Source: Eledone cirrhosa
Taxonomy: Eukaryota
Assembly (NCBI GenBank): GCA_964016885.1
Contig: OZ024740.1
Location: 313,162,001-313,226,000 of the forward strand
Direction: 5' to 3'
DNA length: 64,000 nt
The position numbers and the translations under genes were made by a program. The notes beneath the pieces were generated by a model, which was not told the origin of the DNA, searched no databases, and saw only the letters and a list, made by a program, of their open reading frames with translations. This document shows positions 1 to 64,000 of the stretch, piece after piece. Positions within the stretch are counted from its first letter, which is position 1, and the number at the start of each line of letters is the position of its first letter.

Positions 1-44
1 CTCCATCGAAATACAAACACATCAACTGTACTAATATGCAATTC

Positions 45-258
45 TTTCTAACTTTGCCACAAAGCCAGCCATTTGGAGGAAAGGGAAAGTCAGTTATACC
101 GACCCAGTACTTAACTGGTACTTTATTTTATCGATACTCAGAAGGATGAAAGGCAAAGTTGGTCTTGGCGGGATTTGAACACAAACGCTAAGAGACGTAA
201 CTAAATGCCGCGAAGTATTTTATCCGACTCCCCTAACGATTCTGCCAATCCATTGCCC
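45..258 (-). mobile_element. tRNA-derived SINE, family A
   Basis: Reverse complement of the family consensus; flanking duplication tgtactaatatg. Confidence 0.8.
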
Positions 259-280
259 TATATTGTACTAATATGTAATG

Positions 281-460
281 TGGATTGGCAGTATCGGTAG
301 AGGGTCGGACGCCATGCTTTCCAGCATAGTTACGTCCCTTTACGATCTGAGTTCAAATCCCGCCGAGGTTGACTTTGCTTTTCATCCGTACGGGGTCGAT
401 AAAATAAAGTACCAGTAATGAACTGGGTGATTGCTGGCCTTGTGCCTAAAGTAGAAACAA
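281..460 (+). mobile_element. tRNA-derived SINE, family A
   Basis: A-box-like tggcagtatcgg, B-box gagttcaaatcc, central ttgc(c/t)tttcatcc..ggggtcgataaaataaagtaccag; TSD aatatgtaatgt. More than 15 copies in the window. Confidence 0.9.
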
Positions 461-2764
461 ATATGTAATGTCAACACACATTGTTACTCTGGACATTTGC
501 ATGTTCCTGTTGGGTGTGTGTGTATTTTAGAAATATATACAATACTTAATTACACAAGCCGAAACCGCTTGGCGCCGCGGTCGGGATTTTACACATCTCA
601 ATACTTAATTACATAAATATTTCATATAACATTATGGAATCAACGAAAGAAAATATTACTTCAACAGTGTCAATCGGTCACACACCACAAAAGAAGCCGG
701 GGACTCCCTCTAATACTTATTGAGGCAAACCAACACACTCGCAGCATTTATGCGGGTGTTTTTGTTTGAAACATGATTTCGTCGAAATTCCCTGACAAGA
801 AATAAACATATAAGCCAACAGTTTTGTTTCCTTATTGGTCTGTATCAATGCTTTGGGGGAAAATTGCTTTCTCCACATCAATCTAACATCGATCACCCAT
901 CAACAACCAACAGTCACATCGACCATCGAACTAACCAAAACACACCAAGCCAACCTAACTCACTCAACATTTCTGTTAAACACCGCTAATGCTATCAGGG
1001 AAAATATGTCAACTTATTTACACCGTTAATGATTGCTTTACGGAAGAAAAGAACCAGAATCTGACCCGACAATTTGTATTCGTGTGTGTAAAAGGTTAGC
1101 TACGTGATATTATAAGGTAGATGTGTGACAGTAAAAGGTTGATAGATGATATTATGATACAAAGAAATATAAATACTAATTTACTGAAGTAATAAACGGG
1201 AGAAATCATACAAGATAAAAGTAACAGTAAAAAGTTAGAAGAGAGTTATCAGTGTTTAATAGGATACATAAAGTTATTTGTGACGGGTAGTTGACTGTGT
1301 GGCAATGGAGTTCAGAATGAAATACAGAAAATGTTATAATGGAAGAGGGTCAAGGATAATCAGTGTACTTAAAGTACACTGTCCTTTGGTGGGAAGTTTA
1401 ATGTAGGGACGCTCGAAGAATATCTACTTATGGTCCTGTACAGTGAGTATAGAAGGTATGTATGTAACATACAACTATTGACAATAGTTACCCTTAACAC
1501 ACCACTTTACGAGTTGTTTTTTTTTTGTTATAAAAAAAACGTAAATATACTTTATATAAGCCATCTACCATTCAAACTATACGGGGGTAGCCGCTATATG
1601 GCAGCTCAACAGCTGGAATGTTTCATATAGGTTTACCGGATCAGAATTGACCTGGGGTTAAACAACATCACATGCACGCACAAACACAGAACTGGTGAAC
1701 AACAAAACTGAAAACAAATATTGGCAAGGCTTTCAAAATCACCAAAGGGGTACATAATAGCAAGTACCATATATATAGGGAGAGAGATTTACCCAAAGCC
1801 TACTTCACTCCTCCTCCTCAAATATGAAAATCTCTGACGTTTTGTTTGACAGAATAAGACAAGTAAAAATAAATATTAAAATTTAAATGTATAAAAGGAA
1901 ACAATAAATGAAAGCTAGAGTAATTATAATGGGTAGAATAAATAAAGTTTATGGCGATATTGAGAGAGAAAAAATATCACAGAAAAGTCATCAACATTCA
2001 TGATTCGTTTGCCATGGGGAGAGTCAAGGAAAGTATTGACATGTTTTAATGTGTAGTACAATTGTGACAGTTTATCCTATTATCTGCGGTTTTGTATGAA
2101 ATGGTTTCCAATAACCATGTTAAAGAAAGAACGTGAAAATAATTGTCATAAGAGAGAAAAATAATATACCTAACAAAAACAAAAAAATTTTTAACTACCT
2201 CGAGCAGCAGCAACAACAAGGACACATGCCAACTTGTCAAATTTCGACTGCATTTACTAAGTCTCGTTTCGTCTCCCGCCCACTCGAGATTAACATTTTA
2301 AAATGTACTTTTAATTTTTTAATTATTTTTTTCAAATATTTAATTTAGAATTGTCTAATAGAACTTAAATTAATCAATTTTCATTGTTATTTTAGGTTTT
2401 AAAAAAAGATGAGGAAAACATAGGAAATTAGTTTCACTTATTCCATCCCAGCTTTTTCTTTGGTGATGTGGCATAAAAAATATATTGGAATATGTAACTT
2501 CAGATATTAAATATTGAATGCTGGGTTTATGAAAACAAAACAACGAAATTGGAAATAAAGAAATGTATTAACTAATTTCCATTTATTATGAGGGTTTTTT
2601 AAATATCTTATTTACAACATCCGGGACAGGGTCGGACGAATGTTAAATATTACTATTCTTTATTTCACACCGGCTGGCCATGTGCTCTTGTTAAATTAAC
2701 TCTATACAACACGTTAATGGTATAATAATTCTATCGTGAAGATTCGACGCGATAAATAATTCGA

Positions 2765-2831
2765 ATGGAACAAAAAAGGAAAACAGCTGCTTCGATTTCC
2801 AGAGAATTACTAGAGGTTGACAAGAGTTCAA
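2765..2831 (+). CDS. NOPCHAP1: NOPCHAP1/C12orf45-like (DUF4598) coding exon 1, MEQKRKTAASISRELLEVDKSS
   Basis: ATG at 2765, open frame, donor A|GTGAGT (phase 1). SRELL resembles the SKELL motif of C12orf45. Phase joins exon 2. Confidence 0.75.
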
Positions 2832-3822
2832 GTGAGTGTGTAATTAATTCATAGCGAACTGTTGAATATATTTGTAAAAGAAGTATATGCTCGTTCTAAT
2901 ACAAACTCCCAAGTGTCTATTTAACAGTATACAAATGTTATACGAATTCCCACCGATTATTGGAGTTTTAGATGTCGCTCTGTTATTCAATGGTTTACAA
3001 AGTTTTATTATTTTCTTAATAACCTAGCTAGAAAAATCGATGTTGAATCTGACCAGCTGAGAAATTACGGACTGTATATGCGTTAATTCTGGTTTTTAAA
3101 TATCCCAAAGCTGTTTATATATCAACAAAAGTGTCTACAGATGATTCTAAAAAAAAACAGTGTGTGTATGCTCTCCAGTTACTACGACTTAACTATTAAT
3201 GTCCTGTACCACATGAAACCACATTAGTAAGACATTCTTGCAAAGTATCAATCAAACAACACTGTGGTTATATTACATTATACATTGAAGTCTTTCCTTT
3301 AGTTTATTGCAAATGTTCACAATCCGTCCCCTAGTAAAGATACTATAAACATTTGAATTAAACCTGCAGTTTTAGATATTTTATAAATCTATAGAGGATT
3401 TTAACCGTTAATAAACCAGAGTAAGAAAGCATAATCAAAATATTACAAATAGCAGCCAAATACCTCATTAAATCACATCCTAGAACAAAAAAAGGATACT
3501 GGACAATGTGATATTGCGTGTTTAATGTCTGGAAGAAGGAGGTGAGATGGTAATAGCTGAAACGCCATTGAACAACACTTTTATAAGTTTATAAGTAACC
3601 TAATGTTTATCTGGATATATATATATATATAATATATATAATATATATATATATATATATAAAGTTTAATAGAAATGGCTTCTACAGGACTAGAACTGTT
3701 TCATTCAAATGAAATTATAGAGTACCTTACTAACTGGGGTTACCCCGATTGAATCCGGGACTCATATATATATATATTAGAATATAAATATTAATAAAAT
3801 AGATGTTATTTTGATCAATTAC

Positions 3823-3875
3823 ATTTTATTATACATATTTCGGATGTACAACAGTACGTTCTCATCAGACAAAAT
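3823..3875 (-). ncRNA. Hammerhead motif, inverted-arm copy
   Basis: Reverse complement of 3941-3993 with one extra stem II mismatch. Confidence 0.75.
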
Positions 3876-3940
3876 CTAATATATGACATACCCTGATTAA
3901 ATCTTAACCATTTAACATCTCAGGGTATGTCATATATCAT

Positions 3941-3993
3941 ATTTTGTCTGATGAGGACGTACTGTTGTACATCCGAAATATGTATAATAAAAT
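3941..3993 (+). ncRNA. Minimal type-I hammerhead ribozyme motif
   Basis: attttgt-CTGATGA-ggacgtac/tgtt/gtacatcc-GAAA-tATGTa-TA-ataaaat. Stem I is 7 bp; predicted cleavage after AUA at 3986. Confidence 0.85.
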
Positions 3994-4119
3994 GTAATTG
4001 ATCAAAAGAACATCTATTTTATTAATATTTATGTTCTAATATTAATAACTCCGGAAAATTATTGTATCGTAGAGTGCTTCCAATCTACTGTAAAACTCAT
4101 TGAGTTTTCTTTAACTCTT

Positions 4120-4160
<41 letters not shown>

Positions 4161-4185
4161 TGTAATAAACAACATAAGATAATTA

Positions 4186-4246
4186 TTTCATTTACCAGTG
4201 GTTTCTTGAAAGCAAGCAAATTTTGCTTTCAGTCATCAGAATGGAA
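4186..4246 (-). ncRNA. Hammerhead motif, second class (stem III CCA-C-TGG, GUA site)
   Basis: Minus strand ttccatt-CTGATGA-c-tgaaagcaa/aatttgc/ttgctttca-a-GAAA-ccactgg-TA-aatgaa. It lies in a module between (TA)n runs. Confidence 0.7.
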
Positions 4247-4373
4247 AAAATCCTGGGGTATTTATTGACAGTGGATTTTAAAAACCACAATATATATATA
4301 TATATAGAGAGAGAGATAAAGAGTTAAATCGGGGGTAACCACAGTGAATAAGGTACTCAATACATTAATAGAG

Positions 4374-4465
<92 letters not shown>

Positions 4466-5323
4466 AAGCTCCTGATAAATATAAACATTGGGTTAATTTA
4501 GATAGATAGATTTCTTTATTTACCATAAAGGCATAAAAAGAAGGGACAAATACAAAGGGGGAAGGGGTTAATTTAGATAGATAGACAGACAGACATACGA
4601 GTAGATCAGAATAGTTCCAGTAGAGTACTCGATGCTTGGGATAGTAGTGTGTAAATATATTAGTCGGCTTTAATGCGCTGTCGAAATGGCAAGAGCTCAG
4701 CCGTTGGGCCCTGGCTCTCTACTATATATATATATATAGTGAAAACAGCTGGTGATATGCATGTAAGTAAATATTCTCTCTATCTGATAGTTTGTAAACT
4801 TACATAGATCAATAACTGAGTATAGATACAATGTATTATCACCATCTAGAAACGATCGTAAAGCAGTGAAGTATATCTCTAATGACTTGATTTTTTATTT
4901 CATTGTTTTAACTTATATATATATATATACATACACACATAAAGTAAATTTCTTTATGCTCTGTTTACGTCTATCTTTCTATATATTTTGTTGTTTATAT
5001 TTTCATTCTAAAAAAAATGAGCAATGTTCACCTTATAAATAATATCTCTCCTATCTTCCCACCTGCAACTACATAAACATATTGAACTTTGTATAAAATT
5101 ATTTGTCAATCATATACTCCCCGATATAGCTCTCTATATGTAAATAGTTATATTTTTACCTTTGCTTATATATATTATAGTTTTAAAGGTGGATCTGTAC
5201 ATTTTAATTTACCTTTTTAATTATTATGTATTTTCCACACTTTTCGTAGACTTTATATTTTTAAACCTTGGGCTCATTAAATTACAGGGGATTAACGTGA
5301 GTCTTTAACTCCGCTTTTTCATT

Positions 5324-5382
<59 letters not shown>

Positions 5383-5544
5383 AAAGTTCTATTTAAATTG
5401 TTGGGATACAACAAGCAAATATTTTTATAACTGATATAAAGCACTCAACAAGTATTTGGAGTAAACTATCCGGGAGCTTCCAACAGTAATGGTTGCATTT
5501 TTTAAGGGTATGTCAATATTTATTTATAAAACTGATCTATATTA

Positions 5545-5609
5545 TATTTTGTCTGATGAAAGCACACCATAATTTAACTTGGTGTCCTTGAAATATGTAT
5601 AATGAAATA
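5545..5609 (+). ncRNA. Hammerhead motif, divergent member of the 3941 family
   Basis: tattttgt-CTGATGA-aagcacacc/ataatttaactt/ggtgtcctt-GAAA-tatgta-TA-atgaaata. Stem II has a different sequence but the same pairing. Its module (5380-5650) is flanked by (TA)n. Confidence 0.8.
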
Positions 5610-5648
5610 AATATGGTTTTATAAATATAGTTTTTATTTGTTAATATC

Positions 5649-5700
<52 letters not shown>

Positions 5701-7060
5701 CCAACAATCACATATTTTTCTATACTATTTTATTTATTGGATTCTTCTGAAAGAACAAGATTATTAAAATTAAGAAAATATATAAATAATACGAAATAAA
5801 TTGATCGAAGTTAAGTTCGATCAATATATTATATAATGATTTTACTTGGAGATTGATGAAGATAATTGTACTTTATAATCATAAAAAAAAAATATATATT
5901 TCTTTCATCTTAGGAAATATATGAAATATTAATAAAGTTTATCTTACTCAGTTGTGCCTTCCATTTTTGGTATTGTTAGGCTTTTCCACTTAAAATTTTT
6001 TTTTTTAAATTCAGTCAAGATTTTCTTGTGTGTTGATTATCAAGAACGTAGTTTAAAACTAATTAGTGGCTGTGAACAGATTACATTGTTTTTCTCCTAA
6101 TCATCTCCAGACACATAATTTTCCTCCTATAATGACTTTGACTGACACGTATTTCCTTTACCAGACGTCAGTCACCCTTAGTTACTAGTGGATAGCTATG
6201 TAAATTAATCATGTTAACTTTTACCAGTTTTCATATCGTTCGTCAATACGTGTAGTAGGTCCTAACACCCACCAACCAAGTCACAAAACACGTTTGATAC
6301 TGTACACGTGTATATGTGGGAATGGTCTAACTCTCGAGAAAAGATAATTTTAAATTAGTTGTCAATCAGTTTTATTAAGTTATTTTCTTATTTTAATTAA
6401 CTTTTTGATTTCTTGTTCACTGACAGAATGATAGCAACAAGTCCCAGCTGATAACTCACACTTTATCTCTCTCTCATCCCTACATACAACTCATATACAC
6501 ATTTATTTATTTATCTAATATATATATATTGGTAAATAACTAATCCATATTTTCCTTGTGGTATACTTAAGGTCTCTTCTTCCCGACTGTTTGAAAAACG
6601 TAGATTTAAAATCATAGCACCAACTACCTGTTGAGTCTTGCAATTTCAGTGATAAAATACACTGCCTGTTGACATGTATTTAAGTGTCTCAGGGATAAGC
6701 TACACTGCTTATTGACATGTATTTAAGTGTCTCAGCTGAGCATTCTGAAAGTATTTCTACAACGATAATATATAGAGTGACTACTTCCTTTTCCCTTTAC
6801 TGTTTGATATATATATACACACGCATACATATATATATAGTAGCCACTTGTGATAACGACTATTATATATTGTGTGACTAAACTACAATAAAGCAGTTAA
6901 GTGATAAATGTCCCATAGTTTCTTGTTGTGGTATATTTCTTCTTTGTTGTTTAATTCATCCATTGACTCATTGTACACTCAGCGATTAAATATCTCACTA
7001 AAATTGTACTGCCTAGGTTCATGTGCATCTTTCCTATATATATATATTGATATATATATC

Positions 7061-7238
7061 AGGATGGATTCAGTTTGAAACTGGTTAGACCATTACTCAA
7101 CAGAGTTCTTGATACTTGGAATAGTAGAGTATGGTTATATTGTAAAGAATCAGGACCCGATGTCTGAGCTAATTCCAGAGTCTGGAACTAGCTGTTGAAA
7201 CAGCAAGAGCTCAGCCATTGGGTCCTGATTCTTTATAA
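7061..7238. mobile_element. Fold-back (TA)n-embedded repeat, family B (other pieces at 4611-4722, 7679-7729, 8104-8197)
   Basis: Inverted arms aaagaatcaggacccgatgtctgagct / agctcagccattgggtcctgattcttt, an internal hairpin, and a shared GAAA-stem-NTY motif. Confidence 0.6.
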
Positions 7239-7319
7239 TATATATATATATATTATTTGCAAGACTTGCAGGAGCTAGTGCAGTAATGTACCAGCTTCAG
7301 CCATTGGGATAGGGGTAAA

Positions 7320-7672
7320 ATTCAGTATTTGTGCCAACTCTTACCTATGGGCATGAATCTTGGGTAATGACCGAAAGAATACTATCGCGAATACAAGCAA
7401 CCAAAATGAGGTTCCTCCAAAAGATCTTTGGAGTAACGTTACTCAAAGAGTGCGTAACTCGAAGATCAGAGAGTCACTCGAAGTAGAGCTGAATTGAGAG
7501 ATCACAGCTCCGATACTATGGGCATATGGTTAGAATGTCTCAGGAAAGAATCACTGGACAGATTTTACAGGCAAAGCCAACCAGGGGTAGACCCTGAGCA
7601 AGATGGTTGGATAACCTCCATGAGCTTGGCTGGTCTTGCTTGGGAATCCAGCCGGATCAGTTGGAGATGGTT
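7320..7672 (+). mobile_element. RTE-clade LINE 3' fragment
   Basis: Translates PTLTYGHESWVMTERILSRIQATKMRFLQKIFGVTL. Part of it recurs inverted at 8004-8108. Confidence 0.75.
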
Positions 7673-8369
7673 TAGATCTAGCTGTCGAAATGGCCGGAGC
7701 TCAGCCGTCGGGGTCCTGACTCTTTTCCTATATATATATATATTCAAAATAGAGGGCACACATGTCAAAGACAATGGAGGAAACAACAGACAGACAGTCC
7801 CATCTCCTCAGTCAACCTCTGGAAGTCACTACGGTTTTGGTGCATTAAGGTGGTTACCATTCATTTGAGTGCACATTGGAACATAACAAAATAGGTAGCG
7901 ACAAGTTATGCAAATTAAGCAAATTACTTCTTCACCCACTTATTCCTGAGTGGGTTGTGGGGGCACAGTCCTTAACGCTCCTTCAGCAGGACCTGTCAGA
8001 AGCAACCATCTCCAACTGATCTGGCTGGATTCCCAAGCGAGACCAGCCAAACTCATGGATGTTATCCAACCATCTTGCTCAGAGACTACCCCTGGTTGGC
8101 TTTGCCTGACTCTTTTCCTATTACCCCCTACTACCCTAAGTATTGAGTACCCAGGTGTGTTATGGTCCACCTGGTTCCTTACCACACTTCCTTCGTTATA
8201 TATATATATCATCATGTAACATCCATTTTCTATATTAATATATATATGTATGTCCTCCAAGCTAAGGAAACAAGTAGAATAAGGGCTACTGGAAATCACA
8301 TTAATGGACTAGAAACGAATATAGTGATAGGAAAGGACATTGGTTTCAACATACACAATCCACAAATAC

Positions 8370-8620
8370 TTGGTATGTGTTGTGGGAGGCAGTTTGGTAT
8401 GCTGAAAGATTTTCAGATTCACAGGTCGAGATGGTGTATGCAGAATCGCAATGTTCATCAAACATTAAGCATCAACAGTACCCAGGAAGCACACCACAAA
8501 GGTACAGTCAATTCAAGAGCAGAAGCCATCTACCTTCTCAAGGAGCAGAATTCATTAACACTTGACCAATTCAGGCCAATTTTCCATTCCTTGGGATTCT
8601 TCTTTAATCCCTAGCTGGCA
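8370..8620 (+). mobile_element. Degenerate HERO/NeSL-like non-LTR fragment
   Basis: C-CGRQF...F.IHRSRWC zinc-finger-like motif and AEAIYLLKEQNSLTLDQFRPI, which resembles AEG.YIPKE.....QFR.ISL. Confidence 0.5.
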
Positions 8621-9769
8621 ATTATGGGATACTATCCTCTCAACCAATACATTGCTGTGGATGATGGATTCCAATGATGATGTTCTGCCACGCTTTTCTA
8701 TCTATGGCTCTGACCTCAGCATGGTTGAGGACCATTTCAGGTCTTCCTTGATTTGTTTTGCCCATGGGTCACTGTGATGACAAAAATTGGTGCTTATCCT
8801 GCAGATATGGCTTATAGTAAACAAATTGTTAATTTGGTAATATCCTGAATACAATGTTCTATGTATAGATGCTTGACCTTCTTCCTCTTGTCACTCCATT
8901 TATATTAACTACGACTATTTTCTTGAATCATTATCAAACATATGCGCTAAATTATGGTCACTTTCTTCTATTTATCTATCTTCGGATTGTTATCTAGATG
9001 GTAGATTGTTGTTATTGTTGTTTTCTTTTTGTCCAAAAATAGATACAGCTGTCCGACAGATAAAGAGGTGGGTCGGTATATATATATATATACAGGCAGC
9101 CAGTGTATGAGTTACTGTTCAGTATTTTTATTTCACTTTATACTGCCAATAAGGATCCTGTGTTCCTGAATACCATAATTGGAGATGAGATGTGGGTGTA
9201 CTTGTTTTACTCAGAAACACATACATCATCATCATCATCATCATATGTCTGTTTAATGATGATGAAGTAATTTAAGACATTTTATTTGCTTTACATGTAA
9301 AAAAGGAAATGGTGAGAGATTCACTGAACCTCCATTATTGCTAGACAGAGTTATGACACTGTTGTGATGTTTGGATGTTTTCTCAAGATTGACTGTTCCT
9401 ATATTTTTGTATATTTTATCAAGTCACTGAGGATACAAGATTAAATGAAATTAATTAAGAGTTAAAGCTCAGATTATATTATAGAGAGATACATCTTTAT
9501 ATATTGATTATGAAGCTTGAGTGAACCACTTACCATTTTCTTTGTTTTTTCATCTTTTTCCTGTTGAGACATATATAAGATAAATAAAGTGTCTTAAATA
9601 TATTTCTTCATCTTGTCTAGCCATTATTAAGTGCTCTGTTTCTCTGCATTCATGCAACATGCCGGATTTATTTACTGATTCCATATTGATTATACATGTG
9701 ATTAATTGTTTCATTCACTTTATGATGGAGCCCATCAAGCTTGAATCACTTATATATATATATATATAT

Positions 9770-11359
9770 CATCATCATCATCATCATCACTGTTTTACGT
9801 CCGTTCTTCCACGCTAGCATGGGTTAGACGGGTTGTCCTGTTGTGGGCAGTGTCCGGTCGGCTGACCATGCCTTGCTCATACGGGAACTGATTCTGGCTT
9901 GATTTCTACAGCTGGATGCACTTCCTAACACCAACCTTATTTACAGTCAGTGCTGGGTGCTTTTTGCCGTGGCACCTACACGTCCACTTTACAGTGTGGG
10001 CTGGGTGCATTTTTGCCGTGGCACCTCCACGACCACTTTGCAGTGGGAGGGTGTGGGGGCATATTGTCTATATGCTTCAGCTTGTACCCGTGGGGGGGTC
10101 GTGTCTTCTGTATTACTGTGTGACACCAGAGGTCACAGTCGTGTGTCATCGCCTTTGAGAGGTGTAATTGAGTAAGGTCAGCTTTTATCACCTCATCCCA
10201 GGTCTTCTTGGGTCTGCCCACTCCGCGGTTTCCATTGACTTCTAGTGCTCTGCACCTTTTTATGCAGCTGTCATCCTTCATACGCATCACATGTCCATAC
10301 CAACACAACCGCCTCTCCTGCACATAGCATTTGATTCCTCTTATGCTCAGTCTCTCTCTCAATTCGTTTATGCTTTGCTGTTTGCGTATATTACTATTAC
10401 ACATCCATCGGAGCATGCGGGCTTCGTTTCTTTCTAATCTACGCAAGTCTTCCACAGACAGTGCCCAGGTCTCACTACCATGTAACATTGCTGTTCGTAT
10501 ACACGCATCATACAGTCTGCCTTTCATTTTGAGGGAAAAGTTTTTTGCAGCTAGCAGTGGCAGTAGCTCCCTGAACTTCTTCCATCCTGTTCTTACCCTA
10601 GTTATTGTACTTTCCGAACACCCACCTCCGCTGCTAATTCGGTCACCTAGGTAGCAGAAGCTGTCTACTGTTTCTACAGAGCCTTCCCAGAGTTTAGTGG
10701 TACTTTTTTCCTGTGGCTGTTTGCTGCTTGCTGTTCCAGCACAGCTGTTACATGTGAAGCCTACATTCTTAGTTAAGCTTCCTGAGATACCACTACATCT
10801 CTTGTGTATCCATTGTTTGCATTTGGGTCAGAGAATGGAGTTCCTACCTACTCCTTTCCTACATACTGAGCAAGGCCATTTTCCTGAGGGGATCTGGGTT
10901 CTGTTTTCTCGTCTACTTACAAGGACCTTAGTTTTTGTCGGGTTGACTTTGAGACCCTTTCTTTCTAGTCTCTGCTTCCAAGTTTGGAATTTCTTCTCTA
11001 GTTCTACCATATAAGTGTTCTTCTAGTTCTACCATATAAGTGTTCTTCTCTACTTCTACCAGCTATAAGTGCGGGGTCATCTGCATACAGGAGTTGCCAT
11101 GGGCATCCTGTCTTAAACTCCTCCATTATTGCCTGCAGAACTATTATGAACAGGGGAAGGCTAAGAACAGAGCCCTGGTGGACACCGACCTGTATGCTAA
11201 ATTCCTCGCTATAGTCATTGCTAATCCTAACTTTGCTGACTGCTCCCCTATACATGGCTTGTACAGCTTTCACAAGCCATTCATCTACTCCTAGTTTTCT
11301 AAGAGCCCACCGGATTATAGCATGGGGAACTCTGTCAAAGGCTTTCTCTAGAGCGGCTT
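9770..11359 (-). mobile_element. 5'-truncated RTE-clade LINE
   Basis: RT motifs GVHQGSVLS..LF and LLYADD; C-terminal LYDACIRTAMLHGSETW and GRPKKTW; (GAT)n tail; target duplication ACTTATATATATAT at 9748 and 11360. Confidence 0.95.
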
Positions 11360-12474
11360 ACTTATATATATATTTATCTATATACAGGTCACGTAGCTAT
11401 GTCTACTTATACAGATTTATTCTTGGCTTGGTTTTCTACTGGTGGATGCCATTCTTAAGCAAAGCACATTACAGTGTGTTCTGGGAGCTTTTCTTGTGGT
11501 ACTAGCATTACCACCTTACAGAGTGACTGGGTTCTTTTTGTGATGGCACTAGTATGACCACCTTACAAAGTAGACTGACTGCTTTTTTTGTCGTAGTACC
11601 AGCACAACCACCTAACAGGGTGGACTGGGTGCTTTTTGACATGGCACCAGTATGACCAGCTTTTATTTTTTCATGACATCACATATAATATCTATGTATA
11701 CATATATATGAGGAAGAACTTAGCATTCATAATCACCTGCCTATCCAATGTTCTAAAAAGTCAATCTGAATATGGTTTACTGAAGAGATCTAATAAGATT
11801 GAAACATTTCTGTTGCTTTCAACAAGTTGGATTATAGACAAGGTTCACTCCCACTGCATTGTATTAAACAGGTAGTATATTAAGACTACCACACAAGAAA
11901 ATCAGATATATCCAAATTACTATTGAGTACAAACAACAGAGGTAATACTGATGATTGATCAGTCAAATTCCGGTGTGTAATAAGATTTTCTTTGATTTCC
12001 AGATACACAAATTAAGGCAGCCAGATAGGCTAAGCTAATTCTGTTTGGGATATTTAATCATACATCAATATTCTCTTTCTTTTACATATGATCCAAGATG
12101 TTTAAACATACATGCACACACACACACACACAGGCAAATATGTATATGTACATATCTAGGTGTATAGATATACATGTATGTATATGTGCGCATGTACACA
12201 TTTACACATATATGTACACAAACCTAATAATACATTTCATGAAGGTATATAGAATTAAGTCTACTGCCAGAAATATAATGAGATTCCTGCTTTAGATTTG
12301 AACTTGTGTGTGTAGACAGACAGACAGACATCTCTATATATAAAAGACCAAGTCACATGACACTTGTTTTTGTTGGTTCTCTCATGGTAATAAGACAAAT
12401 GTGAAAGTAGGAGATTAGCAAAAGACAGAGAGAATGTATGACAGTAGGAGAATTAAAATGATTGTGATTAGGCA

Positions 12475-12670
12475 ATGGAGATTTCTAGTGTCCTTGGCCC
12501 TAGGATAACCTCCCTACTCACTACCATCGGCACTGAGTGGGCTACCCACAGGTGTGAGCCTCGCAAGCTGGAATATCTCTTCCAACACATGTCCCTCCCT
12601 ATCCTCTGGAGAAACACCTTCTTTATTCTGTCTTCCAGGATTGTGGGGTGGCCAGCATGTGGGCTCCTAT
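12475..12670 (+). mobile_element. Degenerate CRE-clade LINE 3' fragment
   Basis: Translation (TSLLTTIGTEWATHRCEPRKLEYLFQHMSL) matches the end of the 18062 element. Confidence 0.75.
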
Positions 12671-13034
12671 TTGCTTATAATAGTGACAGAGGCAGTGAGT
12701 GAAAGAGAGAGAACATCTATGCACACATGCACTTGATAAAACTGTATTAAACAGGTATTAAACTGATAAACTACAGAAAACAAAACCAAAGCTGGATTAC
12801 AGTGACAGACTAAGAAATGAGAGAGAAAAAGACAGGGTAAGAGTTTAGAGGGAATTATATTTCAAAATAACTCAATATAAAAGGTAGTCATTCAAGAAGT
12901 GTCATGTAAAGTTCAGTTAAACAACATACTACCTGCCATATTGATGATTACAACGGTCAAGGAAAATTCCATACTTAAATAAACTAGAGTTGTTCTATCT
13001 GACTTTTCAAAATAGAGATTGTTTTGGTACTATC

Positions 13035-13655
13035 ATCATAATCACTACTGTTTAATGTCCATTTCCCACGCAAGCATGGGTTAGACAAGTTGTCCCAATG
13101 TGAGACAAGTCAGATCAGATAACAGCTGGATGTCAACCACATTTAGAGTGTTGACTGGGTGCCTTTCATCGTGGCACCAAAACGACCACTTTTCAGTTTG
13201 GACTGGAGACTTTTTGTCATGGCACCAACACAACCACATTACTGTGTAGACAGGGTGCTTTTTGTCATGACACCTACATGACCACTTTACAGTGTAGGCA
13301 GGTTGCCTTTTGTCACAACACCTACACAACCACTTTACAGTGTGGACTGGGTACCTTTTATCATGACACCAACACAGTCACTTTACAGTGTGAACTGGGT
13401 GCTTTTTGTTGTGTCACCAACACAACCACTTTACAGTGTGGGTTGGATGCTTTTTATCATCGCACCAACACAACCATTTTACAGTGTCGACTGGGTGCCT
13501 TATTTTGGCACCAACACAACCACGTTACAGTGTAGACAGGGTACCTTTTGTCATGACACCTACACGACCACTTTACAGTGTGGACTGGGTGCCTTTTATT
13601 TTGGTACCAACACAACCACTTTATTCTGTGGACTGGGTACCTTTTATCATGACAC
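13035..13655 (-). repeat. RTE-tail-derived element with a ~48-bp minisatellite (~11 units)
   Basis: Unit gacaccaacacaaccactttacagtgtggactgggtgctttttgtcat. The same unit occurs at 9935-10045, 11460-11660, 27000-27180 and 29480-29690. Confidence 0.85.
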
Positions 13656-14608
13656 GAACACATACACATACACACTGGGTATATTAACAAATGGTAACTT
13701 TCTAAAGAAGTTAATGGTTTCTTTGCCTTTCATCCTTACGGGGTCGATAAAATAAAGTACCAGTAATGAACTGTGTAATTGCTGGCCTTGTGCCAAAAGT
13801 AGAAACAATTATATGAATAAAGACTGACCCATTTATTTTTAGAAATTTCTGATCATCCTATCTACCTGAAAAGCATGTTTGGTTAAACCAAATACATGAT
13901 ATTCAGTTGCCACAATGAGCCACAATAATTGTCAGATTACAATAGCATTACTACCACCATCTCTAGTGTACTACCTACAACATAACCAAACAATGAAGGT
14001 ATTGTTTTGTAGTCATTGGGCCTGCTGGAAATAGTGGCCAAATTGCCTTCAAATCATAACTTAACATTTAAAAAAGGAAAAGACATTGGATAATCTAGAA
14101 AGGATCACCCAATAAAGAATGAGGTCATAAATGGAATGGCTTTGCTCCTAAGTCTGATCAAAGAAGACTGACTTTCTGTTGAAGGGACACTATTCATGAC
14201 AACATGTCTAACATAGGAGCCTTTATATGGTTGCTGAATCTGCTAGAAATAGATACCAAATCTCTCTTAAATCACACCCTAGTCGTCATAAATAAGAAAA
14301 AGAAACATTCAATAATGTAGTCCTACATACCACAAAAGAGACAAAATGTTCATGGCTGGAATACTTTTGGTCACAATTCTGCTCAAACATATCCAAAATA
14401 ACTGGTATTTATTGAGAAATTATTAGACCACCATATCAATCGTGGTTCATTGTAGCTGCTTTGTTATCACTCTAGGCACTGAAGACCTATCCAGGGAAGA
14501 TTGTCTTTCATCAACCAAACATATATGAAACCTGGTAACTTGGGCTATTGATTGGTCAATTCTTATCTCCCAGATCTCTTTCCATGGCATGATAGTACAT
14601 AATATATA

Positions 14609-15318
14609 TGAGGGCAAGTCAAAAATTATCCACACTTTCACTATAGCATTTCTTTAGGTTTGTCACCTAACGTTGGTACTGTTGTGATCACGTAATTGAA
14701 GTTTGAGCTTGATCGCTGACATTACAGTGTAAACATGGCTGCTTTGCTAGCAGTGTATACAGGATGTTTCCATTTATACTCTATCTTTTGGATTTTGGCT
14801 CATAGTGATGGACTCATGTTTCATCTTCTGTGACTATTCTGCGAAAAAATTCTTCTCCTTCATTATTGTAGCAGTCAAGTAAACATTGGCAGACCTCAAC
14901 ATGTTTGTACTTGTACTCTGTGGTAAGCTCTCTTGGCACCCATCTTGCACAGACGTTATGGAAGCTGAGCTCCTCATGGGTGATTTGATAGACAGAACTA
15001 TGACTAATCTGCTGAGAACATGCAACCTTATCAATGATAACTCACCAGTTCACCATTACCATCTCTCAAGCTTACTGAATCTTCTCGTGGGTGGTGGTTG
15101 ACAGGCATCCTGTTCCTTCACCGTGCATCATGCTTGTTTAATCTTCTTTATCCACTCATACACACTTCTACATGGTAGTGCACTGTTGCCGTATTGTGTT
15201 AAAAGCCTCCGATGAATTTCAGCCCTTGACGCATCTTCTGACAAGAGAAATCGGATCGCTACTCTTTGTTCCTCCTTGGTGCTTACTGCTAGCAGAGCAG
15301 GCATGTTTACACTGTAAT
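14609..15318 (-). mobile_element. Mariner transposase remnant with rearranged 5' end
   Basis: TIR-like TA-TGAGGGCAAGTCAAAAATTATCC at 14609. Minus strand reads MPALLAVSTKEEQRVAIRFL...AEIHRRL and RIVTEDET*VHHYEPKSKR. Confidence 0.85.
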
Positions 15319-16659
15319 TTAGTTTGTATTACTATTAGTATTACTAATACAGTAATACAATACAATTTATATAAGAGATTTTGAAAAAAAAATGAAATAG
15401 TTTTTAATAAATTTATGAAGAAATGTACTAAAATTCATTTTTTTTTTCTCAAAATCTTGTAAAACCACGGGGCATCTTATATGAAGGGATATCCAATAGG
15501 CCAGCAAATATGGTAATTCTAATTGTTTTGGTAAATACAGAAAACAGTTCTGAATGTGTTTTGATTTTATTCAACTTCCTGATCAAAGCATAACCTTCCC
15601 CATACTTGCCAAAGCATTGATGAGTCACTGTATATAGACTAATCTAGTTTTTATTTATGGTCGATTATAGACTAATCAAGTTTTATTTATGGTCGATTTT
15701 ATGCATGTTATACAGTTCTGGTAGCTTTATGTTTAGCGTATTTTATAGAGGCAAAATGACTGGGTGGATAACGTACTTTCTCAGAATTTGCAAGTTCAAA
15801 TCTATTATTGGACAGAACTCTTTATTCTACATTCTCAGTTTACATGTCAACACTAGGTACTAGATTTCCTGGGAATGTTACCTATGCAAGTCTGGCTTCT
15901 TAACTGGAAGGTTCATCTCTGCTATGGTCATATCATTGTGTTTCAGGGAAGAACTCTTTTTTTTTCTACATTACCTCAGTTTACTTAGATAACATTCCCA
16001 GATGATTTGTGAAGGAAATTTATATCTCATCTGTTTTATGTCATGGAGCCACAGTTTATAAGTACTGATACTTAAAGTCTCTTTGAAGCTTAAGAGACAT
16101 TTGCATAATAATATTGTCTTATGTTTTATATGAGGTATTGTTGCTGTGTGGTTAAGAAGTTTGCTTTGTAACTGTGTGGCTTTGGGTTTGTTTCGCTCTG
16201 CAGCAGCTAGGGCAGGGGTCTTTGTTCTATTATAGCTTCAGGTCAACCAAATCGTTATGAGTGAAATTTGGTTGACTGTGAAACTGTGGAAGTTCATTGG
16301 ATGAAGTATATCTGTTTTGGAATGAGAGCCTTAATCTGTTGTTCAGTACTTTTAGTAGAGTACACTCTGATCTCAGAATAAATTCCTCTTACCAGTCTTG
16401 AAAGCCAGGAAAGGGTTATACAGAATGTCCTTAATGTCTGGACAACAATGTGGTGTTAATACATCAAGTTCACAGGAATCTCACAAAGCACATCAAACTT
16501 TACATCACACATGTTGGAAATCACATTGAAGATGTTATTTATTAATATTTAATTAAATAAAATGTTGAATTTTTTTATTGAAAATAGATATTTAGCCTAC
16601 GCGTCCAAACTTTGGGGATACCCTGTAGATGCTGCTTTTTTCCCTCTGATTAAAGGGTA

Positions 16660-16896
16660 TCTATATATTACTAAAATTCTGTTGTTGCTTGCTTGCTTGT
16701 CTGTAATGTAATACAGCCAAAAGGGCACATAATGGGAAAATGGGAATACAAATGGAATAAACCAAGTTTCGCATAAATTGGACCACAGGTTCCTGAGATA
16801 TGGGTTTTTTCCAGGTACTTTCATAAACAGAGAGACATAGAGAGAGGGAGAGGAGACAGATAAGGAGAGAGAGAGAGAGAGGTGGTGTTGTGTATA

Positions 16897-16938
<42 letters not shown>

Positions 16939-17133
16939 AGTGTGTGTGTGTGTCTATGACCAGTGTATATAGATCACAGACACCCACATATATATATGGG
17001 CGTTCCAGTTTCATTTCACGTTATATACATGTCTGTGTATATTTGAATTATTCAAAAATTATTTTTAAGTGAACATGATTTTTTAAAAAATATTTTGAAG
17101 CGAACGTGACCCAACGGGTCACTTGTAATCTAG
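16660..17133 (+). mobile_element. Non-autonomous Helitron-like element
   Basis: 5' A|TCTATATAT; 3' hairpin gtgaccc-aac-gggtcac followed by CTAG|T; internal microsatellites. Confidence 0.7.
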
Positions 17134-18061
17134 TTTACTACTAAAACTATAAGATAAAAATATAGTTCTGCCTGTCTAATTGTCACTAATTCTTATCAAA
17201 GCTGAAGTTTCTTTTGTTTAGCCTTAAATTGGTCCTGATCAAGCATACCTATGATTATAGACATTCCATTCATGACCACCCCATCAATTTGTATATCCTT
17301 TACATCATTCGATGTGTTCTTCCTTTTTTAAGATAGTAAAGTGTGATTTGAGATTTGGCTGCTATTTTAGCAGGTCAAGGAAAAATCATTTCAAGAAATT
17401 AATAATAAATTTAAAAAAGATAATGGCTTCTGATTTAGGCACAAGTCCAACGATTTTTGGGGAGAGGAAAGTCAATTTAGCAAGGATGAAAGGCAAAACT
17501 AACCTCAACGGGATTTTAATTCAGAATGCAACTACATGCTGCTAAGCATGGTGTCCGACGCTATACTGATACTGCCAATTAAAATAATTGTTTCTACCTT
17601 TGGCACAAGGCCAGCAATTACCCAGTACATTACTGGTACTTTATTTTATCGACCCCGCAAGGATGAAAGGCAAATTAAACTGCCAATTAAAATAATAATA
17701 ATAATTTTCTTGCTTAAGGGAAAATCCTATTTTTGTTAGTGCTGATACAGAAAAAAAGGGGGGGGGGTTAGACAAATTTGGGGCCAGAAGTAATTTGTAT
17801 AATATTAAACAAAATTGGGTTAAGGGAAATAACTTAAATACACTAATGGCATGACTCAAGATAAATTACGTAGGCATTGATTACGTAAGCAAACAATTTT
17901 AATGACTTGACATTAGAGAAAGAAAGCAACTTGTAACTTCATCTTTCTCTCTTTGTTCTATACCTGTATACCAACTTTCGTTCGTTCATTGATTAAAGAT
18001 TTTGTAAGGTATGCCATTCTTTATCGACAGTCATAGCACCAGATGAAAGAATGGTATTTAA

Positions 18062-18880
18062 CTAATGTATTGGTACGCGATGGGGCCCACTCACAGCCCC
18101 GGCGGACAAAATGGAGAAGGCGTTTCCCCGGAGGACGGCAAGGGAGACGCGCTGGAAAAGCCACTCCAACTCGCGGGGATCACACCTACGGCTGGCCAGC
18201 TCAGCGCCTATGGTGGTGAGTAAGGAGGTAGCCCTGGGGCTGAGGACACCAGAAGTTTCCACCGCCAGGGGAACGACCGCAAATCTGTCGGGGAGCGACC
18301 GGTATTTGAGGAGTTTGGCCCCCTCAGCCCGACGTGCAGCAGAACCTGGGTCAGTCGCAGACTGCACCAGGTTGCGGCTACAGAAAGTGTCGGTGCAAGT
18401 GGCATCCCAGACGAGGGGTTTGCCACCGCGTAACGGGAAGATGGTCATGCCATCTGGCCTTTTGCCGTCCCCTTGGTCCAGCCCCACCGGCTCGAGCTGG
18501 GAAGGGAAGCCTGCAGCGTCCAAGCCATGCTTAATGACCTCGTTGAGGGCAGTATGGCGTGGAATGCTGCCGGCACTGTGGCGACAGGAAAGCGGGTGGA
18601 GGCCGAAGAGTCCACGGTGGAACCGCAGCGACATTGGTGTGGCTGGCAGATCCGGAGGCCGAGCCTCAGAGAAACGCCGATTCGCAGGCTATGGTTGTCT
18701 AGCTGCGTGCCAGTGGAGAAGGATGGCAGAGCATGGAGCCAGGCACCACTGTTGGATTTGGAGGCCACACGAAAACAAGCAAGGCGGTGCTGGTCGAGCT
18801 GGCGCGTGAGCCTGTCTGAGGCCAGGCTGCACTGGATGGCATCCCAAGTGCGTTGGGGGGACTTGACGTCAACAGGGGGA
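18062..18880 (-). mobile_element. CRE-clade non-LTR retrotransposon 3' portion (CCHC finger + restriction-like endonuclease)
   Basis: GAWLHALP, LRLG, C.CG...H.LSC, RH..LN, RPDG....WD, E..K..KY, P.AVET.G, RGNA motifs; one frameshift near 18610; GC-rich. Confidence 0.92.
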
Positions 18881-18974
18881 TGTAAATTACTACTAGTTAA
18901 AAGTTTGTGTTGACTGTACAGCACTGATAAGGTTCATTATCCCTGTCAACAAAGATAGAAGTTTCCTTTAAGTA

Positions 18975-19335
18975 CTCCAGGGTCTCGAATAATCTCCACC
19001 TATTAATATTTTCAGATGTCCCCCCCCCCCCCCCCACACACACACACTTATTAAATTTTACTAATCTATCTCTGAAGAAATATTTTAAGTGGTAGCATGC
19101 GTGCAACAATTAATTTTCTATATACATTAAAAAACATTATACATGAGAAAAAGAAAGTACATTACTAGAAATCCCATACGTTATAAAATAAATAGGATGC
19201 GTTGGGGACGGCTCAATATGTAAACTAAACAACTAATTCTGTTGTTTTTTTTAATCAACGGAGACAACCTAGACAAATTACCAATTTTCCACCCTCCCCA
19301 CATATTCCGCTCCTCTATTATTTGGGACCTGAGAA
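18975..19335 (+). mobile_element. TA-flanked MITE
   Basis: Imperfect TIRs ctccagggtctcgaataat / attatttgggacctgagaa. Inverted copy at 21581-21881; partial copy near 63895-63970. Confidence 0.75.
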
Positions 19336-20472
19336 TATGCGAATTATATTTTTAAAACTATTATTTCCCTTTTTTCTTTCCTGTCCTTTCCTTTGTAAGT
19401 TGCTATCTATTACCACAGTTTTTATAATTATTTTTCCAACTAAGAGGGAAATTTCAATTCATTAAGAATTTTTGTTGCACAATAAGATGAGGGGAGGGTT
19501 GCAGTGAGCGCTTTCTGTCTAGAGGATGTTTGCTACTAATCTTTTTTTCCAGCTACGGGAAAATTCGATTCATTAACAATTTTTTGCACGTCATTCATCA
19601 ACAACTAATTAATTCATTCTAACCCATCGCGGCAGGATTTGAACTCAGAACGGCTCTTTGCGTTCTGAGTTCAAATCCCGCCGCGGTTAGCTTTGCCTTT
19701 CATCCTTACGGGGGTCAAAAAAATAAAATACCAGTAATGCATGGTGTTTATTTAATACTCCCCCCCCCCCCCCACACACACACACGCAAAAAAAAAAAAA
19801 TTTGCTGGCCTTGTGCCTAAAGTAGAAATCATTAATAGAGTTATTTCCCTTACCTCCATTTTGCTTAATCTTCCCTGTTATCTCTTTTGATAATGGGACA
19901 TTTGATCTTAGCTTCTAAACGCTGTATAGACTCTTCCTAAAACCAGATAGAATACTTTGCACGATTCCTTCCAGTTCTCAGCATTCTAACTTTAAATCTC
20001 AACTAGGCTAATATTGTTTTCATCTCTTCTGGTTTAATAAAAAAGAAAGGAATCGATCGACAAGTTCCCAGGCCCCATTTGCTTATCGAGTTGAGTGGAA
20101 CTCATCAAATCAGATCAAGGAAACATTGTTTCCATTGCTGATACTATCTACTGGTCATAACTCCTGACAGAAAGAGCAACTTGAAATAAAGTGTCTTGCT
20201 TAACGACATAATGCATTGCCCGGTCTGGGAATTGAACTTGCAACCTCATCATTGGCAATCCAATTCTCTAACCACTAAGCCACGCACCTTCACTTAAATA
20301 AAGTATAATTCATTACTGGAATCATTCTTCTTGAATATATGTTCGTACTCTCTCTCTTTTACTGTGTATATATCAAAGTTAGTTAAACTATGCCAACTGT
20401 GCTGCTGTGTAAAAATAGAAATAAGACATAAAAACAAAATGCAAATTTCAATTATTTTTCTTTTATTCACAG

Positions 20473-20559
20473 AATATCCAGATTGCCTGTTAGTGAATAA
20501 ACGACAAAAATGTGAAATGAAATCTCCACCAAAGATATATGCTGTGGGTAAAAGTTCTG
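20473..20559 (+). CDS. NOPCHAP1: NOPCHAP1-like exon 2, (K)YPDCLLVNKRQKCEMKSPPKIYAVGKSS(V)
   Basis: Acceptor ttttattcacAG, donor G|GTATGT, 87 nt, phase 1-1. DCLLVN resembles DRLLIN of the vertebrate protein. Confidence 0.8.
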
Positions 20560-20694
20560 GTATGTATATTGTGATTACATATTGTATATTTGTAAAAATA
20601 CCATGTCCAATCATAACAAGCTATGTGCAGGTGCAAACGTACATATGTTCTGCAATTCAGTTTTAAATAATGTGTGTCAGAGAGAAAGACATAT

Positions 20695-20758
<64 letters not shown>

Positions 20759-21580
20759 TAGGGGTAAGGAAGAAGAAAGAGAAACAGGCAACTTTCTCTG
20801 TTCTGTAAAGAAAGAAGAGAGATGAGGTGTCAGAGAATATGGCAGTAAGAATATATAAAAATAGATAGAACATTGCATATAGGTAAACACTTCTAAAAGT
20901 AAGTAACTTTGATTAAATAAAATTGTTTGTAATACTCCCATCATTGTATATTTCTGCTTATATAAGGTTTTAATTACATAAATTATAAAAAAATATTAAC
21001 AACTTGAAAGTAATCAGTTTTGGCTTTTATTTCTAACATGTTCAACGGCCATATAGGCAATCACCTTCAAACGTGTGTGTATACATATTTATATATAGAC
21101 TGATTGAATTTGCAAGCATGATTTTTTTCTCTCTTTTTTTTTTTTTTGTTCCTTCCTCTTCTCACTTTTTATCTTTCTATTTCATCTTTTATTTCTCGTA
21201 CTATCTTCTGATTATGAACTAGAATCTGAAATGTTAAGACTGTCTTCCTATTGTTTCAAGCATTAAACTAATAAGATGTCATTTGAGGGAAATATGACTG
21301 CTCTTTCTAACAAACAGAGCAACCAAATAGGGGCTCCATTATAGTCTGGTGTGTTTGAGGAATGCTCGGAAATGTAATGGTGGGAAGTAGAGGTTATAGT
21401 TTGCTGCAATGAAAAACTGTGTTCCAGTTGGTCTTTCATTTGGATTAGTTTAGTTTGGTTGTGAATCTATTCGATGGATGTGATCTGGAAATTTTTATTT
21501 AGTCTGTCTAGATTTATCTCCCTTACATCTTTTAGTTTTCTAACTGTCTGTTAGAGCTGACGGTGAATAAGTTTTTCTTA

Positions 21581-21881
21581 CTCTCGGGTCCCAAATAATA
21601 GAGTGGGGGAGGGGGTTCAGGAATTTTTCTAGGTTGCCTCTATTTATTTTTTTTTTAAATCCATAATTAGTCGTTTAGTTTACATACTGAGACCCCAATT
21701 CATCCTATTTATATTATAACATGGGATTTCTAGTAATGACTTTTTTGTCACATAATGTTTTTTAATGTCTAAAGAAAATTGTCACAGGAATGCTACCACT
21801 TAAAATAAAATTTTCCTGGAGACAGATTAACAAAAATTAATAAGCAAGGGGTGGTGGTGGCGATTATTCGAGACCAGTGAG
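21581..21881 (-). mobile_element. TA-flanked MITE, inverted copy of 18975-19335
   Basis: TA-ctctcgggtcccaaataat ... attattcgagaccagtgag-TA; interior is the reverse complement of the first copy. Confidence 0.75.
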
Positions 21882-22196
21882 TATTTGTTGTGAATTATCC
21901 AGCAGACGTGTAGTAATGGTTACGGAATAAAATATTAGTCTGCCTAGATTTATCTCCCTTACATTTCCTAGTTTTCTAACCGTCTGTGAATAAGTTTCTC
22001 TTATGTATAGGTAAATAAGTATCGATAGCCAGTGAAGGCGCGTGGCTTAGTGGTTAGGGCATTGAGATCACAACTGTAAAATTATATTCTTTATTTCACG
22101 TTGCTGCAGTTCACTCAGCTGTAGAAATGAGTTGCAAGCTGTATTTACCATTTCTTTCCCTTGGGAACATCCATAGCATATTTCTACTTTCTTTAT

Positions 22197-22233
<37 letters not shown>

Positions 22234-23554
22234 ATAATAACAGTTTCTGATTAAGACACAAGGCCAACAATTTTGAGGGGAGGGGTAAATCAAATAAATC
22301 GACCCCAGTGCGTTACTGGTACTTTATTTTATTGACCCCATGAGGATGAAAGGCAAAGTTAACCGCGGCAGGATCTGAACTCAAAAGGAACACAATTGTA
22401 TGCCACAAAGCCAATATACTGCACTAGTCTGAATATATGATAAAAGGAAATGTAAGTATGTTGCAAGTTGTCAGTCACAGTTTAACGCTTCAGTAGCTGA
22501 AATTTTGTGTAGGGCACGCCTGTTCAAAAAGAAGTAGTTATAGGCAATGTGACTTTTTCTTAAATTTGTTCTGCACTGCTGCTGATTCCACACATCAGTT
22601 TACTGTGTTCGGGTTCGCTTCCTGCACCAGACCTCCAGACATGCACCACCAACATGAGAAGTAACTTTTTTTTTTTTCTAAATACTTCTACTCCGAATGG
22701 CCTAAATGCACTGCCCGTCATCTGAGAATATTGTTTATCCCTAAGAACTGCAATAGACATTGGAAAAAGTTACTGATAAAAATACTGCATATACTCTAAT
22801 ATAAGCTGATACAAATATAAGCCAACCCTACTATTTTATGTCTGAGAAATGGGCAAAAATCCAAACCTTAGTTATGTGAAAATCATCAAAATATTAATCC
22901 CGAATATAAGCTGACCCCCTCCTTCCCTCCCCTCTTCTACCATCGACTATTCCTTAGCTTATATCTAAGTATATATATGGTAATTTGTTTAGAGTAATTG
23001 TGTGAATTTTGTACAGTATTGAAAAACATTTAAAATACAAGTACAACATTTCATTTTATGTTCTGCATTTATTTCTTTATGCATTTTTATAAAACTCATG
23101 TTGAACCATCTTTTTGAATTTATGGAATCAACAATTCTGAGTGAATTAACATTCCCAGACCAACTGAATATTGTCAGCATTTTTTTTAAAGCAATTAATC
23201 TAGAATATACTGAATTCATGGGATTATATTTATTTTAGGGTGTTAATAAACCCAGACAAAGCCAGGTGTTGCTTGTAATACTATTACCATATATACTCGA
23301 ATGGTGGGTGGGCAGCTTATATTTGCCATCTAAACATAATGTGTTGATTAGCTGCCTCAGCTTATAAATGGAGCTGGCTTTTATTCAGATCAGCTTATAT
23401 TTGAGTATATGCAACAATTCAAAAGTAACTGCCTTTAAAATTTTGACAAATGAACATTTTCATAAAATGTTTACCAAAATAAGTTAACTTTCATTAATGA
23501 AATAAATTAAATTTATTTTTATAATTCTTCTTATATTCTTTATGTTACTTACAG

Positions 23555-23679
23555 TTTTAGAATCTGTCCAGAAATTTATTCCTGAAATTGCAAAAGCTAA
23601 TGCTAAACTGTCGCAAGAAAACCTCTCCAACCTGAACATTGAAAATATTGATAAAAATGATCAGAACATTATTGAAATG
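23555..23679 (+). CDS. NOPCHAP1: NOPCHAP1-like exon 3, VLESVQKFIPEIAKANAKLSQENLSNLNIENIDKNDQNIIEM
   Basis: Acceptor ttacttacAG, donor ATG|GTATGT. Matches the recalled DUF4598 core L.QV..FLP.MA.AN..L...FNIENID.....I.M. Confidence 0.9.
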
Positions 23680-25295
23680 GTATGTATGATAGATGATATT
23701 ATTTATAATAATCTTAACTGTAATAAAGAAAGGAGTGCGGGACTGCGTCCAGAATATAATTTTTTACCCCGTTTGTAAAATAAGTTGGATTATTTTGAAT
23801 AAATAATGAATGAATATTACATAATTTATGTGCTAAATTTCGTGGCTGTTGATTAAATATATTTTATAGCTTATTTAAAGATTCACTTCTTTAAAATTTT
23901 CAAATGTCAACACTTCCAGTTAGCAGCCCTTATATTATAACACTTATAAAAATATCACATATATTTCCATCACTAATTTTCTCCTAATGCAGTTTATATA
24001 TAATATATTTTTTAAAATATATCATGGATTACTTTACTGATTACAGAAGACAGTGTAACATAGACTTCATTCAATTTCTGTGTATATTGTCAATTACGAT
24101 TTTATTTGATGTATCATATCTACATGCGTATATATTTGTGTATATCAATATACACACTACACATGCTAGCAGAAAACCACCCGAGGGTGGTTTTTCTGCT
24201 AGTTATAATAATCATTTCTGATATGAACACGAGGCCAGCAATTTTGGGGGATGGAGAAAGTCAATTAAATCAACCCCCATTGCATTACTGGTGCTTTATT
24301 TTATCGACTCCGAAAGGATGAAAGGCAGAGCTAATCTCGTGAAGGAGAAGAAGAAAGGATGAGTTGGAGAGAGAGAGAGAGTAACAGTATGCAGGGAGAT
24401 GGAAATCAATTTTTTTGGTAAGGCTTAACGTCTGTCTCCAACCTGGATGCTCATCAGGCTGGCGTGAAGCAACTGAGAGTACAAGACGCCAGTCCATTGC
24501 AAGGTTGTACTCATTTTCAGCTGAGTAAACTGGAGCAATGTGAAATGAAGCATTTTGCTCAAGAACACAACACACAACAATATGATCATAAGTCCAACAC
24601 CCTTACCACTAGGCCACATGCCTCCACACATTTGTTTTACCTCCTCAACTAAGCATTCATTCTTTCTCCCACTGCCACTCCCAGTAGAATATACATTCTT
24701 TCTACATCACTCATAAAATCTTCCTGTCTTGAGTTTAGAATATCGGATTAAAAATATTTTTCTTTATTGAATATTCTGGGCTTCATCTTGATCACTGTAC
24801 CAAATTTTGCGGCAAGTCATCGAGAGTCTGTGATGTTTTGAGACAAACAGACAAACTTTGGGTTATTATATTGATATATATACATATAACTTGTATATAT
24901 CATCATCATCATTACTTTCACGTCCATTTTTCCACACTCGCATGGGTTGGATGGGTCTTTTTCAGTACAGCATCTCTCCACTTGCCATGTTCCTTTGTCA
25001 TCTCCCCTGTGAGTCTCAGCAATTTGAGATCAGCTCTCCCTTAGTACCTCTACTGCTACTTCCTTCTATTGTGTATGTGCATCACATGCTCATACCAGCA
25101 CAGTTTTTTTCTCTTGCACATCACTTTGGATTCCTCTTAAACCCAGCTTCTCCCTCAGTTCATCCAAGCTCTGCCTTTCTCTCATACTTACATTGTATAT
25201 CCATATATTTATATAAATATGAATAAAATCTCAACACAAATGCATGTTGAAACCTAAGGTTTCAAATTTCAACCAGCATAGGAGATAGATATTCT

Positions 25296-25354
25296 ATGCT
25301 TGAAGATAACTAAACTAGCAGACATAGAATGAAGTTTGAAACCTTAGGTAGCAT
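25296..25354 (+). ncRNA. Degenerate hammerhead motif (class 2) in a small fold-back
   Basis: atgc-TTGAAGA-...-GAAA-ccttagg-TA-gcat, with an inverted partial copy at 25238-25270. C3 is replaced by T. Confidence 0.45.
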
Positions 25355-25787
25355 GCATTTATAATAATGAAAATTATTGTGTACAGTACTCTGGTGCACT
25401 ACAACTCATCAAAGGTGCATGTATAGGACATAGAAAAATGTTTAAAAGTCAGGAAGGAAAGGGAACGGTGTATGAGTAATGATATACACACAGTTACACT
25501 CACAGGAAGCATGGCAGTTTTGAAGGGTGCAGTGTCCCAACAGCTAACAACTGATGCAGGTAGTTTGTTCCATGCTTTAGCAACTTAGAGCATGAAGAAG
25601 TGTTTCCGAAAATCATTTGTATTTATTTATATATGTAAAGTTAGGTGAAGAAGTGTTAAGACAGAAGATGTGGTACAGTTTGATCTCAGGACATTGAGCT
25701 TTATGAAGATGAACAAGCAACAAGACACTGCACTGGGAAAAATTCATCCATCCCAAACCCACATAGAAAAAAATGAATGTAAAATAA

Positions 25788-26125
25788 TTGTTTCTACTTT
25801 TGGCCCAAGGCCAGCAATTATTCAGTACATTACTGGTACTTTATTTTATCGACCCCATAAGGATGAAAGGCAAAGTTAACCTCGGCGGGATTTGAACTCA
25901 GAATGGCAAGGGCCGTAACCCTATGCGTCAAAGCATGGCGTCTGACCCTCTACCGATACTGCCAATCCACCGAATGTAAAATAATTGTTTCTACTTTTGG
26001 CACAAGGCCAGCAATTACCCAGTGCATTACTGGTACTTTATTTTATCGACCCCGTAAGGATGAAAGGCAAAGTTAACCTCGGCGGGATTTGAACTCAGAA
26101 TGGCAAGGACTGTTCTGAGTTCAAA
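25788..26125 (-). mobile_element. Two tandem SINE-A copies
   Basis: The target sequence aatgtaaaataat is present before, between and after the copies. Confidence 0.85.
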
Positions 26126-27626
26126 TGTAAAATAATGATGATCTACACTATCAGTTATAGTTGCCAGAATGTTAGTAGACCATAGAAAATACAGTCTAGC
26201 ATTTACTCAACAATAACTTTTACAGAATTGTAGGATTGTGTGTATATGTGTGCTTATATTCATACCTGAATAATTTCTCTCTGCGTGTATGTGTGTACAT
26301 TTTAAACAAAGTAATTCTGTCTAGTTCCCACCCTAAATAAAATCTGTGCTACTAATGGCAACTCAACTGAACAACTTAAAATTAGATGTAAATTTTACTT
26401 TAAAAACCAAAATCTATTTGAAAAATGTATCTCAGACATTAACAAGTTATAATTGGACTTATTACAAACTGCTTTCATCATCAATTTTAAACGTTTTTTC
26501 TTTTACTCATATATATATATATATATATATCATCATCACCATTTAACGTCCATTTTTACATGCTAGCATGGGTTAATATATATATATACACCCATTTTAA
26601 ATGGTTGCTTTTGAATTATTGGCAGGCTTTCAAGTACTAACCTTTATCACCCTTTTCCTCTTGTTTTTTCTCATCATAAATTGGGAAAGTCTATAGAATA
26701 GGTTCATGCTAAACAATTCACAGTATAATATTACTTTTTACTAATCACTGGACCAGTTTTTGTGGGGTAGGAGTATAGATGATTAAATCAACTCTGGAAC
26801 ATTGCAGATATTTATTTCATTGGGTCTGCAGAGATGGGAGTTATCATCATCATCATCATCACCGTTTAACATCCATTTTTCAACGCTAGCATGAGTTAGA
26901 CAAGTTGTCCCATTGTGAGACAAGTCAGATCAGGTGACATGTTTTGCTCATTTAGAACTGATTCTAGTTTGGTTTCTACAACTAGATGCCCTTCCTAACA
27001 CCAACCACATTTACAGTGAGTATTGGGCGCTTTTTGTTGCAGCATCAAAATGACCACTTTACAGTGTGGACTGGGTGCTTTTTGTCATGGCACCAAAACC
27101 ACCACTTTACTGTGTAGTCTGGTAGACTGGGTTCTTTTTGTTGTGACACCTCCACAACCACTTTGCAGTGTGTACTGGAGGCTGTGGTGGGAAGGGTATG
27201 TGAGAAAGAGAGAGATTCATCTTTGATGCTTTATGTCATATTGTTATGAATTCAAATCTTATTGTGGTCTTTTAAGTTGCTTTTAACTTGCCTCAAAGCT
27301 CAATAGAATATAAATCATCATTGTTTTTCCATCTACTTTTCTACTCTTGCATAGGTTGGACATGTACTGTTCATATTTTGGCAGGGTTTTACTAGCTGGA
27401 TTCCCTTCCTATCACCAACTACCTTACAGTAAGGACTGGGTGCATTATTTGTGCCACCAGCACAAGAGAGGTTGTCTTACTGAACTCAAGAGTCCTCTCC
27501 ACCATATTCATAAATACCCTTGCAAGCAGGGAAAAGCAAACGTAAAATCATGATGATGATGATGATATTCTAATATAACTGATGTTGATTTAATCAACTT
27601 TGTTATGCTCTCTTTCAAAACTATTT

Positions 27627-27661
<35 letters not shown>

Positions 27662-27755
27662 TGTAAAGTTAAATGCAATCATCATCATCATAAATATCAA
27701 GAATAACATCATTATCATCATCACCACCATCAATATTATTTGTTTTCTATTGTAG

Positions 27756-27932
27756 AATTTGGGGCTGTATGAGTATGAAGATAATTCATCATCATCATCA
27801 TTATGTAACTCTGATGACGAAAATAACAGTGAAGAGGATCAATACTATGGAGAAGTGAATGAAAATAATATTAAAGTTGGCAACAAATCAAAATCATTAA
27901 AAGCAATCATTGAGGAAATACCCAACAGTTAG
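27756..27932 (+). CDS. NOPCHAP1: NOPCHAP1-like last coding exon, NLGLYEYEDNSSSSSLCNSDDENNSEEDQYYGEVNENNIKVGNKSKSLKAIIEEIPNS*
   Basis: Acceptor ttttctattgtAG, phase 0. NLGL, acidic/Ser tract, EV...NIK and IEE motifs are present. TAG at 27930-27932. The four exons total 456 nt. Confidence 0.88.
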   Translation, partial: NLGLYEYEDNSSSSSLCNSDDENNSEEDQYYGEVNENNIKVGNKSKSLKAIIEEIPNS

Positions 27933-28440
27933 CAGTGGTATTGTGGTGCCATGGTGGGGTAACATGGAACTAACTAACAGTTAGCAGTGGTCTTATGGAG
28001 GAGTAAAGTGTAAATACCCAACAGTTAGCAGTGGTATTGTGGTGCCATGGTGGGGTAACATGTAAATTGCCAACAGTTAGCAGTGGTGTTATGGTACCAT
28101 GGTGGGGTAACATGTAAATTGCCAACAGTTAGCAGTGGTATTGTGGTGCCATGGTGGGGTAACATGTAAATTGCCAACAGTTAGCAGTGGTGTTATGGTG
28201 CCATGGTGGGGTAACATGTAAATTGCCAACAGTTAGCAGTGGTGTTATGGTGTCATGGTGTCATGAAAAGATAACATGGAAATAACTGACAGCTGGCTGT
28301 AGTGTTGTGGTGTTATGTAGGGGAAGCCCACCTCCCCTACATAACATACAAATAACTGGGAGCTGGTAGTGGTGGTGTTGTGATGTTATGGAGGGGAGGT
28401 TGGGTAACATGTAAATAACCAGCAACTAACAGTGGTGTTG
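27921..28440 (+). repeat. 52-bp minisatellite (about 7 good and 3 degenerate units)
   Basis: Unit ccaacagttagcagtggtgttatggtgccatggtggggtaacatgtaaattg. Confidence 0.92.
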
Positions 28441-30652
28441 TGTTATGGAGGGTAGACATCAGATATGTAGTTGATGGCAGACAGTGATATAGAGATATGA
28501 AGGGTAAGCATTAGACATTTTATATTAATCTTGATGGGTAAATATTTATACCTGCAATACCCTCTAACTCTCTCTCTCTGTATTTTCTCCTCTATCTATC
28601 TATCTATCTTAACATTCTCATCTTATTCTCTTTAGGCTTATTCCTTCTCTCAAAATATTTCCCTCCTAACTAAAAAAATTTGTATTTCCTATCTCTTTAA
28701 TTCCCTTTACATACTCTCTCTCTCTTTACCATTCCTTTACTTTTCTCCCTTCCTGGCTGGGTCAATAAATGATTGACCAGAAAGCCAATACACAAACACT
28801 CACTCTCACACATGCACACACACACACTCATACATATACACCCATTCATACACATACACTCACATACACCCACCCCCACACACAAACTTACACACTCAAT
28901 CACACATACACACATACTTACATACACACACACACAAAGAACAGTTTGATAATCTGCCATATATTTTTCTACTTATAAATTACAGATTGTTTTTTTTCCT
29001 CCTTCCTGTTTGTTGTTGTTGTTCCCCCCCCCCCCCCCCCCCCCCCCATTTATTTTTCTTCTGTTACTTCTTTAATATTAAAATAAATTAAAATTACACA
29101 CCCAGAAATATTTCCTTGTTATGTTGAAATCTTTATTTTGTATATTTATTTGGTTGAAATATAAAGGTCACTACAGGAAGTATCTGATTCCTCGACATCC
29201 AATTAACATCTATGCGCTTTAGTTCTCTGCCTTCCTCATTGGTTTGTTAGTGTTGTTGTTGTTGGTGGTTAAATCTGTATCTTTTGACAATCTGCCTGTA
29301 AGTATGTGATAGAAATCACACTACCATCATCATCACCATTTAATGTCCATTTTCCATGCTATCATGGATTAGATGGGATGTCCTATTTGAGACAAGTCAG
29401 GGTCAGATGACCATGTCTTGCTCATACAGAACTGATTTGGGCCTGGTTTCTACAGCTTGATGCCTTACCTAACGCCAACCACATTTACAGTGTGGGCTGG
29501 GTGCTTTTTGTCATGACACCTACATGACCACTTTACAGTGTGGGCTGGGTGCTTTTTGTGGTGACACCTACATGACCAATTTACAGGTGGGTTGGGTGCT
29601 TTTTTGTCATGACACCTACATGACCACTTAACAGTGTGGGCTGGGTGCTTTTTGTCATGACACCTGCATAATCACTTTACAGTGTGGGCTCGGGGCTTTG
29701 GTGGGAAGGGTGTGTAGGGATTAGGAAGTGGGTATATGGGTGTGTGGAAGATGGTGCAAACCACATGTATGCTAGACAGATAAAGTTATTCTGTTATTTT
29801 ACAATATTAAATGGGAAAATACTTTTTCATTATAGATGTCAGAGTGGAATGGGTGTTTTACAAATGTAGTAATTTACATATTGTGGCAACAATTATCGTT
29901 TTACAGCTGGGTGTCTCTCCTATTGCACACCATTCAAATGTGAAATAGTGGAGAAGTGGAGTTTTAAATGTCTTCTGTTTTTTTTTTATCTAAGGTTTAA
30001 CAAGTAGAGTTATGCACCTTGCCTACAACACATTTAAACATTTTACTATATAGTCTAGTAACTGAGTGAAATAATGGTTTCTGATTTAGGCACAAGGCCA
30101 ACAAATTTTGGTGGAAGGGGGAGTCAATTGAACCCCCCCCCCCCTCCAGTGCGTGACTGCTACTTTATTTTATCGTTCCTGTAAGGATGAAAGGTAAAGC
30201 TAACCTTGGCGGGATTTGAATTCAGAATGTAAGGGGTCGTAACTCTATGCTGTGAAGCATAGTGTCTGATGCTCTACCGATGAAATAATAAGACCTTGAA
30301 CTTCCACTTAAGAATTCCTTTCTTTTCTATGTGGAACTTCAAATATATTTACCAATACTGTCTTTATGAGCAACTTACAACTATCAGTTTTTTACAATCT
30401 TTACACTAAGCCTATCTATTTCAAATGACCTGAAAAAAACCACATCATAGTACAAAGTTTCTTCAGAGGAAACAGTTTTTTAGTTCTAAAGTTATCACTA
30501 TACTGGAAAAACTTCTAATCACTGTAAACAGTGGCAGTACTTTAAAATTGGTCTAGTATTTCATTAGTTCATAATTCTGAGTGCGATTACTCTGCCAGTG
30601 TATTGAATAACTTTTAAACTGTGGTAATCTCCGACACAACTTAGGAATCTAC

Positions 30653-30689
<37 letters not shown>

Positions 30690-31182
30690 ATGTTTTGCCA
30701 GTATACATGTGAGTATGTACATATGTATGTTGCATACAAATGAACCAACATACCATTTAGAATATTCTGGAACATTTATCTGTGACATACAATTAATGAT
30801 AGTGAGGGAAAGTCTTGTGATAACTGATAAATGTGATTATGTCCTGTCCTCTGGAACAGAAGAACAAGTTTAGAGAGAAAGATGGAGATTGACGGGGACA
30901 ATATATAATAGACATTTTATTAATTTACTAACTCTGAAATCATAAATACCAGCAAAGTTTGGTACCATTAATTTTGTAGCTGATAAGACTGACATTTGCA
31001 ATGAGAGTTGTTTGTGAGATGAACTTAAGGAGTGTGATGTAACAGAAATTATTCAACAATATTTATGTTTTACACTTTTTTGTATTATGGTAGCTTTGAC
31101 TGTTATTTAATAAATATAATTTCTTTAATTGCCACAAGAGAAATGAGCAGAGTGGATAATAATAATAATAATAATAATAATA

Positions 31183-31821
31183 ATATTGTTATATTTGGGG
31201 ATGATCATTTTGCCAATAAATAATAATGCAATATTTGATTTTCTCTTAAGCTTATTATTATTATTTGTCAAAGTTTTCATCACACATTCTGTGACCTCAA
31301 TGGCATTTGATCTTCTCTGTGTCTCCTCTTCTTCTTTTTTTGGTCTTAATCTGTTTACTCCATCTTGTCTGTGGTACATTTTCTTGTCTGTGCCTGTGTG
31401 TGTCTATGTGTATGTTTGTGTGGGGGTTTGTATATTGCACTGTTTGTGTATGTGTGTTCCTTTTTTTTCTCCTTGTGTGTCCTATTCTGTCATCAATCAT
31501 TAGGTTGTGGGGTGGGGATGTTATTCCATTCATGTTTTCTGTTGAGGCTTGGTTTATTTTCTATTATGTGTGTGGCCTCAATAATTTGTCTGACCATTAT
31601 GTTGGTTCTGTGTGTGGATAGGATCTTAACTTCTGTGCTATCTATCAAGCCCCCCTGTTCTAGGAGACACAGAACAACAAATGGCATTGAGGAGGTCACA
31701 GGATGTGTGATGAAAGAGCTTTGATGAACTAACTAATAATAAAGCTGAAGTGAAAATTGAATAGTGCATGTGTTTTTCTTGGCAAAATTGACAAAATATC
31801 CATCCTCAAATATAACAATAT
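31183..31821 (-). mobile_element. Penelope-like element remnant with inverted pseudo-LTR
   Basis: Minus-strand KILST..NIMVRQIIEATHIIENKPSLNRKHE (GIY-YIG C-terminus pattern). Inverted arms 31183-31328 and 31662-31821. Decayed hammerhead TTGAGGA-g-gtcaca/tgtgat-GAAA at 31687-31715. Confidence 0.75.
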
Positions 31822-32429
31822 GTTTCAACACACGATTTAACATCTTGTGAATCTTGTGAAACAAATATATAAACATATTGATATTATTACTTTTAGTTTA
31901 GAATACAGCTTTATATTTCAAATCTAGTCTGGAACTAGGTAGATGTCTAAGAATAAGACACTTAGTGATAACCAGAGTTTGAAACATAATGTCTAACATT
32001 AGACATTTAAAAATCAGATATTTGATGAATATTTTTTTATGGCTAAATCCTATAACTTCCTTGTGTTTTACCACCATTGTCATCAATCTGACTTTGGTCA
32101 CTCATCATCCTGTATCCAGTGGGATCATTACAAATTCCTGGGTTGTGACCTTGGTCAGGTTTTCTACTTGCTATTGAAGAATCAAATTGCACTTGAGAGC
32201 AAAGACACTTCTAGCGTCTCACATTAACAGGCAGCATTGGCCAGGGAAAATGTCACTCCTTGAATCTGCACCTGCTCCCTCTTGCTGGATATACTATATT
32301 GCAGCAGTGAGTCTCAGTTACAATATCTGGGACATTAAACGATGATGATGATGTATGTTACACTAATGCATGATTAAGAATTAAAATAAACATTAGTGCT
32401 TCAGGATGTGGCATGGTTTACAATATATT

Positions 32430-32800
32430 TGTTTCTACTTTAGGCACAAGGCCAGCAATAACCCAGTTCATTACTGGTACTTTATTTTATCGACCCCGTA
32501 AGGATGAAAGGCAAAGTCAACCTCGGCGGGATTACAATATATTAATGATTAACAGCACTCAATAATGAATGTTACAAATGTAGAAAAAAAAAAAAAAAAC
32601 AGAATTCAATAATGAAAGTATTTAGCAGTATCGGTAGAAAGTCGGAGACCATGGTTTGCAGCATAGAGTTACGGCCCTTTATGATCTGAGTTCAAAGCCC
32701 GACGAGGTTAACTTTGCCTTTCATCCTTACGGGGTCGATAAAATAAAGTACCAGTTATGCACTGGGATAATTGCTGGTCTTGTGACAAAAGTAGAAACAA
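32430..32800. mobile_element. Inverted pair of SINE-A copies
   Basis: Minus copy 32430-32532 (TSD ttacaatatatt) and plus copy 32622-32800. Confidence 0.85.
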
Positions 32801-33469
32801 TTATATGTATACTTTTGTGATCTTTTTATGAAATATTTGAATCTTTCTATAACCTAATATTTCCCGCCTTATTCAACTAGTGTTCTTTCTCTCCATATAA
32901 ATATCATATCAAGTATAAGCCTCAATAGGTTAGATATAGACAATGTGACCTATATTAGTGATGATATATATTGCAATATGTAGATTATTATAAATTCATT
33001 TGTATGTATATGTGTATCCTTGCATATGATTTTTTTTTTCAAGTACATTCTTTGTATATAGGTTTTATGTATATTGATAAAAAAATAAAGAAATCCAGAA
33101 CTCTATTTATTTTTCTACATAGTCATTGGAAAGAAATAATGGAGTTATTAATAAAAAGAGCTGAAATTAACGCATGCCAGATTTCACAGCTCTAGTATCA
33201 CTCTTTTATAGTTAGCCTATGAACTTTTTAGCCGACCCTTGTATGTTTCATACATAAATATTTCACCACTTTCAGACCATTGCTCCTCACCAGCAGTTTG
33301 GCAAAGTGTTGCTGGAAAACAACACACATCTTTCAAGAGAGAGACTTCTAGTAAGAATCATATCAGAAGTGTATTGTACCATGAGATCACATTGCTCAAA
33401 TGATGTAGCTGGTCATAAGGTTGTTGTTGGAAAGCTCTTTTAAACCTCCTGAAAAAGGATAACTTCTGG

Positions 33470-33900
33470 ACTAGAACTAAAGAGCAGGACGTTTCTAAGA
33501 ATGTTTCCAGATGCCTCAAGAAGTTTGGCCACCTTGCTCCTGTTGGGAAATAGACAGCTACTAGTTTGAAGACATTACTGTCACTGCTGTTCATGTTAAA
33601 AACCACTGATTTACCATCTGGGTCCAGGAACTTCAGCTGTACTCCAAGATACAGTACTTTCTGAAACAACAGTCACTTCACCTCTCAATCTAGGTTGACT
33701 AAAATAGATACTTAAACCTTGTAGTTGTTGAAGATGGGTGTGAGTTCATGTAGCTCAGAAATTCTGCTCTCACTGATAGGTACCACATTTACATCTAGTG
33801 ACCTAAAGTTGTCAAACAAGTGACTCCTGATTTCAAGGCAATCCCAGTATTTATACTGCCTACTGTTAGTAAGACATGTTGGTTGAGAAGCTGAAAGTTG
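33470..33900 (-). mobile_element. L1/Tx1-like AP-endonuclease fragment
   Basis: DPDGKSVVF...FKLVAVYFP...FLRHLETFL...LVL pattern; decayed. Confidence 0.55.
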
Positions 33901-34081
33901 ATGAGTACTCCCTGAAAGACCCATCTAAAAGTCTTTTGTTGACCTTTTGAATTCCATCATTTGGGAATCTCTATGTGAGCTTCTTATAAAATTCTGGTGT
34001 TTTTATAAAAAGTCCATGTTTTGTAGTTTGGAGAAAGGTTTCAACCCCCCCCCCCCCCCCCTTCTTACTATTATATCATTA

Positions 34082-34581
34082 CAGTGGAACGTCAGTTCAT
34101 GAACTTAATTCATTCCTGAAGGCTGTTTGTCACCCAAAATGTTTGTAAACCGAAACTATTTTTGCCATACGAAATGTTGAGAGAGAGAGACTGTGTGTGA
34201 AAGACAGCTAGATATCACCAAAGTAACTAACTATACACCAAGTGATTCTTTTGCACAGATATTCACAGCTTGTTGCTGGCTTGTGTGTTTGTTACTCAAG
34301 ACACCATTCATCACCCAAAATGTTTGTAAACAAACTATTTTTCTCATACAAAATGTTGAGAGTGAACTACAGAGAGAAAGAGACTGTGTGTAAAAAAAAC
34401 ACAGATATCACCACAGTAACTAACTACACAGCAAGTGACACTTTCCCGCTGATATTTCAAGCTTGCCGACAAACATTGTTACCAGCTTGTGTGTTTGTTA
34501 CATCAACCAAGATGTTTTATGTTTTTAATGTTCAGAAAAATTGTTCGTGAAGAGAGGCACTTGTGAACCAAGGTTCCACTT
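34082..34581. mobile_element. Tigger/pogo-like MITE with an internal ~180-bp duplication
   Basis: TIR CAGTGGAACGTCAGTTCA / TGAACCAAGGTTCCACT; 34131-34310 repeated at 34312-34500. Confidence 0.7.
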
Positions 34582-35008
34582 TATTTTCTTTAAAGAAACT
34601 TATGAAGCCCATGTTATATTTGCTTACAACTATGAAGTTGACATAGTTTGTATATGTGTTTGGTTATTGTTGTGGCTGTAGTTTTTCATTTACCAGTGAT
34701 GGAGGTGTGTGGCTGAGTGGGAAATTGTCACACCTTCCACTGTGATGGCTCTATGCTCTAAGTGGTTATTTTTGTCTCCTTTTTCATTCCTTCTGTGAAT
34801 GTTTTGGATGATGTCTCTCATCTAACAAAGCCAAAGCAGGAGTAAGAGGTATGTACATACATGTTTCTATGTTTGTGTTTTGGTTAGAAGAGCAGAGCAA
34901 AAAAAGGGTTAAGTGATGATGGTGGTGGAGATGTTCTGATTTGTTGTTGCTGATGATGATATGGTTGTGGTGTTGACAATGTTTCCTGGTTTATGGTAAT
35001 GGTCATAG

Positions 35009-35594
35009 TGGAAACAGTCATATACACAGGCAGTATCTAAGAGGAATTTGGAGTGATGTAGACATCTCTCATGTCAGGTGATATGTGGCAGTGGAGTTGA
35101 TATTCATCTCAGATACTTTCACACAGAGTTTCAGTGTTCTGTGCAAGAAGATGGAATTTACCTAAATTTCAATATATATGACCCAGTGAGTGACAAAGGT
35201 GAAAGTGTTGCAGATGCCACCAGAAATGAATGTTTAATAGCTTGTGGCATGCATTTGGAGAGGACACGATCATTACCATGAAGAACTATTAGAAAAACTT
35301 GCCTGGAATTGGTGTTTTTCTAATAGTTCTTCATGCTCATGATTGTGTCCTCTCCAAATGTGTGCCACAAGCTATCAGACATTCATTTCTGGTGACATGT
35401 ACAACACCTTCATTTTTGTCACTCACTGGAATTTAGGTCAATTTTATCTTCTAGCAGCACAGAACACTGGGATTCTGTGTGTAAGTATCTAAGATGAATA
35501 TCAACTCCACTGCTACATATCACCTGACATGAGAGACGGCTATATCATTCCACATTCCTCTTAGATACTACCTGTGTATTTATGATCATTTCCA
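35009..35594. repeat. ~290-bp-arm imperfect palindrome with a 15-nt loop
   Basis: 35009-35298 is the reverse complement of 35314-35594 with scattered substitutions. Confidence 0.95.
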
Positions 35595-37138
35595 TTCTGG
35601 CTCTTGACTTCCATTCACGGTCTTGCAAAGAAGCTAGCTTTTACAACACCCTTGCTGTGACAGTTATTTATACTGATACTGCTGTTACTTGTCTAAGGCC
35701 TCAGTATATGAGATAATGGATGCAATTGTATTTTTTCTTATAATTCTGCCTTCCATACAATATCATTGGTTAAGATCCTTGTCTTCCTACTACTGGTAGC
35801 CATGGTGGTGGAGGCTATGAAGGTGCTGTTATTGTCATTACATATGTATTGGACATTGTTGCTACTACTGTCATGGGTCTGGTAGCAATAATAATGGTTG
35901 TGCTGTTAAAGTGTATGTTCTTTTTGTAACTTTAAACTAGAGAAGGAAAGTTATATCATACACGAATATAAAGATAGAGTCATTTCCTATCCTTTTATCT
36001 TTCTATATACGTCTGTTATCCTCTTTTCTTCATTATATGACACTATTTTATAAAATTGTAATTTTAAAATAATTGTAAACAAGATTATTATACAATTATT
36101 TCAGCTCCATATATGGTCTGGCAAAATATAATGATAAATTCTTTCTGTTCACGGTTACTTCCAAAATAAAATATACAACAAAAATCTACAACTTCAAAGC
36201 CAGGCAAACAAACAATTTTTTCAAATTCACAGAGCAAAGCAAAAATCATTGTGTTACAGGAATGATAATAATGGCTTCTGATTTAGGCACATGGCCAATA
36301 ATTTGAAGGGAAGGGGGAAGTCCATTAAATTGACCCCCAGTGCATTACTAGTATTTTATTTTATCAACCTGGCGGGATTTGAACTCAGAATGTAAAGGGA
36401 TGTAACTATGCCGTGAAGCATGGTGTCCGACGCTCTACCGATACTGCCAATAATAATAATAATAACAACAACAACAGTAGTAACAATTTCTTTATAGGTA
36501 CAAGGTCACATATTTCATGGAAGAGTATTGACGATTACTGAAATACCATTGCTTGACTGGTATTTAAGTTAGCGACCCTGGAATGATGAAAGGCATAGTC
36601 ACCCCTGGCTGGATTTTAATAATAATAACAATGTCAATGGAAATAAAAATAATTGTAATATAAGTTGGCAGTCTATTTTAAAAAATTGTTCATTTAAAAA
36701 CTGATCAAAATTTCGAATAATAAGGAAATAAAAAATATTCTAAATACAATATCAAAGTGTACCTAATTTTACATTGATTGACTGGGGTATGTTAGAATTT
36801 ATTTCTTATATAGACATAAGAGCACAAATTTATGGGGAGAATTTGTGATGTTGCAACATTTTTGCTTTCCCCAAGGTTATTAAAGATATAAATGAGGTGA
36901 AAAGGTTCCAGCCAAGAACTGATGTTTTTAGGGGATTGCCTTTATTCTTTAGCATACACAACACAAGTTTCTCAATGTTAAGCCATTTTGTGGGCTGAAA
37001 TTGGTCAGTAATAAACTATTTCATAAATTAGTATCTCTTCATTATAAATTGTTTCTTCTGGGAATTGATATTGCTGAGAAATTGTACAGTATAAAATTCT
37101 GGTGAATAAGTTTTTGATTGCAAGTGATTCCATTTGCT

Positions 37139-38926
37139 TTATGGATAAGCTACATTAAGACAATTAACTCGTTGAATACCAGGCCCAAGTGTTTCTATTT
37201 GCTCAAATGTATTTTTTTCAATGTCATAAGCATAAAGATTAGTGTTTGTGCCACCTACAATATATATTTTACCTCCAAATAGTGTTGCATAGGAGTAAAG
37301 AAGGCCGTATTCCGTTGGTGTGCTAAGAATCTCAGTCCATTGGTTTGTTTCAATATCGTAGCATTCATTTTTAAAGCTCTCTATAAAACCAAGCTCATTA
37401 TCTCGGGTGTTACCACCAAATATAAACAGCTTGTTCTCCACAGCAATAATGCCGTGCCTTTGATGAGGATAAATCATAGAAGCTTTACTTTCCCAGGTTT
37501 TTGTACTGAGACTATAGACATACAAATGTGAAACAGGTACTGCATATTCAGGGTTATCTGTAATGCCACCACTACAGTACAAACAGCCATTGGCAAAGGC
37601 ACTTGCATGATCGAATATTCCAACAGGTAAGTCAGAAATATTTAACCAAACATTTTCTTCAGGAAAATACATCTCGCAGCTTTGAAGAATACATTCCTCC
37701 TCACTGTTGTCTACAAACATATGATTAATGCCACCCAAAACAAACAGATTGCTGTCAGAGCTGCACATTGCGAAAGAAACTCGAGGGGTTTGCATTGAAG
37801 CGATCTCAATCCAAGATCTGAAGCGAGGGTCGAAAATAAATACACGGTTAGAACTACAATAATTACTTGTATAACCTCCTGCAATAAACAGGAAGTTTCC
37901 AAGTACAGTTTCTCTTGTATGCTCATAGCGAATGTCTACAGAGGAATGTAATTCTTCAACACAAAGTCCAGGGTTGTCCAGTTCCCTGTATGCAATACTT
38001 GTATACATTTCATCAGGAAAGAAAATCATGGTCAAGACTTCATGTGCTCCTCGTGGGAGAAGCTTTTCTCCATTCTGCAGACATTGCGCTTGAATGCATA
38101 AGACATAATTTTTTGCATATTCTATCTCTTTGTGGATTTCTTTAAACTCATGCACAAATTTGGGAATCAGTTCTAGTTCTTCAAGTTCCATGAGCGAAAA
38201 TCGTATTTCTTGAAGAAGTGGCATCATAGAAGGTTTGCGAGTGCATGGATCTTCATCAACCCAATCGATGATGAGTTTAAAAAGGAAATATTCATGAGCT
38301 TCCACATATATATCACATTGAAGGAATGCTAGGAGAAGGTTTTCCGGAAGATTCTGTAAAAACTTGGGCTGCTCTACTAGTGGAATAATATTTATTGCAA
38401 GTAATTGAAGAATATCAGGCTCTAAATCTCCAAGAGCAAATTTATCTGCTAAGTTCTGTACATAGGTATAATTCTCTAAACTCATATATTCTACCAGAAA
38501 GTTGCAGCACACATCAACGATCCAGTCAGCTTGGAAGAATCGAGCTACTTCTAAAACATCTTCAATGTTTTCTGGGCTAATGGTAATATTTCCATGGTAG
38601 AAATAGTCCAAAATAGCAGAAAATCCCTTTGGACTGATGTCTTTAATTTCAACAGCATCTTGCTCTTTTTCCTTCATATCATGGTGGAACATGGCTGAAA
38701 AGTAATCACTGGCTTCGGAGAGAACCTGTTTGTGTACCCGGAAGCTTGTCCCACCAACTGACAATTTGATGTCACATTTTGAATCATAAATCTTGTGCGG
38801 AAACTTCTGGTATTTTGTATTAATATATTTGATTTTGTTTTCAGAAATCTTCATACAATCCATTGCTGGTATATTCCCTATGTTTAAATTGGTATCAGAA
38901 TTTTTAGAATCTTCCGGAGAAGCTGA
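37139..38926 (-). CDS. Kelch-like protein (BTB-BACK-Kelch, probable CUL3 adaptor); one large coding exon
   Basis: 574-aa ORF with BTB (CDIKLSVGGTSFRVHKQVLSEASDYFSAMF), BACK and Kelch repeats (GG..., W....M). The frame stays open 21 codons upstream of the ATG to the acceptor ttttatctttccAG at 38927. Confidence 0.95.
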   Translation of the reverse strand, partial: SASPEDSKNSDTNLNIGNIPAMDCMKISENKIKYINTKYQKFPHKIYDSKCDIKLSVGGTSFRVHKQVLSEASDYFSAMFHHDMKEKEQDAVEIKDISPKGFSAILDYFYHGNITISPENIEDVLEVARFFQADWIVDVCCNFLVEYMSLENYTYVQNLADKFALGDLEPDILQLLAINIIPLVEQPKFLQNLPENLLLAFLQCDIYVEAHEYFLFKLIIDWVDEDPCTRKPSMMPLLQEIRFSLMELEELELIPKFVHEFKEIHKEIEYAKNYVLCIQAQCLQNGEKLLPRGAHEVLTMIFFPDEMYTSIAYRELDNPGLCVEELHSSVDIRYEHTRETVLGNFLFIAGGYTSNYCSSNRVFIFDPRFRSWIEIASMQTPRVSFAMCSSDSNLFVLGGINHMFVDNSEEECILQSCEMYFPEENVWLNISDLPVGIFDHASAFANGCLYCSGGITDNPEYAVPVSHLYVYSLSTKTWESKASMIYPHQRHGIIAVENKLFIFGGNTRDNELGFIESFKNECYDIETNQWTEILSTPTEYGLLYSYATLFGGKIYIVGGTNTNLYAYDIEKNTFEQIETLGPGIQRVNCLNVAYP

Positions 38927-39889
38927 CTGGAAAGATAAAAGTGAAAAAAAAAACCAATAGAAATTAGTAAATTAATAAAAATTAATTAAATATATATTTT
39001 GAAATACAGCCATGTGTGAATGTTTTAAAACTGGTGGAAGAAATTCTATTTTTATTAGTTAAAGTAGAAGAGGCAGTGAGTTGGCTAAGTGGTTGAGCAT
39101 TGGAGAAAAATGTTTTACCTTTCATCCTTCAGGGATTGATAAAATAATGTATCAGTTAAGTACTGGGGTTGATATAATCCACTTTCCCCTTCTCCGAAAT
39201 TTGCTGGCCTTGTACCAATGTTAAAAAGAAATATTTAGAAGAAGAAGCATCAGTGCCCATGATCTTTGAAGGCAACCCCAAACTGGTGAAATGGAAGCAT
39301 ATGGCCTAGTAGTAAGGGTGTTGGGCTAACGATCATAATGTTGTGGTTTCATTCTTGGACTGGGTTGTGTGTTGTGTTCTTGAGCAAAACATTTCATTTC
39401 ATATTGCTTCAGTATACTCAGCTGAAAATGAGTATCAGCGATAAGAGAGGGGTTTAACCAGCGATGGACTGGCATCTTGTCCAATGGGGGAGTTTTGTAC
39501 TCTCAGTCGGTTCATGCCACAGAAACTGGGTGATGTAAAGTTTTACCATTAACACTGGTAGGAAAAATATGTGAGAAGTGAAATATAAATTGAAGATCTG
39601 GAGAAAAATGTTAGGGCAAAGTATTTTGTATGAAAACAGTAGGGTTATAAGAGGAAGAGAGGCAAGTATAACAAATAGGCCAGGTCAGAACACAAAATGT
39701 CAGAACAAATTCCACAAGACATTTCATTTGATATTTGAAATATAGCACTGTTAGTATTTATAAAACAGCATTGATTAGTCACTGCCAACACACATAATTC
39801 TTAATAGCCTAGTCTGCCTAGTAGTATATGTGTTCCACAGTAAAGTGAAATTTTACCTTACTGTAATGAAGAAGTCTGATTCAATCCAG

Positions 39890-40148
39890 GAGGCTTGTCA
39901 GGCTGGTGCTTATCCTGGTTTCATGGCATGAAGTGACAGAGCACAAGACTCTACCCTGGACAGGACGGCAGTCCATCACCGGGTTAAACTCCCAGCTGTT
40001 ACTGGTACTCATTTTCAGCTGAGTATACTGGAGCAATATGAAAAGAAATGTTTTGCTCAAGAACACAACACACAACCTCGCCCAGGAATCAAACCCATGA
40101 CATTATGATTGTAAGTCCAACACCCTTACCACTAGGCCACATACCTCC
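39890..40148 (-). mobile_element. tRNA-derived SINE, family B (also 20180, 22040, 24440, 39295, 42935, 49930)
   Basis: tggcctagtggtaagggtg...gggtttgattcctgg head followed by gttgtgttcttgagcaaaac core. Confidence 0.8.
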
Positions 40149-41656
40149 TTACTGTAATAAGCGATGTCAAATTAAAAAGCTCTATTAGCTCACAAAACTC
40201 AGTTCAACTGCTTCTATAGAATCACTCAATTGTATTACAACCATATTAGAGTAGAATTGAAAAATGCAAAAGGAATAAAATATCAAAACAATAATTATTC
40301 CAGTTCCAGATACATTGGGTGTGAATCTTTACAGGAAATTGTTTTCAGTTTGCTTGAGTTTCTTATGCTTCATCAGCCTTAGAATCAGTAAAAAAAATTA
40401 AAAATCTAAAAATATATTCACTGATTTATAATAACACACGATACAAATAAATTTATTGAAAATGTCCAGTGACTGTTGTATCAATAAAAACTAGAATGAT
40501 TCATTGAGGAAAACAGAAGGAATTGATGAAGACTGATCTAAAGAGGCTGAACCTCATGAAAGGGCCATGAGAAGTGGGGAAGCACTATACTGGAGAAGAC
40601 CTGTCCAACCCATGCAAGTATAGAAAAACAGTTGTAAAAATGATGGTGATGGAGACTAGGATGTTTGGATTTCCTTCATCCATTAACTCATAGTACTCTA
40701 TCTCTCTTCCATCCCTGCCAACTGGGAAATAACAGAAACAGATGACAACACACTGGATCTGTCCTTATTCAATTACTCCTTCCCACCACCCATCTTTGCT
40801 GCCAATCATCAATCTTATGCTAGAGTCACTCTCTCTCCTTCCCTCCCCTTTATAATTGACACTCAACTCTTGTGTTCTCACCTATCAATTTCTCTCACTT
40901 TTCTACCTGCCAGCAATCATATAGCTTACTACACCATCTTCTATCTCTCTCTTTCATCACACCTCCTATCTCCAAAGCCCTTTCCTCCTTGATTCCTTGC
41001 TCTTCCTCCCATTCAGTTGTTTAGAATAGAAAGGAACAAAAGAATGGACACAACAGAGAGGGGAAGGGACTCTTTAGTTTTGCTGGAAATGAGACACTCA
41101 CTTTCAGGCCAACAAACAAAAGAACAAATGCAGATAACACAGGGTAGAAATTATTATTTTGTCTTATTGAGAACAAGGCAACCTCTCTAGTGTTAGTGGT
41201 ATGATAAACTGTACCAGGGAGACTAAAGTAGTTGTTGATAGGAAGGGTATCCAACCATAGAAACTATGTCAAAATTGGAGTGTTCTAGCAAGACATGATC
41301 CCGACATGTCTAAAAGAGCAATAATTCTGAATAAGAACTTAGAACCGCGATGACCTTTCTAACTTATGACAACATGGAAATATGGATATAAAATGATGAT
41401 GATTGCTTTCCCTGTTAGTAAGGTCTACATAGACCAAGCCAGTACTGAAGCAGTGGCTACTGATCTCACAGACAAATCAGGGATCTGTCGTCTCGTTTAT
41501 GTATAGTCTCACATTATACTGAGTGCACAGGAAAGGTTGTCATGCCCTTCACATGACTGGAGGGTCCTCCTGACCCTTTGTCTGGCAAGCTTTCTGCAGC
41601 TGGATGTCCTTCTTATTACCAACCACTTTATATATATATATGATGATGATGATATA

Positions 41657-41824
41657 CCGTATTTACTGGCGTTGAAAACGATACTTTTTTCCTAAAATAA
41701 GTCTAAAAAATCTACCATGCGTCCTGGAGGCTGAAGGTTGTTCATTATTTTTTTTCAAATTTTTGGTTGTCAAAACTAGGGTGCGTCCTCGAGGACAAAG
41801 CATCTTCGGTGCCAGGAAATACGG
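41657..41824. mobile_element. pogo/Tc-type MITE
   Basis: TA-CCGTATTTACTGGC ... GCCAGGAAATACGG-TA. Similar decayed MITEs lie at 22785-22980 and 23288-23412. Confidence 0.75.
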
Positions 41825-43499
41825 TATATATATATATATATATATATTTATACATGGGTTGTATGTAATGTGTATGCCTGTAAATTTCTACAAGTTGGCT
41901 TCTACTCAATTGCAAGTTTCAAAAGAACTCACAAATGAGTAAGTAAATGCTAACATCGTAAACAAATGTTGACCTTCCGTCATTAATTACAAATCCAGAC
42001 AGAAAGTGTCAACTAATATAAATTATAAACCAGCTCTGGTTTTATGAAATAAAGTCACCCATTTTAAAGGTTTCCAATTTAAATTAAAATCTTCCAACAT
42101 AATTTTATATAAGAGCTTTACATTAAGTTACTATCTTCGTAATGAAATCATAATTTTAGTAAATCCTCAAAATCTTCATTAATTAATTGAAATAGAGTGT
42201 ATTTCATAAGAAATGTGGTCATGAAAGGGTTAAGGGAATATTTTACTATAGGCAACAGGTGATTTCTTGCTTGTTTTACATCCATTTTCCATGTTGGCAT
42301 GGGTTAGATGAGTTATCCTGTTGTGAGACAAACCAGATCATGCTCATACAGAACTGTTTCTGACTTGATTTCTATGGCTGGATGCCCTTACTAACACCGA
42401 CCAAACTTACAGTGTGGAGTGGGTGCTTTTTATCATGACACTAAAACCACCAACTGACAGGTTGGACTGATGTACAATCACACAATTTTGTTGAAGTAAT
42501 TTGTCACATCTAGGTAGATAGATAAGTAGAAAAATGAAATTACTTTAATCGATTTCAACACCTACTAATTAATAACATTACAATTATTACAGTTATATCA
42601 TTATCATTATTACATCATTGTGTCATTAGAATCATTACACCATTAATTAGTATTATCATAAATTTATATCATTTATTTAATACTTCCTGATATACAGTCT
42701 TAGCAATTGTTTATTCTTGCCTATTGGTATTAACTACTCTATCAACAAACATCAATCAATTTTCAAAGCCCTAGAGAGTGTAACACGACTTGATTCTGGT
42801 TGTTATAAGTAGATCCCTATCTTATTAAATGTTTGGCCCTGTGTTTTATTGTTTATTTGTTGATAATAATGAAAATTATTGTGTACAGTGTTCAGGTGCA
42901 CTACAACTCTAAAGCTGAAAGTCTGTCTTGAGCCTGGAAGCTCATCAGGCTGGTGCTTAGCTGGTTTTCATTACATAAAGCAATTGAATGTCCAAGACTG
43001 TACAGGACGCCTGTCCTTCACAGGTTTAAACCCCAAACAATTGCTGGTACTCATTTTCTGCTGAGTGTACTGGGGCAACATGAAATGAAGTGTTTTGCTC
43101 ATGAACACAACACACAGTCCAGGAATCGAACCCACGACATTATGATCATAACTCCAACACTAATAACTCCACTAAGCCACATGCCTCACTTATTCACTGT
43201 TGTGCAATAAACTTAATGAGTTTAATATACAAGACAGGTCTACTTGAAAGATTATGACAATATGGCAGCTTTCACTCAATCTATAGTCTTACATATTTAT
43301 ATAGCTAGAAAATCCAAATTATAAATAGAATAATTTGTGGTGATACATCCGATTTATTGGCCAAGAGAAATGAAAAGTTATGGTAATCTTGTCTTTCCAA
43401 AGATATTCTGCTGACCTCATCCAACACACTTACCACTAAGCCATGTGACTAGTGTCATAGTGGTGTTTTATATATTTCAACAATGTCTGCCTATTGCTG

Positions 43500-45400
43500 T
43501 TTCATGAAGTATGAGATATTAAGAGGTAATATAAATGGTTACTCAAAACACCAAAGCTAAAATACTGGAATTAAGTACAAATTGGGTGACATTTTGTTGA
43601 CAATATAGTATCATGTAATACTTTACTGTTGAAGAAATGTGCATATAAATTTGTAAATATGTTCACCTGTAAAAAATATATGTAAAATATATTGTTTTAA
43701 AATAAGTCTGTAGCAGTCATAATTATGCTTCCATTAAAATATTGCAACTAACCAACAGCAGAATCAGCTAACTGAGCATGATGAGATTAAGTCCTACATG
43801 TCTTGCAGATAAGCCATATGGAAGTTATCTAAGGTTAAGATGCATATGTCTCACACAGTTTATAGATTTACCATTTGTTTTCTAGAACAACAAAGAATGT
43901 ATTTTCAAAGAGAAACTCATGAAACATCAAAAGCTCAATGTAACCATGACACATACCTCATTGCATAGTTCAAACTCATGGATAAAAATGAAACTTCACA
44001 TCAGTACCTCCATACTCAAATTCCTTTACATTATGTGTTCAATGAACATGATAAAAAAATGGGCATATTAGAATTGCCCATAAAAAAAAATGGGAAATTC
44101 TAACATTATTACCACATTTATTCAATGAATCCATGTTTCATGAGAAAGAAAATATAAAGACTTCAAGGAGAAATTATGCCAACTTTAAAAGATGCTTGCA
44201 TACGACTGAGCTGATTGGAAAACAGCAACGAATTAGAAGACACTTTAGAAGAAGCTTCAGTTTTTAGAATACTATCACAATTTGGAGTAAAGTTAGCTGG
44301 GGATGGGGGGGGGGGGGGGGATTCGGGGATTCTGCTTTTTACAATCCTCAAAATGATTGAGCTCCGGAACTCTTTTACAGAATAAATGAGTTAAGATTTT
44401 ATACATAGAAGACAGGAAAGAGAAAATACAGGAGATTCTCTTCCCCCCCATACAATCAATCAAATTTTAATCGAAAATGGAACAAATTGTCAGAGAATAG
44501 GACTACCAGAACATCCAAGAGAATTTAGGGTTTAAAGAATTTCAAAATTATACACTTAGTTTAAATAAACTGAATAATGAACAAAGAATAATAGCCAACA
44601 CAGTGGTAGATGCATTTGAGAAATTGATAGACAAAAAAAGAGGAATTTGTCAACACTACATCTGGTATTACCCCTCCACACACATGTATATGCATGTGTG
44701 TGTGTATCATGACTGATACACTGTTCACTTTCCTGTCATTTGTACGTTATTCTATGTACTATACATGCACCTTTGATGAGTTATAGTGCACCTGAGCACT
44801 GTACACAATTTTCATATTGGCAGTATCGGTAGAGGGTCGGACACCATGCTTTACAGCAAAGAGTTACGGCTCTTTATGGTCTCAGTTCAAATCCCGCCTA
44901 GGTTAACTTTGCCTTTCATAATTTCGGGAAGGTTGGAAATTTTGAAGGATGCAGTGTCCTGACATCTAACAACTGAAGCACTGATGCATTAAAATTGTAG
45001 ATAAATTATAATATTTATTAAATATGTTTTACCACATCCTCTACAAACATTGATATAAAAGTAACTACATTCCATAGGTTCTAATTTCTTGTCTGTCATT
45101 TTCTCAAATGCATCTACCACTGTGTTGGCTATTATTCTTTATTCATTATTCAGTTCATTTAAACTAACTGAATGAGTCTGAAGTTCTTTAAACCCTAAAT
45201 TACTCTGAACAATCCTGTTTCTTAAGAAACCAAGATTTAAATGTCATTGATGAAGCTCCCATAATATCTAACATTGTCATTCATGCTATTGATAAATTGA
45301 CATCAAGATATTAACTGGTATCAATAGCATTTTTATAGAAAAGATTGTTATTGAGAGACAATTATAGATAAATGTTATTTAATCTTTCACAAACATCACA
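43500..45400 (+). pseudogene. Fossil Helitron Rep-Helicase
   Basis: Motifs in the expected order across frameshifts and stops: HDEIKSY, SHTVYR, YLHTQIPLHYVFN, TLKDAC..L..LE....EDTLEEA, GLP, LNNEQ, VIDEAP (PIF1 Walker B). Interrupted by SINE/LINE pieces. Confidence 0.8.
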
Positions 45401-47061
45401 AATTGTTATTATTGATATATTCCTCAGTAGATTGGCAGAGTGTCGGACAGCATGCTTTGCAACAGTTATATTCTTTTACTGTCTGAGTTCAAATCCCTTC
45501 TGAATTACATGGGGCTGACATGGACGTGTAGGCACCATGGAAAAAAAAAAAAAAAGTACCCAGCACTCACTGTAAATGAGGTTGGTATTAGGAAGGGCAT
45601 CCAGCTGTAGAAATCAAGCCAGAATCAGTTCCTGTCCCACCCTTGCAAGCAGGGAAAAGCGGACGTAAAATGATAATGATGATGACTAGCTACAGTAACC
45701 AGTCTTTACATATCACTTTCCCACTTTAATTTGGAAAAATACAATTGCTAAGTTTATTACTGTTTCAAGACTTACAAACTTTCCCACCTGAATGAAATGA
45801 TTGCTGTTTACATACTTTTCAGTAGGTCACAAAAGATATTTTATAAAATGATGAATTCATCAATGCTAGACTTAAGATTATTCAATATTTAACTCCTGGT
45901 AGATTTCATTGTTTATTTCTCGTGTTTTATCTTTTAGCTGATTTTTGGTTTGTATTTTGTAATCAATAAAGTCTCCATAGTTAATCTTCTCATGTGGAAT
46001 TAATAATAATAATAATCTTTTTATGTGGAATTCTATATAAGATGGGAGTGTTGTCAATAGTATTTTTCTTATCAAATGTATTGCAATGACTCCTAGTAAA
46101 TACATGATCAACTAATATCAAACTATTCTACTTGTGTGTTCAATGCAAGAGTTTGAATAATAAACTTTACAGTATTCGATTTTCCATTGCAATTTCTGTT
46201 ATATTGGTTACCTGAAGTACTGAAGTGTTGTCGGAATTTCAAAACCAGATTGCCAATTTTATAATAATAACATTATTCCTATAGTCCTTTTTAAAGCAAT
46301 GACACTCCAATATCATTATAATTTTATACAGACGATAAAACTGAGAGGTTTTTGAAACATGAATAGATTTTGGAATTTCATTGTTCCAAACTATATATAG
46401 AGGATTAATAAGAAAATATTAAAAATTCTTAATAAAAGTGCTGAGGGAGTCATAGGGGTGTTGTATTGACATATGGAATTTCTAGAGCATTTTAAAACTT
46501 GCCAAAACCCATCTCCTCTCCAGGTCTGAAAACAGCAGATTTCTTCCAGAGAAGGATAAAGAGTAAGAGAATGGAAGTGAGAAAGAGATATAGAGTTATC
46601 TCGTCTGTGGCACAGGAATGCATACATATTAAGACAAGTTATCTCGTCTACAGCAATGAAGAGGTTAAACTCTCAGAAGACATATTCAGCCTTAATGACA
46701 CTCTGAAATTCCAACACAAACGTCAGCTGATTTCCTCCGTAAAGTCGGAAAGATGGCTGCCAGTGGGAGCCCTGTGATGTGGGTGTCTCTGGCCATTCTT
46801 TGTGATTACCCCTTTGTCATTTTGTCTGCAGGACATGGCAGACTGAGGCACCACTCAGAATGGAATGTAGTGTTACTCACTATCCCTCTTGCTTTCTTTC
46901 ATTGCTTGACCCTTTTTTTTCTTTTTATTTCCTTCTTTTTTCATTCTTTTTTTGTTCCCTTTACTAATATGCTTTATTTTTATTAGATACTGCTCAATAA
47001 TTTATATAATGTAAATGGTTTTTCATGACATTGTGATATAAAATATTATTTGTTATATAAT

Positions 47062-47248
47062 TGTTTCTACTTTAGGCACAAGGCCAGCAATTACCCAGTG
47101 CATTACTGGTACTTTATTTTATCGACCCCGTAAGGATGAAAAGCAAAGTCAACCTCGGCGGGATTTGAACTCAGATCGTAAAGGGACGTAACTATGCTGG
47201 AAAGCATGGCGTCTGACCCTCTACCGATACCGTCAATCCACCGCCTTT
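47062..47248 (-). mobile_element. Full-length young SINE-A
   Basis: 18-bp TSD tattatttgttatataat at 47044 and 47249. Confidence 0.92.
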
Positions 47249-47529
47249 TATTATTTGTTATATAATAACAACTAATGTTATATATATATAACTTATGAGA
47301 TCTTTGCTATATGTATAACTTATAACATAAATGTATTCGTGAGTGAATAATAATAATAATATTATAATAACATTATTAATATTCGGTTTGTTTGGAAGCA
47401 AACAGCCTCATTAACACCGTGTGTGTTTTCTAGATGACCACATCATCCTTTTGTTCCAGCATATTCACTCACAAATATGTTTAAGGTATCCACCATGTTA
47501 GAATGAAAACAAATTTTGTTTTTAATCTA

Positions 47530-47627
47530 TAAGGTCTTTACTATATATATATAACTTACAAGGTCTTTGCTATATATATATAACTTATAACATCTTTGCT
47601 ATATATATATAACTTATAACATCTTTG

Positions 47628-47663
<36 letters not shown>

Positions 47664-47759
47664 CTTATAACGTCTTTGCTATATATATAACTTATAACGT
47701 CTTTGCTATATATATAACTTATAACGTCTTTGCTATATATATAACTTATAACGTCTTTG

Positions 47760-47793
<34 letters not shown>

Positions 47794-47805
47794 CAAACTT
47801 ATAAC
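47530..47805 (+). repeat. Minisatellite ACTTATAACGTCTTTGC plus a variable (TA)n spacer
   Basis: About 8 tandem units; two more near 47280-47325. Confidence 0.85.
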
Positions 47806-48394
47806 ATCAGTTTTAAAGGAAAATACAGTCAAAACATAAAAAAAAATCAAACTCAAATTACTTTATCAACCTTTGGAGAATCTTAGTGATAAATGTATCA
47901 TAAAAATTGATGACAAGCTGCGAGACTTATCCATGCATGAGAGCAGCAAATAAAGATATAAACACAGCCCAAAATCTTCAATTAGCTCAGCAGGGCTTCA
48001 ACAATAATGAGAAAACTAATTTGTAAAAGCAATAAGAGAGGCCATAAAAAAGTGAAAGCATTACAAACATTAATGACATGTTACAAATTCATCAAAATTA
48101 TGAAAGACTTCTTCTTTGCCTATTTATTCCCAGCCCACTTATTCATGGGATTGTTGTGGGGGTAGAGTCCTCAAACACAGCTTCCAGTGGGTCCTGTCAA
48201 GAGAAACTGTCTCCAATTGATCCATCTGGATCCCCAGCAAAACCAGCCAAGCTCATGGTAGGATTTGAACTCAGAGAGCTGGAATGAATACCACAAAGCA
48301 TTCTATCTGACAATCTAACAACTCTGCCAATTCACCACTCATAGACAGGTGTATACACAACCTTTAATAAAACCATCTAATATGCCAAGAAACA

Positions 48395-49400
48395 ACTTTA
48401 ATAAGTTTCTGTTGGCTTCTACAGCTGAGGGTTCCTTCCCACAGTCCACTGAACCACCTATATACTTAAAACAACAACTGATCTTAAACTCCTTTGCTAT
48501 GGCCTCAATAACTATAATAAACATGATGGGGCTGAGGAGAAAGCCTTGATGAACACTTTCCAGCACACTTAAGTGTTTCACTAAACTCATTACCTACTCT
48601 CACTTTACTCACAGCACCTCTGCATATGGCTTGTACTGCTCTTAAAAGATGCTCATCTACACATAGCTTCCTTAAGGACCATCAGACAACAGATTATGGT
48701 ACTCAAACAAAAGCTTTTTCCAGAAGTACAAAAGTATAATGACTTACACTTAGTAGTGAAACAACTTCAACAGAAGTTCATATCTAAGAAAAGAGCATCT
48801 GTAGTGCTCCTTCCTGGCATAAAACCAAACTGTATTTTTATCCAATTTGATTCTTTCCCTAATTAATTGTTCTAACACACTGTTACTTTTATAACTTGAT
48901 CCATCAGTTTTATATCTCTGTAGTTGCTCCTGTCTAGAGCATCAACTTTTTCTTTGTAACAATTAATGATTATACTGATAAGCCAGTCATTGGGTATGAT
49001 CCTATCATGTATTACCTGATTAAGTCAGTGACTAGTTAGACTCCTACTTCAGATGACTTCAGCATCTCAGTGATTATCCCTGACAGTCCAACAGCTTTTC
49101 TATTATTCATCTGCCTGATTGCTTCTTTGATTTTATAACTCTCAACTTTGATAGCCAGTCCCTCTGTTGAAAGTATATTGGGAGTAGTCCCTCTTCCTTC
49201 CACTCATTCTCCACACCCATCAATCTCTCATAACTTTCCAAGCCTCTTTCTTCTAAGCATTAATGAGGCTAAGTACACAAGTGTCATCCTACCCCCTCCC
49301 CCCTGACATTCTGATTAACATCCTATTGTTTAGCTTCTCTTTTAGCTATTTGGTATTGTTCTTTGCTGCTCCCATTTTTCTGGTTATATGCCTGTCTTTT
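48395..49400 (-). mobile_element. Decayed RTE LINE fragment
   Basis: HQGFLLSPIMFIIVIEAIAKEFK and other RT-region homology to the 9770 element. It ends at a Helitron-like terminus (CTAG plus hairpin, 49409-49436). Confidence 0.7.
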
Positions 49401-50779
49401 AGCTTTAACTAGCAGAATGGCCCGGTGTTGCTCGGGATTCTAAACATAGATTGGCATGTTTATCCCTCCTTTCTGAAACAGTACAGAGAAGTACGGAATA
49501 CCTCGGCCTGGGGATGGTGTCTATATTTTGTGCTTATAAAAAAAATTTGTCGTAGATTACCAGAGATTTAACTTAATTGGGTGCCTGAGAGTAAAATGTT
49601 CAACCTACCAAAGCCAAGAGGATAGGGTTAAGTAAAACGGCATTCGACAAACCGAACATGCATTTGTTGACTGCCCTCTTTCACTACAACTTACATAGTC
49701 CACATCTACTCCATGGAGTCATATTTAAATGAAGTAACTGTCCTCCTAGATAGGCTGCCTCCACCTTGGTTTATAGAGCCTACCTCAAATCCTTACAGTC
49801 TAATTTATTCAGAGTTACTGTTCTAAACTGGCTGCTGGAACTCATGTCTGCCACAACGATACACACAGCTGAGGGATATACACATATCTATGGAGAGGAA
49901 TACTAAATATCTAAAGTCTGTCATGAGACTGAAGGCTCATCAGGTCGGTGCTTATCCAGGTTTCCATGGCATGAAGTGACTGAAAGTACAAGACTCCTCC
50001 CTGGACAGGATGCCAGTCCTTCGTAGAGTTAAACCCCCAGCTATTGCTGGTATTCCTTTTCAGCTGAGTATACTGGAGCAATGTGAAATGAAGTGTTTTG
50101 CTCAAGAACACAACACATAACCCAGTCAAGGAATCAAACACACCACATTATGATTGTAAATCCAACACCCTTACCACAAGGCCATGTGCCTCCACATACT
50201 AATTATACATTGTATAATTAATTTCATGAAGATAACTAATTAAATAAGCAGATATTGGTGGAGCATAATATATGGGTAGGAAATAGATGACATTACAGGA
50301 AGGAAGCAGTGAGGAACAGGTAGGTGTGCATGGCAGTGAATTAAATGACTGCATACTTCATTGTGTGAATTTCAGGTGTGGCACCTCGTTATATTTTCTT
50401 GTATATTTTCACCTGTTCAGGAGTTATATGACAGTAAACTATTTCTTTAGACATCTTTAACTACATTATGTTTTCACTAATGGCATGTAACAGAGAAACA
50501 TACTTCAAATATAGAATTTCTTTCACTATAACATATAACTGCAGGAAAACAAGAACAAAAGAAAACAAAATGTAAGCTATTTCTTTTCAGACAAAAACAC
50601 AGCAAGAAATTTTTTAAGTTTTAACACATATAAAATGAACTCTGAAATTTATGACTAGCTAATGGTTGAATAATTCTAATTCTAGCAGTGAGTCCTAACA
50701 CCCTACCATTCACCAGCTAAGTGCCCCACTCTGCACCAACTTCTGCAATCCCCACCCTATGTACACGTACCTTATCCAC

Positions 50780-52910
50780 CCCAGTACCTAGTCCACACTG
50801 TAAATATGGTTGGTGTTAGGAAAGATATCCAGCCATAGAAACCAAACCAGAAAGAGTTCTGTGTGAGCAAGACATCTGATTTGTCTAACAACGGGACAAC
50901 GCATCTAACCCATGCTAGCTTGGTAAAAATGGACGTTAAACAGTGATGATGATAGCTATATAAAGAAATGCAGAGAAATCTCATTTGATGGGATTTGTGG
51001 AAGAGATGGAATGAAGTAGTGAAGACTGAAATTAGGAAGCTGAATTTTATGTCAGAGATAACAAAGACTGTGATGATTGATGACATGTAGTGCTAGGGAA
51101 GACTTGCATACCAGCATAAATATATGGTCTAATCTACACATCCACTACACTGTCATTCTTAGAAACTACTCTCACCATCACTGTATACCCCTCAAACTCT
51201 AATCATGATCCCCCACTCCTTTCCACACTCTCATTACCCCGTCAAACCCCCACCACACCTGTCTTACATCCATGACATACTTTGATGTGAAGGAGAGGGG
51301 TGAACAAACTTGTAATTTCCCAGCTTCTATCACTCATGATATACCAATCATCCTTCTTATATCCTCCATCAATGGCATGACAACCTCTCTAGTGTTGGTG
51401 ATCTACATGATGACTCAATACACCCTGTAAAGTGGTTGGAGAGATCACATGCATGGATAAAGTAACAGGTAGGTCTTCTTCAGTACAGCATATTGCCAAT
51501 ACTCCTAGCCTTTTGTCCATGCCATTGTGAGGTTCAGCTGCTTAAGATTAGTCTTCACTACTTAATCCTATGTCTTACTAAATCTACCGCTTCTAGGAGT
51601 CCATCCACTGAGATTTCTCTACAACTGTACTTTAAGTTCATCACTGCACTCATTGCCAATCCTCACCTTGCTGTTTGCATCTTTATGCATGGCTTGTATG
51701 GCCTTCACAAGCCCTTCATCTGCATCTAGCTTCTTGAGAGCCCACCAGATTACAGATCTTGAGAACCTGTTGATGGTTTTCTAGATAAACAAATGTTAGA
51801 TACAGAAGTTTACTATTAGCTAAGTATTTCTCCTATAGTTGTCTCACAAGGAAAAGGTCATTGGTGGTACCCCTACCTGGCAAAAAGCCAAACTGCATCT
51901 CATCTGGCTTGATTCAATCTCCAATTAGTTGTGCTTTAACCCATTCAATAACGTTTATGACAAGGTCCATCAACTTGACACTTCTATAGTTACCTCTCTA
52001 TAGTGCATTCCTTTACCCTAGTAGCAGCTCAAAATGATATTACTGTAGCAGTCACTGGGTATCACACTCTCCTGTACTAATACTTGATTAATTATGTGTC
52101 TGAGTAACACATAACCTACCATACCAGGCGTTTTTAGCATCTCAGCAACTATTCCAGATGGTCCAACTGCCATCTCTACTTTCATAACTAATTACTTTGT
52201 CCATCACACTGCTGACAACCTTTATTGCTGGCTCCTCAGTTGGGTCTAAATAGGGTAGGTCCTCACTGTGCCATTTATTCTTTTCATTCGATAGTTTCTC
52301 ATAAGACTTCCGTGCCTCTTTCTTTTCAACATCAGTACAGGCAAGTACTCCACTATCATTTCGGACACATTTTTCCCCACCATGTCCCAATTTTCTCTAA
52401 AACACACAAAACAATTTCTACCTCTGATCCTCATAACAGTGCAAACTTCATTTCTGCTTCTACCTTTGCTAAGAATACCTACCCTTGCTAAGAATACCTA
52501 CTCTGGTTAAGAATACCTGTCCTTGCCAAGAATACCTGTCTTCTAGACTCTCTTTGTACTATTCATATTGCTCTCTCGCTCTTACTTCTTTACCTGTCTT
52601 TTCAGGCATCTCTGTTCACTTCTATTGCTCTATCTATCCTATTATTCTATCACCACATCCCTTTCTATCTTGTTGGGACCTTGCTGCAGCCACAGACCTG
52701 CTATGTAGCCCTCAGGAGGTTGTCTTGTAGAAATTCCCAATTCCCTTTCTATAGTTTTCCAATTCTTCTTCCTTATTGTCATATCCATTAAGTAGGATTT
52801 CTCTAAATTTGTTGCCAACAGAATTATTTCAGCTCTCATGTCCTTCTTTTAAAGACTGACTTTTGTCACCAAGTTCATTAGGTCCTTATCCTAAGGTCGC
52901 TAACAACTAA
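50780..52910 (-). mobile_element. Decayed RTE LINE fragments
   Basis: (GAT)n tail module plus RT-proximal homology (QFGFLPGRG, DLVINVIE, CVRNDSGVLA). Confidence 0.7.
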
Positions 52911-53034
52911 TTTATGTATGTATACATGAACTTCAAGTCCAGTTGTATTCATAGGTTATAAAAGGCAAGAAGGGTGAGGTGGGGGAGAAAAAGCCTTATC
53001 AAACATACCAGTAACATTACCCAGTAAACCTCAC

Positions 53035-53076
53035 CTTTGCACAATCTGTGGACTTGTTTTCAAATTCTTGGCAGGA
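53035..53076 (-). CDS. Candidate 42-nt upstream exon of the Kelch gene (SCQEFENKSTDCAK)
   Basis: Strong donor AAG|GTGAGG, possible acceptor acattttAG, phase 0-0 compatible with the big exon. No homology evidence. Confidence 0.3.
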
Positions 53077-53232
53077 CTAAAATGTCATGTCTGATATAAA
53101 CGTCCAAACTGAATGAACTGAATAGATTGTTCAGATCCTCATACATCAAAATCTATGGGAGAGTCCATCATATGAATATATATATATATTAATTCAAATA
53201 TTAACAAAATAGATATTCTTGTGATCAATTAA

Positions 53233-53297
53233 ATTTTATTATACATATTTCAGAGGTACCGAATCAAGTTCAACAGTACGTCCTCATCAGATAAAAT
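53233..53297 (-). ncRNA. Hammerhead motif, left arm
   Basis: Minus strand attttat-CTGATGA-ggacgtactg...cggtacctct-GAAA-tatgta-TA-ataaaat. Confidence 0.8.
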
Positions 53298-54023
53298 AAT
53301 GATACATGACATACCCCGACATGTTAGATGGTTCAGATTTAATCAAGGTAGTGATTAACTTATGAGAAAACTCAATATTTATACCCTAATATTGAGAACA
53401 TGTGAAAACGTAATAGAATCAATAGAGAGAGTGTGATTAAGAAAAACATTGCCTTAATGCAACAGTTATAGAATTTTTAAAATTTGAAATACTACTATAG
53501 AACTTTGCTGTAGAGGAAAGTATAGAGGAAGACGTATCTGGAGTTATAATTTATTTAGTATTTAGCTTTAGAAGACAAATGACATAATTAAAGAGAGGGA
53601 GAGACAAAGGGGAGTAATTTATGCTCAAATTTCTTTAGACACACAAACATATTGATGGTTAAATTTCAAAATATTTAATTTATGCTATTTCAGGGTAAAG
53701 AATCAAAATTTTAGGTTTTAAAAGTTGATGGTTATTTGTATTAATTTTATAATATAATTATGTTAAATTTCTAAAATTCAAAGTTTTATGAAGATACATT
53801 TAAAGGATTTAAGAAGCCTGCGAAAGAAAGAAAATATAATGTTCAATATTTCCACAAAGCTAATCTTTAACAAAATTACTTGTAACACTGACAACATTTT
53901 CTATAATATAATTTATGAGATATTTATAGTTATAACTATTAAGGAATTTATTGTTAAATAGTTATAGTGCCTAAAGTATTAGCAGGTCATATAATTAAAC
54001 CTAAAGTAGTCAGAGTTTTCAGC

Positions 54024-54054
<31 letters not shown>

Positions 54055-55029
54055 ATTGATCATAATATCAGGACTATAATTTATTATTTGTTCATATATT
54101 GTATTAAGTAATTATATTAGTTCTACCTTCTAGGGAAAACCGAACTCTAATTATGATTATGTTATTATACAATTTAAATATATTTGTACAAACTATATAT
54201 AGAGATATACCGATTATGTTATTACACTAGATAAAGATATTTGCACAAACTATACATTGATATACTAGATATTAATGAGACGGTATATATATATACATAA
54301 AAATCAAAGCGCAAAACCAACTTTCTCTAATATTCTCTAATATTGTTTGTTAAATATACATAAAAAGCAAAGCGCAAAACCAACTTTCTTTCAGAAAGTT
54401 GGTTTTGCGCTTTGCTTTTTATGTATATTTAACAAACAATATTAGCAGGCAAATATTGGTTTATCTCTCCACTGAACTGGAGGTAGAACTATTAACAGTG
54501 TTTGTAATCGCTATGTTTTATTGGATATATACCGTCTCATTAATATCTAGTATATCAATGTATAGTTTGTGCAAATATCTTTATCTAGTGTAATAACATA
54601 ATCGTAGTTACACATATATGAAACTACTAACAAAGATTATAATCATTATTCTTTATTAAATGTATACCGTCTCATTAATACTTAGTATATCTCTATATAT
54701 AGTTTGTACACATATGTTTATATTGTATAATAACATAGTTATAGTTACAGTTCGGTATATCTCTATATATAGTTTGTACAAATATATTTATATTGTATGA
54801 TAACATAATCATAATTAGAGTTCGGTTTTCCCTAGAAGGTAGAACTAATATAATTACTTAATATAATATATGAACAAATAATAAATTATAGTCCTGATAT
54901 TATGATCAATACATACACACATATATATATATATATAGCTGAAAACTGACTACTTTAGGTTTAATTATAAGACCTGCTAATACTTTAGGCACTATAACTA
55001 TTTAACAGTAAATTCCTTAATAGTTATAA

Positions 55030-56098
55030 TAATAATGAAATTATTGTGTACAGTGCTCAGGTGCACTACAACTCATCAAAGGTGCATGTATAGTACATAG
55101 AATAATGTACAAATGTCAGGAAAATAAACAGTGTATGAGTCATGATATAATAACAATAACAATAATGAAATATTGTGTACAGTGCCCAGGTGCACCACAA
55201 CTCATCAAAAAAGTGCATGTACAGTACATAGGGCAATGCACAAACATCAGTAAAATGAACAGTGCACGAGTCATGATACACACATGTGTGCATGTGTATG
55301 GAAGGGGTACATCAGGTGTAGTTTTGGCGTATTTCGGGAAGCATGAGTGTCTCGGCAGCTAACAATTGACGCAGGCAGTTTGTTCCATGCTTCAGCAACT
55401 CTGAGCGTGAAAAAATGTCTGCGAAAGTCATGGGAGCTGTGCTGTTTTCTTATCTTGTAGGCATGTCCACGTGTGTTAGACACATGGAGATCAAAGAGGC
55501 GCTCAGGGTTGCAGTTGGCGAGATGGTTAAAAACTTTGTGGGTATTCACCAAGTCCATTGCCAGACGTCGGAGCTTCAATGAATCCATGCCCAGGGAAGC
55601 AAGGCGTTCAGAGTATGGTAGGTGTCTGATGGAGGGTATGCGCTTGGTTGCACGTCTCTGAACAGTTTCCAGGAGGTCAATGTTCCGAGCAAGATAGGGG
55701 TTCCAGACTGATGATGCGAATTCCAAGTGTGGTCGCACCATAGCTGTATACAGTTTTAAATAGATGGCTGGAGAGCGGCTAACAAAGGTCTTGCTGAGTG
55801 ATGCCAAGACACCCTCGGCCTTCTTGACAATCTTAGAGACATGCTTTGTCCAACGCAAATCGTTGCTGACAGTAATGCCCAGGTCACGTTCACAAGAGGA
55901 CTTTTTGATGTCAGTGTTGTGGAGGGAGTATGTGGACGCTGGATTTTTCCTTCCAAAATGCATGGTGGTACACTTGTCCACAGCCAGCTTCAGTTGCCAG
56001 TCTGTGATCCATTGCTGCATTGTGTCCAGGTCTGATTGTAGGAAAGAGTTGTAAATTTCAGGATCAGTCCTTTTGATTTCAAGGTACAGCTTGATGTC
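55030..56098 (-). mobile_element. 5'-truncated CR1-type LINE inserted in the right arm of the palindrome
   Basis: Open ORF (ERDLG, LY..MVRPHLE..SSVWNP, LE.VQRRATK, L..RR), (ATT)n tail, duplicated 3' UTR, 4-bp ATAA at both junctions. Tail fragments also at 25361, 42865 and 44700. Confidence 0.95.
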
Positions 56099-56737
56099 AT
56101 AACTATAAATATCTCATAAATTATATTATAGAAAATGTTGTCAGTGTTACAAGTAATTTTGTTAAAGATTACCTTTGTGGAAATATTGAACATTATATTT
56201 TCTTTCTTTCGCAGGCTTCGTAAATCCTTTAAATGTGTCTTCATAAAACTTTGAATTTTAGAAATTTAACATAATTATATTATAAAATTAATACAAATAA
56301 CCAACTTTTAAAACCTAAAATTTTAATTCTTTACCCTGAAATAGCATAAATTAAATATTTTGAAATTTAACCATCAATATATGTTTATGTGTGTCTAAAG
56401 AAATTTGAGCATAAATTACTCCCCTTTGTCTCTCCATCTCTTTAATTATGTCATTTGTCTTCTAAAGCTAAATACTAAATAAATTATAACTCCAGATACG
56501 TCTTCCTCTATACTTTCCTCTACAGCAAAGTTCTATAGTAGTATTTCAAATTTTAAAAATTCTATAACTGTTGCATTAAGGCAATGTTTTTCTTAATCAC
56601 ACTCTCTCTATTGATTCTATTACGTTTTCTCATGTTCTCAATATTAGGGTATAAATATTGAGTTTTCTCATAAGTTAATCACTACCTTGATTAAATCTGA
56701 ACCATCTAACATGTCAGGGTATGTCATGTATCATTTT

Positions 56738-56802
56738 ATTTTATCTGATGAGGACGTACTGTTGAACTTGATTCAGTACCTCTGAAATATGTATAATAAA
56801 AT
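56738..56802 (+). ncRNA. Hammerhead motif, right arm
   Basis: attttat-CTGATGA-ggacgtactg/ttgaacttgatt/cagtacctct-GAAA-tatgta-TA-ataaaat; predicted cut after 56795. Confidence 0.85.
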
Positions 56803-56943
56803 TTAATTGATCACAAGAATATCTATTTTGTTAATATTTGAATTAATATTAATAACTCTGGAAAATCTCCTTTGTAGAGTGCTTCCAATCTACTGTAAAA
56901 CTCATTCTTTGATGTACTCATTGAATCTTGTTTAACTCTTTAA

Positions 56944-61075
<4,132 letters not shown>

Positions 61076-61615
61076 AAGTGTGCGTGTCATTTTACATTCA
61101 TTTTTCATGCTGGTTTTCATGTATGGGTTGGGCAGATCATCACAATCTGAAACTAGACTGATCAGATAACCCTGCCTTGCTCATATGTTCTACATTTGGG
61201 AATTTTCGTTATGGCTGGATACCCTTCCTAACACAAACTATTGTATAGAGTGTGCTGGATGCATGTTATTGTGACACCATCACTAGCATTTTAAAAAGTG
61301 CACTGAGTGTATTCTATCATGTCACCAGCACTAGGGAGGTTTTCGAGTCATGGACAGTAGCAAAAGATCCTCTCAACTCTGTTTTCTATTTTGACTTGGT
61401 TCATTCTACAGCCACAAAGTTAGTATGTATGTGTATATATATATATATATATATAAATTATTAGTACAAATTAAAGTTTAAGCAAAGAATTGTTGCTTTC
61501 ACCTTTTTTTGGGGTCTTCTGAAACTCAGTTTCAAAAGGTCCTGTAAAATAATCCTTATCGAGCCCTCTTCAGATTTTAGTGTTCATAATTATTATTGAT
61601 ATATATATATATATA

Positions 61616-62278
61616 GTGCAAATTTAGACGGGAACAAAACAGAGAGGGAGACAAATAAAGGTTTATTAGGTTCACGCTCTTGAGAGTGGGGGGGGGGGGT
61701 ACGACGTTTCGGGCATAAGCCCTTCTTCAGGAGTAAATAGGTTAGGAAGAGAGTTCCGAGGGTGTGTGGAAATACATTTAGAAAAAAGGGGGAAGGAGAA
61801 CAAATAAAAATAAAAATAAACGTAAAAATAAACATAAGAATAAACAATAAGATGAACAAGTGGTGAAAGGGTGTGAGGCGTGTAAGGGTGGTGGCAGATG
61901 GGGTTGGGAGAGAGAGGCGGGGGTTCGAAGCGGGGAAGGCTGAAGGTGGTGTTTGTGTATGTGGGTAGGTGTACGTGAGTGTATGTGCGTGGGGTGGGGT
62001 GTAAGCTGGTGTGTGCATGCGTGTGGAAGGAGAGGGGTCAGGGGGTGGGAGAGGTGGCGTGTGGATTCCGGAGGTTGACTGTGTATATGTAGGGCTACGC
62101 ACGTGTGTGTTTGTGTTTATATGTGGTGTGGATGTGGTTGGCGTGGTGCGAAAAAAAATGTGAGTATGTTCATGGGTAAGTTCCTGAGGTAGTTCCGTTG
62201 AGAGTGTGAAGAGATGCTGGATATTTTTCATGTTATGGAGTGGATGGCTGGAGAGATACCCGATAGTGTAGAATCTAT
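61616..62278 (-). mobile_element. Internally deleted Penelope-like element 3' end
   Basis: Decayed YL.SSHPLH..KNI (RT thumb-like) and PHINTNTHV.SP (linker-like) motifs; pLTR hammerhead-like core CTGAAGA-a-gggc/ttat/gccc-GAAACGTC at 61703-61730; (TA)n flank. Confidence 0.7.
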
Positions 62279-62713
62279 ACACTCATATATACATATACAC
62301 TCATATAAACACAGACACATGCCCCACCTCCACACACATGTATGTATCGTTATACAACAAAAATTATTTGAAGTAGATTCCTGATATGCTTATATTGACA
62401 TTTCAAAGCATTATTCGGCAAATAAAGACATTTACGTATTGATATATACCAGTGAAGCAAATATTTTTCAGTTACATATCCTACCAAGCAATATTCACTC
62501 TACATTCATTTTATATACCTATATTGTACACATATATATAATTGTTTCTACTTTTGGCACAAGGCCAGCAATTACCAGTGCATTACTGGTACTTTATTTT
62601 ATCGACCTCGGCGGGATTTGAACTGAGAATGTAGTTATATATATAATATATGTATTTAACCCATGCTAGCATGGAAAATGGACATTAAATGACGATGGTG
62701 ATAATGATATATA

Positions 62714-63275
62714 CAGGGTTGGACAAAATAATGGAAACACCCTGCATCATAGCATCATAATTTTGAAATATCTATAAAACCGTCAAAAGCTTGTTTATTT
62801 TTATTGTTCTCGAGGTGGTCATTAAGCTCTGCAGTAATTTTGGGAGCTGTACTTTTGTGATCCTTTCTAACAATTCGCGTAAGAGTCCGACGGTGCCTAT
62901 CTGAAAGTTTTGGTTTTCTTCCGGAGTTTTGTTTCCACGAGGAGGTTTTCTCCTATTTCTCAAAGGCTGTCATTACTTTCGAGACAGCACTTCTTGATAC
63001 ACCAAACATTTCGGCTGTTTTCGTTACGCTAGCGTCTGGCATACGAACACCAACAATTTGACCTCTTTGAAAGTCCTATAGATCTGTCATTTTAATGAAT
63101 TTTAATTACCTTTTTCTGATATCTGAAAAGAAACAGCAATTTTAACAAAACATTGAGCAACACTAATAATAAATCAACAAACATAAAAAATAAACAAGCT
63201 TTTGACAGTTTTATAGATATTTCAAAATTATGATGCTATTATGCTAGGTGTTTCCATTATTTTGTCCAACTCCTG
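62714..63275 (-). mobile_element. Internally deleted Tc1-like transposon
   Basis: ~90-bp TIRs TA-CAGGGTTGGACAAAATAATGGAAACACC. Transposase N-terminus MTDL*DFQRGQIVG...SGRKPKLSDR from 63090. Confidence 0.92.
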
Positions 63276-64000
63276 TATATATATATATATATGGATCTGT
63301 AATTTCTGAGGGAGTCGTAGGGGTGCCATATTGACATACGGCATTCCTAGGACATTTAAAAAAAAAACTTGGTGGAGCCCACCCCTCTCCAGGTCTAAAT
63401 ATAGCAGATTTCTTCCAGAGAAGGACAGAGAGTGAGAGAATGAAAGTGAGAAAAAAGATATAGAGGAAGAATTGACCCCAGTACTAAACTGGTACTTTTT
63501 TATTGACTTTGAATGGATGAAAGCAAAGTTGACCGTGGCAGGATTTGAACTGAAAGAGCAGAGAGCTGAAACAAATATGCAAAGCATGTTATTCAACATT
63601 CTAATGACTGCCACTTCACTGCCTCATTATATAACCATATATTGTCTGTCTTGAGGCAAAGCATCCTCCCTTCTCATTCTCCACATAGGAAGTAAAGAGG
63701 GCTTTTCAGCCAAGTCATTGATGATTACCAACAATCTCCATTGTGCTGGTGCCATGATAAAATGCACCCAGTACACACTGTAAAATGGTTAATGATAGGA
63801 AGGGCACCCAGTTGTAGAAACCATGCCAAGACCTGTATGTACAAAACATGGGCTCCAGACATCTGGGAGGACAGCTTCAATTAAGTACTGTCTTGGTAAT
63901 TTTTCTAGGTTGTCTCCATTTCTTTTTTTAAAAACCAGAATTAGTCATTTAGTTTACATATTGGGACCCCCTTCCCCCATGTAATTTTTTTGTCATGCAT

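What the first reader, a model, noticed from the sequence alone, without database searches (positions are those of the whole stretch)
3774..4121. Two independent insertions 50 kb apart invert at the same nucleotide and share a 3' tail
Seen: in both the 350-bp and the 3.7-kb element, the inverted arm starts at ...AATAT|TAATAACTC and merges with (TA)n. Only the sense arm continues into an 80-95-nt tail (gtagagtgcttccaatctactgtaaaactcatt...tttaactctt) followed by (TA)n. The fold-back point varies, but the outer breakpoint does not. Established: PLEs often have an inverted 5' pLTR lacking the 3' tail extension. Inference: two priming events on opposite strands of a (TA)n target, one using ATAT microhomology, so each insertion creates a palindrome.
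Basis: partly seen in the sequence, partly recalled or inferred. Interest (0 to 1): 0.72.

Follow-up and report, generated by a model that had tools for sequence, protein, structure and literature searches.

The report
Twin-primed Hydra Penelope retrotransposon stubs
Both mirror-image inserts are truncated copies of one abundant family of a known kind of jumping gene (Hydra-type Penelope retrotransposons) sitting in TA repeats; the shape is already published, and the fixed ends likely arise because the element's RNA is copied once from each cut DNA strand, starting at two set points 95 bases apart.

Summary
Observation confirmed and extended genome-wide. Elements A (3774-4121) and B (53186-56943, including a ~1.06-kb LINE insert) are head-to-head copies of two subfamilies of one Penelope-like element (PLE); its ORF meets the Hydra-clade motifs. 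In 72 resolved two-armed insertions, 70 have exactly one tailed arm. Of 71 ends scored tail-less, 54 stop exactly at AATAT| and 63 abut (TA)n (background 2-8%). Corrections: the tail is 94-95 nt (A lost 16). Either arm can be the long, ORF-bearing one. Full-length copies show the tail end is also inside the template and also has TA microhomology. Both ends lie about 5 nt before a similar bulged hairpin, and many arms stop at a TATA/Inr-like start. Fourteen tailed arms are 125 nt or shorter, which argues against simple fold-back of one cDNA and for twin priming. Inverted pLTR, one-sided tail, (TA)n targeting and two RT start sites are published. I did not find twin priming stated for PLEs in six literature searches, but this scan has already noted it many times, in this genome and others. 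No orthologous empty site or RNA evidence was obtained. A new member of a known kind, with useful mechanistic statistics.

The parts
3764..3777 (.). Left (AT)n flank of element A; last 4 nt shared with the arm (ATAT microhomology)
3774..3896 (-). Element A tail-less arm, outer end at internal site 2 (AATAT|); carries a hammerhead copy with a G-to-A change at the base of stem II
3889..4121 (+). Element A tailed arm; 5' end 2-7 nt inside the predicted transcription start; TGA (or 7 of 8 nt TACCCTGA) shared with the other arm at the inner junction
3940..3993 (+). Minimal type I hammerhead motif (CUGAUGA 3948-3954, GAAA 3975-3978, palindromic stem/loop III, predicted cut after 3986); activity untested
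   Evidence: features from PMC4209133 passages; not hit by Rfam
4020..4048 (+). AU-rich 10-bp stem-loop containing site 2 (4042|4043) in its 3' strand
4043..4121 (+). Tail, 79 nt here (16-nt deletion; family 94-95 nt); begins with bulged hairpin 1 (ACTC 4048-4051 ... GAGT 4072-4075)
4122..4156 (.). Right (TA)n flank of element A
53186..54389 (-). Element B tail-less arm (3' UTR plus pLTR to site 2), hammerhead core 53248-53290
54390..54392 (.). 3-nt loop at the inner junction of element B
54393..56943 (+). Element B tailed arm, 97.6% identical to the other arm over 757 nt; interrupted by a later insertion
55036..56095 (-). Secondary insertion: RT-encoding LINE fragment (280-aa frame, weak RVT_1 hit below cut-off) with a 131-bp tandem; absent from the other arm
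56650..56686 (+). TATAAA at -31 and Inr-like TCA(+1)CTAC (A at 56681): predicted pLTR promoter and RNA 5' end
   Evidence: consensus spacing is recalled knowledge
56745..56787 (+). Hammerhead core of element B tailed arm (longer loop 2 than A)
56850..56943 (+). Tail of element B, 94 nt

Best explanation
A and B are 5'-truncated two-armed insertions of a Hydra-clade Penelope-like retrotransposon, likely made by twin target-primed reverse transcription, in which both strands of a (TA)n tract would be cut and each 3' end would prime its own cDNA at one of two fixed sites in the element's RNA. Shown: family identity, two fixed end positions 94-95 nt apart, one of each per insertion, both inside the template, both with TA microhomology, variable inner junctions, (TA)n flanks. 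Inferred: (1) a capped-type Pol II transcript starts at the TATA/Inr in a pLTR; (2) the RT-EN protein, probably a dimer, binds the two bulged hairpins that lie about 5 nt 3' of each site; (3) because (TA)n is self-complementary, both nicked strands anneal to the AUAU at site 1 (tail end) and site 2 (AATAT|); (4) the two cDNAs extend until they stall or run off the RNA 5' end and are joined 3' to 3', giving head-to-head arms with a tail on one side; (5) one RNA molecule, or at least one source lineage, serves both primers, with the site-2 cDNA usually leading.
For: One-tail rule: 71 of 72 pairs by script, 70 of 72 after L090 was re-read by eye; in sets found without a tail query 44 of 46, p = 1.5e-11 against 50%. 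Fixed site 2: 54 of 71 exact. Site 1 is internal: full-length copies L171, L173, L175, L177, L180, L189 continue from the tail into the ORF through TTTAA-TATATATT-GCTC or a variant. Fourteen of 70 tailed arms are 125 nt or shorter, 9 of them 62 nt or shorter, while the partner is 149-4950 nt, so the partner cannot be a copy of the tailed cDNA. Only the tail-less arm passes the predicted start in 18 pairs, only the tailed arm in 1, both in 18, neither in 33. 41 of 144 arms have 5' ends within 10 nt of the Inr, against 7 in the 50 nt upstream and 17 in the 50 nt downstream; 10 of 26 for partner arms not constrained by the query. Arms share lineage markers (354 of 407 sites in subfamily A versus 0.60 shuffled; 119 of 137 in B versus 0.54) and 16 of 47 pairs share a rare variant versus about 2% shuffled. 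Twin hairpins NCTC-CC/CGG-loop-TW-GAGY follow both sites, A-U versus G-C at the outer pair. In vitro, a Poseidon PLE cuts and extends both strands, starts RT at two internal sites that bound the tail, and is predicted to be a dimer (PMC11167929).
Against: No biochemical or RNA data: the start site, hammerhead cleavage and hairpin function are predictions. A 3-nt indel differs between arms in about 11 of 37 subfamily-A pairs and is shared in 1, which needs recurrent slippage or two RNAs. Two pairs join different lineages (L013 79.6%, L090 84.1%). Arm similarity could also come from gene conversion or two RNAs of one source. The highest shuffled concordance for subfamily B (0.880) reached the observed 0.869. 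Inner junctions show no clear microhomology excess (4 of 32 with 3 nt or more versus 7.7% null) and many carry filler or mismatches. Hammerhead-anchored pairing found 2 of 52 pairs with no tail and 3 arms ending 49-78 nt upstream of site 2. Tail-less arms under about 45 nt are invisible to the script, which could inflate the 18:1 asymmetry. Samples are top-scoring hits, not random copies. The hairpin outer stem is almost invariant within the family, so covariation is thin, and the inner stem is often imperfect.
Confidence: 0.7

Rival explanations
1. Fold-back of one cDNA: a single priming at the tail end, then the cDNA folds on itself and is copied back until AATAT, where it joins the other target end.
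For: Element B has a near-perfect hairpin junction with a 3-nt loop; 9 script-scored pairs have arms of equal 5' reach within 10 nt; arms are of one lineage.
Against: Needs the tailed arm to reach at least as far 5' as its partner; the tail-less arm reaches more than 20 nt further in 38 of 70 pairs, and 14 tailed arms are 125 nt or shorter.
Confidence: 0.07
2. Self-priming on an antisense transcript makes a hairpin intermediate, and endonuclease resolution leaves the tail on one side (proposed in PMC3846280 and, for the tail, PMC8557442).
For: Explains head-to-head geometry and palindromic junctions such as B's; site 2 lies in a DNA palindrome that an endonuclease could cut.
Against: Predicts symmetric junctions; most are asymmetric by tens to thousands of bases. 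5' ends pile up at a sense-strand TATA/Inr. Both ends show microhomology of the kind expected for priming on sense RNA.
Confidence: 0.1
3. Two-ended priming, but on two separate RNA molecules (or on the 5' and 3' pLTRs of one long RNA, as in L1 twin priming), with the protein's asymmetry enforcing one site of each kind.
For: Arm-discordant 3-nt indel in about 11 of 37 pairs and two mixed-lineage pairs; in 18 long-long pairs either arm can be longer; a few short arms stop at the predicted start while the partner runs on (L034, L064, L088).
Against: Mixed-lineage pairs are 2 of 54 compared, one of them tail-tail and one three-part, so they look like separate events; rare variants shared by both arms in 16 of 47 pairs.
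Confidence: 0.25
4. The small palindromes are a MITE-like unit copied whole, or arise after insertion by inverted duplication.
For: 33 of 70 pairs are of similar small size.
Against: Inner junction sequences differ from copy to copy, sizes grade up to full-length ORF-bearing elements, and the common size follows from run-off at the predicted start.
Confidence: 0.03

Closest known systems
Hydra clade of C-terminal EN+ Penelope-like elements (Craig et al. 2021, PMC8557442; passages, section 15 and supplement passages seen), e.g. Hydra-1_Obim, Hydra-2_Amil
   Same: [quoted passage not shown]
   Different: Unit is 4.3-4.8 kb with a long 3' UTR versus 'generally <3 kb'; tail 94-95 nt versus 30-40; by eye a different family from Hydra-1_Obim (not aligned by tool).
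Typical EN+ PLE insertion: inverted 5'-truncated pLTR, tail at one end, palindrome at the junction (PMC3846280, PMC8557442; passages seen)
   Same: Same architecture, including 'tail at either end' and no visible TSD in microsatellites.
   Different: The passages describe the tail as optional or often one-sided; here it is quantified as a near-strict one-tail rule with either arm long.
Poseidon PAc in vitro system (Frangieh et al. 2024, PMC11167929; parts 1-2 of 4 read)
   Same: Two internal RT start sites bounding the tail, both strands cut and extended, AT-rich target, uncut hammerhead RNA as template.
   Different: PAc starts at RNA sites without homology to the cut DNA and inside the ORF; here both sites carry TA microhomology and lie in the 5' UTR. 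The parts read do not link the two sites to the two arms of one insertion.
L1 twin priming (recalled, not read here)
   Same: Two primers from one target break give an inverted 5' segment.
   Different: L1's second site is variable and the segments barely overlap; here the second site is fixed and the arms usually duplicate the same sequence.
Minimal PLE hammerheads (Cervera and de la Pena 2014, PMC4209133; passages seen)
   Same: Long helix II, short helix I, 2-bp helix III with palindromic loop.
   Different: Activity untested here; arm ends do not concentrate at the predicted cut site.

Membership tests
EN+ Penelope-like elements | Single ORF with RT and GIY-YIG-type endonuclease | tested here: met
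   554-636-aa frames with RT motifs and C-terminal VY..YIG nuclease, collinear with the pLTR in many loci; top homologue carries PF01541; own Pfam scan gave no hit
EN+ Penelope-like elements | Partial tandem giving pLTRs on both sides of the ORF | tested here: met
   L171, L173, L180 and others have pLTR-ORF-pLTR
EN+ Penelope-like elements | Inverted 5'-truncated copy with tail on one end | tested here: met
   70 of 72 pairs
EN+ Penelope-like elements | Hammerhead motif in pLTR | tested here: met
   core and stems by pattern scan and alignment; Rfam no hit; MFE fold does not give the hammerhead fold
EN+ Penelope-like elements | Hammerhead self-cleavage | not testable with these tools
   no RNA data
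Hydra clade | RWK and DKT motifs | tested here: met
   RRLRWRAF (RWR variant) and SDKTNN
Hydra clade | CxCX5C linker; CxxC and CxH around conserved E and N; no CCHH | tested here: met
   CNCRNKTDC, CALCTME, LINKKSE, CLH; one Cys between VY and YIG; definition
Hydra clade | (TA)n insertion preference | tested here: met
   129 of 144 outer ends versus 2-8% background
Hydra clade | Short length (<3 kb, 'generally') | tested here: not met
   4276-4765 nt between pLTR starts; described as a tendency, not diagnostic
Hydra clade | Phylogenetic placement with Hydra RTs | not tested
   reference proteins were only viewed in the supplement; no tree built
Neptune clade | CX2-5CxxC linker and CCHH motif | tested here: not met
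   my first guess, rejected
Naiad/Chlamys | N-terminal endonuclease, no canonical hammerhead | tested here: not met
   endonuclease is C-terminal, hammerhead present
Non-LTR retrozymes | Tandem head-to-tail hammerhead monomers without an ORF | tested here: not met
   arms are head-to-head truncations of an ORF-bearing element

The most novel reading that the evidence does not exclude
PLEs integrate by obligate two-ended priming: a dimeric RT-endonuclease reads two tandem bulged hairpins on one RNA and starts one cDNA 5 nt before each, on opposite strands of a self-complementary (TA)n cut, with the upstream (tail-less) cDNA leading. This single step would account for the inverted pLTR, the one-sided tail and the abundant ~400-bp palindromes, and gives exact cis-elements to mutate.
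Probability: 0.5. Interest if true: 0.55.

Novelty: new member of a known kind. Interest (0 to 1): 0.3.

Why it matters
How PLEs form inverted repeats and one-sided tails is named as an open question in PMC8557442. This family gives countable rules (one tail per insertion, two fixed sites, both with target microhomology, 5' ends at a promoter-like start, hairpins next to both sites) that turn the question into specific in vitro tests. It also warns annotators that such 350-450-bp palindromes are PLE stubs, not MITEs or microRNA precursors. The locus itself is ordinary.

Tried and rejected
Neptune assignment: rejected on motifs. Rfam found no hammerhead, only hairpin look-alikes below gathering scores. 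Pfam gave nothing for the RT-EN frames. Empty site: contigs of four runs laid on window 2400-4370 and on L027 did not bridge either site; the one long skip at L027 (1253-2103) has CT..AC ends and looks like an intron on the minus strand, not an empty allele. A search for paralogous empty sites among 72 flank pairs gave 2 candidates, one (L045 versus L065) with pure (TA)n between the same flanks, weak because those flanks are repeat ends. No RNA holder listed. Extra G opposite a cap: the G before ACTACC is usually explainable by the partner arm; inconclusive. Inner-junction microhomology: no clear excess. A MITE around element A (inverted match 3716-3753/4324-4362): dropped, the flanks look like stubs of other (TA)n-targeting families. 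First pairing script mis-scored four pairs as tail-less on both sides; fixed, where 3 candidate pairs were dropped for a gap over 60 nt or an arm under 30 nt, and 73 ends stayed unpaired (many interrupted by later insertions or running past the fetched DNA). In one search L090 and L115 (tail-tail) were left out and L006, L116, L013 were set by hand.

Full report
Observation. Element A spans 3774-4121: an inverted arm from 3774, a forward arm from about 3889 to 4042, a 79-nt tail and (TA)n on both sides. Its only long relatives in the window are the two arms of element B, 53186-54389 and 54393-56943. In both, the tail-less arm ends where the tailed arm reads AATAT|TAATAACTC. A and B match at 206 of 268 columns and represent two subfamilies. 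B's tailed arm holds a later ~1.06-kb LINE fragment that the other arm lacks.

Identity. Each arm carries a minimal hammerhead motif of the kind described for PLE pLTRs (PMC4209133 passages); Rfam does not detect it. Longer genomic copies extend through a 3' UTR of about 1.5-2 kb into an ORF with RT motifs and a C-terminal nuclease. Full-length pLTR-ORF-pLTR copies exist, 4.3-4.8 kb per unit. The protein has RWR, DKT, CxCX5C, CxxC and CxH and lacks CCHH, the published diagnostics of the Hydra clade (PMC8557442), and is collinear by eye with Hydra-1_Obim in that paper's supplement. The family is large: first-look candidates were 991, 2274 and 389 for three DNA queries and 68,822 for the nuclease; these are not copy numbers.

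Census. I fetched 189 loci found by a tail query, two tail-free core queries and two protein queries, merged into 130 regions. Hammerhead-anchored scoring of the first 134 loci gave 171 arms, 82 tailed and 89 tail-less, 61 of the latter exactly at AATAT|; 49 of 52 head-to-head pairs had one tail, 1 had two, 2 had none. A second method that also sees tail-only arms resolved 72 pairs, 71 with one tail; L090 proved on reading to be two tailed arms of different lineages, leaving 70. Among pairs found without a tail query the count is 44 of 46 (p = 1.5e-11 against 50%). Of 71 script-called tail-less ends 54 are exact and 62 within 2 nt; 63 of 71 and 66 of 73 tailed ends abut (TA)n, against 2.0-8.3% of random positions. 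These are best-scoring hits, not a random sample.

What sets the ends. In full-length copies the tail continues through TTTAATATATATTGCTC (or a lineage variant) into the ORF, so the tail end is an internal template site with up to 8 nt of TA microhomology. The template offers other TA stretches at -98, -59, -8 and +81, and these are rarely used, so microhomology permits but does not choose. Site 2 sits in an AU-rich 10-bp stem-loop kept across lineages. Following a lead from earlier scan notes, I found a bulged hairpin NCTC..TW-GAGY beginning 5 nt after site 2 (109 arms) and a similar one after site 1 (14 internal copies), at a distance compatible with 5 nt given the microhomology. The outer stem is nearly invariant and the inner stem of hairpin 1 often imperfect, so its function is inferred.

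Inner ends. 41 of 144 arms stop within 10 nt of TCA(+1)CTAC, which has TATAAA or TATATA at about -31; 10 of 26 unconstrained partner arms do so. This reads as run-off at the RNA 5' end (inference; no RNA data were obtained). Element A is such a product. Junction sequences vary and show no clear microhomology excess. Either arm may be the long one: only the tail-less arm passes the predicted start in 18 pairs, only the tailed arm in 1, both in 18, neither in 33; 14 tailed arms are 125 nt or shorter. A single cDNA folding back from the tail cannot produce these. Very short tail-less arms would be missed, which may inflate the asymmetry.

One template or two. Arms are 96.7% identical at the median (54 pairs), share lineage markers (87% versus 54-60% shuffled; for subfamily B one shuffle reached the observed value) and share rare variants in 16 of 47 pairs versus about 2%. 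Against a single RNA: a 3-nt indel differs between arms in about 11 of 37 pairs, and two pairs mix lineages. One source lineage is shown; one molecule is not.

Mechanism. Most likely both strands of a (TA)n tract are nicked, each end anneals to AUAU at one of two sites, and the two cDNAs are joined 3' to 3'. This joins the in vitro findings for a Poseidon PLE (two internal RT starts bounding the tail, both strands cut and extended, predicted dimer; PMC11167929 parts 1-2) to the long-known genomic architecture (PMC3846280 and PMC8557442 passages). The published alternative, antisense self-priming, fits symmetric junctions such as B's but not the asymmetric majority.

Novelty. Inverted pLTR, one-sided tail, (TA)n bias and two RT start sites are in print. 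An explicit twin-priming account for PLEs did not appear in my searches of the held library (subscription papers and unread supplements may hold it). The scan itself has reached this reading often: 130 findings in at least 27 genomes match the words, and several in this genome name the Hydra clade, the hairpins and the start-site run-off. I had reached twin priming and the start-site pile-up before those look-ups and the Hydra assignment; the twin-hairpin test came from them. Verdict: real, a new family of a known clade with a known shape; interest 0.3.

Noticed in passing
window 5380-5650: A third two-armed stub of a different family between two (TA)n runs: short tailed arm on the minus strand with the same ACTC..TT-GAGT hairpin, and a tail-less hammerhead arm on the plus strand (core 5553-5593, 9-bp stem II with a different sequence).
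   Followed up: partly
window 4157-4290: Directly right of element A, another hammerhead stub (core 4202-4239, minus strand, 9-bp stem II) ending in (TA)n.
   Followed up: partly
window 3661-3765 and 4322-4362: Ends of very high-copy repeats (summed contig depth about 6e5 at 3654-3719) abutting (TA)n; element A sits in a nest of TA-associated stubs.
   Followed up: partly
window 55036-56095: RT-encoding LINE fragment with a 131-bp tandem, inserted into a short TATAA palindrome of B's tailed arm.
   Followed up: partly
window 56943-61069: 4.1-kb AT-type microsatellite array (87% matches) directly after B's tail.
   Followed up: no
window 37139-38971 (-): 610-aa open frame with BTB, BACK and Kelch domains, a KLHL-like host gene exon.
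   Followed up: no
L125, L116, L010, L051 inner junctions: Short tandem repeats of the first 15-86 nt after the predicted start, as if RT jumped repeatedly at the RNA 5' end.
   Followed up: no
L178 (G000:C1:247356000-247365999): Palindrome of two near-full-length arms, each with its own 5' pLTR and ORF.
   Followed up: no
L062/L063 (G000:C2:391564452-391582451): Three head-to-tail copies about 3.7-3.8 kb apart with identical flanks, probably a segmental tandem duplication.
   Followed up: no
L027:1253-2103: A contig of run X4 skips 849 nt with CT..AC ends, suggesting this insertion lies in an intron of a minus-strand gene.
   Followed up: no
pLTR about 10 nt upstream of the hammerhead core (window 3936-3940): A 3-nt indel in CATTATATTT that differs between the two arms of about 11 of 37 pairs: a slippage hot spot or a sign of two templates.
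   Followed up: partly
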